Notes under the pieces: generated by a model | Told to the model about the DNA's origin: nothing | Database searches by the model: none | What the model saw: only the letters and a program-made list of their open reading frames with translations | Shown: piece by piece, positions 1-64,000 of the stretch | How positions within the stretch are numbered: position 1 is the stretch's first letter | Layout: each line of letters starts with the position of its first letter | Made by a program: the position numbers and the translations under genes | Assembly (NCBI RefSeq): GCF_024521635.1 | Contig: NW_026250435.1 | Span: forward strand, 1 to 64,000 | Source of the DNA: Tricharina praecox | Lineage: Eukaryota | Length of the DNA stretch: 64,000 nucleotides | Direction of reading: 5' to 3'

Positions 1-2920
1 TATCCCATCCACCGTATCCAGATCCACCGTCCTTAGCCATTGTGGATCATGGTTCTCCAAAGTCAAAAAAACCATTCCATCCCCCGGTTCCGCAACCCTC
101 GGGGAGATTGTGAGTCGTGACCAAGTATAATATTCGGCGCCACACGTCGGGAATCGTCCTGACGACGTCCGGCCACGACCACATCATTCATTCGAGAAGA
201 TCGGCGCTCGCTCCGATCGATCACCTATTCGAAGGAGGCGAAGGGCGACGAACGATGAATAGCCTCGCATGTGACATTGTGACGGGGTGTACGAGGGATG
301 GTGGGGTACACGAGACGAGATGGACGGTGGATGGTGGATGGAACATTGGAACATGACGTGATGTGCTGCGGGCGAGACGCGTGCGCCGAGCTCCATTATC
401 ATACCTACCATGATATTCATCTCCAGAGTCCAGATAACAGCAACAACTGCCCATTCCTCAGGTCATCCCGCCTGCTGTAAGCTTCAGCCTTACTTGCCTT
501 ACCCCTCATTTTAACCGCTACGGGAGTTGGGCCCTAGGTGGTCCTCATTTGCGTAGATATACCACTACGGCAGTAGGGCCAGATGCTGGCACGAAGTTCA
601 AAGTTCAAAGTTCAAAGTTCGAACACGAGCACGAGCACAAACATCCTCGTCTAAAGTAGCCTGGTAGGTGCCCAGCTGGGTAACTTGATAACTACCGGTT
701 CGTGACGACCACAGGAAGCACTGGAAGCACAGGAAGCAAGCAAGCTTCACGCAGCACAGTCGCCCCGGCAAATCCTGCCAAAACATCAAGTTGTACTAGG
801 TATACTATACTATACCTTCACCGTTTGTTACTACCGGTATGGCAGTGTGCAGCTGGCTTTCAGCCCTGCTGTCAGTGACCACCACCACCACCACCTAGGG
901 AAGACGCCCCCCGCCCGTCGCCAACACGGCAGAAACCTCCCAAGTCCCGGAAATCGAAAGACGAAAGTCGAAAGTCGAAAGTCGATGGAAGAAGGATACG
1001 CACGTATGCACGAGCCAAGCGGCAGCCCGCAGAGAATAAGCATTGAGCAACTACCGTGCCAAAACGTGAGCATCCAAGTTTGAAGTGCCCGCTCGGCGCT
1101 CGCGAACTTGACCGGTGCGGATGCAGGAATCGAACCTCTGCTGGTTGCGTCAACTTGCGTGGCAGGCAGACACGCCGCCTATGTAGTTAACTACAGCTCT
1201 ACGAGCAGCCTGCGGGCGGATCGGAAAGTTGAAACATCCACCTCCGTATGAATGATCCTAGGATGATAGCAGATATACTGGTCGATCACCCAAGTTCCAA
1301 CGCAGGGTGCTGCGTGCGGGGAAGAAAGCTCGACATAGATACCATATCGAGCCGGCGGGTTTACGATGCAGTGCCGTGGACGAAGGGCTCCTCCATCTGA
1401 GAATGTGCAATGCGAGTCTCGTACCCGCCCGGTCTGATTACTCCATCACTGACGAATCTGCCTGCTCCAGCCTCCAGGTGTGTAGCCGTTGGCTCGGCAG
1501 TTGGTCGTTCAAGGTTGGCGACAGCGACGGCGAGGGATGGGTTGGATGTGCACTGCACTGCACTTTGCAACTCTAACGGACACTGATCAGTGCTGTTTCC
1601 CCGGACGACATTGTTGATATCTAGATGTGTGCTTGAGCCAGCAATAGGTCGCCGGTACTTCCCATGAACGGCAGCCACTTCCCCCTCTTCTAGACCGAGC
1701 AAGTTTGTGAGCGGCGATGGAGGTCCACGCCACGCTCAGCCCAGACGGCTGCAGCCTACAGGATAAGAACACGTGCATGCACCTTGCAGATACGGGTGTT
1801 CCGTGGATCCACGACGCGTCGGGTGGGAGCTCGGATAGAGTGATTCTGTGTGACGAGAAACGAAACGAGCCATGCGAAAACCATGCGAAATCCGCGCGGA
1901 CATGCGAAAGCAGATCAGAGCAAGAGCAGAGCATATCACAATCAATTCGGGACTCTGAAGATCGTGAATAGGACCTCCGAACGAACTCGTAGACCAGGTA
2001 CTATATAGTAACTCCCTAGCGCCGATACCCGGATCCCCCACACGGGCTGCGATTATCGATGATTACCACACGATCCACTACTACCTCGAATCTCGGTTCT
2101 TACGGTACATACGACCATTCACTACCTCCCCTCCCCCCTCCCCCCGCCTCTTTGTCCGGACTACACCAACCCTCAATCCCCACCGGACCCAACAACGCAC
2201 CTCCATCGGTACCTCGCTACCCAGCGTGAGCTCCTCGATCGCTGATCCCACAAGCGATCGCTACATATCCGCTCTTTTACCGCGTTGCGACGGTGTTCGC
2301 ATACGGAGACGCGTCACCAGCTCTTCCCTCTTGAGTCTTATCCGTGCGGATCGTAGGCAGCAAGTCTTTCGGCATACCCGAACAGCCGGGCGGCAGTCCC
2401 CCCCCCCCGGAGGTCCGAAATATCCCGTGTGCTTACGAGAGATGCGCTTATACGGTACTTAGTAGATTGGTGAGTGGAGACCGCGAGACTCGTCTCTAGT
2501 ATATGTGATGCTATTGCTATTGCTATTGCGATGGGCCGGTGGCCTAGTGCGCGGCCCGAGCCGTAGTGCCCATGGTCGTTTCGCTCTCCGTACCATAGTG
2601 AACGCGAACTGTCTGGTTAGTGCCAGGAAGTGGAGTCACATCCGTCGCGGTCCGAGTGCTGATGAGAAAGGTTATGTACATTCGTACATACGCTATCGCT
2701 CGTCGAGCGTGGGGCGCGCACGCTGATTGGATAGCAAGAAAACGGCTGGAAGTATGTCCAGAAATAAAACAACTTGGTTCACAGCCGCACGTGTGGGATC
2801 CAAGATCCAACGGAAGAAGGAATGTAAGTAGGTGGTACGATTGGAGGGACCAACGCAAGAATCCACCGATGGCCTATGATTGCTTGGTTCAGGACCTGCT
2901 GGTGGACCTGCTGGTGGACA

Positions 2921-3050
2921 TATGTGGACCTGTGTGGGCCTGTGTGGGCCTGTGTGGACCTGTGTGGACCTGTGTGGGCCTGTGTGGACCTGTGTGGACC
3001 TGTGTGGGCCTGTGTGGACCTGTGTGGACCTGTGTGGACCTGTGTGGACC
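2921..3050. repeat. 10-bp minisatellite (TGTGTGGRCC) x13
   Basis: Thirteen consecutive TGTGTGGACC/TGTGTGGGCC units (first unit TATGTGGACC), preceded by two GGACCTGCTGGT units. Confidence 0.97.
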
Positions 3051-3379
3051 ACATCATTCATCCAGGCGATTCGCGAAGACTGCTTCGATCAGGATATGTA
3101 TCGGATATCCCGTAATTTCGGGTACGCACGTTGACTTCCCTGCCGTCCAGAGGCCTATGCCGCCAGTCAGCCTCGGGGGTGATTGGACCACGGCGAACAT
3201 GAAGGAGCTACCGCAGTGAATATCATGCTGGATCTGCCGCGGATGGAGTCTTCCCCTACTGCTCCGCTCCACGGATACCATGCTGCTCTTGCTATGGATA
3301 GCTCGCGGGCGTCGCTGTGGATATGGCGCTCTCCTTGCGGTGGTCTTCGCGCTGTCTTGATCGTTCGTACAACGCAGAC

Positions 3380-3606
3380 AGCGTTGTGGCGGAGCTTGTC
3401 CATCACGAGTGCACCAAGCACGTACTTTATGGGGTTCGAATTCTTGTCTCTAGCACGGAAAAAACACCCGCGTAGTCTAGTGGTCTAAGACATGCACTCG
3501 GCGAGGGGATTTGAGGGAATGTCCCCGGTTCAAACCCGGGTGAAAGCCTGTCAATTCTTGGGGTTTCTAAGCCACCCACCGGGGGTGGTGATAGTTTTTG
3601 TTTTTG
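3380..3606 (+). other. Tandem pair of degenerate tRNA-like units (Pol III A/B boxes) followed by an oligo-T run
   Basis: Unit 1: A-box-like TGGCGGAGCTTG (3387) and B-box GGTTCGAATTC (3433). Unit 2: A-box TAGTCTAGTGG (3473) and B-box GGTTCAAACCC (3527) inside a CCCGG/CCGGG T-stem, with a 3' half resembling tRNA-Val. T-run at 3595-3606. Acceptor and anticodon arms are not canonical. Confidence 0.6.
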
Positions 3607-5053
3607 TTCTCGGCGTGGAGCACTAGTGAGATATCACTCGGTAGCATCACGTGACACGCCTTTTTGCTACCCATGAGAGAGAACACCAATTTACTGTCGC
3701 ATTCGGCCCGTTAGGACTATAGCTACCCCTTACTCGACTCAGCACAGCCCTGCTTTATCCAAACGCGATTGCCCGTATCTCTGAGCGAATGATATCCTGT
3801 GTACATATTAGCATGACCTAACGTCGCTTTGGGGACGGAATCGCACCGAACGAGTTACTCGTATACGGTATGTAGAAAGTTCCCTTTTGAAGCGGGGCAT
3901 GGTGGGTGTGGCCGTTTTGCCCAGTGGCGCTAGAGCTGTGGGTGCTGTGGCGGCAGTGGCTGTGGTGGCTGTGGTGTCGAGCAGATTGGTTCCTAAGCGG
4001 CTAGCGTGGCGGTCTTCCCTTATGTTGTCAACGTCGGATGTTTTTGTGCTTCCTACATACTCATCACAGGATACGGTAGGCGATGCCACCTCCGATGCTC
4101 CTCCTCAGCTCTCGAATTTTGGCGTTCATTGGACGACGTGATAACGACCGGACGTTAGCCACTCCAGTATAGGAGGATCGTGTTCGCTCGCTCACAGTAA
4201 CAGGAATGATGTCGCCCCGGCATGGCCCGGACGCTACCGGCTCAAGCGCATCAATGGACGTTAGGTGTCTCCGATGGATGTTACCCGCGAGAAGGTTTGG
4301 AGCGCCTAGTCATACACGGAATCCTACAAGCTGTCGGGCTTTGTCAGCGACGATGGTGATCGACATCATTCCAAGTTCTTCTCTGATTAACTGCTGGCAA
4401 TAGTATCCGGACTCGTACCGTCGTGCCGTGCTGGTTGCTAGAAGCTGCCGGTACGCCGCGTCAGAGAGGTGTACATACAAGAGTTCTGGAGTCTTTGGTC
4501 GTCGCCATTCATAGCTCCAACTCTGGAGCCTTTAAACGCGTTGGAAGCTAAAGGCCGAGGATTGGCGAACGTCTGCCCGCGGTCCTCCATACGATATATC
4601 GGGGTCGTCAAGTTGGAGCGAGCGGAAACGAAATAAAGGAAATTCGAGGCAAGCCTTTGCTGAGTACGGTACGGTAGGACACTGCGCTTAACTTTACACA
4701 TTATGTGACTCACAGCACTGGTACACTCTCGGCGTACTGTTGTCTACCACCACCATGAGAGGAGCGATGTAGGATGGTGTGGGACACAGCGAAAACTGAC
4801 GTCTTGGCGGTCGGTTTCTATCCCTGCGCTGCGGACCTGGGAGGGACCTACTGTCAAGATGTCGTGAATATGGTTGGGACTCGACGTGGTACGTATACCC
4901 AGCATCTTCCACAACGATTGCACGCAGCATTCATCATGACCCGGGCTCAAACCACACAAAGGTCGCCTATAAGACTCCCAAAGGAGATGGAGGATCCACG
5001 CATCACCCAATACCACCACCACCACCACCGTCACACAACCCAGCAGTCTAACC

Positions 5054-5503
5054 ATGGATCTCTCCGTACAAGCGCACCACTTCCCGCACGCGATCTCGCA
5101 GCTCCTCACACAGCTCACGCGGTGGAGCAAGCATCTGCAGCGGCACATACGAGAGTTATCCCAGCTGCGGCAAGAGGCGCGTGCTATCGAAGAAGCTGTC
5201 CTGATCCGGCGTCTCGGTGACGCGCACGGTGAGCACAGAAAACTTTGCGGGCGCTTGCGCTTGCTCCGCAGGGAACTACAGGAGCTGACGGCTAAGCGGG
5301 CGTTCGATGTCGCTGCTGTCACGCTCGCGGCCCGTGGGTGCCATCTGAAAGAAGTGGTTGAGCCGGCGCTTTGGAACAAGATCAAGGGGATGCACTGTGC
5401 GTATACGGATGCTGCACGCGAGTTGGCTGAGCTCATGGCAGAGCTGGTTTGGTTTACGGATAAGTATCACTGGACGATGGAGGAGGGCTTGTGGCTCGCG
5501 TGA
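5054..5503 (+). CDS. Hypothetical alpha-helical protein, 149 aa
   Basis: Intronless ATG ORF in CCATGG context with amphipathic/coiled-coil-like composition (LRRELQELTAKR, AARELAELMAEL). TATAAG about 85 bp upstream. Confidence 0.6.
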   Translation: MDLSVQAHHFPHAISQLLTQLTRWSKHLQRHIRELSQLRQEARAIEEAVLIRRLGDAHGEHRKLCGRLRLLRRELQELTAKRAFDVAAVTLAARGCHLKEVVEPALWNKIKGMHCAYTDAARELAELMAELVWFTDKYHWTMEEGLWLA

Positions 5504-5564
5504 AGGTTCTGAGCGGAGTGATTGTTATTGTTATTGTTACAGGGTTGGGCGTATATACAAATAT

Positions 5565-7311
5565 TTAGAAACTGCATCCTGCCTCGTAGCTCTCGGGGTA
5601 AACGAACGTTGCTCCCGGTTGACTGAACAGTAGTTAGTGATGTTTGCAAACGTAAAGAGAGAGCGCCTAACTTATTATAAGTCAGTCTGACCAAGCTCTT
5701 GCAAGCACGACTATACGTAGGCTGAAATCAATTCGTCAGCACTCGCCCTCTCCCACGGGTGACAGCTCGTGAGTGACCTACCCAGTTCGGCGCGTATTTC
5801 CTCAAGCCCTGCTTCGGATCCTTCGCGAAAGCAGCCCACGCACCCTGAATGTATGCACTACTGTCGCGCTGTTCCTCCGATGCGCCGTCGGGATCATACG
5901 TCCCAAACACCTGTGGGATCTCGGCGCCATGCGACGCCACTCCCGGCATGGTGAAGTTCCCGAACCTCATCGGGAACGCACCAAAGTATCTGTACTGCCA
6001 AGTAGGCGCGATCCGCGCATGGTACCGCGCCGTTTGGGCCGCAGGGCACGTGAAGGTTTGTAGCGTCGAGAACGAGCCGGTGGCGGCTGCCTCGGCGGTG
6101 TTGTTTACCGCTAGGAGTTCCTGGTCGTTCGAGCCGACGAGGAGCGGAACCTTCGCTCGGCTGCCGGATTCCAGCAGCGAAAGGTAGTTGGAAAACACGG
6201 TGCCGTTGTCCTGGGCCGGCGTAAAGGTGAGATTGTTCGCCGACATGGTGTCGCGGAGGTACTTGGCTGGGACTTGGCGCATACATTCCAGCTCCTGCGC
6301 TGCGCTCTGGTTGCCACAGTCGACTAGCCGAGTGAGGTTTCCCCAGCTCTCGCCGAAGGGCAGCCCGAGAACGCCGATGTCGGTGAGCGAAACAGTTCCG
6401 GATTGCATGATTGCCCCCGCGATGATCGGGTCGTCCTTAGCGTAGTAGAGGTAGGTGTCTGTGGCGGATCCCCCGGCTGATTCCCCAAAGAGCGTGATTC
6501 TTTTGGGATCACCACCGAAGGCGGCGATATTGTCGCGTGTCCACTCCACTGCACTGCGGACGTCGAGGAGACCCGGGTTTTGCTGTTTAGCGGGTAGACC
6601 GCGAGAGCCGGGGTAGCCGAAGACGGCGAGACGACTGGATTAAGATCAGCGAGATTCAGGAGTAACTACAGTCGTTGGTGGCGGTGGTGGAGCGCACTAG
6701 TTGAAGGAAACCACAATGACGTCCTGCTGGTCTCGCACGAGATTGGTGCCATCATACACTGGCGTGAAGGATCCACCGAATGTGAACCCACCGCCATACG
6801 TCCAGAGCAGTACCGCCGCCGGGCCTTTTGACCGTTTCTTTGTCGGCGTCCAGACGTTGATGGAAAGCTACACATCCTCTTAGCAAGGCCAGACATACAG
6901 CAGTAGGGCTCGGGGCATGCGGCACAAACACAATCCTCATCTTCTAGGGGTGGCTTCGCCACAATCTCCAGTTCCGGGGGAATCATCGCGTTGTAGCATG
7001 TAGGACCGAACTTGCCCGCGTCGATCGGCTCTATCCACGGGTTCGGCTTCGCAGCGGGCGCAAAACGTAGCCTGCCGATCGGAGGCGCGCCATATGGAAT
7101 ACCTAGGAACTCGCGCACCGCTAAAGCGGATTAGCCCATACAGCCACGGATTGAGGAGACCTGGAGACATACATGCCGGGGCGGTAGCCGCGTAGTGTCC
7201 GAGCACTGGTCCGTTCGTGGTGGGTACGAGGAGCTCGGAGCTGTTGGCGCCCTGCGCCGTGGTTGTGCTCACGACGGCGAGAGAAAGGATCGAGAGAAGA
7301 GTGAAGCGCAT
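5565..7311 (-). CDS. Secreted type-B carboxylesterase/lipase (COesterase family), 5 introns
   Basis: Signal peptide MRFTLLSILSLAVV. Spliced motifs VREFLGIPYGAPP, EDEDCLSINVWTP, YGGGF oxyanion hole, YRLAVFGYP, catalytic GESAG and SHGAEIPQVFG. GT..AG introns with branch points restore the frame to ...YEAGCSF* at 5565. Confidence 0.93.
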
Positions 7312-8024
7312 CGTCGTCAAAGACAGTGGAGGAGTATCACCAACTAGGTCAGGGTGGACGCAGCGAGATCACTTTTATATCTGTCAGTCTCGCGGTCACG
7401 GCGGGGCAAACAGCGAGTTAGATTAATTCCGAACAAATTGACAGGACCATATGCGACCCTATGGAAGTTCCAGGCGTGCAATATCGGGCGTCGTCGAGGC
7501 TATACGGATGTCACCGCAGGATAGTTTTACGTGCCGTGTTGGTACCCGGTCACAGTGTGATCAGGCCGCGAGCGACCAGGAGTCGTTAGTGTATAAATAT
7601 TCGTCACCACAGCCGAGCGATCGGAGCATCGCGATACGGTAACCTAAAGCATTTCGAGTAACATAGAGCTACGTAGTTCGATGGAAGACCTACGTATGTC
7701 GGGAAAGTGTGTGTATGCCTTTGTTTCTCCTACGGTATGTAAACCACTTATGTTACCCGTTATTTTGCATCGCTTGTTTATCAAGTCAGATAATCAATAG
7801 GTACACCATTGAGACTCATGTCCTTCAAAACCCCTCTGTCTCTCTCTCGACCGAGTCTTCTCTTCGTATGTACGACCTCCGAACTTCCGCATCGCACAAA
7901 CAACAGCTGCCGTGTCCCGCCAAGCACCCGACGGGCCGACGGTGTCAGACCGTGTCACGGGCCCACGGCCGGGTGGCGCTATATATCATACACCGACTCA
8001 GCGATTGCACACCGTAATGGAGTC

Positions 8025-8117
8025 GGATGAACAAAAGCCCGATGTATGTAGCAATGGATGGACAAAAGTCCGACGTATGTAGCAATGGATGGACAAAAGC
8101 CCGACGTATGTAACAAC
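8025..8117. repeat. 31-bp tandem repeat x3
   Basis: GGATGRACAAAAGYCCGAYGTATGTARCAAY occurs three times in tandem. Confidence 0.92.
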
Positions 8118-8339
8118 GGAGGAACCTATCCGCCGCACCAGTTCCCACAAATCACCAACCGGGTGAGGTTATCACGTAGGACCAAGGCTTACTTATGCTG
8201 TGCGAGGCTGCAGACTACAGCCCAGCGCGGAATCCTGCTGATGATGCGCACGCTGAGTCACTGAGCGGTAGTCATATGTACATAACATGGATACATATGC
8301 ATAAAGTGCGACGTAGCCTTGAAAGGGGATGGCGAAACA

Positions 8340-8486
8340 AAGGATGATGGAGAAGTTAAGGTTGTATGGCTCTCCTCCGCTGCCTTCAACGTTCGGTGCT
8401 ACCCGATCCGGCTAGTCCGGCTATATACCACCACCATTCGGATCCGCCAATCCGACTAGCCCCACCTCCTCCTATCTTATCTGATC
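8340..8486. mobile_element. Degenerate solo-LTR-like copy, homologous to 27324-27496
   Basis: Shares AAGGATGATGGAGAAGTT, TATGGCTCTCCTCCGCTGCCT, CCCGATCCGGCTAGTCC and CCTATCTTATCTGATC with the 27.3 kb copy in the same orientation. Termini are eroded. Confidence 0.65.
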
Positions 8487-8662
8487 ATATATGAATCCTA
8501 CACTAGTACAGAGGAAGTGATGGAGGAGCTGCCAGCAAGAGGAGGAGCTGTCGGCGAGAGGAAGTGTATGAGCTCCTCTCGACCCTACCGCCGAGCCGGA
8601 GGGGTGTTGGTGAAGCAGCCGGCTGCAAATCAGTTGTGCTACTGCATCTACCAAACCCCGTG

Positions 8663-9776
8663 ATACTCCAAAAAATCGCATTGCACGAACCCTGGAGTAC
8701 TGGTGAGCACCGATTTCTGCAAGCACGGAAGCCTTCCATTACTGATATCGCAGCCATACGGTCGAAGATCACATAGTACTACCGAAGTTGACTAAACACG
8801 CAGTCTTACTAACCCCCCATGATACTCCAAAAGAACATACACCTCCGACAACCACTCCAACCTTCCAAAAACGCCAACACTATGCGTTGGCACACTAAAT
8901 GCCCTGCTCACTTTGGCTTCAGGATTCATATGGTGTGTGTGTCCACTCTTTCCGACCGCGGATTGAGTACCCCAACCGACGAATTCGACGACGATGAGCA
9001 TGAAGCGATAGAGATCATTCAAGCCTCGGTCCCTGGCCGGAGAACTGCACCACCACGGGTGCTACGTCCGAACCTCAGAAGAAGTCTCACCACCGCTTCC
9101 CCGCACAGCATCATCGATTTCATCACTCTAAGAGAGCCTGTCCAGCAGGTAATATGGCGACAGCGGGGAGGAGAGTGAACTCCAGGGGGAGAGCTCAGCG
9201 CTTTGCGCAGGACAACGTTGACCACGACGACTGGCTTTTTGCCAATCCCACCTTCGATCCAAATATCTTCGCTGCTATTCATCGGGCCCCGGCCTTGACA
9301 GCTACGCAAACCCCGAGACGACGACTCCTTTCGAGCACCATGCCGTGTGCGCTAGACTGGTTATGTTGCGGGTAGTACCGATTGGAGGTACCTTTTGGAG
9401 AAGAGGAGGGCTACGACGCGCTGCTACAGCGCAAAAACCGACAACCAGAGCCTCTTCGGAGGCTCACTTTTAAATATTGCGAGGACGGAGGGATTTGCTG
9501 TCACTTCTGTATAGATTTGGTGGTGGAATATCTTTGTCAAAAAACTTTGTATTGTAGATAACTCTATCGGCCATAACTTTAGGGTTCCATGCTGTATGAA
9601 TAATCAATCAATCAATCAATCAATACTCCAAAAGATCGCATTGTACGGACCCTAGAGTACTATTAAGCACCTATTTCTACAAGCACGGAAGTCTTTCAGT
9701 AGTGATACGTACTCATCCGGTCATAGTAATTCGAAACTCACTTAGTACTACTGAAGTTAACTAAACACGCAGTCTT
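8663..9776. repeat. Pair of ~150-bp diverged direct repeats (8663-8807 and 9623-9776) flanking a degenerate ORF
   Basis: Both copies run from ATACTCCAAAARATCGCATTG through CAAGCACGGAAG to ACTAAACACGCAGTCTT. Confidence 0.85.
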
Positions 9777-11984
9777 GTTCATAGGACGAACCTGCAACTA
9801 CACGCTTGATAATATTGCGCAGTGCATTGCAATACTGTAGAACTCTCGGTGCCTGTAGGTGACGTATTACTTATGAATGCGTGATGTGAGAAAGACAGTA
9901 CCGCTCTTGTCTTTATGGAAATACGTGTTCTTTGGACGTTTCTAAAAGTGGGCATACGTACTGAACAAAAACCTGGTAGTTCTTCGGTATTCACATGACC
10001 GCGATATTCGTCCCGTATCAATCGCAACCCACTTGTTGCTACTGTATGCTCATCTCATGGTGGTAGCAGACACTGTGTACGCACTCGCTCAGATTAAGGA
10101 GTCGAATCGCGAAGTTTACGCGGTTCTGATTGAGTGCGGGCCCGCGCCAATCCCCGGGGCCCGGAGGTCGGATGCCATCAATCGTTTGGCTGTATTTCTA
10201 CCCTCCACGTGCCGAGGTAATAGTGTTTGTTATCTGAGTAATGCCTACATATTTGTGCATGCTCTGAGGTTCAGATGCTGCTGATCGGCGGGCCATAACA
10301 CATCAGTAGGAAGTATGAGGTAGGTAGTGCAGGCAACAGCCCGAAAAGCCCATGGGCTGGGCTGGGGCTGGTGGGCTGATCTGAGAGCCCGGGCAATCGG
10401 TTGGGCTGGGCGGGCTAGATTTTAGAATTGGTAGGGTAACTCTACGACAATAGATAGGAAAAATGTTGGTCAACGAAGAGTAGTTGGAGCAATTTCCTCT
10501 CTAGAAAAATACCGCTATATTTCTCGACTAGATGAAACCGACCGAGTGATGATATATGATCAGTTAGTAGCGAGTGTTCTCTTGTGATTGCATGCTCCAA
10601 CGTAGCTTACAATCGCTATTGTTACGCAACTAGAAGCGTGGTTCATGTCTTCCAGCTGGTGGTGTGGTTAATATCCGTTCTGAGAGCTGTAGACAGAGCT
10701 TTTGTTGTACGGATGATCTTGTCGCAGAAGTTGACGCATATCCGTATACTCTTTCCCCACATTTTGCTAGAAAATGATGAATAGACGATAGAGCAAGCTA
10801 TATCGCTCAAAACACTTGTGCAAAGCCTATGATATCAGAGTATAGACTCACGATACAACATCTTCTACGGCTGTAGTTCCCAACTCCTAGATATTTCGTA
10901 GACAGAAAAGACCTCCGAGAAGGAGAAATCACAGCCGAGTGAGTCTTCATGAATCACCCTTTACGCACACTTCTGGTTCGCAGCGAATTTTCTGCATCCC
11001 AGTCCGCTGCACGGGAAGTGGGATGCGATGGGATGCAATGAGATTACCGTGGCGAAAAACGCTGGAGTCTGCAGCTGTACGGTAGCACTGGACCCGCCCA
11101 GTAGTGCACTCTAGCAGTTGAACTTTTCCTACTACCTAGTGAACCGGGAGGTTGTATGTACATTGTATGTAGGTCGCCTATGTATCGGCTTCGCACCGAC
11201 TGCAGGATTACATAGTAACATACCGTGCACATACTATGCTGTGTACCTACCGTGTACCTACTACCTAAGCACCTATAGTGCGTACCTTCACACCACTCGG
11301 CACTGTCGTGGTTGTGATTGTGGTTATCATGTGGTTTCAACGTATATTTGCCATTCTGCGCCGGTCGCTCGCGCGCGCGTGCGTGCGCTAGACGGATCGT
11401 GGTTTTATTTGCTTGGCTCCATCACGGCTCACGAGACGATGGGCGGAAACATATCTAGTTCAGCCTTGTACCCCACGATCCCCGCGATCGTCGATACTCA
11501 ATGGTTAGCTAGTGCCGATCAAAGCTAACGAACTAGAGCAGATAACCGACGACCACACATGAAGCGAGGATGGCTATGTACATTGTACTAGGAGCTGCCG
11601 ATAAGTGGTGCCTCATCACCATTACGAATTATAAGCACTAGTCTACAAAAGGATTGCACTAAGCCAAATATAATCAAATGAGTGAGTGGTTGTGACTAAG
11701 TTGTATGGGGGGAAAACGCTAAGCTGTATGGGGGGAAAAACAGGTGAGGCAGCACTTACCCTTACACCCGTGTACATAGGTACCGAATTGCACGGTGGGG
11801 TAGGTGCGGTGGGCCTGGAAGAATGCCATTGACAACAATTCACGGTTCGCACGATGCTATGGTTCATCTATGAGGTAGGTACTCGATCCAAGTATAGAAG
11901 CGGACAACGCGTTCTCTGGTGCACAAAATCACTATGTAGATACAATGCTACTGGCGACGGACAGCTCTGGAGAGCAGGTGCGGT

Positions 11985-12055
11985 TTCCTCTCCTTCCTCT
12001 CCTTCCTCTCCTTCCTCTCCTTCCTCTCCTTCCTCTCCTTCCTCTCCTTCTTCCC
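11985..12055. repeat. 9-bp microsatellite (CCTTCCTCT)n, about 7 units
   Basis: Seen directly; it generates spurious SPS/EEG ORFs. Confidence 0.95.
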
Positions 12056-12399
12056 CTTGTAAGTTGTCCATTCATCGGTTGGCGGTAGGTAGGCGATATG
12101 TATGTAGGTACAGCGGTAGGCCCACACGGTCCCGCCCGCCGCCAGTGCGACTCGCGTAGGTATGTAAAAAACATCTCACACCTATGGACGGACGAGTGTT
12201 GACGGTGGATGTGATGGGCTTGTGGCAGGTGTCACTGCTATGTACTGCTCGCGTGGGAAGGAAGGTAACTATTGCCGAGGAGCGGCCGGCCCGCCAGTCA
12301 CCATCGAAGGGGAAGCGAAGTCTGAAGGCGGCTGACTGGCTCGTTGGGGACTGCCGAGTCCCCAAGTATGTATGTAGGTACATACATAGGTACAAGTCG

Positions 12400-13730
12400 A
12401 GATCTTCGTAGAGGCCGCGTGTCGTTTCTCAAAGTCGTCGTCAGCTTGTGCTGCGGACAAGGGTTGGCGACCTGCGGGATTACATACGGCCTTCACCGTT
12501 TACTGTCATCGTCACATCGGAATGCCGTGTATATAGTAAACCACCGTTTCCTCTTCTTCTTCTCTCTTTCTCGAAGCTCGTCGGAGGGAGAGCGGGGAGG
12601 GGAGAGCGGGGTATGCTATACATACGGGGTCACGGCGCGTTTCAGATTTCTCTGCAGTTCCAACATCTCGCCAATCAACACCGAGATAACCAACAACGCA
12701 ACACGCAATCCTAGATGATCGTGACGACAACGATGGGGGCTCAGGAGTTAGTGACGGGAGGAGAGGAGAGGGGAGGGGAATTACTTCTAGGCAGGCCATA
12801 GCTGCCGATAACTAGTCATTGAACGGATCTCGATTGTTGCTCGTTTCATCACTGCGATAGCTATCGTCGCGACGTCTGCTGAGTGTATCTGGTGGAGGGG
12901 AAGAGGACGAAGAAGAGGAGGAAGAGGAAGAGAGTCCGGCATGGAGGCACGACCATACGAGAGCAACAATAGCGAGTTGACAAAACAGTATTTTGAGTTC
13001 GCGACGTCGCCTTGCAATCAATCGTACATCGCGGTTGGGGCCTAGGGAATTGCCTTTCGATCTGCACGTTTTCGACTTCGATACAACCGACTTCAGCGGA
13101 ACGATTGCCTTCGAGAACCGTACGCACGAGCGGGATGATTTCCTTTCTTTCGATTCAATCAGCACCGGTTATGACAACGACGACAACAGCCTTCGATCAG
13201 GTCAATTCAGATGTAACTTGGGGTTGGGGAGGGGGAGGGGAGGAGAGGAGGAACAATAGGTAGTCTCCGGCGAGGCCGGAGGGGGAGGAAGAGTGAGCGA
13301 GTTATGGTGAAGGGGGCTGGGCTGGGTCTTAGAATCTAAGTTCCTCGAAGACTCACCATCTCTCCCAACGCCGACGCCGACGATTGACCTTCTTTTTACA
13401 GGATGGGATGGGGGGCCTGAGGGAGGATTCATAAATTTGCGTGAGAAGCACACCATAGGGTATCCTTTCACTTCGGGGAGCTCAGGCTCAGGCTCGCACT
13501 CGCTTTTCTCGGGTGATTGAGGGGGGAGGGAGAGGGGAGAGGTGGGTAGTGGGAGTCCGGATCCAACCACCGTTGGCAACGATGATGCCATCGTCGCTTT
13601 TCTTTTGGCCTTTGCTTCCCTGTTGGCTTCTGCTTTTCTTTTGGCCTCTGGTTTTCTTCAACGGCGAAGCCTTCGTTCAGCCCCTGATCCAGAATAACAA
13701 ACTCGAGATGTGGGATCCGACGTTGATATC
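12400..13730 (-). pseudogene. Stop-interrupted reading frame, Ser/Pro/Lys-rich, unknown family
   Basis: ORFs 13202-13591, 12812-13165, 12512-12799 and 12269-12496 share one frame and are separated by scattered TGA/TAA/TAG codons. The upstream in-frame stretch reads RKPEAKRKAEANREAKAKRK. Confidence 0.45.
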
Positions 13731-16700
13731 AGTTCAGCTCGCCAGCCACCTTTCCCCCCCACTACCCGTATAGGTCGAGTGCTTTAGTCTGCAATCACAT
13801 CCTGCTGTCGTGTTCTCGCCCCTCCCCCTCTCGTACGGCGCGCATGAGGCGAGTACCGGTACATACATATCTATGTACATGATGATCATGTCTTTCCCTC
13901 TGAGTTCTGAGCTGGCGTGTCTTTCAGAATTCTCTCGTCAGTCGTGAGTCGTCACGATAGCGGAAATTTGATGATGCTATTCTGGTACACATCACGGACA
14001 TTGCATTGTTGCAACCGTGTTGGAGCTTTGGTGGCGCCCGTGAGCAGTTCCGGTTGGCGGATATATACGCAAGGCGGAATTGCACCTGCCACAATGGACT
14101 CTGGAGAAGGTACTCACATACATACCCAGCACTTCCGGATTCCGCTTTGGGACGCAACATGAACTCCCCGAGGTTTCCACCATCGTCGTGCACATCGATG
14201 CTGATACCGTATGCTATGATAGGCGTCACCGCGAGTGCATTTCCTCTTTTCTTTTCTGTGTTTTCTTTTTCTCTTCTCGTTTTTTTCTCTTCCTTTCCTT
14301 TCCATTCCCTGTACGTTCACACGGGAAGGAAGGAACTTGGAAGTGAATGACCGGCACACACACGCTGGAAAGGCTGGACGTTGCACTGACTCGCACCCGT
14401 CGCACGCACGCACACATAAGGGTGAGGCCAATAGGTGCCTGGCGAGATGATCACGACATCTTTGCAGGAGACTCAGATGGTTATTATCTTCCCTCCAGCT
14501 CCCGGCACATCCGGGCCGCGCATATGTAGAGTATCTTTGGCCTGCGTTCTCGACCCAAAGCCAACCACCTCAGCGAGTCGGACTTCAGTCAAAGTGTCTC
14601 TCGCCGTGGGAGCGAGCGATGGTCGCACGGCACGACTGTCGGTGCCGTGCCTTCCTTCGCTTGGGTTTGATCGGTTACGGCACACAGTCTGGTACTCTGG
14701 CTCGGCCCAACGTAACGTAACATAACGTGACCTTCTGCGGTCTCGGATATGTATCATATCATACAACGCATCGTGCTGGAGAGACCTCTGCAGTATGTAG
14801 GTAGGCTGATGGTATGGGTACTAGTACCTTGCAGCTCTAGTTTGCTGCCGAGTTTTCCGGGTGAGAAATCGGCGAGTTGTCGAGTCGGTTGGTGTCTTTC
14901 CATGGTTCAGTCTTGCATGTGTGTGTAAACTCGAAGGGGAATAAGGAATCAGCGTGCGAATGCCCGAAGCAGAATAACAGGCTCGGAGCGAATTGAGTTG
15001 ATTTTCAGGATCTGGAAAGGCTTCCACGGTTCGCACTTCGCGTTCGCTCCCGTACTGGTTCTCTCGAAGTGGTGGGTGTGTGGGTGGATCATGGTGGTGG
15101 TGGTGGTTGTGTGTGTGTGGTTCGGTGGTGCGAGATCCGATGGCGCGGGATTCGGTGGTGCCCATGTGTGCGACCACGGCCATGGACTCAAGAATACTAT
15201 GGTGCTACGGTGCAACCATTGCAGCGTCGGTATTTAGAGTTGGTTGGACACGACCAGCTCAGGTGCAAGTTCCAATACGAACGCGAGAGAGACCTGAGCT
15301 GGACCAGGAACAGCTGCACGCCGCACTAGTTACCCGCCCACTACTAAAGTACCCGCAGCAGCCCTGCCCAACCAATTGCACAGCCCCAGCTTCCCCCCAC
15401 ATCCACTAGAGTACCTACTCTACACACCACGATGTCCTCTCCCCCGCAGCGTGCAGACATGAACCAACGACTGAAGAGTAAGTGGTTGCTACTAGTAGTA
15501 CGTTCAGCACGCAGTTTCTCCCCAGGCACCCAGCACCTTCTGACTGCTCTAGGTACCGTACTAGCATTGCACGAGCGGATCCGAGCGGATCCGCATGCGG
15601 ACGGAGCGAGCGTGACGATGCCGGCACCACCACATGTCCACAGCTCGAGAACCGATGCCACGACACATCACCACTCACCAGAGTACAACTTGTCGTTGTT
15701 GTTGCCTGAGCTCGGCTTGGCCCGAGAATGCCCGGAGGTCTGGCTCTGGTTGTCCGTTGCGATTGGTTGCGTGTGTGACGTATTGGCCGTATTGGTCGAG
15801 ACTTCAAAGCATTCCCGCCGAGAAAGCTCACCAACCAGACGTAGACCCCACTCGAATTTCCCGGGGACGAATGAAAGAGTCGAGTGGTCCCGAAGGGGGA
15901 GGTGGGGAGCTCTCTGGAGGGTCTCTGGAGTGCTCTGGCGGGAGTAGGTATCGAGTACCTACTAGTACTCTACTCTACATACCGATCCCACCCGTGCGGA
16001 ATCGGCATTGACACCGGAAATCCTATGGCTAGTTCTTTCTCTGTGGGCAGCGGGGGGGGCCTTGGGCTGGGCAGTGGGCGCGAGTGGCTCGCGAGAGCGA
16101 GAGAGCGAGAGGTACATACTACTACTATACGGATACCCCCAGCAGTAGTTAGAGTGGCCTTAAGGCTTAGGCCTGCTACGAGTGGATATTTCGCTTAGCA
16201 TAGCATCTAGCAGAGTGACTGGTTGGTTGAAGCCTGGAGGCCTAGTCATCTACTGGGTAGTATAAACCTAGTACCCAGGTATGTAGGTACCGCAGTAAGA
16301 TACCGTATCGCAGGCCAGGAACCGGGATGCGGATGGAGAAGGCTGACGGCGACTGACTGACGGACTGACTGTTCCCCAGCCACAACGAGAAGGCACTGTT
16401 CCTGATACCTCGCTTCCCAGATTCAAATAAACCACTCTATTACAGAGCAAGCTGGGGGCGTGGATTTGCCGCCGCAAGCCGAACTGGATAGTAGGTACCT
16501 ACTGCACCGTACATAGGTACATATTACTACATTCCACCTGAAGATTACGAGAGACCTTATTCTAATAGTATCCTAGTGGGTACTATAGAGAAGCGAGTGT
16601 GAATTGAAAAGGGGTTCCAGAACAGTGGATGGGGGGTGTTTGTTCTCCACCTGCTATGATGGTCATTCGAGTGCTGCTTTTTCCGTCCGATGGCATCATC

Positions 16701-17751
16701 TAGGTACAGTCGGTGGGTAAGTAATCGAGAAACGTGAAAATAAGTGACCAAGTACCTAACTAATGGCAGATAGGTATAGTCGAGTGCGGTAAGTAGCCGG
16801 ATAACCAGCCTCGAGGATTCTCTCGGTTTGCTTTGCTTTGCTTTTGCTTTTGCTTTTCTTCTTTTCTTCTACGGTTACTATTTATGCCAGGAGCACTATC
16901 AGAGTCAACCGTGTTCGCCAAGTGCACTGCGCACGGCATGGCCGGCCAATACCAAATGTGTTGAAATTGCGCGGGAGAAAAAAGCACAAGCGTTGATCGA
17001 CACGCGCTGGGTGGGTGGGTGGGTGGGTGGGTGATCGACCAGCCCAGCTACGGCCGTGCCACCACACATCCCCCCACCACCAGTGACTACCAAGCGTCTG
17101 GCCGGCCACTCTGCCGGATGGCTGAGAATCATGATTCATGAACCGTCAACAACAACAAAGGCTGTGCTTCTGCTTCTACATAACGCACGAACGAACGAGA
17201 CCTGTGATGGACGTTTCTGTTGTCACCTTTGATCGCAGTACTGATGAGTCGTTAGCTTCCGGTAGCGGGAGGGGGGCATTGATTCTACCAATCGCGGCGT
17301 GGGCAGGCAGGCATCGGGGAACGATTTAGGGCTCCCAGCAGCCGAGACACAATCAATAATCAGCTTTCCCGTGTCTTGGTTCTCAGGGGAGCAAACTGCA
17401 GAGATATGTGCATCTAATTCTGGCAATCATCATCAATCGACATGGGAGGGCGAAGAACATGCAGGCCACTTGGACTGCCTGGAGGCTAGGCAGGTGAGAA
17501 TCACTGCTGACGGACGAGGGGGGCGGCGAAGTGGAAGAATTCTTTCCTCCCGCAGACAGAATGATGCCGGCCGCTCATCTCAGTAACCACCCAGAGGTAG
17601 CCCCCACCTCCACTCAGCCCAGCCCAGTATCTCGGCATGTGGGTTAGCTGTGGCGGTGGGCTGGCAGTGGTGGTAGTGCAATTAGCTACTATCCACCGAC
17701 AGCTGGCGATAGCGGCGTGGATTGTATGTGCATCTAGAGAGTTGGATATCG

Positions 17752-17757
17752 TATAAA
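17752..17757 (+). promoter_or_regulatory. TATA box of the Tyr/Lys/Thr repeat gene
   Basis: TATAAA 160 bp upstream of the ATG, followed by a CT-rich tract and a CAATCATG start context. Confidence 0.6.
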
Positions 17758-17911
17758 GACAGACCTCACTCCCCCCAACTCAATCTTCTTTCCTCACCCC
17801 GCTCACCATCGCTAATACATCCTCCTGCCTCCTCCTCTTACGACTTCATCTACTCTAATAAACTCTCCCGCCTAATACCAGCTCCCCCCCCAAACAACCA
17901 CCACCGCAATC

Positions 17912-18559
17912 ATGAAGTTCACTATCGCTTCCGTCGCTGCTATCTTCATCCTCCAGGCCGCTGCCACCGCGGTCCCCGCTGCCGATGCCGAGATCGTCCA
18001 GCGCGCTCCTGACGCCGAGGCCGCCGCCGACTACTACGAGCCCAAGTACAAGGTCAAGACCGTGACCGAGTACAAGTACAAGTACAAGACCGCCACTGTC
18101 ACCGACTACAAGTACAAGTACACCACCGTGTACAAGAAGTACCCTGTCACCGTCACAGACTACAAGTACAAGTACAAGTACACCACCGTGTACAAGAAGT
18201 ACCCCGTCACCGTCACCGACTACAAGTACAAGTACACCACCGTCTACAAGAAGTACCCCGTCACCGTCACCGAGTACAAGCCCAAGTACAAGACCGTCAC
18301 CGAGTACAAGACCAAGGACTCTTACCCCGTCACCGTCACCGTCACCAAGACCAAGGACGCCTACCCCGTCACAGTCACCGTCACCAAGACCAAGGACGCC
18401 TACCCCGTCACCGTCACCGTCACCAAGACCAAGGACGCCTACCCCGTCACCGTCACCGTCACCAAGACCAAGGACTCCTACCCCGTCACCGTCACCAAGA
18501 CCAAGACCGAGACCGACTACAAGACCGTCACCGTCACCGCCGAGAACAAGCACTACTAA
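17912..18559 (+). CDS. Secreted Tyr/Lys/Thr/Val tandem-repeat protein, 215 aa
   Basis: Signal peptide [20 protein letters not shown] and an acidic pro-like segment, then DYKYKY(KY)[12 protein letters not shown] x3 and D(A/S)[11 protein letters not shown] x4 plus a partial copy. Codons are almost exclusively C/G-ending. Confidence 0.93.
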
Positions 18560-21500
18560 GTGCATGTATCTCGCCCTCTTCCGGCGAGATCCGAGCCCAT
18601 TCCTTCCCTTCGTTCTTGGTGGGAGTGAAATCCTGAGGGTAGCCGTCTGCATATGCATCATCATTCGGCCTTCTTTTAGTGTTTCCTCTCCCATCTCGAG
18701 TCAAGTTTCACTCGGAGGGTTTTTTTCCCCCCTAGGACATTTGGGTTTCTGGTTTTTCTTTCGGGGGGCACGGATAATTTCGCGAGTTTCCTTTTTTACG
18801 ACGACGTTTTTCCTTTTCTAGTCTTAATGTCTGGTTCGTTTTTACGTGTTCGTGGGGTGCAGGGAGTAGTGAGGGGAGGAGAGGGGTATCTCTATGGTCA
18901 TGAGGCAGGCAGGATTTTTCTTTGGTTTCGGGTACTTTCTGGTTGGGCGCGCGCTCTGGTGAAAGCTGCAGCTGCTGCACACAGGCGGAGGATACGAACG
19001 GAAGGGGGGAAAACTGGAAAATCTGCGATAATTTTAATACATTGGGGCCTTTCTACAAACTTCTGATTCCCGTGACACATTGCTTGTGACAAACCATACC
19101 ATTACTTATTTAGTATTTGCCTGGCTGAACAGGACTGCTTTCACTCTTTCTTATTTCTTTTCTTCATGGTTCGGAAATAGGTATGATACATATTCCACAT
19201 AGGTTCCGCCACTGTCAACTGTCCAGAAGCCCCGAGGAGGAAGAAGAAGAGGAAAATTATCGCAGCAGCTAGCTGTCAGCTATTATTGTCCTGGCCGGGT
19301 GGTGTTTTCTCATTCACTTCACTTCACTTCCCATGATATGACACGTTCGTGTTCATGTTTGCTCATTACGAGGCTGAGCTGCAATCCCTATGCCCTACTC
19401 TATCCATCCCCCAGCCGTGTCCCCGTGTCCCCGTGCAAACCATACTCGCGGTATATACATACGTATGACAGTATGACAGACTGACTGTATGACAGATAGA
19501 ATGTATCTAGATAGTTTGATAGGTAGTAAGTATAGCCGCACACATGTCGAAATTCAAAAACCAAATCACGTCGTCGAGCCAACCAATCATCTCGTCCGCA
19601 CGCTGTAGATATGTCGTGCAAAACATCCCAGCCCAGCCCAGCCCAGCCCACTGAACCCAGCTTAGCCACCCGGCAGCGCGCCGTCCGGGGTCGTGGGGTG
19701 GAAGAGCTGACACACACCCTCACACACACTCGCATCAATAGTAATTCCTCGCACCAATAAGAACCTCGCGCACGACAGACAGGAAAACAAACCTGCACGC
19801 CCCATCCCTCACCCCTCACTAACCACACACCACCAACCACGCACCACGCACCCGGGTCCCGCCTGCACCGCACCGCGCTGCAGATTCCTGGAGAGAAACT
19901 CAGGAACGCGCAGGAACGAGCGGCGAGCCTGGGTGTCATACATACATACATACCGTACATGGTCTCGCTTTATTTCGCCCAAACCGTTCGAACTTCGGGT
20001 GACATCTGCACTGCTGTGCCGGAATACGGTATGGGACAAACCCCCCGTCGGCAAGGCAAGACAAGGCAAGCTGGCAACCGAAAAAATCCTGCAGACACTG
20101 GGCTCTGGACACTGGAGAAAGAAATTTTGCGAAGTTTGCGCACATCTACCCCTCACCCACGGACCCCGCTCGGCGCTTTTCCTCCTCCTGCGGCGGCGCC
20201 CTCCCAGTTCATCCGAACAAGCCGAGGAAGCGCACTTCTACTATTATCTATCTACGGAGCGGTGACGCGGTGGCGTCCTGGTTCATCCTTCCGAGTACGG
20301 GTACATGTGTACATACTATACTTCGGGCGGCGGACGTTCGGTTCGGGTGGAATCTGCACTTTATGTAGAGACTAGAGGATACGAGGCTGGCTGGCTGCCA
20401 ACAAGCGGGCTGCGCCGTGTGGGCGTTCCGATGAAGGCCGGGGGCGCGTGATCGTGGATACTGGGTAGGGGTTCTACTATCTACCGTATTCTAGAGATGT
20501 GCTTATGTAGAGTAGTGGGGGCGGTTGATTGATCTTTGGGGGCGTTCTATTTCCGGTACATAGATGATGCCATGATGGACCATGGTCGTTGGTGGCTGCG
20601 GCGCGGACAATAGTTGCAACTTGCGCGCGTTTTGGGAAGTTGGCTGCTGGCTGCTGGATTGATAGATAACCACTCACATACACACGGGAAAGTGTAGGTA
20701 CCGGATGTGCTCTACTTCCGTCGACTTCAATACTTCACGATCCCGCACTTCACGGTCTCCACAATTTGCCCCTTGTACCGTACCATCGAGCCACCATCGC
20801 TTCCACCATTTCCAAGTTCCACCACTTCCACCACTTCCACCACTTCAATCACTTCCACCACTGCGAATGCGAACGATACCTACTGCCTAGCACCGGCATC
20901 GCGCGGGACAGATCGTCTTCCGGGACGATGATCGGAGCTGGATCGGGTCCGCAAATTGAATAGCGGGGACGGATGGAGCGGCTTGGCCTCTGTCGAGAGT
21001 CGACAGTCGAAAGCCACCGGTGATCGGTCCTCCGCACTGTGATACCTATGGTTTGGTAGGGTGCAATGAGCAGGCGGATTGGTGGCCGGATTCAATAATC
21101 TGTCACCACGTCGATGTGATCATGGGAAAAAGGTTTCCGTCACTGCCGACAGATGGGCACCTGTATCTATAGGACTCTCGATTTATTTGTTTCTAGCTAT
21201 GTAGCTACCGTACGCCGTCGTCGGAATAATACCTGGGTAGGTATGCAGTCATGATCGGACAGGACAGGACCTGTGTGCCCCGAACTTGTCCAACCGCGGA
21301 GGGCGGGGAGGGGGATTGGTTTCCATATTATCTATGTAAGATTTTGGAAAATTCCCCGCAGTTCGAATTGGGGATTCTGGGGATATACAATAGGCAGCCG
21401 CCTGGATTCAAGGAATCTCCCTGCACTGGCCCCTCCTCTCCACTCCTCCGTCGAATACCGCCTCTGCCGCACTATCCGTTGGCTGACACTATCCCCCAAA

Positions 21501-24299
21501 TTTTGAATCTGGGCTGTAGCCTGTACATAGAGTAGTGCTTGCTTCCTTTCTTCCTTCGCGTGCTGCCTGGAGCCTGGCGAAGGAGCTGGCTGGGTATTCT
21601 GTGTCCATATGTACGTAAGACGCCGACGCTGCGATGTGTGAGTGTCAGGCTTTCGTCGCTGCGATATGTGAGTGTCAGGCCGACTCTCGACAAGTTGTCT
21701 CGTTGATCGACACACCCCTCCTCCTCCTCCTCCTCCGGATCTGGCCTCCACGGATTCCACGCCAAGTGATCGGGGGATCATGGATCTTCCACGATGGTCG
21801 CGAACTGGCGACAAGCGCGGATGATGATGAGGGTCTTTCGCGAAAACGAGGTCGTGTCGAGTTGTCGGGTACCGTATGTAACTAGAGTAGGTGCCTTGCA
21901 AGCAGAAGTTACTAGTATCGTTCCTGTGGAAGTCTACATACATAGCTGGCATACGGATGCGCTTGTAACCGAGTACGACACGCAGTGTTTAGTGTATGTA
22001 CTCGATGGGGCATGGTTCGATCAACTGCATGCGCAGCAGCGCAGGATTCAGCCTTAAGTGCCAACTACCCACGACCGGGAGGTAGCTCGAGTAGGTAAGT
22101 GGCGTATTTGGTGATGGTGGGGGGATGGTGACTTGGCCTCGCTCGCAGGGGCCGGAACCGGACGGATCCACGCAGCCGCAGCAACTAGTTGGCGATGTGT
22201 GCGCCGTGCGGACAGCGATTTGTGGGGATACTCGACTGTGGAGCGGCATGGATGCAGTTGGAGAGGTGGTATGCCTGTGGAATTGGCCTGCCTGTCGAAC
22301 CCGCTCAGACTTCAGGAGAGGAGTTTATGGATGATTCGTTAGCGTCTGAGCGGGTTCGACAGGTAGGCCAATTCCACAGGCTTGCCACCTCTCTGGTTAG
22401 TTGCGGTGCTTCGATTGCAGAGTGTCAGTATGCATACAGCCATTCTGGACGGTCTTGGGGGATGGCTCAGTAAATACCTCGCTGTGCAAGCCGGAGAACC
22501 TGGCTGGCTGGCTGCTGGACCATCTTCTCGTGTTTACCGGGAAATCGAATGAAGAAACAACGGTAACTACCGACGTCGCCAAAAATAGACGGTCGCGGGG
22601 CGTATGTGCTATGTAGGTCGTGCCGTCGTAGCGTACAGCTGCGCATTCAATTGGATGTGTGGGTCTGCGAGAGCGAAATGCCATTGACAGGATCGTGGGC
22701 TAGAGCACCTACTACTCAGGTATCATGCCGGACACGCCCCCCGTCCTCAACTGCAGATCGGATTCGAATGTCAAAGAACAAACAAATCAAGAGAAAGAAG
22801 GAAACAACCGTCGCGCGCTGCAGGTAAGATGGCTGATGGCTGCCGATACCTATTCGCCATGTACTGTAGAGCGCATATGGTGCACGGTTGCCCCCACTCG
22901 ATTGGCACGACAACTTCCCGAGAAAGACGTGATTGTATGTACGCCGCACAGCGGCGCACATGCTCTCACTCGAGCAGCCCGAATCGAAGTGCCGGAGGTA
23001 TGTATCGGTGACCGCTTCCATACTTTCAGCACGGCGATCGGATCCGCCTAGGCCAGTCACAAGCGTGAGTGGCGCATGCCCACACATAGCTGAGCACATG
23101 TAGCCGAGCCGAACGCCCCGTTTTGTTGTTGCTCAGTTGTAGCTGATACTTACATCATTAGCGTCATGCTGGCTAGCTGGCTGGCGACGAGTGCTTCGCT
23201 CGATGGCTGGCCGGATCAGGTAGGGACATGCATACATAACATAGGCACACCACATAGTTAATGCTCCACCCATCGACAGCGTTTGCGTATATCGCTCTCA
23301 TGTGTGTGGAGACGATAAGGTGATTTGTAACCGAGTGGACAGCGCAGGGGCTGCAGTCAGGTTGAATGGCCTTGGACGATAGGACCAATCGTGAAGCAGT
23401 TGGGCATGGGGTGATTGCAGCTGTGGCCGACACGCAGGTGGCGAGCTGAACGACGACAAGCAAGTCTGTCCGTCCTTCCGTCTGTATGGGGTCTGCCAGT
23501 CTTCCATTTTTGTTTCCCTCCCTCCCTCCGCTTGCATCCAACTGGGCTATCGATCGCAAGGGCCGGATACGTTGAACCTTCAGAGGCAGGCCCCGCTTTC
23601 TGTCACTGTTCCCGATCAATTCATCTTTCCCGGATCACCCTCGCTCGATAGTCGCTGTAGCAACAATCGCCCAAGTCAGAAGCACACCGTACTTCGTTGC
23701 TGGCAGAGAGGAAACGTCAACGAGATTTTCGTGCGCTATATCCGACGGAAATCCTACAGCCATACGTCTTTCGATCCACATTTCGTCTTGCGGCCTGGGA
23801 GAATGGTGTCGTAAACTCAGAAGCACGTATAGATCATGACCGAAGAGTCGGAGATCAGGGAGACCGAAAGTCTTCCGCTTTCGATGGGCAATCGCTCCAC
23901 TCCACAGATCTGCTCCGAGACAGCTCATTAAGCTCGTGGGGTGGGGAGGGGGGGGGGTGTCGAAGGACAGTATCACTCTAGCAGCGTAAGGTGGTCTAGA
24001 AAGACGCAATCCGGCTAGGACTAGTTTGTGCTCAATAGTAAATAAGTACGGCGAACGCCCGCCCGTCATGGTGTATCATTGATGAGCTGAAACGCGTCGT
24101 TGCCAAGGATTGCGCGACACGAGTTGTGCTTCGTGAATCGTCTGTGCACATGACACGCATGCACATGCTGAGTGCCGTGCAGTGACCTTTCGGGATATCG
24201 GCGCCGAACCGATTGTGGGTTCCGGGTAAAGTGCCGCTTCCTTTGCCTAGCGAATTAAAATCGTCCGGGTCCGGATGCTGCTCACCCACGGCGTCACTG

Positions 24300-26300
24300 A
24301 TGTCTCGGCTTTAAGCCGCCGCAGCGTAAAGACTGCAGTCCGGCAAGGCGGACTACCGGTACGGGGGCTCGATGGAAATCTTCGAGCGAGAGCCCCGCGA
24401 GCATCACCTGACTCCGTCTGGCGGTAAAACCCTTATGTTTGGCATGTCTATTCCGGCCCCGGCAGTTGGATCCGTCCACGAGAAGCCTACGGGCAGCCCG
24501 TCCAGTCTCGGGCCGACGACAAAACGAGCTGGATGTATGTACAGTTGACTTCCGTGCTGCTAACATGTTTCAAAGATGGGGTAGTTCGCGTCGCCCGTCG
24601 TTCCCTTTGTCCGGCACCAAAAAAGATTTCTCCAGAAGATGGTGTCTTGCACCCCATTTGCCTTATATGTAGTCCAGAGGCCCGGAGGGATAATTGCCAC
24701 CTATACTGGCAATCCAGACTCCAACCCCGGGACCCGCCTGTGCTGTGATACTCCGCAATGCTTCCCGACATATCCGGACATGGAAATAAGCGGTGAGAAT
24801 AGATCGCGGTAAGCCAATTCTTTCACAACGACGAAATCGGTGTCGACGGAATCCATATGATGAATGAGACGTCTTGGCGGAGGCATTGTGATCAGTAACC
24901 TTCCGAGAGCACCGTGGCACATGCCCAGTTGGATCGCAAAATCGTCGCGGTGTAATCGTGGATTATTGTGATCAGTAACCTTCCGAGAGCACCGTGGCAC
25001 ATGCCTAGTTGGATCGCAAAATCGTCGCGGTGTAACCGTAGATTACCCGTGTACGGTGAAGTCTGTAAAAAGGAGGATGGGAATCCGTATCCGAGTGATC
25101 GTCCGTGTGTGAGTTGCATCCGCTGCTGACCGTTAGTCTTGAAAACCACGAAGAAATGAAGCGAGATTCTATTTATCATCGCATCGATCCGTCCATAGAT
25201 GTTCTCCCCGACCATACCTAGTGAACCCTTCCGTCTCCCTCTCAATTGCAAGCCATCCACGGAAGATGTGGGCTCCCGGAGTCTGCTTGGCGTAAATTGG
25301 GAGGACATGGTGACAACGCGGTTTCGCCAAGGTAAAAATCCGAATGTGCTGTAATCCGTGGTCGGTGCTTCCGTGTGGTGATCATGCTCAGCGTGCCTGT
25401 CGGTGCTCTCATCCGATGCTCCTGTCCGTCCCGACACGGTGCCCGGTGGAGCGCTACCGGATGTGTACCTCCACAAGAAATCCGGCATTTGCGGGAAAGA
25501 CATTATACGGATCCTGATATAAATTCGGTTGTTGTCTCGCTATGTCCTAGTCTAACGTTGCCCGCTTATTCTATTATGTAGTAAAGGGACGAGTGAGCAA
25601 TGGTCGGTAGTGTCCGCACATGATCCACCCTCCGCCCCGAGTTTAACAGTAGGGCCTTGCTGAGTTGACAATCTCCGCATGCCGCGTGATGTTTATTCGT
25701 CTACCGTAGGCCAATATGGGCCGGATAGAGGCGACGAATCCCGCCCGGCTCGGTGGGCGGGATAGTGTCGATCATATTTCCCCTTCCTCCCGATGATCCG
25801 CGTGGGTCGCACCAAGTGGCGCTTCTCTTCCATACATCGTCCTTACGTTCGGGCCCAAAACTAGTTGAATGTTGGCGATCCTAATAGGATAACATCACGG
25901 AGCTCAATCGGATCGCAGGATCGAGCAATACAAGAACAGATAAGCGCACGTCCGTGTCGATCCCGGCCATCCGCTCGTCTGGGAAGCGACAAATACGAAA
26001 TCATGGCAGAAGGTCCTCCGGAAGTTAGATAATCCGAGAGGTATGAGAAACAATGCAGATCCCGTAATGCATCAGTAGCGGAAGGGAAGGAAAGGTCTGA
26101 ACGGTTGCTCAATCGGTGAAGCTGTTCCGGAGCCGAGAGAAACCGAAGGAGGTGGATGGACGAAGGCTGTAGTTGAAGAGTGATCGGTCCATACATCCGG
26201 TAGAACGATTCCTGGGCGATATCAAAGTGTGAGCTGTGCCGGGTACGGAGAAAGTTCGAGGTGGCGGCGGCGGTTTTCAGGTAGACGTCAAAGGCCCCCG
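24300..26300 (-). pseudogene. Degenerate coding relic of unknown family
   Basis: Removing one copy of the 80-bp duplication at 24885-25044 fuses ORF 24892-25503 in frame with ORF 24701-25000. The frame stays protein-like past isolated stops, and a further fragment lies at 25861-26290. Confidence 0.4.
24885..25044. repeat. 80-bp near-perfect tandem duplication
   Basis: ATTGTGATCAGTAACCTTCCGAGAGCACCGTGGCACATGCC...CGTRGATT starts at 24885 and again at 24965, with three transition differences. Confidence 0.95.
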
Positions 26301-27323
26301 AGTGACCGCGACCACGGACGGGGCGGTGAACAACATGATGATTTCGGTGAATGCTGGGGGAAACGGTCGCGGGTGAGTTCAGAGAATGGGGGGAGTTGGA
26401 TTCTCCATCATATCATATCTCGTGGTGGTCGGTGAATGGCCGGTCGGCCAATCCTAGAATATGCGCAGTGCGGGCCTGCGGGCGTCGTAAGCTCTTTCTC
26501 ATGCTCTGCTTGGCCGGTGAACTAGTGTGAGATATACGGGGTAGTAGGGCTATTGAAACAAAAAAACGGATTGTGAGTGGGTCCCACTCGAGAATGATGA
26601 CCGGAAAGACGTGCTATCTTTGGGGCAAAAGAACGATATATCCAAATGGACGATGACGACGGAAAAAAGAAAGAGGGGAAAAAAACAAGTCGTTCGGTAG
26701 GCTACCTAGGGCTGACTGACGTTGAGACACGCGTCCACCAATAAGCGGAGCTCGGACACGCGCATTACATTTTCACTTGTAGGTTCGTCAGCAACTCGCG
26801 TCCGGTGGGTACATACTCTACGGTATCTCACTTCTCGAGCATCAGCAAGTGCACTCAATCTAAATCCCGGATTCGGCCTTTGCGGTATCTCGACGGCCGC
26901 CGGCATTCGGCCGTGGCTTCTAGATCCGTCCCTTCGACCCAGGCTCGTGTGTGAATACTTCTTGACGCCGGCTGCTCGACCAATGCAGCTGTCCAAAACG
27001 GAGTATAACCAATGTTCCTACAGACCGGCGCTATAAGCTGCGTGATGGAAGGAACCCAAGATTTATCACACTCATCTCCCCGTTTTCAGCTCATGCTGGG
27101 AGTTTCATCGTCACCCACTCGGGCGCGCTGACGGATATGGTGCGAGAGGCGATGTCAATGATGCGGATGCGCGATCGGGAACTATCGATTTAAGTCTTTG
27201 TTTGTTCGGATGCCACTTTTTCGGAACGAACTATTAGGGTCACTCTCGAATGAGAGCCTGGAAGGTTCAAAGAGGAAGCGGCCTTGCGTGACGTCGCCCT
27301 GGAAAGTGAAATAAGTTGGTATT

Positions 27324-27496
27324 TGAAGGATGATGGAGAAGTTGAGGTTCTACTGCGAAGAGCCATGTCATATGGCTCTCCTCCGCTGCCTACAACGTTC
27401 GGTGACACCCGATCCGGCTAGTCCTGCTATCACCACCATTCGGCTGATGATCCACCGATCCGACTAGCCTTTCCACCTATCTTATCTGATCCTTCA
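27324..27496. mobile_element. Solo-LTR-like element, 173 bp
   Basis: TG...CA termini with an 8-bp terminal inverted repeat (TGAAGGAT...ATCCTTCA) and a second copy at 8340-8486. No perfect TSD (GTATT vs CCTAT). Confidence 0.65.
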
Positions 27497-28495
27497 CCTA
27501 TTGAAAGCACTAGGACCGGGGAGACTATTTGGCAACTTTGATAACAGAATAGAGAGGATCTATTTTTCATGAGAGAGAATCAATAAGTAAGAAATCAATA
27601 GACCTCCTGTGTTATTCAGGAAATCCTAGAACCTCGCGAGTTGAGGTTAGGACAAATGACAACGAAAAGCACACAGATGAACGACCCGATAACGAACAGA
27701 TGAGAAGAACGATGAAACAGACAGACAGACCCGCCAAAATATACATGCATGAGTTCGACCAATTTTAGCCGACCTGGCTATACATATCAGATTCGATGGG
27801 ATTGATTTTCGCCGCTCGTACATCGACCCTGCCCGCTCGCAAATGAAATCAAAATAACACCCTTTGCTCATGGTAACATTGCCCATCGCAGCTCGTGGCA
27901 GGTCATGGTGCATATGCACGTCTCTCTCACAGTCTCACCCGGAATCTTCATGTCGAGCTAGGGTTGCCACACGTGCCACGCCACACGTCAGCCCCACAAT
28001 GCGATCATGGCGGATCACGCGAATTCGGCCCCCAAACTGGTTCGAGAATTTGTTAGAACTGCACTGAACCGGCTATGGGAGCACTTAGTTTAGATGACGA
28101 GTTAGAACCGGTCGAAACTAATACTGGCAAAAGCTGGGGCGATCATATGATATCCGAACTCCGACATTCGGGAAGAGGACTCGGCCTTCGGGGCGGAAGG
28201 ACAGTACCTAGTACCAACTAGCACGTACTAGTAGTTATTCGCGGTGGTAAAATTTGGGATAGACACTCCGAGGCATCAATGGTATCGAAGTGTAGAGAGT
28301 GACGGTCATCGGTAACCGCAGTGATCCGCTTGCACTCAGAATTTCCAATTTCCAACTAACCGGATAAGGCAGTGACAGAATCCACGAAGCCAATTGCACT
28401 GTTTAGAACCAGCTGACTAAGGAACTGGTTCGAACTGGACAAACTGGTTAGACTGCAAACTATTGCTAGATCTGCCTGGGGGCCGGAGTGACCTC

Positions 28496-29010
28496 TTTGG
28501 TTCCCCGCCTCGTTCATCTAGCCTAGACGGAAGAAGGGATTGCTACATCGAACCACAGAGCTGGACTGTGCAGTGTGAACAGGACTCGGAGAACTAACTG
28601 TATGCCGCCGTGACCTCCAGGTCGAATGCGAGCATGTATGATCACGGCAAGGCAAGACAGATCCGCATCAAGGATTCAAGGACGGAAGAGCGGGGTGTGT
28701 GTGTGCCGGTACACAGCCAACACCACTGCGGGGGAAGCCAGCCTCCAGGTGCGCCTGTTTGGTTCGGCGCCTCGTTTATCTAGCTCAGGCGGGAGATGTG
28801 GCTGCCCCCATAGGACCACTGCCGTGAGCTGGACTGTGCCAGACCGGACTTGGAAACTTATGTATGCTGCCATGTAAACCTCGTTGGATGCGAGCATGTA
28901 TTTATGATCAAGGCAAGGCAAAACAGATCCGCATCAAGGATTCAGTGACGGAAAAGCGGGGTGTGTGTAGCAGACTGCGGTACACAGCCCACCACTGCGG
29001 AGGAAATCAT
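28496..29010. repeat. Diverged tandem duplication, period about 265 bp
   Basis: TTTGGTTC..CGCCTCGTT, GAGCTGGACTGTGC, ATGCGAGCATGTAT and ACAGATCCGCATCAAGGATTCA each occur twice in the same order. Confidence 0.88.
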
Positions 29011-31789
29011 GGGGAAGGCCCAGGCCATCTTCGAAACCGAGTAGGCTACAGGTCAGATTACCACCGGCGGCGCGCTGCGCCTGACGAGTGAGCGCCTGAC
29101 GAGCGATCGCGTCACTATCTTTACGGAGGCGTTTGTGCTACTCAAAAGCTTGAATGATGAATCCGAACTACCGAACCAGGCAATAGCACATACTACATAG
29201 TACATACAAGCTCTCCTGCTGGCTGTGAGCCGGACGCCTTAGGCGTGGAGGTCGGATTTAGACGAGTGCCGAGTCGGTCACGTGGTGGGCGAGGGACTCC
29301 ACAGTCCAGCCCCCTCCAAATAAGCAGTACATACGCACGGAGCGAATTGGGTGTGTGAAGGGCAGAGGATATCTTCCCCGGGGAGAGCAGGACTTCGCCA
29401 GTAGAGATCGGCGGAGCCTCTCGGGCCTGCACACAAGTGGAGACATGCAGGGGCACACTTCCCCCATGAGATGGCGAGGCGTAGGTAACAGGAGGCGAGG
29501 GCGAGCGGTTACCGTAGTTGGGAGCCGAAGACCGATGCCGTACATACGATTTCTCTTGTATCCGTTCTCATGTCGGACGAGGACTTGATAACACCTATAC
29601 TGCCATCATCATCATCGCGCACGGCCGACTCTAGTCTCTGGAGAGACTCCGGAGAAACGAGAACGGAAACGAAAGCTGCTTACATAGTACATAGTACACA
29701 CGGATTCTCAATTTTCCGTCGTGCTTCGTATTGTCCTGGAGCCCACCGAGTCCGAGGCTCGAGCCGGCGTTTCTGGAGAAAATGTTCCGCCGAAGCTAGG
29801 TGAGGCACAATCTGTATCTTGCCTTTTTTCCTTCTTGACTTCTTGACTTCTCCCATGCCGGGATATTTATCGGGGGGTGGGCGGCCGAAACCAGATATCA
29901 CGTACCATTGTACCACCGTCTGATATATCGCCTTGCTCGCGTATAGAGTATACGAGAGATTAGCGAGCGTATCATACTACCAGGTAGCGACGGCGCTCGG
30001 CAAGTGCTGAGAACGAGTTCTGAGAATGATGGGGTCAAACAAGTGTGTACTGGTATGTAGGACGGGGAATTAAAAACTCAGACACTGGTAGTCTGGTAAA
30101 TATCTTCCGCTGCTGCAGTGATCATCTTGCAGTTGACCATTCGAGTACCTAGTCAGTCGTGTGAGCGTCTATCGTCATCTTCCAGAAACTCTCAAGGCCT
30201 GAGGAGATGCGTTGTAATTGCCTGGAGATCCTCAAGGCCTGAGGTGCGTTGCATTTATGATTTGCTTTGGAGATCATATTTATATTGCCACTATGTAAGT
30301 ATGGTCCTGAATTCTGATCTGCGGGCGTCGGCGAGAGTCGGCGAGAGTCGGCCGGGCCGCCGTGTGGCCGTAGGCTGTGGGTGGATGGGTGGGTGGGTGG
30401 GTAGAAGAAGTGGATCTGGAACCGATTTTCGGGATTTGTGCTCTAGGGCCGGGGGGTCGGCGGGTCGGCGGGTAGCTTGGGTTGTGCTACTATGTACCGG
30501 TATCCGATATCGATTCGGCGCGGAGGCGGGCCCGCCGGACACCGATGGGCTAGAGACTACGGTAGAGGAGGTATACAGTACCCGCACGGACCAGAAGGTC
30601 CTGACTTCTGACACTTGCGCAGTGCGAGAGCTCCTGAATGACACTCGGACGACACCACGTCACGACGGCGACGGCGCCGAGCGTGCGTGCATACGTGTAT
30701 GGTATCGCCAACTACCTACCTACATCCGTGGCCGGTGGGGAGATGTCCGAATGATGCCCTCCGACTACTCCGGTGTGTGTATACGGCTCGTGCCGCATGC
30801 GCGCTTTATAGTATTCGCAATTACCTTCTCCGCATGTGCAGGCAAGGATGCGCGCATGGATTCGGGCATGCATGTACTCACGGGCCCCGAGTGATGGTCA
30901 ATGAACACGGCCGATCCGACATCGGCCGGTCGGACATACTCTAGAGCGCAGCCCGCTGCGCGCTGTATCGAACAGCCGTAATATGTAAGGCATGGACATG
31001 GACTGAGCGGGTTTCGTGTTGTCTTGGACTCGGAGGCCACGCCGCCAACATTTATAGGTACCATAGGTACCATAGGATGGGTATCGTGTCGTGAATAGTA
31101 ATACTACTGTACCACCGGTGTACTATCCCTCTGAGGGTCAGCGAGTTGGTCAGCTAGTTATAATAGCTTGCGCCGCTGGAAAAACGGTTAGGCCTATCAT
31201 TATTGTCATATATGGGGTCTGGCTATGTATGTATAAAATTTAGTACTGCCATAGCACCTGCCGTGGTCCGTATATGCTATATTCCAGAACGAACGGACCA
31301 TCCGGGAATTCGTGATTGCCATCCAGCCAACCAGGCCTAGAAAGCCAAGATGCTGGTAGCGAGGTCACCCTGGTTCGTGATAGAGTACCTCCATACTGCC
31401 TACATACATAAAAGTTATCCGTTCAGTTCAGCTTCGAATCCGAGCCTTCTTTTGATCCCCGACACTATCGAGTCTCGAAGAATAGGTAAAGTAGGTATTT
31501 GTATTTCCGCCACAACCGGAAATATCCAAAAAAGCGAACAAAAAACAGTGGTATGCTACATAGCAAGCAAAGCAATAAACAGATACGGTCCATAAGTAGA
31601 TACACATTAAGTTAAAATAAACAAACAAATCCCCAAAAGATAATATCCCCCATCCCTCCAGATGTTTCCCCGCGACGCCCTTTCTATCCAAACCCCCACG
31701 CCTGGCTGCTCATGCACATATATACATTACAAGCCCAAAAAACCGCCTACAGCTAGCCAGCCGTGTCCATAACACGCCATTCCGCCGCC

Positions 31790-32724
31790 TTACACGGTCT
31801 CCTCGCAATGCTCCGACTGCTGCAACAAGTTCTTCTCTCCGGGCATGCCCTGGGTGAAGCGGGAGTTGAATCCGACGGCATGCTTGAGGGCGTCATACTG
31901 GTCGACGGAGATGAGCAGCGGCTGCTCGGCGACGAACCAGTTGACCTTCTCGGAGCACGGCGGGGTGGTCAGGGAGCCCGAGTAGTTGAACACACGCGAG
32001 GTGCGGACGTGCGCCATGATGGTACTGCGATGGGCAAGCTCAATCAGCGGCTGCGAACGGGGCGGGGAAGGAGAAGGAACTTACCGGAGACTGATGTCCT
32101 CAGCGTGCATAACGTCGCCCTTCGCCTGCAGCTGCCGGAATGGCATCTGGTGGAAGAAGTCGTCGCCTTCGCTCGCCTCGATGTCGAAGAAGATGCCGAA
32201 AACTCCGAGATCACCGGCTAAATCATTGCATGAGCATGGGGAGGACAAAAAAGGTGGATTGAGGGAAAAGGGGATTGCTATGACTTACTCCTGACGTGTT
32301 TGTGCACGAAGTGAACCTCAAGCGGGTACCCGAGGCCATTGACCCTGTGCTCACTGGGGGCATGGAAGTGGAAGCCGAGGAGCTGGTACTCAGCGCCGCC
32401 GAGGGTGGAGCGGAACGCGGTTGCGTCCTCGTCCTCGGAGGGCTTGCAGTCGACGGTGTGGCCGTTGTTCTCCAAGATGAAGTCTGCCTCAGCGGGGTAG
32501 TTGAAGGAAGACCCGTCCACCGTCGTGATGGTGCTGTCGATGTTGATCGGCGACTGATTGGTACCCGTGCCGCACAACCCGTTGTCCGGCGTCAGGTTGT
32601 GCCAGAGCACCGGCCCGTTGTGCCCTTCGTAGGACCAGGGTGCCTGCTCGCCATCACGCTTGTACAGACATGCGGAGACGAGGCTGGAAGCGCACAGGAG
32701 GAGGACGGAGAGTTGAGAACGCAT
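31790..32724 (-). CDS. Secreted alpha-class carbonic anhydrase, 2 introns
   Basis: Signal peptide plus KR. Motifs WSYEG, NQSPINI, NNGHTV, Zn ligands in FHFHAPSEH...EVHFVH, and YSGSLTTPPCSE. Two GTAAGT..AG introns restore the frame. Confidence 0.96.
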
Positions 32725-34146
32725 GGCTGGTTGGATTACGGTGGTGATTGTCGAGGTGGGACTTGTGCGTGCGTAAGGGCAGTGGCTAAATACTTACTTG
32801 CCTGGTGGATAATGAATGCTCGTGGTCGGAGGTTTCTGGGACGGAATCCAAAAGAGTGTGGGGGGATTCGAGATGGATATAAAGCAAGTCAGCGCCAGTG
32901 ATAGACGATCCGCTTTGATATTATAGCTGGCTGCGTAGGGTTTTGAAAGCTAGAGGCTTCTATTCGTGCTATCCCCGCTGGCGAAGTATGTATGTAGTGT
33001 AGGACCCGGGACCTAAAAAGAATGTGGTGAAGCAAATCGTTGAAGCGCCTTTTTTCACGAGCCAAGAAGTAAAAAAAAAGAACTCGCCGAAGAATAAACA
33101 AATAGCCGGAATTTAGAGAATGTGGGTATGGAGTTGAAAGAAGGCGGGGTTGTGGACCGAAGGGACAAGGAGACTTTCCCCTGATATATCAAGTCCGGCC
33201 GACCTGCGGCGGGTGTTTCCCCATAGCATAACTGCACTAGTTCCCTAGTACCGGTAACCAGACGTGCACTATGGCCGATTATTTAGCGCCAAGGATTTGC
33301 AAGGAGGATAATATTGCTGTCGATCGACTTGACCGTCCTTGGCCGGGCGGGCAAGCTACGCAAGGGAGCCCCTCTCCCCCTCTCTCCTCGCCGTCCCCTC
33401 CCCCGTGGAGGATCCAGCGCGGGCGAGCCGCGTTATTGGGTGGGTTTCTCAGCTCGAGCACGGCATCCACCGCGGTAACCTCTTAGTGGGCTGGGCTGTG
33501 CAGGGTCCGCAGGAGATGGGACCCCCGTTAGGATAAGCGGCATGACGCTCTGCCCATCCTCCGACCTGCGACGGGCCCCCCCAAGCGACCGAATGGTCCG
33601 AAGAAGGGAACGAGGCCGCCGCCAAAACCTCAGCGCCGTCGCAGAAGGGGGGCGGGCGTACCTGCGGTACGTCTTAGCCAGCTTGGCCGACAGCCCAAGC
33701 TTTTGGACATCTGTCAAGTGAGGTCGCGCGCTGTCAACGGGCGCAACTCCAAGACTTTTGTTCTTCACCAAGCCACCAAGCGAAACGACGATCACCGCGC
33801 GGAACCCCGAAGTGTGGGAAAGATAATTATTCGGAGCTCTGGAGATGTTACGTATTGCATTCTCAATAGGCGCGGCCGTGACTTCGCACGAACGGGAGCG
33901 GCGCTGCGCTATCGGAGGGGGGAAGGGGCAATGCGAGCAAGATGAGAAGGGAGGCGACCAAGTTGACTGCCCGGCGTCCTCCTTTTTTTCCTCCAAAAAA
34001 AGCAAAGCACGCGGAAATCCCGTTCCCCCGAGGGGCAGGTCGCCCGAGCATCTTGTGATTTGGACGCGAGGACGGGGTGGTTCCTTGATGTGTGACATAA
34101 ATAAATTTAATAATAAGGATTTAAAATGATGAAAAAGATAAAAGAT

Positions 34147-34198
34147 AAAGGAAAAAGGAAAAAGGAAAAAGGAAAAAGGAAAAAGGAAAAAGGAAAAA
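34147..34198. repeat. 7-bp microsatellite (AAAAAGG)n in an A-rich tract
   Basis: Seen directly, about 7 units. Confidence 0.93.
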
Positions 34199-36386
34199 TA
34201 AAGATGAAATAGAGATGGAAAAAAGAGATGGAAAAAATCCGATCAACAAAACATTGGAAACGAATATGCATAGGTCACGTATCCTGAGATAGATCATAGG
34301 GAGCATTGGGCGCGCGGCGTCCGGTGCCTGTTCGACTCGAACCCAATAATGCTCGGCCGAGTCAGTTGAAGAGGCTATCGCATCGGATCGCCCCCTCTCT
34401 GTCGGGAAAACTCTTCCGAAAACACCACTCTATTCCGAGCTGAACTCCAACCGATATGCCATACCCACCTATCCCATCTCGCAAGTACTCTATGTATTCT
34501 CACGGAAACCTATAACTACTAGCACTATAGAGTACATAGCGGCCGCGTAAGGACTTCGGAGTTGACTGTTGGTTGCGGTCGCCGGTGATGTAATGGCAAT
34601 TCCGCCAGCCGAAATGCGAATCCGCCTTCCGTGACGATAGGTATTTCCGTCAATGTCGGCGTCGACACGACTCGCTGCCCTATACCCACCGGCGCCTGCC
34701 TACCCACCCACTTGCTTCGTACATAAGCCACACAGCCAGTCTGCGGTCTCGCGATGACTTTCGATGGAACATGCACACTCCTCTTATACATTCCTACACC
34801 TACCTATAAGTACGGTACGTACAGTGTTCGCAATTCGCACAGCCATCCGCCCTGTTCTTCTTCTTCGACTCTGCGTGATTGGCCAGAGTCGACCTAGTTG
34901 GTGTCAGTGCTTTTTTTAATTTCAGGCAACTGTTCCAGGCTTCCAGGCAACTGTTCCAACTTCACGACGCGCTCAATCTCGAACTTTTAACTTGCATTGT
35001 GCTTCCAACATATACTACCTATGACCGGTACGCGTCCATACTCTATAGCATAGATCGTATTGTCGACTCCGCAACGGTCAACCCAGCTCCGCATCTAGAG
35101 CTTTCCCCGCACATATATGATATGGTATTATACATACATCGCGGCGGCGGCGGCGGCGAAGGCGGCCACTCTGCTGCAAATAGCGAAGTCGACTCCTCTT
35201 TCAGCCCCGGATCGATCGCCGACTCTGTGCAAAAGAAGGTTGGTTTCAAACCAGCATTCGTCCGTTCGTTCTGGGCAGAGGTAGTCGTGACGCCCACAGC
35301 AGACTCCGCCGAGCATCGTGAGCCGCGGCTATCAGCAAGTCGGGCTTTGGGGGGGCATACGTACTCACTCACCCACGGCTCTTATATTTCTTTCCCCTTT
35401 TCTTCTTCATCTTCTTCGTCACTCCCCTTTGTGCGCGGTTCTACGATACTTACAGTATGTATGTGGCTGTGGCACGGCACTGTGGCGATGCAGCATCGAT
35501 TCGGACATTCGGAATCCGCCCTTTCAGCCGTCGTCGTGGCGTGCGTCGTCTCTGCGCACTTTTCTTCTGTACCACTTCTCTTCTCTTCTGTACCACGGTC
35601 CACGACGCTTCACGACGGAATGTTCCGTGCCGCTACATTGGATGGACGAGCAAAAGCTCTGGTATGACGTACGTACGTAGGCAAGTAGATAGTGCCTACT
35701 GAGGGGCGCGAAGGAAAAGGCTGCTTGGCGACATCAGTGAGCACCGGAGAGAAGAGACCTCGTACATAGGGACCTGATGGGACCTATATGTTATGGAGGT
35801 GGACCTTATGCAGACCCGATGCGGTTATTGAACGTTGAACGTTGAATTGTTTTCTGTCGATTTTCTGTTCATCTTGCCGGTCCGTCTCTTGTTCAATAGA
35901 GTCCAACAGACGCATGACACAACAGACATTCCTAAAATTCCATAGGTAAATCTCTTTTCTGTCTCCAATTGAATCACGTTCTACATTTCTCGTACCCGGT
36001 CGTGGGTCTATCAATACCTACCACATAGCGTACCCATCTCCTCTATCCGGATACAGGTACCGGTACACTTCCTACTCTACTCTTGAATCCTCTTCATCGA
36101 CATGCCCGCGGAGGTACCAAACAGAGTACAGCCGCCCAACCGCATCACGTTTCTTCCCCACGGGCCCCCACGGTGGATCCTACATACACACTTTCTCGGA
36201 TAGTTTTTCCTCGCAGTTTCACATTTTCGCGTTCTGCGAGCCGCCCTGGCTTGGCAACGGGCAGCGGGTCGTCGTCGGTTGAGGAATTAGTAGCTGATCC
36301 CAGATTCCCGGATTCCAGGATTGCCGGATCGCCGAGCGGCGGCGTTTTCGCGGGTTGCGCTGACGGATGGCCACATAACTAAAGTA

Positions 36387-37017
36387 CTAGGTCAAAAGTT
36401 TTCGTACGATGGCCGTTTTACAGCAAAAATGCCCATTTTTAAGTAACCAAAACCCACCCTTCACGTGGCGAAAAAAATCGAGTCTTTCATAGAAGCTTTA
36501 AAATCGCAAGATGCATCACATATAAGAGGTTTGACGAGTTTTGCTTCGGATTGGTGGCGCATGGTACGGTGTTGTGCACGGGTTGGAGAGTGATTTCGGA
36601 TTTTGTGTGGGGCCCCCATACAAAATTATTGCGTGACAACCAGTATCAACACCAACTTCTCTCCCATACGGCATTACTCAACCACCACCAGTTAGAATTA
36701 TGTGCCGATTTTAATCGAGGTTCTCTATCTGATTTAGAAGACCTTCTAATGGCCCACACATTTTTATACCACCTTATGGTTGCTGTATCTATGGCGGGAA
36801 ATGACCTGCCTCGGTGAAAGGGAAATCCGCCAAGCCACCGTACTTCGCATAAATATTCCTCCTGGCGAGCTGGAAATCTCATTGAAGCTTTATTAGTATA
36901 TATTCATGATATATGCCAATTATTAGTACTCTCTTAAGTGTGGTTGTTATGTTATAGAGATATATGTCTGTGGTGTGGTGGCGGTTTTGGGGAGGTGCAC
37001 GAGAACTTTTGACCTGG
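36387..37017. mobile_element. MITE, Tc1/mariner-type (TA target duplication), 631 bp
   Basis: TA|CTAGGTCAAAAGTTTTCGTAC...GCACGAGAACTTTTGACCTGG|TA gives ~21-bp TIRs differing only by transitions. The interior is AT-rich and non-coding. Confidence 0.88.
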
Positions 37018-39418
37018 TACTTTACGTCCCTTGGCTCGCACTCCGCGGGAATCCATCGTCGCGCGCGGCTTGGCGGACGGGACTCTCCGCGTGCCTGCCT
37101 GCGGGCCTGTGCGGGTTTGCCGCTGCCAGCCGTTGGTTCGAACTTCGGACGATGTGGGATCGACTATGCTCTACTCTGCTATATAACTACGAGTATTGGC
37201 ATCGGGTGGTTGCGCGAGAAGTTAGAACTACCTGCAGATACCGGTGGATTGTCGGATATTTCTTTGCTGTGGATACATAACTATGGATTTCCAAAAGTCT
37301 TGACTTTTTGGTTCGTTCGACACGGACGTTTATAGTAATCTGGGCTTTTGCGAATAGGAGATGGCTGATGAGTAGGAGTGTTGGGCTTCACGCGCCGGAC
37401 CAAGACATTCTACATACTTTACTCTAGGTACTCTAGGTACTCTAGAGTACTCTAGGCCTCCCACTCGTCGGAAGCATGAGCGCCGGCCCGGTGATTTCAA
37501 CCTACCATAGTTATCGCGATCGCATTGAAAAGGGGCACCGGTGAAGATTGCTCGGCGACCGTTCACATTGACGCTGGGTGGGTTCTACGCCTCACTGCCT
37601 CACTGCCTCACTGCCCTCACGGCGGTTGAATCGCTGTTGGAGTGCGTGCGTGTTGGTTTGTGGCGGCGGTTAATGTCGGACGCCCCCCGGGCTACCCATA
37701 GTTGGTATAAGCTCGAGGAGAACACAGCCGACAGTGCGAGACAGCACCCGTTATGTATGAGAGCGTCGGGCTTTTCATCACTGGGCTCGGGCCATTCAGC
37801 CAAAAGTTTAAGGGGTCTGTCGGTCGTTCGGCTCGCTATTTCGAGCGGCAAACCCGAAACCCATATACCGTAATCTAGACTCAAGAGTAGAGTAAACTTA
37901 TAAAGCCCTCGACCGCACTGCTTCGGGCAGCCAAGATGAGTGATTTCTCATGAGTTTACATATTCCGCGGAAGCTTCCTTGGCTTGCTTGCTCCCACTCC
38001 CAACTCTTCCGATCGCCAGACTCCGGAGAGACAGTAATGCGAGCGATTATTGGTGGGAAATTCATGCACAAAAACACCTTGTAAACATACTTATATATCT
38101 ACTCGATCTGAATGCGAAACGCTCCATCAACCAATAACTTCGAAACGGGAGTCTACGGGCCGGCGGAACTTGGGCGGCCCTAGCATTCACGATTCATCCG
38201 CAAGTACATATTTTCGGAACCGCTCCGTCATGGTCTACATAGATGACAGGACGCAGCTGATGTGAATGACAGAGCTCAGGAATGCTTGGCAACGGATGAG
38301 AAATTTGAATGCGAAAGTGCAGCTGTCGGAATGGAGGGGCGCAGATACCCGCCAGCGGCAAGAGACAGCTAACTTCAAAGACCGCTCGGAATGCAAGTTC
38401 CAGCCTCCAGGTGACGGCTGGCGAAGACATTCCGAAAGTTTCGTCTCCGGTCCCGCGGCTCTTGGCAAACTTGGCGGCAACGAGAGAGCATTGAGCAGGC
38501 TCGGAGACGTTTCCGAGTCTCCTATTGAACATTCATCTCGATTCTCCACCCGCATTCCAGTGCACTTTCGACTCCCGGCTCCCGAGAGTCCAGACTCTGC
38601 TAGACTGTCATCGGTCCTTGAAACTCGCTGCTATTCATTCTATACTGGTACATACGGTATCCAATCACTGATCAGGCTTCAATCACCCCCGCGTTGCGTC
38701 AACAAGAATCCGCCTGTTGCCGCAGTTAGTTGAGTGCTTCGACATGAGCCGTGACCGCCAAATGCCACGATGTTGTTGCTAGGTACCAGTACTATTAGCT
38801 GCGATGAGAAGGACAGTGCCATGGCACATTCAGCCCGTCAGGGAAAATAATAATTGCCGCCGAGAGAATCGTTGACCAACGGAGGCATCTCGGTGGAGTT
38901 GGCCGCAATGCAGCGAGCACGTTCTTCCATTCGTTCCACCCACTCGCTCATTGGGCGCCGCGTGGCTTCTACTCAGAAGCGGGGAGTCAAGACTCAAGAC
39001 TCGAGACGGCAATGGTTCGCCCAGCCCGCCAGTCTAGTCTGGGTTTTTAGGCCTGACTACGGTACCTGTCGATCGTCCTAACCCGGGCAGGTCTCATCCC
39101 GAGAGGAGGTGGTAGAGCTAGAGCTAAATACACAGCTATTCGGCTGGGCGCTGGGCGCGGTAGTCTATAGGACTATTCCTCGTCCGCCAGTCTCGGGGGC
39201 CGGGGCCCGGCTCTCCTGACCCAACTCACCAAAGGTCCGAAGCATTAGAACCAGACTTTCCCTGCTATCCAGGCAGATAGTTTACCGCTTCCTCGTCCGG
39301 GGGCTTCCATCGATATCCCCACGGGGTGCTATGTGGATCACAGGTCCAAAGGCGCATCCGCGGTACTGGGAGAACCCGTCCGTCATGAATGCACACTCGA
39401 CGCCTCGTTCGTCTGGAG

Positions 39419-39811
39419 TGTTGATATTATGCGTCTTATTTCCTGTTTCGGTGTCACTGCCACTTTCCACTGTCTGTTTGCATACTGCGCTGATTTCTTT
39501 CGTGGCTGCTCAGCATTTTCCATGGCTTCTCACCAGTCAGCCTCGTTAGCTATGGCATCTCACCAGATTCAGCCTCGTTAGCCTTCAGCCTTCAGCCTTC
39601 AGCCTTCAAGCCCCCGGCCCAGTCCGGCGACGGCGACGGCTATCGCCGCATCCTCAGACAAGGCTTGAAGGCTTTAGCTAACGAGGCTGATTCTGATGAG
39701 AAGCCATGGAAAATGCTGAGCAGCCACGAAGAAAATGAGGGCAGTATGCAAACATACATTTTAAAAGGAGCAGTGAAACCGGAACAGGAAATAAACCGCA
39801 TAACATCAACA
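39419..39811. mobile_element. Foldback (long inverted repeat) element, 393 bp, TGT...ACA termini
   Basis: Left arm 39419-~39612 is the imperfect reverse complement of 39662-39811 (TTCGTGGCTGCTCAGCATTTTCCATGGCTTCTCA vs TGAGAAGCCATGGAAAATGCTGAGCAGCCACGAA). Flanks are TGGAG and GGGAG. Confidence 0.8.
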
Positions 39812-41074
39812 GGGAGGTTGTTTCCTACATTCTAGCTCTGGTTGCGGCTATCAGCTAACTTTCTCTCTCTCCCTCGGATCGATATTGTGCACCTCTCGCA
39901 GATTCGCAGTGCATGCACGAGTCGGACCCTGTTCTCCGCGGATGACAGCCCAGCACGCGGGATCACTCGCGGCAGCGGTTTTGCAGGGAGGGGCCGGAGG
40001 GCTACACAGTCGCGTCGGCACATCCGGCGCCACATCGTGCTGGCCGGTAGCGGGGTACCAGCCCCCGGCCAGCCAGAGTGGGCAGGAAAAGAGTGTGACG
40101 GTTCGCCATAGTCTAGATAGGCTGCATGCGAAGTAAACTAAAGACCTCTCTCTCTCTCCCGTCGGCACATTCTCTCGGAGATAGCGGCGGCTGAAGCGGA
40201 CGGCCTAAATAGCCGCGGTAGACCCCACATATCCTTCAGCAGGGCTGGAGATGGTAGGGCCAAGAATGGCGGCAGCGGAAAGGGCGGAAAGGGCGGAAGA
40301 GGGCGGAAGAATCAAGAGCTGGCAAAGAGACCCCACCCCTCTTCCTCCCTACTCTGCTTGGACTAGTCACCTAGACATCAACCTTATCTGCAATAGACCG
40401 GGAGAGCGTGAGAAGTAGGGCGAGAAAGAGGGTACAGGACGACCGGGGAGGGGGGCCGGAGGGCATAGTTGAACACACGGGTGGTAGGGACGAGGTATGG
40501 ACTAACGAATACCTTCATTCATTCTCTCTTTCTTGCCGGTGTTGGACGGGAGGGGTGGAGCGGAGATGGAGCAGGGCGGGGGGGTTGACGGGCGGGGGGG
40601 TTGACGAGCGGGGAGGGCTGCGCGGAGATCAATTGGGAACCGGCGTCGAGCTCGCGGCCAGCGGTTAGTGACAGCCGGGTGGAAAAGGATATGTAATCTG
40701 CCATGATCTACTAAGGTCAAATGCAATGGTGATTAAACAGAGACGTGGCAGGTAGAGAGCAGGCGAGAGGATGAGCTGGAGGAAGAGGAGGGTTCTGAGG
40801 TTGAGGAGCCGGGGACGATCACTCCCGCTGTTCCTCCCTTCTTCGGCCTAGCCTTTCGGAGGGAGTGAGAATGGGCTTCGATTTATAAACGCAGCATTTT
40901 TCACTAAATAGACCATTTTTGTACTCAATAAATCCACTATTCCTGATTAATAAGGTGTTATTTATGAATGCGTCGGGTCTGCAAAACTGCCTCCCTCTCC
41001 TCATTTGGCCGACGCAGCCATGGCCACGAACGGCTATTCCCAGAAATGCTGTTGCTCACTACTAACCACGTTCG

Positions 41075-41745
41075 TTTCCTCTCGCTGACCGCCCCTCCAT
41101 CGCTGCACTCCATCACTACGTCATCCTCTCGCCGACAGCTCCTACATACATCTCCTCCACCCCTCCATCACTTCCTCTCCTCGCTGATGGCTCCCCATCA
41201 CTTCTTCATCTCGCCTACAGCTCCTCCATCACTTCCTCCTCTTTCTGACAGCTCCTCTTCTCGTTCCTTCTCTGGCTAACAGCTTCTCTTCTCGCCAGCA
41301 GCTCCCCCACTCCTCCCGTCGCCAACGGCTCCTCCTCTGCTCCTCTCGCTCTCAGATTCCGCTCTCCTCCTATTGCCGACTGTTCTTCCTCCTCTCACAA
41401 ACATCTCCTCCTTCACTTTCCCCATACGCCGACAGCTCCTCCTCTCGACACAACTAGTCACACGGCCGGAAATTTACCCGCCCCACCCCCCCCCCCCCCC
41501 CCCACCTCCACCTTCCTGCAGGTTATTATCTGAGATTGGATCGGTGGCTGAGGATGAACAGTTACCCTATCTTACGGCACTGAGGAAACCTCGTTCATCA
41601 GCAACTATTCAAAGGGCGGGGAGATGGGGGATGGAGGGTGGGGGGGGGGCTAATTCCCAGCCGTGCGAGTACTCCTCTCGCTGACATCTCCTCACTCTAC
41701 CTCTCGCTCACAGCTCCTCCTGTCGCCGCAACTCCTCCTCTCGCT
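41075..41745. repeat. Degenerate array, consensus CCTCTCGCYGACAGCTCCTCC
   Basis: About a dozen or more diverged units at irregular spacing, interrupted by a poly-C segment near 41480. The same motif occurs on the opposite strand at 8511-8566. Confidence 0.7.
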
Positions 41746-43215
41746 TCCTTCTGTCCTCAATAACACCTCCCTCACCGTCTTCGCTCTCTCAGTCTCTGGT
41801 ATTCCTTCAGCAGGTACGTATTGTGCTCCTATGCTATCTATCCTACACAAGTATCAGACCTACCTCGCTGCGGATACCCCCACTGTCATCGCCGGTACCA
41901 ACAGACTGACTATTCAGCACGCCGGTCATGTTGAATCTGTGGTAAGGTACCCGGATGAAGACCGGAGAACGGGAAGAGTGGTAGGAGCAATGGGAGGCGG
42001 GGAGAGGCGCGGAGAGGCGAGGAGAAGCGGGTTTTGCTTTGCATAGGCGCGGACGGGAGGATATATATGGGGTGAGTAGCAGTAGCTATCATACATACAA
42101 CCACAGCAATTTCAAGCAGCAGTTTGCGCTCGTGTAATTGTTGAGGTCAGCCATATTATAAACTATGCCCTTATAGCCCTTGTATGTAGAGCCTTTTTAG
42201 ACTATACAGCCTTTTTAGACTATGGAGCCCTTTAATAGCCGGAATAGAGCCCTTTTAGGAGCCCTTTTAGAGCCGTTTGACTGTCATCCTCCCAGGCCGT
42301 AATAACGCGTGCCCATTTAGTTAATACGGCAGTGCCGTATTCCTTGTACCCTAGGGGATCACGACCGACCAGAGCTATGTAGGAACTTGTGGTTTGGCCT
42401 TTCTTGAAATCTGTCGGTGGATCATCGATCGTTCGCCTCCTACCAACTTTTACAGTCCACAGGCGGTAGTCGGAAGTGCTGTTTGGAATGCGGCCTTTGC
42501 TTTGTGGAAATAGCCATGTTTAGAGGCGAGCCTCTTGCGGCAATGAATCTCCACGCTCGTCGACGCCGCTTCACCGGCTAAACAGTCTGCTATGCACGCG
42601 CTGGTGGTCGCACACCGAATCTCCACACTGTACAATACAGTTGGTTGTGTATCGTACACGGTGGCACAGGGCTGGCTTTGCATACCCAGGCTGAATCATT
42701 CGCTAAGTCGCACCAATCAGCTAGTACCTGAACGTGCACTCCCCGAGTTGGCTGCAAGGCCGTACATTAGCCTCGCGATTGCAGCAGTTCTCGCCACTGG
42801 TCCTGCTCGTGTGACGAGACAGCAAGCCACGGCCCACGGTTGTGAAACCACATTGATGGTCGCACACCGAAACCCAATCCACTGGTTGGTAGAACGTGCG
42901 TGCCTTCGTCACACACCGAAGCCCAATTGGTGGAGCAATGGCAAGCCGAGCAACTTACTGTGCATCTCTGCAAGGCCCCCGCTCGCTAGAGTTGGATCTC
43001 TACGATCGGGAGGCTGGCGCGGGTGGCATGGAAATCCATCTGGCTGTGGGACCTGAGGATCTCGGCTCTTCCGCCGGTGCGCCTTATAAGCCAGCACTAT
43101 CTCCCTCGCTCCCGGTCGATATCAAGTCACTTCCTAGGCCAGCACTACTACCTCCTACACCACCTCCTGCTTCTTTTCGTGTCTCTTCAAATCAATCCAG
43201 ATATCCACTTTCACG

Positions 43216-43900
43216 ATGAAGTTCCTCTCCACTGCATCTCTCGTCATCGCCGCCCTGGCCGCTCCCATTCTCGGCACCCCCGTCGAGAATCGCGGCTATG
43301 GCAAGAAGTGCCTGACCGACGAAGAAGCTACCGGAATCGTCAAGCTGTGGAGCGCCGCCTTCGGCGGCAGCGTCGAGGCAGCCCGCAAGGTGGCGGCAGA
43401 GAATATCGAGGTGTACGACAACACCGTCAACTTCCTCTTCAACATGACGATCGACACGCCGTACATCAAGGGCATAGACAACGGGGGGTCTACTACTGCT
43501 CCTCCAGGCATGGTCCAGGTGGCGTCCAGCCCCAAGCCGCACTACGACGCTAAGTTCGAGGTCATCACTATGCTGCATGATTGCGATTCCATCTCGTTCC
43601 GGTGGAGATTCGTGGGGAAAAGTGCCGGTGTCGATCCGACCTCGTATGTTCCCCTCTCTCTGTTTCTCACTGGCATTCGATTTTGGTGTTTACGGCGTTG
43701 ACTGACGCTTACTTCTACCACTATTCAGAACAAACAAGCCCGGTGACCTAATCAGCTACAACGGTATCGACTTGATGGAAGTTGACACCAAACGCAACCG
43801 CGTCACGAAAGCGTACTCGGCGTTCGAAGCCCTCAACATGCTCTACCAACTAGGTATTAAGATCTGTTTCCAGAAAGACAATCCTAATGCTTGTTTTTGA
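43216..43900 (+). CDS. Secreted NTF2/SnoaL-like fold protein, 1 intron
   Basis: Signal peptide MKFLSTASLVIAALAAPILG. Motifs CLTDEEA, HDCDSISFRWRF and, after a GTATGT..CTGAC..CAG intron, YNGIDLMEV...VTKAYSAF...LYQLG. The fold call is from motif recall only. Confidence 0.82.
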
Positions 43901-44153
43901 ATATACGACATGATCGTGCTTGTGGAGAGTCGGATGGGAGGGCCGGGAGGGCCGGGGGAGTCTGGGAGTGCTTAAGGAGCCGCGTATGTGGTGTAATGTG
44001 TTGTAATTGAGTATTTATGACTTGTTTATAATTGGGGCGGCCTTTCGTTCACAACATGGGTGATCGTAGCTGGTAGTTTGATAGTCAATGTGCAGTTACT
44101 CGTTGAATCCAGCAATAACTCCTGCCATTCATGTTCCTCACGAACGCCATCCA

Positions 44154-45853
44154 TCAGAAATTACAGCCGGACTCGTAATTCCACGGAGTTGTGAATGTGG
44201 CCCCGGGTGGCTACAAAACCGCATCAGTATCGGTGATTTCCTCGGCGCCGGCTGGTGAGACTGACTTACTTGTTGTATGCAAGCCTCACCAATGACCTCC
44301 CCATCCTATTATATGTTGGCTATCCTTCTGTCAGCACCGCGCACCTACGGTTGAACAAGGGAGGGGGCCTACCCAGCTAGGCCAATATTTCCCCAGCCCA
44401 TTGAGCGCATCCTTCGCAAATGCCGCCCACGCACCTGTCCACGATTAGTCTTGCACCGGCCGAGAGACCTCCACAACCCACCCTGAATGTATCTACTGCT
44501 ATCCTTCTGTTCCGGCAACGCACTCTCTTGCTCAAAAGTCCCAAAGATCTGCGCGACCTCGCTGCCATACATCGCATGAAACCTCGCGCTCCTAGCCGCC
44601 GGACACGTGAAGCTGTTCCTCGTAGCCAAACTCCCTTCCAGGATCTCCTCGTCATTACTGCCAATGAGTATCGGCACGCGCGTGAACCGTCCCTCTTCCA
44701 GCCGCTCCCGCGCATCGCTGAACACCGTGCTGTCATCCACGACTGGCCCGAACGTGAGCTGCACCTTCACGACGGTATCGCGCAGCTGCAATTCCGGGTA
44801 CGCCCGCAAGCACATCACCTCCGCGTACGACGCCATCGGCGAGTTGCACACCAGCGCTTCGGTCAGGTTTGCCCACGCGGAGTGATTGCCTGCCGCCGAG
44901 TCGACGATGGAGATAGTGCCCGATTGGAGGATTGCCCCGCTTGTCAGGGGGCCGGAGGCTGATGAGAAGAGGTAGGCGTCGGTTGCGGCGCTGCCCGAGG
45001 ATTCGCCGAAGAGGGTGATCTTCTTGGGGTCCTGGGGGAGTGAGCTGGTGATGACTGGGCGGGGTGGGGGGAGGGTGGGGAACATACGCCGCCAAAAGCA
45101 CGGATGTTGTCGTATGTCCACTCTATCGCTGCGCGGACGTCGTGGAGGCCTAGATTTTTTTCGTCGGAGTAGATGCCGTCACCGGGTACACCCGGAAAGC
45201 CGAAGAGGCCGAGTCGACTTGCGTCGGAGAGCGTTAGCTATCTGTCAACCGCAGATACGGAAAGCTCAGTGGTGCGGGGAAAATACTAATTAAAGGTTAC
45301 CAAAATAACGTCATCTTGGTCCCTTACGAAGGATGCTCCGTTGTATAGGGGTAGATAGGAACCTCCGAACGAAAACCCGCCGCCGTAAACCCACAACATC
45401 ACCGCGGCCTCGGATCCCCCTTCTTCAGGCGCGATGTGGAGGGCACCCACACATTGACGGACAACCTCCGCACTCGTCAGCGGTCTTTTGCCGAAACGCA
45501 AAGGGATAGCCACGTAGCGTACGCAACCTTCGGATTCTTCCGCCGGCGGAGTAAAGTTCTCAAAGTCAAAGAGCGGGGCGTTGTAGCACGCCGGGCCGAA
45601 GCGACTCGCATTCCTGGCCGCCGTCCACGCGTCCGGCTTGTCGGGCGGGCTCCACCGAAGGTTGTCTATCGGCGGCGCGGCATACGGTATTCCCGAGGAA
45701 TTCGCGAACCGTGCCCGGAGCACGCGGCGCCCAGTGGCCGAGCACCGGGCCGTCGAGAATGTTCACCAGTAACTCCGATGTGTTGAAGCCTTGTTGCGCA
45801 TCGGCGACGCTAAGCAACTGCAGGGGCAGGAGGAAAAAGAGCGTGAGGAGCAT
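44154..45853 (-). pseudogene. Type-B carboxylesterase pseudogene, paralogue of 5565-7311
   Basis: Signal peptide, VREFLG/IPYAAPP, WVYGGGFSFG, GESSG and C-terminal PGATF..YESGCNF* are present. There is a +1 frameshift near 45693, a second shift near 45410, and a deletion joining ARFHA to MYGSEVAQIFG that removes the catalytic His. Confidence 0.88.
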
Positions 45854-47044
45854 TAGTTACTAGTGGTATTGGGCTGTGAACCTTGTGTCTGGTTGCTGGG
45901 ACGGGCTATGTAGCAGGAGACATGGCGGGGCAAGGTTGATCAATGTCCAGATGCCAGATCCGACGGCCAACAGAGGTGATCTAAGATTGATGAGGCGTAA
46001 TCTACTGAGATACCTTGCTTGGCCGAGTTTCCGAGGCTGGAGCCGTAGAAGTGACTTACAGTGTCAGATCTAAGTTGAGGGAAGTGGCTTGGTACATATA
46101 TCTGCGTGTGGTATGATGTGGTTATATACTTTTTAAGTGTTACGACAAAGAGGCTCAGATTATGTATGCAGGTACACACATACCCCGGTATTCGGCAGCA
46201 ATACGAGCGTCGGGCGAGCTTCCGTGGAATCCGCGGAGAATATGTAGTGGCAGCCGGTGTTGCATGTAGATTAAGGATGGGGAAACAAGCCTTTTGTCCC
46301 TCTACGGGGATTGGCCACGAAAAGCATGCAGCTGGCACCTATTGTCATTGCTAGAAATGATCTTCGAACTCTCACCGGGTTCCTGTATTATAGTAGGAAT
46401 AAAGTGGGCCAATGGGGTACCTTACTGGCCAGAACACGGCCTTAAAAGTTCATACAGAGGTGCGATCGACTGCGAACGAACCGTGACAGGCTGCAGCCGA
46501 TACGTCGAGGCAATGACTGAGCACGCAATCAATCAAGATCGGCAATCGTTCATGCGCGTGCATGTAGATCCGGGGGCGCATCAACTCATCAAAACCAACT
46601 TCGACCTACTGATATGGTTCAACTGTGAGTTACGTGGCTGCAGGGCGAGGCCATGTGCAGCGAAACAGTCTTAAATGTTTTGCGCGGCGAAGCAGCGGTC
46701 GAGTGAGATTACGTGCAAAGGAAGCAAAACGGTGGTCACAAAAACCCAGACGGCTAAATAGGCTGAAAAACATCGTCATTTTAGTTGCATCGTGAGGAGA
46801 TTACCGGTATAAATCACCCACTAGCCAGAGCCATGCTTCGATAGACCCAGTTATATGGATTTTCACATCGCACGAGCAAAACACAAAGCACAAATGTTTG
46901 GAGCAACAAACGAGGCCCACAAGGGGTTCTTTTATCGTTCCAATCTTCCATCATCTTCTGTAGCTAGCTTCATCCATCCGCCGGCGCAAGTGATCAACCA
47001 GCAGTCCTTACCCTCTCCGCCCTTCCTGGGTCTAGATCTCTTGC

Positions 47045-47499
47045 TTAGTACCCGGTGGGCACACCACCTCCGTACTGCTCGCATCCCTTGCCGGACATCT
47101 CGGTGAAGGTGGCGACGATGGATGGGTCCTCGCACCCGGCGGTGACACACGCCAGCACGCTGCTGGTGAACGTCTCGTTCTTGCAGAGGCACTCGGGGCC
47201 GTCTGTATTTTCCGTTAGTGGCGTGCTTATCACAGTGGAACGAAAAGGGTTGGGGGAGATTGATTTACCTCCGATCTTGCAGCCGGTCTCCTTGACGGCC
47301 GGGATGATGCAGTCGATCACGCTATGAAGGGGGTTAACGGTGGGGGATGTGGGAGGATGTTTGGATTGATTATGTTTCCCTACCACTGCGGGATCTCAGG
47401 CATGCTAGCGGGGGCACCATCAGACGGAGGAGCGGTTTGCGGAAGAGCAGTGGCTACGGCAGCGGCGAGGGCAACGAGGATGATCTGGAAGTGAATCAT
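47045..47499 (-). CDS. Small secreted CFEM-domain protein, about 110 aa, 2 introns
   Basis: Signal peptide MIHFQIILVALAAAVATA. Spliced domain PQCVIDCIIPAVKETGCKIGDGPECLCKNETFTSSVLACVTAGCEDPSIVATFTEMSGKGC has the 8-Cys CFEM spacing. TATAAA upstream near 47640. Confidence 0.92.
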
Positions 47500-48999
47500 T
47501 GTGAAGGTTGGTTGACTGGTTGAAAAAGAAGTAGAAGTGAGGGAGTGAGGGAGTGCGAGTGAATTTATGAGTGAATGGAGTAGTCGGTGTGGTGTGAAGG
47601 CTTGATGAGAAGTTTGAAGGACGGGAGCGTGAGGTCGTATTTATATGCTGCTTCATGCTCTAAAGTAGGTGTCCCCGAATTTGCTTGCCGGTGATCTCGC
47701 CGCGAGGGACCATAATGGAGATGCTTATCGGTATCCATCGTGATCATCATTATTCCTCCCAAGCCGGGAAACATTTTTCCGTCATAGATTTCGCAGCTTG
47801 GCTGAAACCAATTAACACATTCTTCATCCATCGGCTCGACCTAACCGCTGGCTGGGCCTTCACGGATCAAAAAACTAGGATCACCGTCGGCAGCAAGAGT
47901 GACACTCCGTGATGTAGATCGACAACCGAGAATCTGGGGTACATATGCCACACAATCAAAGCCATAATCTCGAAAGTATGGCTTAAATCCTCGGGTTTCA
48001 GCTTCTGGGGAAGAAGGCGCGAAAGCAGTACTCCGCCAAGTCCGTTTAATCAACCTGGCACGCGATACGTTTTGCGGATCCCCGCAAACCCGACGGCTTA
48101 AAACCGAAATATTGGTAAGATCAACTCGGCTCCGAGGCTGCTCCATCTAGCTAGCTGGATTCAATTGTTACGTGGGCGAGCCGAAGTGTGTGGACAGGCT
48201 TGTATGATCGCTTTATCCTACGCAAAGATCGCTTGGTTCCAAGACAGTACATACACTGAACTTTGTCCCAAGAGAAGGATATAGTCTTTATCTGGCACAT
48301 GGGTGCTAATGGTTGATCAGCAACCGCTTCCACTATGTTGATTTGCCTCCCAGCGAGCTCAGAGCGCGTCCTTGGACTTCCGGTAGTGAGCCACGGAAGC
48401 ATCTGCTCTGGGAGGAACCGCTGATAACCCACGGAGGTTCGGTTCCAAAGGGCGGCAAGAATAGCTCTCCTAGTATTACTAGGTCTCGTCACTAGTGGGA
48501 TTTTTGGAAGAACCAAACCGCTTGCTTCATAGATTATCACTTTCACAGTTGGCCGGTATCGTCTCAAGAGCCAGGTTTGGTGGAGGATACCAACCCATTA
48601 GCTGCTTGAAGCTGCACCATAGAAACTAGAGTCTGCTTAGGCCTGGCTATTGACAAATCTTAGCAGGGAAACCGTCAGGCCTTCTTGATTCTGTGGAGAT
48701 ACAGGAAAGGGATTTGCGCGACCGCGGTATCCATTACCGACGGCCTCGAAGAGGTAATGGTTAGGATAGATCCAGAGTCCGCGGGGATAACCTAGTGTCT
48801 TCGGTATGGAGGTCGGTAGCGGCTATCGGAGTGACGATTTTATGGCTCAAGAATATCTTCAAGTAGAGTTATCTTGATTGAAGTCTCTCCATTGCTCACT
48901 TAGTAACTGGTTGTTCAGATATGTGTGAATTTCCGAGCACCACAACCCGAAAAATATTATGTGAACTGCATTGTTCTTCTATTGCTGCAGTTACTCGCC

Positions 49000-49837
49000 T
49001 CACCGCGCCATCCACCCACCATCCACCACCAGCGTCTCACCGGTGACATATCCACTCGCCCTCTCACTCGCCAAAAACACTACTGGGCCCTTAAAGTCTT
49101 CGGGTTTCCCCCACCTCTGTGCGGGTATCCTTTCCAGAATCTGGCGATTCCTGACCTCGTCTTTCTGCAACTCGGCATTCATATCCGTTGCGATATACCC
49201 AGGAGCGATAGCATTAACGCCGATGCCGCTCCCAGCCCACTCATTACTCAGCGCCTTCGTGATTCCCGCAACACCATGTTTCGACGCGGTATAGGCCGCG
49301 ACCGAGAACCCGCCCTGGAAGCTGAGCAGGCTCGCGACGTTGATGAGTCTGCCGTGGATCTTGTGCGCGAGCCAGTAATTGCCGACGGTGCGGCATAGTG
49401 TGAACACGCTGGAGAGATTCGTTTGCAGCACTTCGTCCCAGTCTTCCTGCAGGAACTCATGTGCTGCGCGGCGACGCTGGATGCCCGCCGCATTGAGCAG
49501 AATGTGGATCCCGCCGTTGGGTAGTGAGGAGAGTCTCGAGAGGAGATCCGGAACGATCGAGGAGACCGAAGCGGCGTCGGAAAGGTCAGCGGTTACGATG
49601 GCGCATTGCCGGCCCAGCGCTTGGATGGCTTCGCAGGTTGAGGTATTGAGTCCGTCACGCTGTAGGTGCGTAGGAGTTAGCGGTTATAAATATTTAGGGT
49701 GGAGCTCGAGGGAGGACCTGGACCAAGATGATGTCTGCCCCGGCTTCGGCGAGTGCCATCGCCATGGCTTTGCCGATGCCACGGGTTCCACCGGTAACGA
49801 GGGTAGTCTTACCGGTAAGGTCGAAAGCGGAGGTCAT
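49000..49837 (-). CDS. KduD-like short-chain dehydrogenase (2-deoxy-D-gluconate 3-dehydrogenase / 5-keto-gluconate reductase family), 1 intron
   Basis: [25 protein letters not shown], catalytic [15 protein letters not shown] and the KduD-type C-terminus VDGGWMAR. Intron at about 49660-49717. Confidence 0.93.
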
Positions 49838-50231
49838 TGTGGATGGTATCGAGTTCGTGATGGTGAAGTGTGGAGATGAGGGGTTTTATCCTTGATACAT
49901 AGCTCTTGATATGTGAGCTTCCCCGCTAGATCCCGGATGTCGGCAACCTGTCTATTTTCGGCCATAAATTACCGACCTCACCTTGACCAGTCACCAAAGG
50001 ATGTTGGGCAAAACTTTCTGCCGAACAACTCTAGGTATGGTCTTTCTTGAGTCACAAGTGTTTCTCCACCTCTGAGCCTATGCTGCATGACAGTTGTCTG
50101 AGAGTCGCCCATGACCCAAGGGTGCTCAGAGTCGTGCGGGACACGCAGGGAAGCCCGTCACTTCGGCATGTACTGCAGCGAGGCGCGAGGGAGATGGTGG
50201 CATGCATCGTTCGCTCTTTCAGCAAAAGGGA

Positions 50232-50336
50232 TGTCCGGTGCGAGGATCGAACTCGCGATCTTCGGATTACCACCACTGAGTGGGAGTCACACTGAAGAAT
50301 ATGAGACCGACGCTCTACCAACTGAGCCAACCAGAC
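50232..50336 (-). tRNA. tRNA-Met (CAU), elongator type, 32-nt intron
   Basis: Acceptor stem GTCTGGT/ACCGGAC+A, D-arm GCTCAGTTGGTAGAGC, anticodon loop CT-CAT-A with the intron after base 37, U31:U39 apposition, T-arm GCGAG-TTCGATC-CTCGC and a downstream TTTT. Confidence 0.96.
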
Positions 50337-52003
50337 TGGTTTCATGTCATCTTTGGTCTCATTACTAATAAAAATTCTAGCGGCTGTAGCTAGAATATCC
50401 GGCCCCACTCAATCTGAACATATGAAGACATCACTCGCACACGCACGCGCACTGCCCCTAGCCCTTGCACTCACCTGGGTACGCCCGTTGGGATGCGTTG
50501 ATAGCCGGGGCACAGCAAACGACAGAACCAGAAACGGACACGGACTCGAGAGACGAGGACTGGACGATTTGGTGGCGCAGAGCGGGGCATGGACGGGGCT
50601 GGTTCTGTCTTTTTTTCCTTCTTCCTTTTCTTTGCTTCTGCTCGTACTTTTCCTTGGGACAATCGGCATGGGATTGGACGGAGGGCAATGGGTTCCCCCA
50701 CAAAGTTCGAGCTCCTGGCCCGCGATCGGAGAGAGTCGGGAGAAAACGGATATGTGCTCTACATAACTGCCATGATCTAATAATGTCGAATGCAGAGATG
50801 ATTGAATAAATGAGATAAAAAAACTGCCCGGTGCGCCCGGTTTCGCTTAACCTGCATGGAGGTACTATCGAAAGTCACCCACCGCTACATAACGTGTCTC
50901 CACTGAAGCTGCCACGAACCCTGAAGACTCCCACATGGAAAATGTATGTATGTACATTTTATGTCGAGAGAGTCGATGGCAGTGCTGCTGTCGGAATGCA
51001 ACGTGCATCTCGCGTATCTTCCTTACACTCCAATTTCGATGGAGTTTAGGACCGGAATGGTTCTGCGCATGCGCATTGCGCAGACGCAAAGCAATGCCGG
51101 ATTATCCGGGACTCCAGTGGTGGTGATGACGTGGTTCGTGGAGGGCAGCTTTCTTTGAATTCTGGATGGGCTATATGGCATAAACCGTGGACGGGCACTG
51201 TTGAATATATCTAGGACCGTACCAGGCGAAATAAATACTTAGGGCCGAACGAGCCGTCCAATGCTGTTCCTAGTGCCCACATGATGGCACAACGAGTGGT
51301 GGCTGACACTGGTCGCCGGGGCGATTGGATGGGAATGCGCACGCGCATTGCCGAGTCAGCCGACGAGTGATGGAGCTGAAGGTTCACTGCGCGCCGCTAA
51401 GTTTCATACTTAGCCGGCGATAACCTCAACCTGAGGCTGCCCAGCCCTCGTATCGTGTATGCGATCTTCAAACTGCGCCCCACTTCCATGCAGCAAGAGC
51501 CCCCCGCCCCGCCCCACTGGGATCAACTCTTCGCCGAGTAGGTAGTAGGTAGCTGATCTGCCCACTCGATGCCAACACGAAGAATCGCATCTGCCTGGTC
51601 GAGCGCCCGAGTTAGCCTTGGCGGAGAGTGAACAGGAGACTTCCATCGGCAGAGAGGGGTGAAGTTGCTGAACAGCCCAGCTCTTGCTTGGACGGCGTCC
51701 CAGCCAATCGTTTTGCATTTCGCGTGACGAACAGCTTCTTGCACTGCCCCCCATAGTTGTCGATGCACTCATTCAACTCGCGGCATGTCCCGCAGCAAGA
51801 AGTGCCATGGGTAGGTAACTGGTGGAGCTCGTTTGGCGATCGAAAATCAGGTGCACAGGAATACCTGCGCCGGAGGATGCGGTAAGGGATGAGCAGCACA
51901 CTATTAAAGAGGACTGTGGTACCCACTTCTCGCTGGCTAACGTCGTAGCTCAGGTTACGGTTCGACACAAACAGCTCAAACATCGAAGCACCCTCTTACG
52001 GCT

Positions 52004-54572
52004 ATGGCGACTACGGCACTCGCGACATCGACTACTGGCGACTCAAGCGGGAACAGCATCAATTGGGGATTTCCTGCGGCAGTGGCGGCGGCGGCAGCAG
52101 CAGCGTTGGCGGCTGTGACAGCGAAGGAATCGGCGGAGGAGCCACAGGTGGGGCTGAATGCAGCCATGACGCAATCAAAAGTGTCTGATGGTGAAATGGC
52201 TCTCGCTCAGCTGAAAGGACTTCGTCGTAAGCTCCAGGAAGCAGTCGATGGCGAGCTCTTCTTTGACGCCGTCGAAGAGATGGGCGTCGAAGAATGGATG
52301 GCATTCCCACGGCCTCCCGAACTATTGTTTCTCAGCGGCAATGAGCCGGAGGAGATCCAGATGGACGTGCAGTGCGAACAGCAAAAATACTACCTCACGC
52401 CGGAGGTGCCGGAGCCGGAAATCTCGTCGGGGGCACCCACCAGCCCTACCGTATCAGTATACTCGTCATCCGGCGACTCCAGCGGCGACAATATAACGGC
52501 TGCCACCGGATCAAGCGGCATACGCAGCATCCGAAGTAAGCTCTCGAGTATTCACGTTCGCCGCGCTGCGGTTGCGAGTTCGATCTCCTCCACCTCCGGG
52601 GATTCAGCATCTTTGGCGTCTACGAATATAACGAGCGGGGGGACCGTGGTGCGGAAACAGCGAACGTTTGACCATTCAGGCGCGACCACAGAAGACCTGG
52701 CTTACTCGGCCTACTTCAGTCTATTGCCCAAAAGTGCGCGGCCGGAGATACTGAAGCCCGTGAGTCCTCGTGGGGAGGCTATCAAGAACTACCTCAAGAG
52801 TCGGAAAGAACAAAGGTGAGGGATACCGGTTTCCTCATCCCATAGTATCCTGATCAGTCAACTGACATCAATAGTGAATGCGTCTCATGTCTCGAAGATC
52901 ACCGTGTGAAGACTCTGACAACTCTTCCATGCCAACACAAATACTGCAGTACATGTCTTCGAACGTTGATCACGTACCCGCCCCTTTCAGTCCCCCTCAC
53001 CTAACTATTTACTGACAGCGTTATAGAACCGCCCTGAACGACGAAGCCCTCTTCCCCCCGAAATGCTGTCTGAACGAGATCCCGGCGGCAACCATCAACT
53101 CGGTCCTGACGCGCGCCGAGCGGTCCCTCTACAAGAATAAAGCCCCCGAGTACGAAGTGCCGTGGGAGCAGCGGCACTTCTGCCCCCGGCCCAGCTGTGG
53201 CGCATGGATCCCGCCGGCGCTGATCGAATCGATCGGCACGGCGTACGTATTTCGCTGCAAAAAATGCCACCACAGACTGTGTCGCTACTGCAAGGGCCCC
53301 ATGCACCCGGCTGGCACAGAGTGTCCGGAGGACGCGGGATTGGTCGCGGTGATGGATGTGGCGCAGAGATGCGGTTGGAGGAGATGCTACAAGTGCCATG
53401 CGATGGTTGAGCTCTCTAGCGGGTGTAGACACATGTACGGACCCCCGTCAACCCTCCCCCGTCAACCCCAGTGTCGCTTAACCTGCCGCTAACGTATCCG
53501 ATCTCTCCTTAGGCGCTGCCGCTGCAAAGCCGAGTTCTGCTACATCTGCGGGGCACGCTGGCGCACGTGCGAGTGCACCGGCACCGAACCCGTGTACACG
53601 CGACCAGTGGTTACGATGGACCCAGCGGCGGTGGAGGAGCGACGGTTGATTCTTTCGGCAATTGAGGCGGCCGACTCGGCCGACGCTGCGGAGCTGCGCC
53701 CAATACATGGAATAGAGGAGCCCGAGGTAGACAGCTCGGATGAGGCTGAGCGGCGACGGGTTGAAGCGGCACAGGAACGTTTTATCCCCCAGGCTGATGC
53801 ACAGGTTCGCGGGCTACGAGTCACAGCAGAAATGCATGAGGCGAGGCGAGCGAACAAACGGACTTCGGAGATAGCGCAGGTGAGGAAAGAGCGTGAGGCG
53901 GCCAAGAGACGGAAGGAGATCGATGCGGCGTTGCAGGAAACCAAAGAGAGATACGACGGGCTCATTGGGGCGGTGAAGGTTCTGTGCGCCGAGCAACGCG
54001 CCAAGATCGAGGATCGACACCAGGACCTCAAAGATAGCCTCACGACGCGGTGGAAAGTGGAAATGGACAATATGATCAGTTTTCTGGATATCAAGATTCT
54101 AGAGATGGAGGGGGCACTGGCAGCGAGTATCGAGACCATGCAGACCCGCCACGAAGAAGAGACATCGTCTATGCAGGATCGCCACGAAAAGGAAGAAGAC
54201 GACTATTGGTTTTCGCTGCAGCGATATCTCAAGGGAAAGCCCGATCGAGCGGAACGAGAGCAAGTTCTGGTAGACCGGTTTAGGGCCGCCAATGTGCTGG
54301 AGCTGGAGGAGCTGCTCTCAAGGCATAGCCAAGAAGCAAACGCTGCGCGAAGAAGGCTTGCGGCGGACGCTGTGGAAACACTGAGGCAGGCTGAACGGAG
54401 GAAGGCGGAGTTGGAAAGGGATGTCGGCAAGAGTCAGCGGATGCGGGTAGCAAAGATCTGGGTGGCTGAGATGAATTGGGTAGCTCTAGCGGAGAAGGAG
54501 AGAACGAGTCTACTGGCAGCTCGAATGGGCGAGGAGCAGGATGCGGTTAGGGTGAGGATGGCAGCTTCGTAA
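52004..54572 (+). CDS. RBR (RING-IBR-RING) E3 ubiquitin ligase with C-terminal coiled coil, 3 introns
   Basis: RING1 ECVSCLED..LPCQHKYCSTCL..FPPKCC, IBR FCPRPSCG..CKKCHHRLCRYCKGPMH, RING2 WRRCYKCHAMVELSSGCRHMRCRCKAEFCYICG. Introns near 52816, 52974 and 53435. Confidence 0.93.
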
Positions 54573-55226
54573 CGTACCACGGGGCAGTGCCTCAATTCCG
54601 TGTAAATATCAAGTATGTAAATATTATTGGAAGCGAAACATCGGGTGCCAATGGCCGCTTTCAGTGCAACCCAGCACCCAGACTTGAGCACCTATCAGTC
54701 ACGTGAAGTGAAATTACAAAACCTAGGAGGTAGCATCATAGCAGCGTATGCCCAGAAGTAATGGCACCATACTGCAGGCAACACAGCGGATGGTTAGCTA
54801 CACGGGGGGAAAGACCCGTGGTCCCACATACTCTCAATGCCTGACGATCTGTCTGCCTGACGCCAGCCTGGGTATGGTTTTTTGTTTGATTCGCTGTGCA
54901 TCCACTTACCTTCTGCGGATTTTGTGATCACGATTGCGGGGATATAATGATTGGCTGACCAATCATGGGAACTGGTCCGGGGGCTCAGCCACGCCCGCAA
55001 AACCGCCGCCGAGCGGTAGTCATCTCATAACATCTTCTCGTATTAACCGTCACACACTGGTCTTACATCAAAGTCGATTCAAGCCAATATTCAAGAATCA
55101 ACTTGAAAGTCTTCCCGAGCAACAGCTGGTGTTGCCGTATCGTACCGTATGTGCGCATTCGGAGCATGGTTTAAAGCCGCTATGAAGCCGCAGCCACTAC
55201 TCTCCCGGCACTCGGCAACATCAGCC

Positions 55227-56465
55227 TTAAGAAGACGTGCTGTTAAACTGCACCTCCACCTTGACTACAAGAGTTCCATCATCACTGGCCACTCTTCCCG
55301 CCATCTTGAACCCTTCTTCGACTCTATCCAGACCCTCGTAGGTATGCGTCACCAGCTCCTCCAATCCCGGGAGTTTCCCCGACCCCAACAGCACAATGCC
55401 AAGCGGGTACATATTGGCGTATCTGAACCCGCCGAGAATATCGATTTCCTTGTGCGCGGCTGCCGAGATTGGCAGGGTCATCACGGGCGTTCCCATGCCC
55501 ACGAGCATCACCGCTCCTCCCGGCCGCGCCGCAAAGATCGCCGTCTGTGCGCAGCTCTCCATCCCCGTGCATTCGTAGACCACATCTACACCGCCCGGCC
55601 GCGCAGCTACCGCCAAGATCTCGGCGGCAGCGGCTTTCGCCGGTGCGAGCTTGTCGTCGTCGGCGGCATTCGCTGGCGGCGATCGTTGCGACACGTGGCT
55701 GTGCGTGCACCATCCGTGCTGCCGCGCGAACTCCACTCTGCCCGCATTGATATCTGTGATCACCACCGTGGACGCTCCCGCCAGGCCCGCCGCCGCAGCG
55801 ATTAGCATTCCCACCGCTCCAGCACCGATAACCAGCACCGACGCCCCGGGAACCAGAGACCCGTTCTTGATGGTGCGTCGGGTGCAGTGCAGTGCAACGC
55901 CGAGCGGCTCCAACAGCGCCGCTTGCGTAAAGCTCACCTCGTCGGGAATCCGATGGCACCATTTCGCGGGATGGTTGATGCGCTCCTGCAAAGTTCCCCA
56001 GTGGTGCGGGGTAGATTTTGCGCTGCTGCGGAAGCTGAGCGTCGAGCAGATGTTGTAGCGGCCTTCCAGACAGCGTGCACAGTCGCCGCAGGGGATTCCA
56101 ACTTCCAGCGCGACGCGATCGCCGGGTCTCCAGCCTTGGCCCCACGCCGAGGTGCCGACGCTGACGACACAGCCGGAGGATTCGTGGCCCAGACTCAGCG
56201 GGTGCTTGACTATGATGTCACCGTTGCGGTAGTGGTTGTAGTAGTGTAGGTCAGAGCCGCAGAGAGTCGTCGAGCGGATTTGGATCTGTAGCTCATCCGG
56301 CTTTGGTGGCGGGAGATCGATTTTTTGCTACGAATTTAGCGATTAGGGAGGAGCTGGAGTGAGCGGGATGAGTGAGGCGGTATATACTATGCGGAGATCT
56401 TTGGGCCCATGTAGGACCGAAGACAGAATCAGATCCTCCGTCTTCGGGGAGGTTGAGGATTGCAT
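55227..56465 (-). CDS. Zn-dependent polyol dehydrogenase (sorbitol/xylitol/L-idonate DH family), 1 intron
   Basis: LHGPKDLR, CGSDLHYY, GHESSG, structural Zn site CGDCARCLEGRYNIC, LLEPL, GAGAVG, and an NAD-type Asp in VITDIN. Confidence 0.94.
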
Positions 56466-58559
56466 TGTCGAGGAGATGGATGACAATCACAGGGACGATG
56501 CTGTGGGGTAGTAAGGTGTAATATTCGAGACTGCGGGGTCGAAGCAGACGGGAACTCGGACATGTGCATGCATATATGCGCACTATGAATCCTAGTAGAT
56601 GAGTACCTATCCCGCAGCTTCGGGTCAATTCAACGCGTCTCCATCGCAGCTCATGTAACATAGCCTAGTTTCAAGTTGGGCCACTCCATCTCCGTAAGGA
56701 AACTTCGTAAGGATTTCGAACGTGCGTGAGAGTAATTACTGTTATTTTGAAGTATCCTCACGTAAAATTATCGAAGAGTAAGGTTATTAGCAACGGTAGT
56801 TCCTTCTGTTTTGAGTCGTTGGTAGCTTGTGCACCGCCATCGCGTGGCTGGTAAACCAGTACTCTGGTAGTTCAATCTCTGGTGATCGCAGTTCCTTCTT
56901 TTTAATCCGGCTCTAATTGAGAAAATCTAGTAATAAGCCGTATATCGAAGTCGAACATTCATTTCCATCCATCACATCCCATTGACAGACAGTGTGAACT
57001 TTAGCGAGACGGCACACTCTGTCACTCGGCACAAAACTGCCAGTTGCGTGCTACATCACTGGGCAACCACACTCTATTCTAATCAGCTCACTGTACCAGT
57101 GAAAGTGTATTCTTGGGTATTATAGTCTATCTGCCGAGCCTGGTAACGACCAGCCAGAAAAATAGGTACATATATAGATCCAGTATGACTGCGTAACCCG
57201 GTAGAGTGGCTCGCCTTCCGCGATGGCAGCTCGCACATAGATGGAAAGGCGCACAAGCGAGATCGCGGCTGAGAGGAAGCTCAGGACAGCTGCACTGCAA
57301 CGTGAGTCTACGGACAGTGCGCACACCTGCGTGTGGTGTCGGAGCCGCGGTCGATTATCTGTTGCATCTCGTTCCAATTGTTGCCAGCGCGTCTTCTGCT
57401 CCGCCCACCACTTGCTGCAATATTTGAACGGGTTTCCGCGACACCGGGAACCCCCTGTAGGTATATGAGCCACTATCTAGCACTTGTCGACCGGCTGACT
57501 CATCTTCCCTTGCGGATGCTTTCCGGTGACCGTATGCGCGCTTTCCGGTGACTGCATGCGCCGACTTACGCTAGTAAACCCGCGATATCATACGATTTCC
57601 CGCCCTATATATGTACTATAGCCGAGGTAGAAACCGGCTTGCTTTCCATCCGACCAGTATAGTAGCCGCTGCTTCGCTGTCTTCGTTCGCACCACGATGG
57701 CTCCTCATCCCACTTGTTGCTCCAGGACCCTCCGCTCGAGGTTTGTTCGGGAAGCCGGGATCGCTACGTATATATCGGGCGTTTGCCGTACTTGCTGGTG
57801 TACAAAGGCTATCCACTCCACTCTGTGATGGCCCCTTTCACTAGCGGCCAACTTGGCCTAGGTACCTAGATTGTTGCCCTTCGGCAATCTCGTTTCTGGA
57901 TGCGTTTTTGTGAGCGGGTACCAGTAGATCTCCATCTCTATCGCTGGTACTTACCTCTTATGTACGTGTACTAGCACCAGGCACCACTACCGTAAGGCTG
58001 AGCCACATCACCACCCGATTGATACCCGGTGTCCGATTGATTGAGGCTCGAGCACGGGGGTCTATATTCGGCCCCCCGCCCGCATTAACCGATACCCTGG
58101 GACCGCCATTCCATGTGCCACGGTAACGTCTGACAAGGAAGTGATGACTTCACCTCTCCGTCGTTAATACCCACATTACAAATAGTGAATATAGTAGGGT
58201 ACCAACTCTATACTGGTGCGTTTGCTGGCTAGTTTCTTCTAGGCAGTGCTTTTTCTTGACAACAAGCGCAATAGAGAGGCTCATCTTGAACCTAAGAGTG
58301 ACTGACGTCGCCCGGGCCACTTTCGTTTCCTCAGAATAGTGATTCCTGGGGGTTGAAGACGAGTGAGTGGTTGTGGATTCGCAGAAGACCATCCGCTGCT
58401 GGAGCGGAACAACCGTCAAAGCCGCCCTTGGGAAAGATATAAGCTGTCATGGTTGTCTCCGCCGATCTGCATCCGAGAGCTTCATAACAGATTTCAAAGA
58501 AAGAGCACCCTCGAGACGGCTAGAACTTCGATAGATATCATACTACATACCGAGAGAAA

Positions 58560-59067
58560 ATGCACACCATCAATATCCGCCAGACAAACAGCACCGTACC
58601 GGTCGGTACGCTATCATCACCATCCGCAACCCCGTCAAAGTATGTCGCTGTCAACCTGCCCTTGATTTCACCACCACTAACGATCTGATAGCGAAGCCAT
58701 CAACTCCTCTTCTACACTCCCCGCCAGTGCAATAGCAGGCATAGTCGTCGGCACGCTCCTCCTCATGACCGTTGTTGGGGTGATCGCGTTCTTTGTTTTC
58801 CGCAGTCGCCGTACCGAACAGAAAGAACAGAAAGCACTGCAGCAGAAGGTCACGGTGGAGGAGTTCGTGGCGGTCAGTCGGTCTGCGGCTGCGAGCAGGT
58901 CGGTGAGCAGATGTGCAAGCACGGAGAATCTGATTCCCGATGCGGATGTGGAGACGGGTGTGGCACGGAGTTCGACGTTTCTTGCCGTGGGGGGCGGAGT
59001 GACTATGTGGGAACGGCCGCCGTCAGTGCAGATCGATACAGGAGCGTCACTGGGTACGGCGATCTGA
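58560..59067 (+). CDS. Small single-pass membrane protein with S/T-rich N-terminus, 1 intron
   Basis: ATG at 58560 and a GTATGT..CTAAC..TAG intron join in frame to ORF 58765-59067. TM helix AIAGIVVGTLLLMTVVGVIAFFVF is followed by basic RSRR. Confidence 0.8.
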
Positions 59068-59570
59068 GGGAGTTATTTTATTGGTGCAACTTTTTGGGTT
59101 TCTGCATATAGATGGGGCGCTGTTGGTCTTGTTTTGGACTGGGTTATTGTTTCGGCGTCGGTGAAATTATTTATAGATTCAACTTTGATCATATTATGTA
59201 ATACGAGACTCGAGAGAAACGAAAACTATTTGAAAAAGCTGCGCCGTTCACGGCGGTGTATCATTCAACGAAAAATTTAGCCACAGCAGGCGCAACCATA
59301 ACCATGGGACGAGTCACGAAGCTGGCCGGGCGGTGAATGTAAGGAGTCCCTGGTCTTGTTGGCTTTCGAAACTTTTAGTACATACGCACAACCGCGTCCC
59401 TGCTCATCTCGCTATTGATAAACCCTTCCTTGATCTGCGAAGCCGCTTGGATAACACTGGTGCAGGGCTCACGATCACAGTGAGAATCGGCCATGAGAGC
59501 AGTGCACAAGTTGGACCCTCGGATTTAAGCTTCTCTGGCTAGTATATGCCGTCCCACCTCCGCCGTTTCC

Positions 59571-60641
59571 TACGGGCAATCGGGTTTGAATAGTGCAGGG
59601 CTGTACTGATTCGGGTAAGGGTTCGCCATAGTCCGAACGGGCCGCATGCGACAGTAAATTGGTGTTCTCTCTCATGGCTGTATTCTCGCCTTCACAGCCG
59701 GTAGCAAAAGGCGTGTCACGTGATGCCGCCGAGTGATATCTCACTAGTGCTCCACGGCAAAAACAAAAACAAAAACTATCACCACCCCCGGTGGATGGCT
59801 TAGAAACCCCAAGAGCTAAAAAGGCATTCACCCGGTTCTGAACCGAGGACTTTCCCTCAACTCCCCTCGCTGATTGCATGTCTTAGACCACTAGACTACG
59901 CGGGGGTTTTTTCCGTGCTAGAGACAAGAATTCGAACCTCATAAAGTAGGTGCTTGGTGCACCCGCGACAGACACGCTCCGCCACAAAGCTATCTGCGTT
60001 GGACGAACGATAAAGACAGCGCGAGAACCACCGCAAGGAGAGCGCCATATCCACAGCGACGCCTGCGAGCTATCCATAGCAAGATCAGCATGGTATCCGT
60101 GGAGAGCAGCAGCAGGAGAAGACACTATCCGCAGCGGATCCAGCATGATATTCACTGCGCTATGATAGCTCTTTCATGTTCTCTGTGGTCCAATCACCTC
60201 AAAGGCTGGCTGGCGGCATAGACCTCTGGACGGCAGGGACGTCAACGTGCGTAGCCGAAATTGCGGGATATCTGATACCTATTTTGATCGAAGCGGTTTT
60301 CGCGAATCGCCTGGATGAAGGATGAGGTCTACACAGGTCTAGACAGGACCACACAGGTCCACCAGCAGATTACGAACCAATCAATCATAGGCCACCGATG
60401 GATTCTTGATTCATCCTGCCATTGGATCTTGGACCCCACACGTCCGGCGCCAAACGGAGTTTTTTTTTGCGTGCGCGCCCGCGCGCCCCAGTACCCACGC
60501 TCGATGAGCGATAGCTTATGTATAAATGTACATAACCTTCTCACTAGCACTCGGACCGCGACGGATGCGACTCCACCTCATGGCAGTAATCACAGCGGTC
60601 GAGTTCACTATGGTACGGAGAGCGAAATGACCAAGGGCTAC
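59571..60641 (-). mobile_element. Dispersed repeat, copy B (inverted homologue of 2563-3777)
   Basis: Begins TACGGGCAATCG and is colinear with the reverse complement of copy A, including both tRNA-like units (about 59822-59990). The minisatellite is reduced to about 3 units. Confidence 0.8.
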
Positions 60642-61878
60642 CAAGATATGTACCGAAGGCCAAAGCCGAATGGTCGAAACAACTGCTCGCTCTCGCCACG
60701 GAGGTCAGTGGAAAAAGTTCACCCGTGGCCATACGGCCGGTTCCTTTGTCAGAGTGGTAATAAATTCAACTAGAATGGCGCACATGATGGTCCTAATCTC
60801 GGAGCTGGCTGTGGGGAGCGTACTCGAGGTGTCATAACATGCGGATCTGGTAAGTAATGGTCTCGGTGCTGATTGTCGTCGCCAGTGTGTGTGCAAGGCT
60901 ATATTTAATCGTAAGCACATTTTCGGGTGAGTCGGTATGCGGGGCCCAAGCAGCGGATGGACCGAACATAGGAATGGTATACGTTCCACGGCGTAGAAGC
61001 ATCATACCCAGGCAGACGCGTTCGAACCAGGGGCGGTAAGTGCCGTCCACCTCTAGGAGTCCCGTGTGCGCACACGCACGCGCACAGTCGAACACCTCAG
61101 GTTTACAGTCATTATGTACGTCTACTCCTGCTTTCTGCACGTACGTACTCGACTCTGCGTCCCCGGCGACTCCTCCGATGTTCGCGTGAATATATGTCAG
61201 TCAATCGTTGGCTGTCTGATCGCTCTGGTGCGCAGTGCGCATATTGAACTTTGATGGTGCATTTGCAAGCCGGTATCGTGATGCGGGGTAGTGCGGCTGA
61301 GGGACGGGAGTTGCCTCGCCTCTGCCTTTCGAGGCGGGAGGATATTGGTGCTAGGCAGCCAGTTTCCTAGCCCCACATGACGGGAACAGTGGGAATTTGA
61401 TCGGCGCCACTTGTGGAGTAGGCAGTGGAGGTTGTGGAGCACAGCTCTTGGGTGACTGGAGTTGGAGAAGGATTCCTCCTCGACTGTTCCGGTAGTCCGG
61501 TGGATACGCGGCGATTTGAATTCAGAATTCAGAGGACGATCGCTTCTATTCCAACGTTGGAAAGGTCCATCGTTCAAAATTAGTATGTATGACCGTGCCA
61601 CCTCCAATTACATCTGGCCTGACGCCCTCTCCGCCCAAAACTCACCCATAAAACCCGTCGCAAACATACCGAAGGCTTGCCGATAAACGTAGTCCCGTTC
61701 TAAGAAAAAGAAAACGAAAAAGGGAAAAAAAAGCAACAGAAATAAGAAAGTAATGAGAAATAAGAAACAAGAAAATATCTCCATCGAGATTGGACCTGGC
61801 AAAATAAACACCGCCAAACTCCACCAGGGTTTTTGTGTGCTCAAAGTATCTGGGAGAAGACTGTCATCCGAAAAGGTC

Positions 61879-63651
61879 TTACTGTCGTGTTATTCCTGTA
61901 GCACTGTCATTAAACGGGAGGCACTGTGATTCGAGGCCGTTTGATAAGTTACCTCCCTTCTCCTCCTCATTCTCCTCGAAGCCCAACCCATTCCCTTCCC
62001 ACTCCTCTATTTTCCGCCTGTTCACAAATTCCTCGGCGAGATGGCGCTTCCGTTCGGCCCAGTCGGTAAACACACTCTTGCAAAATCCACAGCGCGACTT
62101 CGCCGGCGGGGGGACATCCCGCGTCCAGCTCTTGTCAGCTGGATCCCACTTGACATATGGATGGCAGTGGTTTATGTGCTGTTGAAAGTTATCCTTCCGG
62201 CCAAACGAACGAACCTCCTCCGGCTTATCCGCACACCCACGTCCACACGGCTTCCTTGGCTTCTTTGGCTTCTCCATGCCGTGCGAGGGGCTAGCATCAA
62301 CAAGGCTTTCATCTTTTTCGGAACATGTTATCCTTGAACGTCCAGAAGGGGTTAATATCCCGGGGTGCGTATGAGTATACATACGATTGGAGCTGGTGGT
62401 CGCTAAGGTATGGGCTGTAGGCTGAGTGGTAAAAGTCGGACACGCTCCATAAGGCTTATCCTGGACTCCTGGCAATCCCTGAACTTGAGAATCTCCATCC
62501 TTGGGCATGACGGGAACAGATGATAAACGGCCACTTGCTTCGTCCGGTGTGGAATCCAGTCTCCGGACATGGTCCAAGAGAGGAGTTGGCCGCGCGCAGC
62601 CATCTCGCCAGGCGGGTTGGGATGTTTCTTCCTCGAATTGGCAATCCCAGGTAGGCTTGTGGATGTCCTTTTCCTTTGCGTCTTGGTCCGATGAGGAATC
62701 CTGGGCCAACGTGGGGGAATCCGCAACATCCGCGGTATCCAGGAGTGGTTCATCATGTCTATACGGGCAGTACACACATTCTCCGGTCATTTGATCGGTT
62801 GGTCCGTTGAGGGCGCATATCCATCTGGTCAGTTCTATGTGGCTCGATTCTTCATGGCGAAACATGTTGCCAGGCCTGTTGTAGCTCTTACCACATTTCG
62901 GCCACGGGCAGTGGAAGATATACGGAGCTTTGGTCTTCTTGGGAACGGGAGAGTCCTGGCGGGGTGTGTGCTTCTTCTTCATGACTTTGTTCTTTACCGG
63001 GGCTAGGGGATCCCTGGCGGCCTCGGTCCCGTTTCTTTTTCTCTCCGCAAGCGGCACAGTGGTTCCTACTACGGCCCCTCTGCGGCTATTCCATTTAGCA
63101 GTGGCAGATAATGAAGAATCCTTCGAGCCTGTTGGACGCATCGCACTAGGTTTAAGCAACGCCTTGGAAGAAGGGGAATTCGGCACCACTGGCATATCCT
63201 GCGGTTCTTGGGCATAATCTTCCAGGTCCTCAAGCTTCGGGCTTTCCATCCTGCGGTCCATGCAAGGCTCATCGGGGAGGTCCAATCCATTGGTATGTGC
63301 TAATGGCTGAACGGCATTCATCCGATCCGAACTGCTAGGCGGTCCTGGCACATTCTCGGGTAACCTGCTCTCTCCGCTCGGTAATAACTGTGCTGTCCAT
63401 TGCTGAGGTATGGCTGCTGAATATGCCGGCGAATTCTAGAGGATAGCAAGCGCATAGCGCGGTTAGCTCGGTTGAAGCACCACAGTGGACATGGGAGGTA
63501 TAGGAGAATCCACCTGCTGAAGCTCATTCGGTATCGGGGTGCGGTATAGAAGTTGTGGATCTACATACGGGAATGGAGGAGTCTCCCAAATCCCCTTCAC
63601 TACCTCTCGGTGTGAGGATATTTGGAAGCGGAAGTCGGAATAGTGGCTCAT
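61879..63651 (-). CDS. Fungal C2H2 zinc-finger transcription factor
   Basis: FHCPWPKCGKSYNRPGNMFRHEESSH, WIC..CVYC, RSFGRKDNFQQHINHCH and SRCGFCKSVFTDWAERKRHL. The 5' exon from ATG 63651 joins through an intron ending GCTAAC..TAG near 63436; the start is uncertain. Confidence 0.85.
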
Positions 63652-64000
63652 CGTTTCTTGTGAAGCTGGTCGATCTTACTGCGAGGTTTCCCGATTGCAG
63701 CTACTTAGCTTAAAAGCAAACTGCAGACGGGCGGCCAGCCGCTCCAACTCCTTACCATAGCACACATATTTTCCTCTCCTCATGCCATAGCCCGATTGGC
63801 TATCTGCAGGTGAGAAGAACACAGGGTTGCAAGCAGGGAAGCGGCAGCAAAACTCCAACCAAGTTCGCGGCGCGTCGTTTTGTTTGCTGAGACTCAGTCT
63901 CTCGTATACCTGTACTGAACGTCTATGTTTGAACCTTTCTCCAGCCCTATAATCGGAAGTGTTCTTTCGACCCCGATCGATATCGGTGCTCACGGGTTCG

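Follow-up and report, generated by a model that had tools for sequence, protein, structure and literature searches.

An open reading frame at positions 17912–18559 (+) of the window, by which is meant the whole 64,000-nucleotide stretch of contig NW_026250435.1 of Tricharina praecox that was analysed, encodes a protein of 215 amino acids (P0001), as had been described in an earlier reading of the letters (the sequence-only reading). T. praecox is a cup fungus in the family Pyronemataceae that is treated as pyrophilous, or post-fire (PMC12773724, in part); the accessible text of the same source contains nothing on the 215-residue protein. The best database match of the 215-residue protein is an NCBI/UniRef annotation from T. 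praecox itself, the 282-residue public model XP_051335512.1 (P0002), which is reproduced exactly when a 61-nt ‘intron’ at 18226–18286 (+) is excised and the frame is thereby shifted. This model, whose product would carry a Pro/Ser/Thr/Arg tail, is the current annotation, its intron has GT..AG ends and the usual length, and the shifted frame is also open in an orthologue on a metagenome contig (L011). However, the intron has no branch-point motif, whilst one is present in all four of the RNA-supported introns nearby; its joint is absent from all four runs compared, in which contigs drop rare variants and a minor isoform could escape; and a contig from a soil RNA library (X4/16) is unspliced over 18209–18388, reaching from 78 letters ahead of the supposed acceptor to 102 beyond it. 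In the orthologue, moreover, GC3 is 0.36 for the shifted frame against 0.95 for the Tyr/Lys frame, and each of the 10 environmental homologues reads through to the stop in the Tyr/Lys frame. The donor hexamer of the supposed intron occurs 13 times in the repeats of the coding sequence. The intron of XP_051335512.1 is probably an artefact and the public model scarcely credible; the 215-residue frame is favoured because the intronless orthologue and the RNA contigs support it.

The codon bias of this frame had been called extreme, and comparison within the window bears this out: GC3 is 0.93 against 0.56–0.83 in six other open reading frames, with Lys encoded by AAG (37/37), Tyr by TAC (32/32) and Thr by ACC (42/46). 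The description of the gene as ‘highly expressed’ would be a prediction from this codon bias only. A TATA-like box (TATAAAG, 17752–17758, +) lies 160 nt 5′ of the ATG and is kept, together with much of the 5′ leader, in the orthologue L011; a probable 3′ UTR (18560–19396, +), whose extent is estimated, is covered by a contig of RNA run X1 (18832–19396) with zero differences. On the opposite strand, an antisense open reading frame of 279 aa (17855–18694, −) is in register with the gene, rich in Gly, Val, Leu and Asp, and open also in L011 and in a second environmental homologue, L012; a shadow frame of this sort is to be expected from the codon bias.

The 215-residue frame is real and transcribed. 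Runs X1 and X2, each from a different study, include RNA, as is seen from their spliced GT..AG joints. The coding region is covered in the two runs alike, and in X1 contigs that match exactly lie on either flank of it. The remaining runs, X3 and X4, are small-share soil runs from which no habitat is deduced. RNA depth bins over the gene lie far above those of its neighbours, and the two flanking X1 contigs reach depths of 877 and 2576 against 5–33 nearby, values into which contigs of a paralogue are summed and which cannot rank genes by expression. The gene sits in a gene-poor stretch flanked by carboxylesterase and carbonic anhydrase genes. It had been described as alone in about 24 kb, and this stands in so far as a Pfam match was found for none of the 19 other ATG-initiated frames of at least 100 aa between 7.7 and 31.1 kb (a count that omits the antisense shadow and that genes with short exons could escape); Rfam likewise gave 0 matches in 8000–31500. 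The stretch is transcribed, however, and yields spliced RNAs that look non-coding. One of these runs over 15336–16892 (+), with four GT..AG introns whose joints are present in both X1 and X2 and each of which has a branch motif; its longest sense frame is 125 aa, with GC3 of 0.50 and no Pfam match. It stops approximately 860 nt upstream of the TATA box, and another X1 contig (17156–17905) extends upstream of that box. The transcript might act as a regulatory non-coding RNA. The adhesin gene FLO11, too, has long flanks poor in genes and a non-coding RNA upstream, and the present locus resembles it in both respects.

Several further features of the window can be recorded. More spliced RNAs come from 19799–23236, with a GT..AG intron near 20464–20514, a minus-strand intron at 23143–23235 and no frame with a Pfam match. 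At 22265–22390, at the end of an RNA contig, lies a hairpin whose stem of 38 pairs is unbroken (z −15.6), which is probably a MITE-like dispersed repeat because at least nine copies at 86–100% identity are found in the genome. An 80-nt tandem duplication with a 96% match occupies 24885–25045. A frame at 43216–43701 (+) has a signal-peptide-like start and a KR site with no Pfam match, and probably represents exon 1 of a further secreted protein. Two carboxylesterase-family genes lie within the window, at 5728–7311 (−) and 44369–45085 (−), the second of which looks fragmentary.

The 215-residue protein begins, as the sequence-only reading had proposed, with a signal peptide (17912–17971, +; residues 1–20) that is likely to be cleaved after Ala20. 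The N-terminus is the only hydrophobic window of the protein (KD11 2.56), small residues stand at −3 and −1, and A18, A20 and P22 are invariant in all 11 leaders available. What that reading missed is a pro-region with two kinds of maturation signal. An acidic pro-peptide (17972–18004, +) ends in IVQR, an aliphatic-x-x-Arg site of Kex2 type at which cleavage is predicted; the Arg of this site (R31) is the sole Arg of the protein and is invariant in 11/11 leaders, with the site placed approximately 10 residues past the signal peptide in every leader-bearing member. Position P4 is Leu in six or seven, Ile in three or four and Val in one of the 11 (at the first site, Leu 6, Ile 4 and Val 1), and LxxR is a Kex2 pattern (10.1101/2020.05.27.120113, in part). 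A KR site is present additionally in three leader-bearing members. The Kex2-like site is followed by four XA/XP dipeptides, AP-DA-EA-AA (18005–18028, +), a trimming signal of Ste13 type. Such dipeptides occur in 10 of the leader-bearing members, the exception being L012, which has a plain KR site; across 10 homologues, A or P is found at position 2 of the dipeptide in 34/40 cases and at position 1 in 12/40. The orthologue L011 has exactly three dipeptides fewer, with the register kept and the same mature start, and two members carry a second site, KR-EA, that resembles the alpha-factor signal (PMC6339444, in part). A short pro-region followed by an LxxR-like or KR motif, as in pre-pro-proteins of the K2PP type, is thus present in 11/11 leaders. 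Net charge is 0 to −6 in the pro-regions and +8 to +31 in the mature chains of all 12 members. We infer, with good support from these leaders, that the protein would be processed by Kex2 and Ste13.

The predicted mature chain (18029–18556, +), which would start at Asp40 and weigh about 21 kDa prior to modification, has 176 residues, of which 25% are Thr, 20% Lys, 18% Tyr and 16% Val; these four together make up 80%, whilst Gly, Cys, Trp, Arg and Leu are absent and Ser occurs twice. Its net charge is +20, its pI 9.6, and it ends in Tyr. The two repeat blocks that had been noticed are both present. Block A (18104–18271, +) consists of three units of 18–20 residues each (residues 65–82, 83–102 and 103–120) with YKY, VYK and KK-YP motifs; the block is conserved in the orthologue. 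Block B (18323–18508, +) consists of four full 13-mers (residues 138–189; 18323–18478) and a partial unit, and Tandem Repeats Finder (TRF) reports a period of 39 nt, 6.3 copies and a score of 355. The full units differ from each other at 0–2 of 39 nt and the orthologue has a single copy of the 13-mer, so block B is read as a recent expansion. In the 13-mer all four Thr fall on one face of a strand, and this face reads P-T-T-T-T-D. Alternation of residues, which had been called strict, is strong without being strict: identity between positions i and i+2 is 0.36, against 0.17 ± 0.03 and a maximum of 0.27 in 2000 shuffles. The pairs YK and KY number 32 against 13.1 expected, with 24 of the 32 Tyr adjoining Lys; YxY occurs nine times against 5.6 expected (p 0.07), with nine YKY and three VYK; and TxTxTxT occurs six times against 0.60 expected. 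The hydrophilic character of the last 25 residues (mean KD −0.96) shows the protein to have no GPI signal, which agrees with the earlier statement.

The protein is a member of a small family for which no description was found. Among 38 database hits 17 were examined, of which nine share the leader and eight were dropped as unrelated repeat proteins; 20 of the 21 hits outside the examined set had their best stretch from query residue 62 or later, and one had none. The database yielded eight homologues of unnamed source (91–161 aa, on contigs of 901–1065 nt), and a leader pattern retrieved two more, L011 and L012, bringing the environmental total to 10. L011 lies on an 11-kb metagenome contig and is an orthologue without introns, which encodes 175 aa in the Tyr/Lys frame; among 60 codons compared with the T. 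praecox gene, 10 are changed synonymously and seven non-synonymously, and within the 6 kb of L011 compared with the window the promoter, 5′ leader and coding sequence align and nothing else does. A paralogue in the same genome (G000:C83:52482-53399, −; L007, L008, L009) encodes a protein of 284 residues and has a single canonical intron of 63 nt; its signal peptide differs, its repeats are of the same kind, and it too lies where genes are sparse, with the gene for an RNA-dependent RNA polymerase approximately 6 kb downstream. With P0002 left out as the same gene, the family comprises 12 mature chains, and T. praecox is the sole named source organism among the members found. Profile searches with full and leader-only alignments gave no new members among the 8000 candidates that each of them scored, which is weak evidence of absence. 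Within the genome, 34 loci were matched by two short patterns, none with another Tyr/Lys-rich frame, and the candidates C28:158938 and C17 proved unrelated. Two loci, L038 (G000:C21) and L044 (G000:C54), carry the same 487-aa frame, which we take to resemble an RNA polymerase subunit; its identity over the 420 residues compared suggests that the region is duplicated or redundantly assembled. For one member, P0014, the source gives the name ‘alkylated DNA repair dioxygenase AlkB’, and the sequence has no such domain.

That no known family could be recognised had been stated earlier, and the searches agree. Pfam gave nothing at its cut-off for P0001 (best E 0.58) or for the nine members scanned, a test limited by low complexity; PDB sequences gave 0 matches at E ≤ 10; and the best ESM Atlas scores, 0.86 for P0001 and 0.84 for exon 2 of the paralogue, are leads only. 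A description of the family was not found in the literature covered, outside which most subscription journals fall, and six repeat motifs searched as text matched only two unrelated mathematics papers. The readable text of the supplements to two surveys of repeat proteins that Kex2 processes (KEPs) contains neither ‘Tricharina’ nor the motifs, one table being unreadable and the other perhaps listing accessions without sequences, and the present protein is not mentioned in the accessible parts of PMC7329392, its supplement included, or of PMC3778014.

What the members share is their choice of residues. Across the 1436 residues of the 12 mature chains, Lys outnumbers Arg by 341 to 4, Tyr outnumbers Phe by 266 to 2 and Thr outnumbers Ser by 282 to 8, whilst Val (143) and Ile (22) stand against a single Leu; no such preference is seen in 2779 residues from other open reading frames of the same genome (Lys/Arg 137/168, Tyr/Phe 88/98, Thr/Ser 142/184). 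The repeat units differ among the 12 members and the residue choice is constant, which points to a need for amine, phenol and beta-branched side chains. Mature length (50–262 residues) and repeat unit vary freely. By shuffling, whose p-values are optimistic in that tandem duplication is ignored and the homologues are related (median leader identity 56%), Tyr–Lys adjacency is raised in 10/12 members (not significantly in P0027 and P0037), Tyr-x-Tyr in 2/12 and TxTxTxT in 4/12, the last being absent from 7/12. The final residue is Tyr in 10/12 members, and none of the 12 has an N-glycosylation site. The absence of Gly, Cys and Trp that had been pointed out is true of the 215-residue protein but is no family trait, as exactly two Cys flank the repeats in 8/12 members; even spacing of these two Cys in 7/8 was noticed after the fact.

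The mature chain appears to be beta-prone, whilst its specific fold and any self-association are putative. A single-sequence AlphaFold model (pLDDT 50, pTM 0.47) is solenoid-like, with strands every 12–13 residues in the C-terminal half and pLDDT of approximately 60 in block B; a model built from 12 sequences is worse (pLDDT 38) and shows long ribbons. Both consist of strand and coil only, are of low confidence and are mutually inconsistent, so that the earlier claim of a beta-rich material is upheld as a propensity and not as a fold. The single-sequence model resembles parallel beta-solenoids, namely SufBD-type proteins (Z 12.4, rmsd 3.8, 174 aligned), RsaA (Z 9.8, rmsd 3.8, 165 aligned) and curli CsgA (Z 8.3–8.8, rmsd 9.4–9.8), likenesses which, at Z below approximately 13 for repeats, may mean merely a common arrangement according to the structure-comparison tool. 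At E ≤ 0.001 no Foldseek match was obtained. In a comparison of charge with hydropathy, the mature chain falls on the disordered side (0.398 against a boundary of 0.454), block A clearly so and block B at the boundary.

There is in our view an even chance that the mature chain is a cationic, beta-prone extracellular structural protein of the wall or sheath that is fixed by oxidative Tyr(-Lys) cross-links. This reading is taken because Tyr is chosen over Phe and Lys over Arg, the terminal residue is Tyr and length varies freely; secreted, transcribed and beta-prone as the repeat protein is, the plausibility of the extracellular structural material that had been proposed is sustained. After removal of the signal peptide, Kex2 would cut after the single Arg and Ste13 would trim the dipeptides, steps that would take place in the Golgi; until then, during transit, the basic chain may be held in solution by the acidic pro-piece. 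The released chain would be largely unfolded alone, with Lys binding anionic wall polymers or surfaces, and chains could then align with their neighbours as extended beta-strands that present Tyr and Lys, or Val and Thr, on opposite faces. Extracellular oxidases would couple Tyr to Tyr, or convert Tyr to a DOPA-quinone that reacts with adjacent Lys, and the layer would be fixed without a GPI anchor. In most relatives the two flanking Cys may add disulfide closure or chaining, and in T. praecox slippage expansion of block B would lengthen the chain. Oxidases are available in the genome, with a large set of tyrosinases (32 exon matches on 13 contigs), nine multicopper oxidase matches and four PF00141 peroxidase matches at two loci; no oxidase gene lies near the 215-residue gene, the nearest tyrosinase match on this contig being approximately 240 kb away. 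Avoidance of Arg could serve just to escape Kex2 cuts, and beta-assembly could be prevented if the 44 Thr were heavily O-mannosylated.

The mature chain is best read as one that would work like extensins or mussel foot proteins (MFPs) whilst belonging to neither family. Classical extensins and repetitive Pro-rich wall proteins share with it a signal peptide, basic charge, repetition, the lack of a GPI signal, the YKY and VYK motifs and a terminal Tyr (PMC8160292, in part), and in extensins Tyr motifs at the terminus are believed to promote cross-linking end to end (PMC8160292, in part). However, classical extensins are defined by three or more Ser-Pro3-5 blocks (PMC8160292, in part), of which the 215-residue protein has none (0 Ser-Pro-Pro); it has instead a beta-branched Thr/Val backbone and a fungal Kex2/Ste13 leader, and no sequence homology to extensins was found. 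It is not an extensin, because Tyr-x-Tyr is enriched in just 2/12 members and Ser-Pro runs are missing. The analogy with mussel glue, the only one of the three drawn earlier (extensin, mussel, ice) to hold across the family, concerns the pairing of Tyr with Lys. MFP-1, MFP-3 and MFP-5 are likewise secreted, cationic, tandemly repeated and rich in Tyr and Lys, with Tyr adjoining Lys, and DOPA–Lys adjacency has a role in wet adhesion. They differ from the present protein in that it lacks Gly, has little Pro or Ser and is beta-branched, and in that DOPA here is putative; no sequence homology to them was found, low complexity limiting the test. In recombinant MFP-1, Lys/Tyr drives self-coacervation (PMC9999432, in part). 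The fungal adhesins Als, Flo and Hwp1 are also secreted proteins with Thr/Val-rich tandem repeats (PMC6023273, in part), and Ile/Val/Thr-rich cores drive the amyloid-like association of such adhesins (PMC6023273, in part); the composition of the present protein fits these beta-aggregation segments. Unlike the adhesins, it has no GPI signal, N-glycosylation site or folded ligand domain and almost no Ser, and is much shorter and strongly basic.

A more specific version of the cross-linked reading is rather unlikely: that the family is an independent fungal counterpart of both mussel glue and plant extensin, in which Kex2-activated Tyr–Lys beta-fibres would be cured by tyrosinase through DOPA–Lys chemistry into an unrecognised, GPI-independent layer gluing hyphae to soil or char.

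Four other functions can be weighed against a cross-linked structural protein. The chain might instead form a non-covalent coat or functional amyloid, with beta-fibres or a surface film in which Tyr serves for stacking and hydrogen-bond ladders and is never oxidised. The strong i,i+2 alternation and the likeness of the single-sequence model to CsgA and RsaA speak for this, as does the proposal that ice-nucleating solenoids multimerise by way of Tyr ladders (PMC12978214, in part); but the likeness is that of a low-confidence model at Z scores compatible with a common arrangement, a net charge of +20 opposes in-register stacking without a polyanion, and Phe, which is equally able to stack, is nearly absent from the family. 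We regard a coat of this kind as unlikely. It is improbable, too, that the chain is a soluble cationic binder, whether an antimicrobial or a scavenger of anionic surfaces, phenolics, char or metals, for which the acidic pro-piece would act as a safety catch. The opposite charges of pro-region and mature chain throughout the family suit such a binder, as do small size, the two Cys in 8/12 members and disorder by charge and hydropathy. Arg, Phe and Leu are common in membrane-active peptides, however, and are nearly absent here, and the free variation of length and repeat unit fits a material better than a ligand.

A further alternative is the release of short peptides. KEP and K2PP pre-pro-proteins share with the family a signal peptide, an aliphatic-x-x-Arg or KR site and XA/XP dipeptides, and if the protein were itself a KEP, cuts at KK-YP would release Tyr-rich peptides of 14–16 residues as signals or for cyclisation. 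KK followed by the XP dipeptide YP does occur three times in P0001 and four times in the orthologue, KK serving as a minor site for Kex2 and XP as a signal for Ste13 (PMC6339444, in part). KKYP is nevertheless absent from 10/12 members (it is present only in P0001 and L011), no mature chain among the 12 has KR or RR, P0014 lacks KK, the single KK of the paralogue lies outside the repeats and block B has no dibasic site. In most members, then, the processing signals are confined to the leader, with the repeats free of KR/RR, and there is no UstYa or tyrosinase cluster; at least one UstYa (DUF3328) locus was found, on a contig other than that of the gene (C61, and not C32 or C83). Altogether a KEP is highly improbable.

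There is, finally, only a very small chance that the protein binds or nucleates ice through a two-sided beta-solenoid in block B that would have Val in its interior and rows of TxTxTxT on its surface and would be lengthened by stacking. Like RiAFP, TmAFP and the InaZ-type proteins of bacteria and Mortierellaceae, block B has TxTxTxT rows in a regular 13-residue repeat with Tyr at a fixed position; the six matches, the four Thr on one strand face and the modelled strands every 12–13 residues fit such a solenoid, and RiAFP uses five TXTXTXT repeats (PMC6834126, in part). In RiAFP, though, X is small (PMC6834126, in part), whereas here it is the bulkier Val or Lys; InaZ has 20 or more 16-residue coils with TxT/SLT/YGS, and the known fungal nucleators have 23–42 such coils with YGS/SLT (PMC12978214, in part), as opposed to 4–5 copies of a 13-residue unit with no Gly, Cys or Leu in the mature chain, no conservation across the family and no PDB sequence match. 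No antifreeze protein was found among the 50 structural matches listed for the single-sequence model, which rules nothing out. Ice activity is unlikely as a family function, because 7/12 members have no TxTxTxT and the orthologue has the 13-mer once only, and the TxT analogy of the sequence-only reading falls in that respect; that the recent expansion of the 13-mer has added a flat ice-binding TxTxTxT face in T. praecox is likewise very improbable.

Set against these alternatives, the gene is a mis-annotated but genuine family member, most likely one that encodes a material protein of an already known general kind, and the family is a well-defined orphan family for which the cross-linking mechanism is proposed. 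It is nearly invisible in public annotation, where half of the sole named member is modelled in what is very probably the wrong frame and a second member is labelled AlkB. Its function can be tested directly, now that the sequence is corrected and the start of the mature chain predicted, and natural variants are at hand that have or lack the Cys pair or block B. To our knowledge, GPI remnants, Pir linkages or hydrophobin assembly hold those fungal wall proteins that have been studied best. If the cross-linked reading is true, a family of basic, Tyr/Lys-rich and unanchored repeat proteins would offer a simple four-residue design for biomaterials and would add an extensin- or mussel-glue-like route to the ways in which fungal walls are built.
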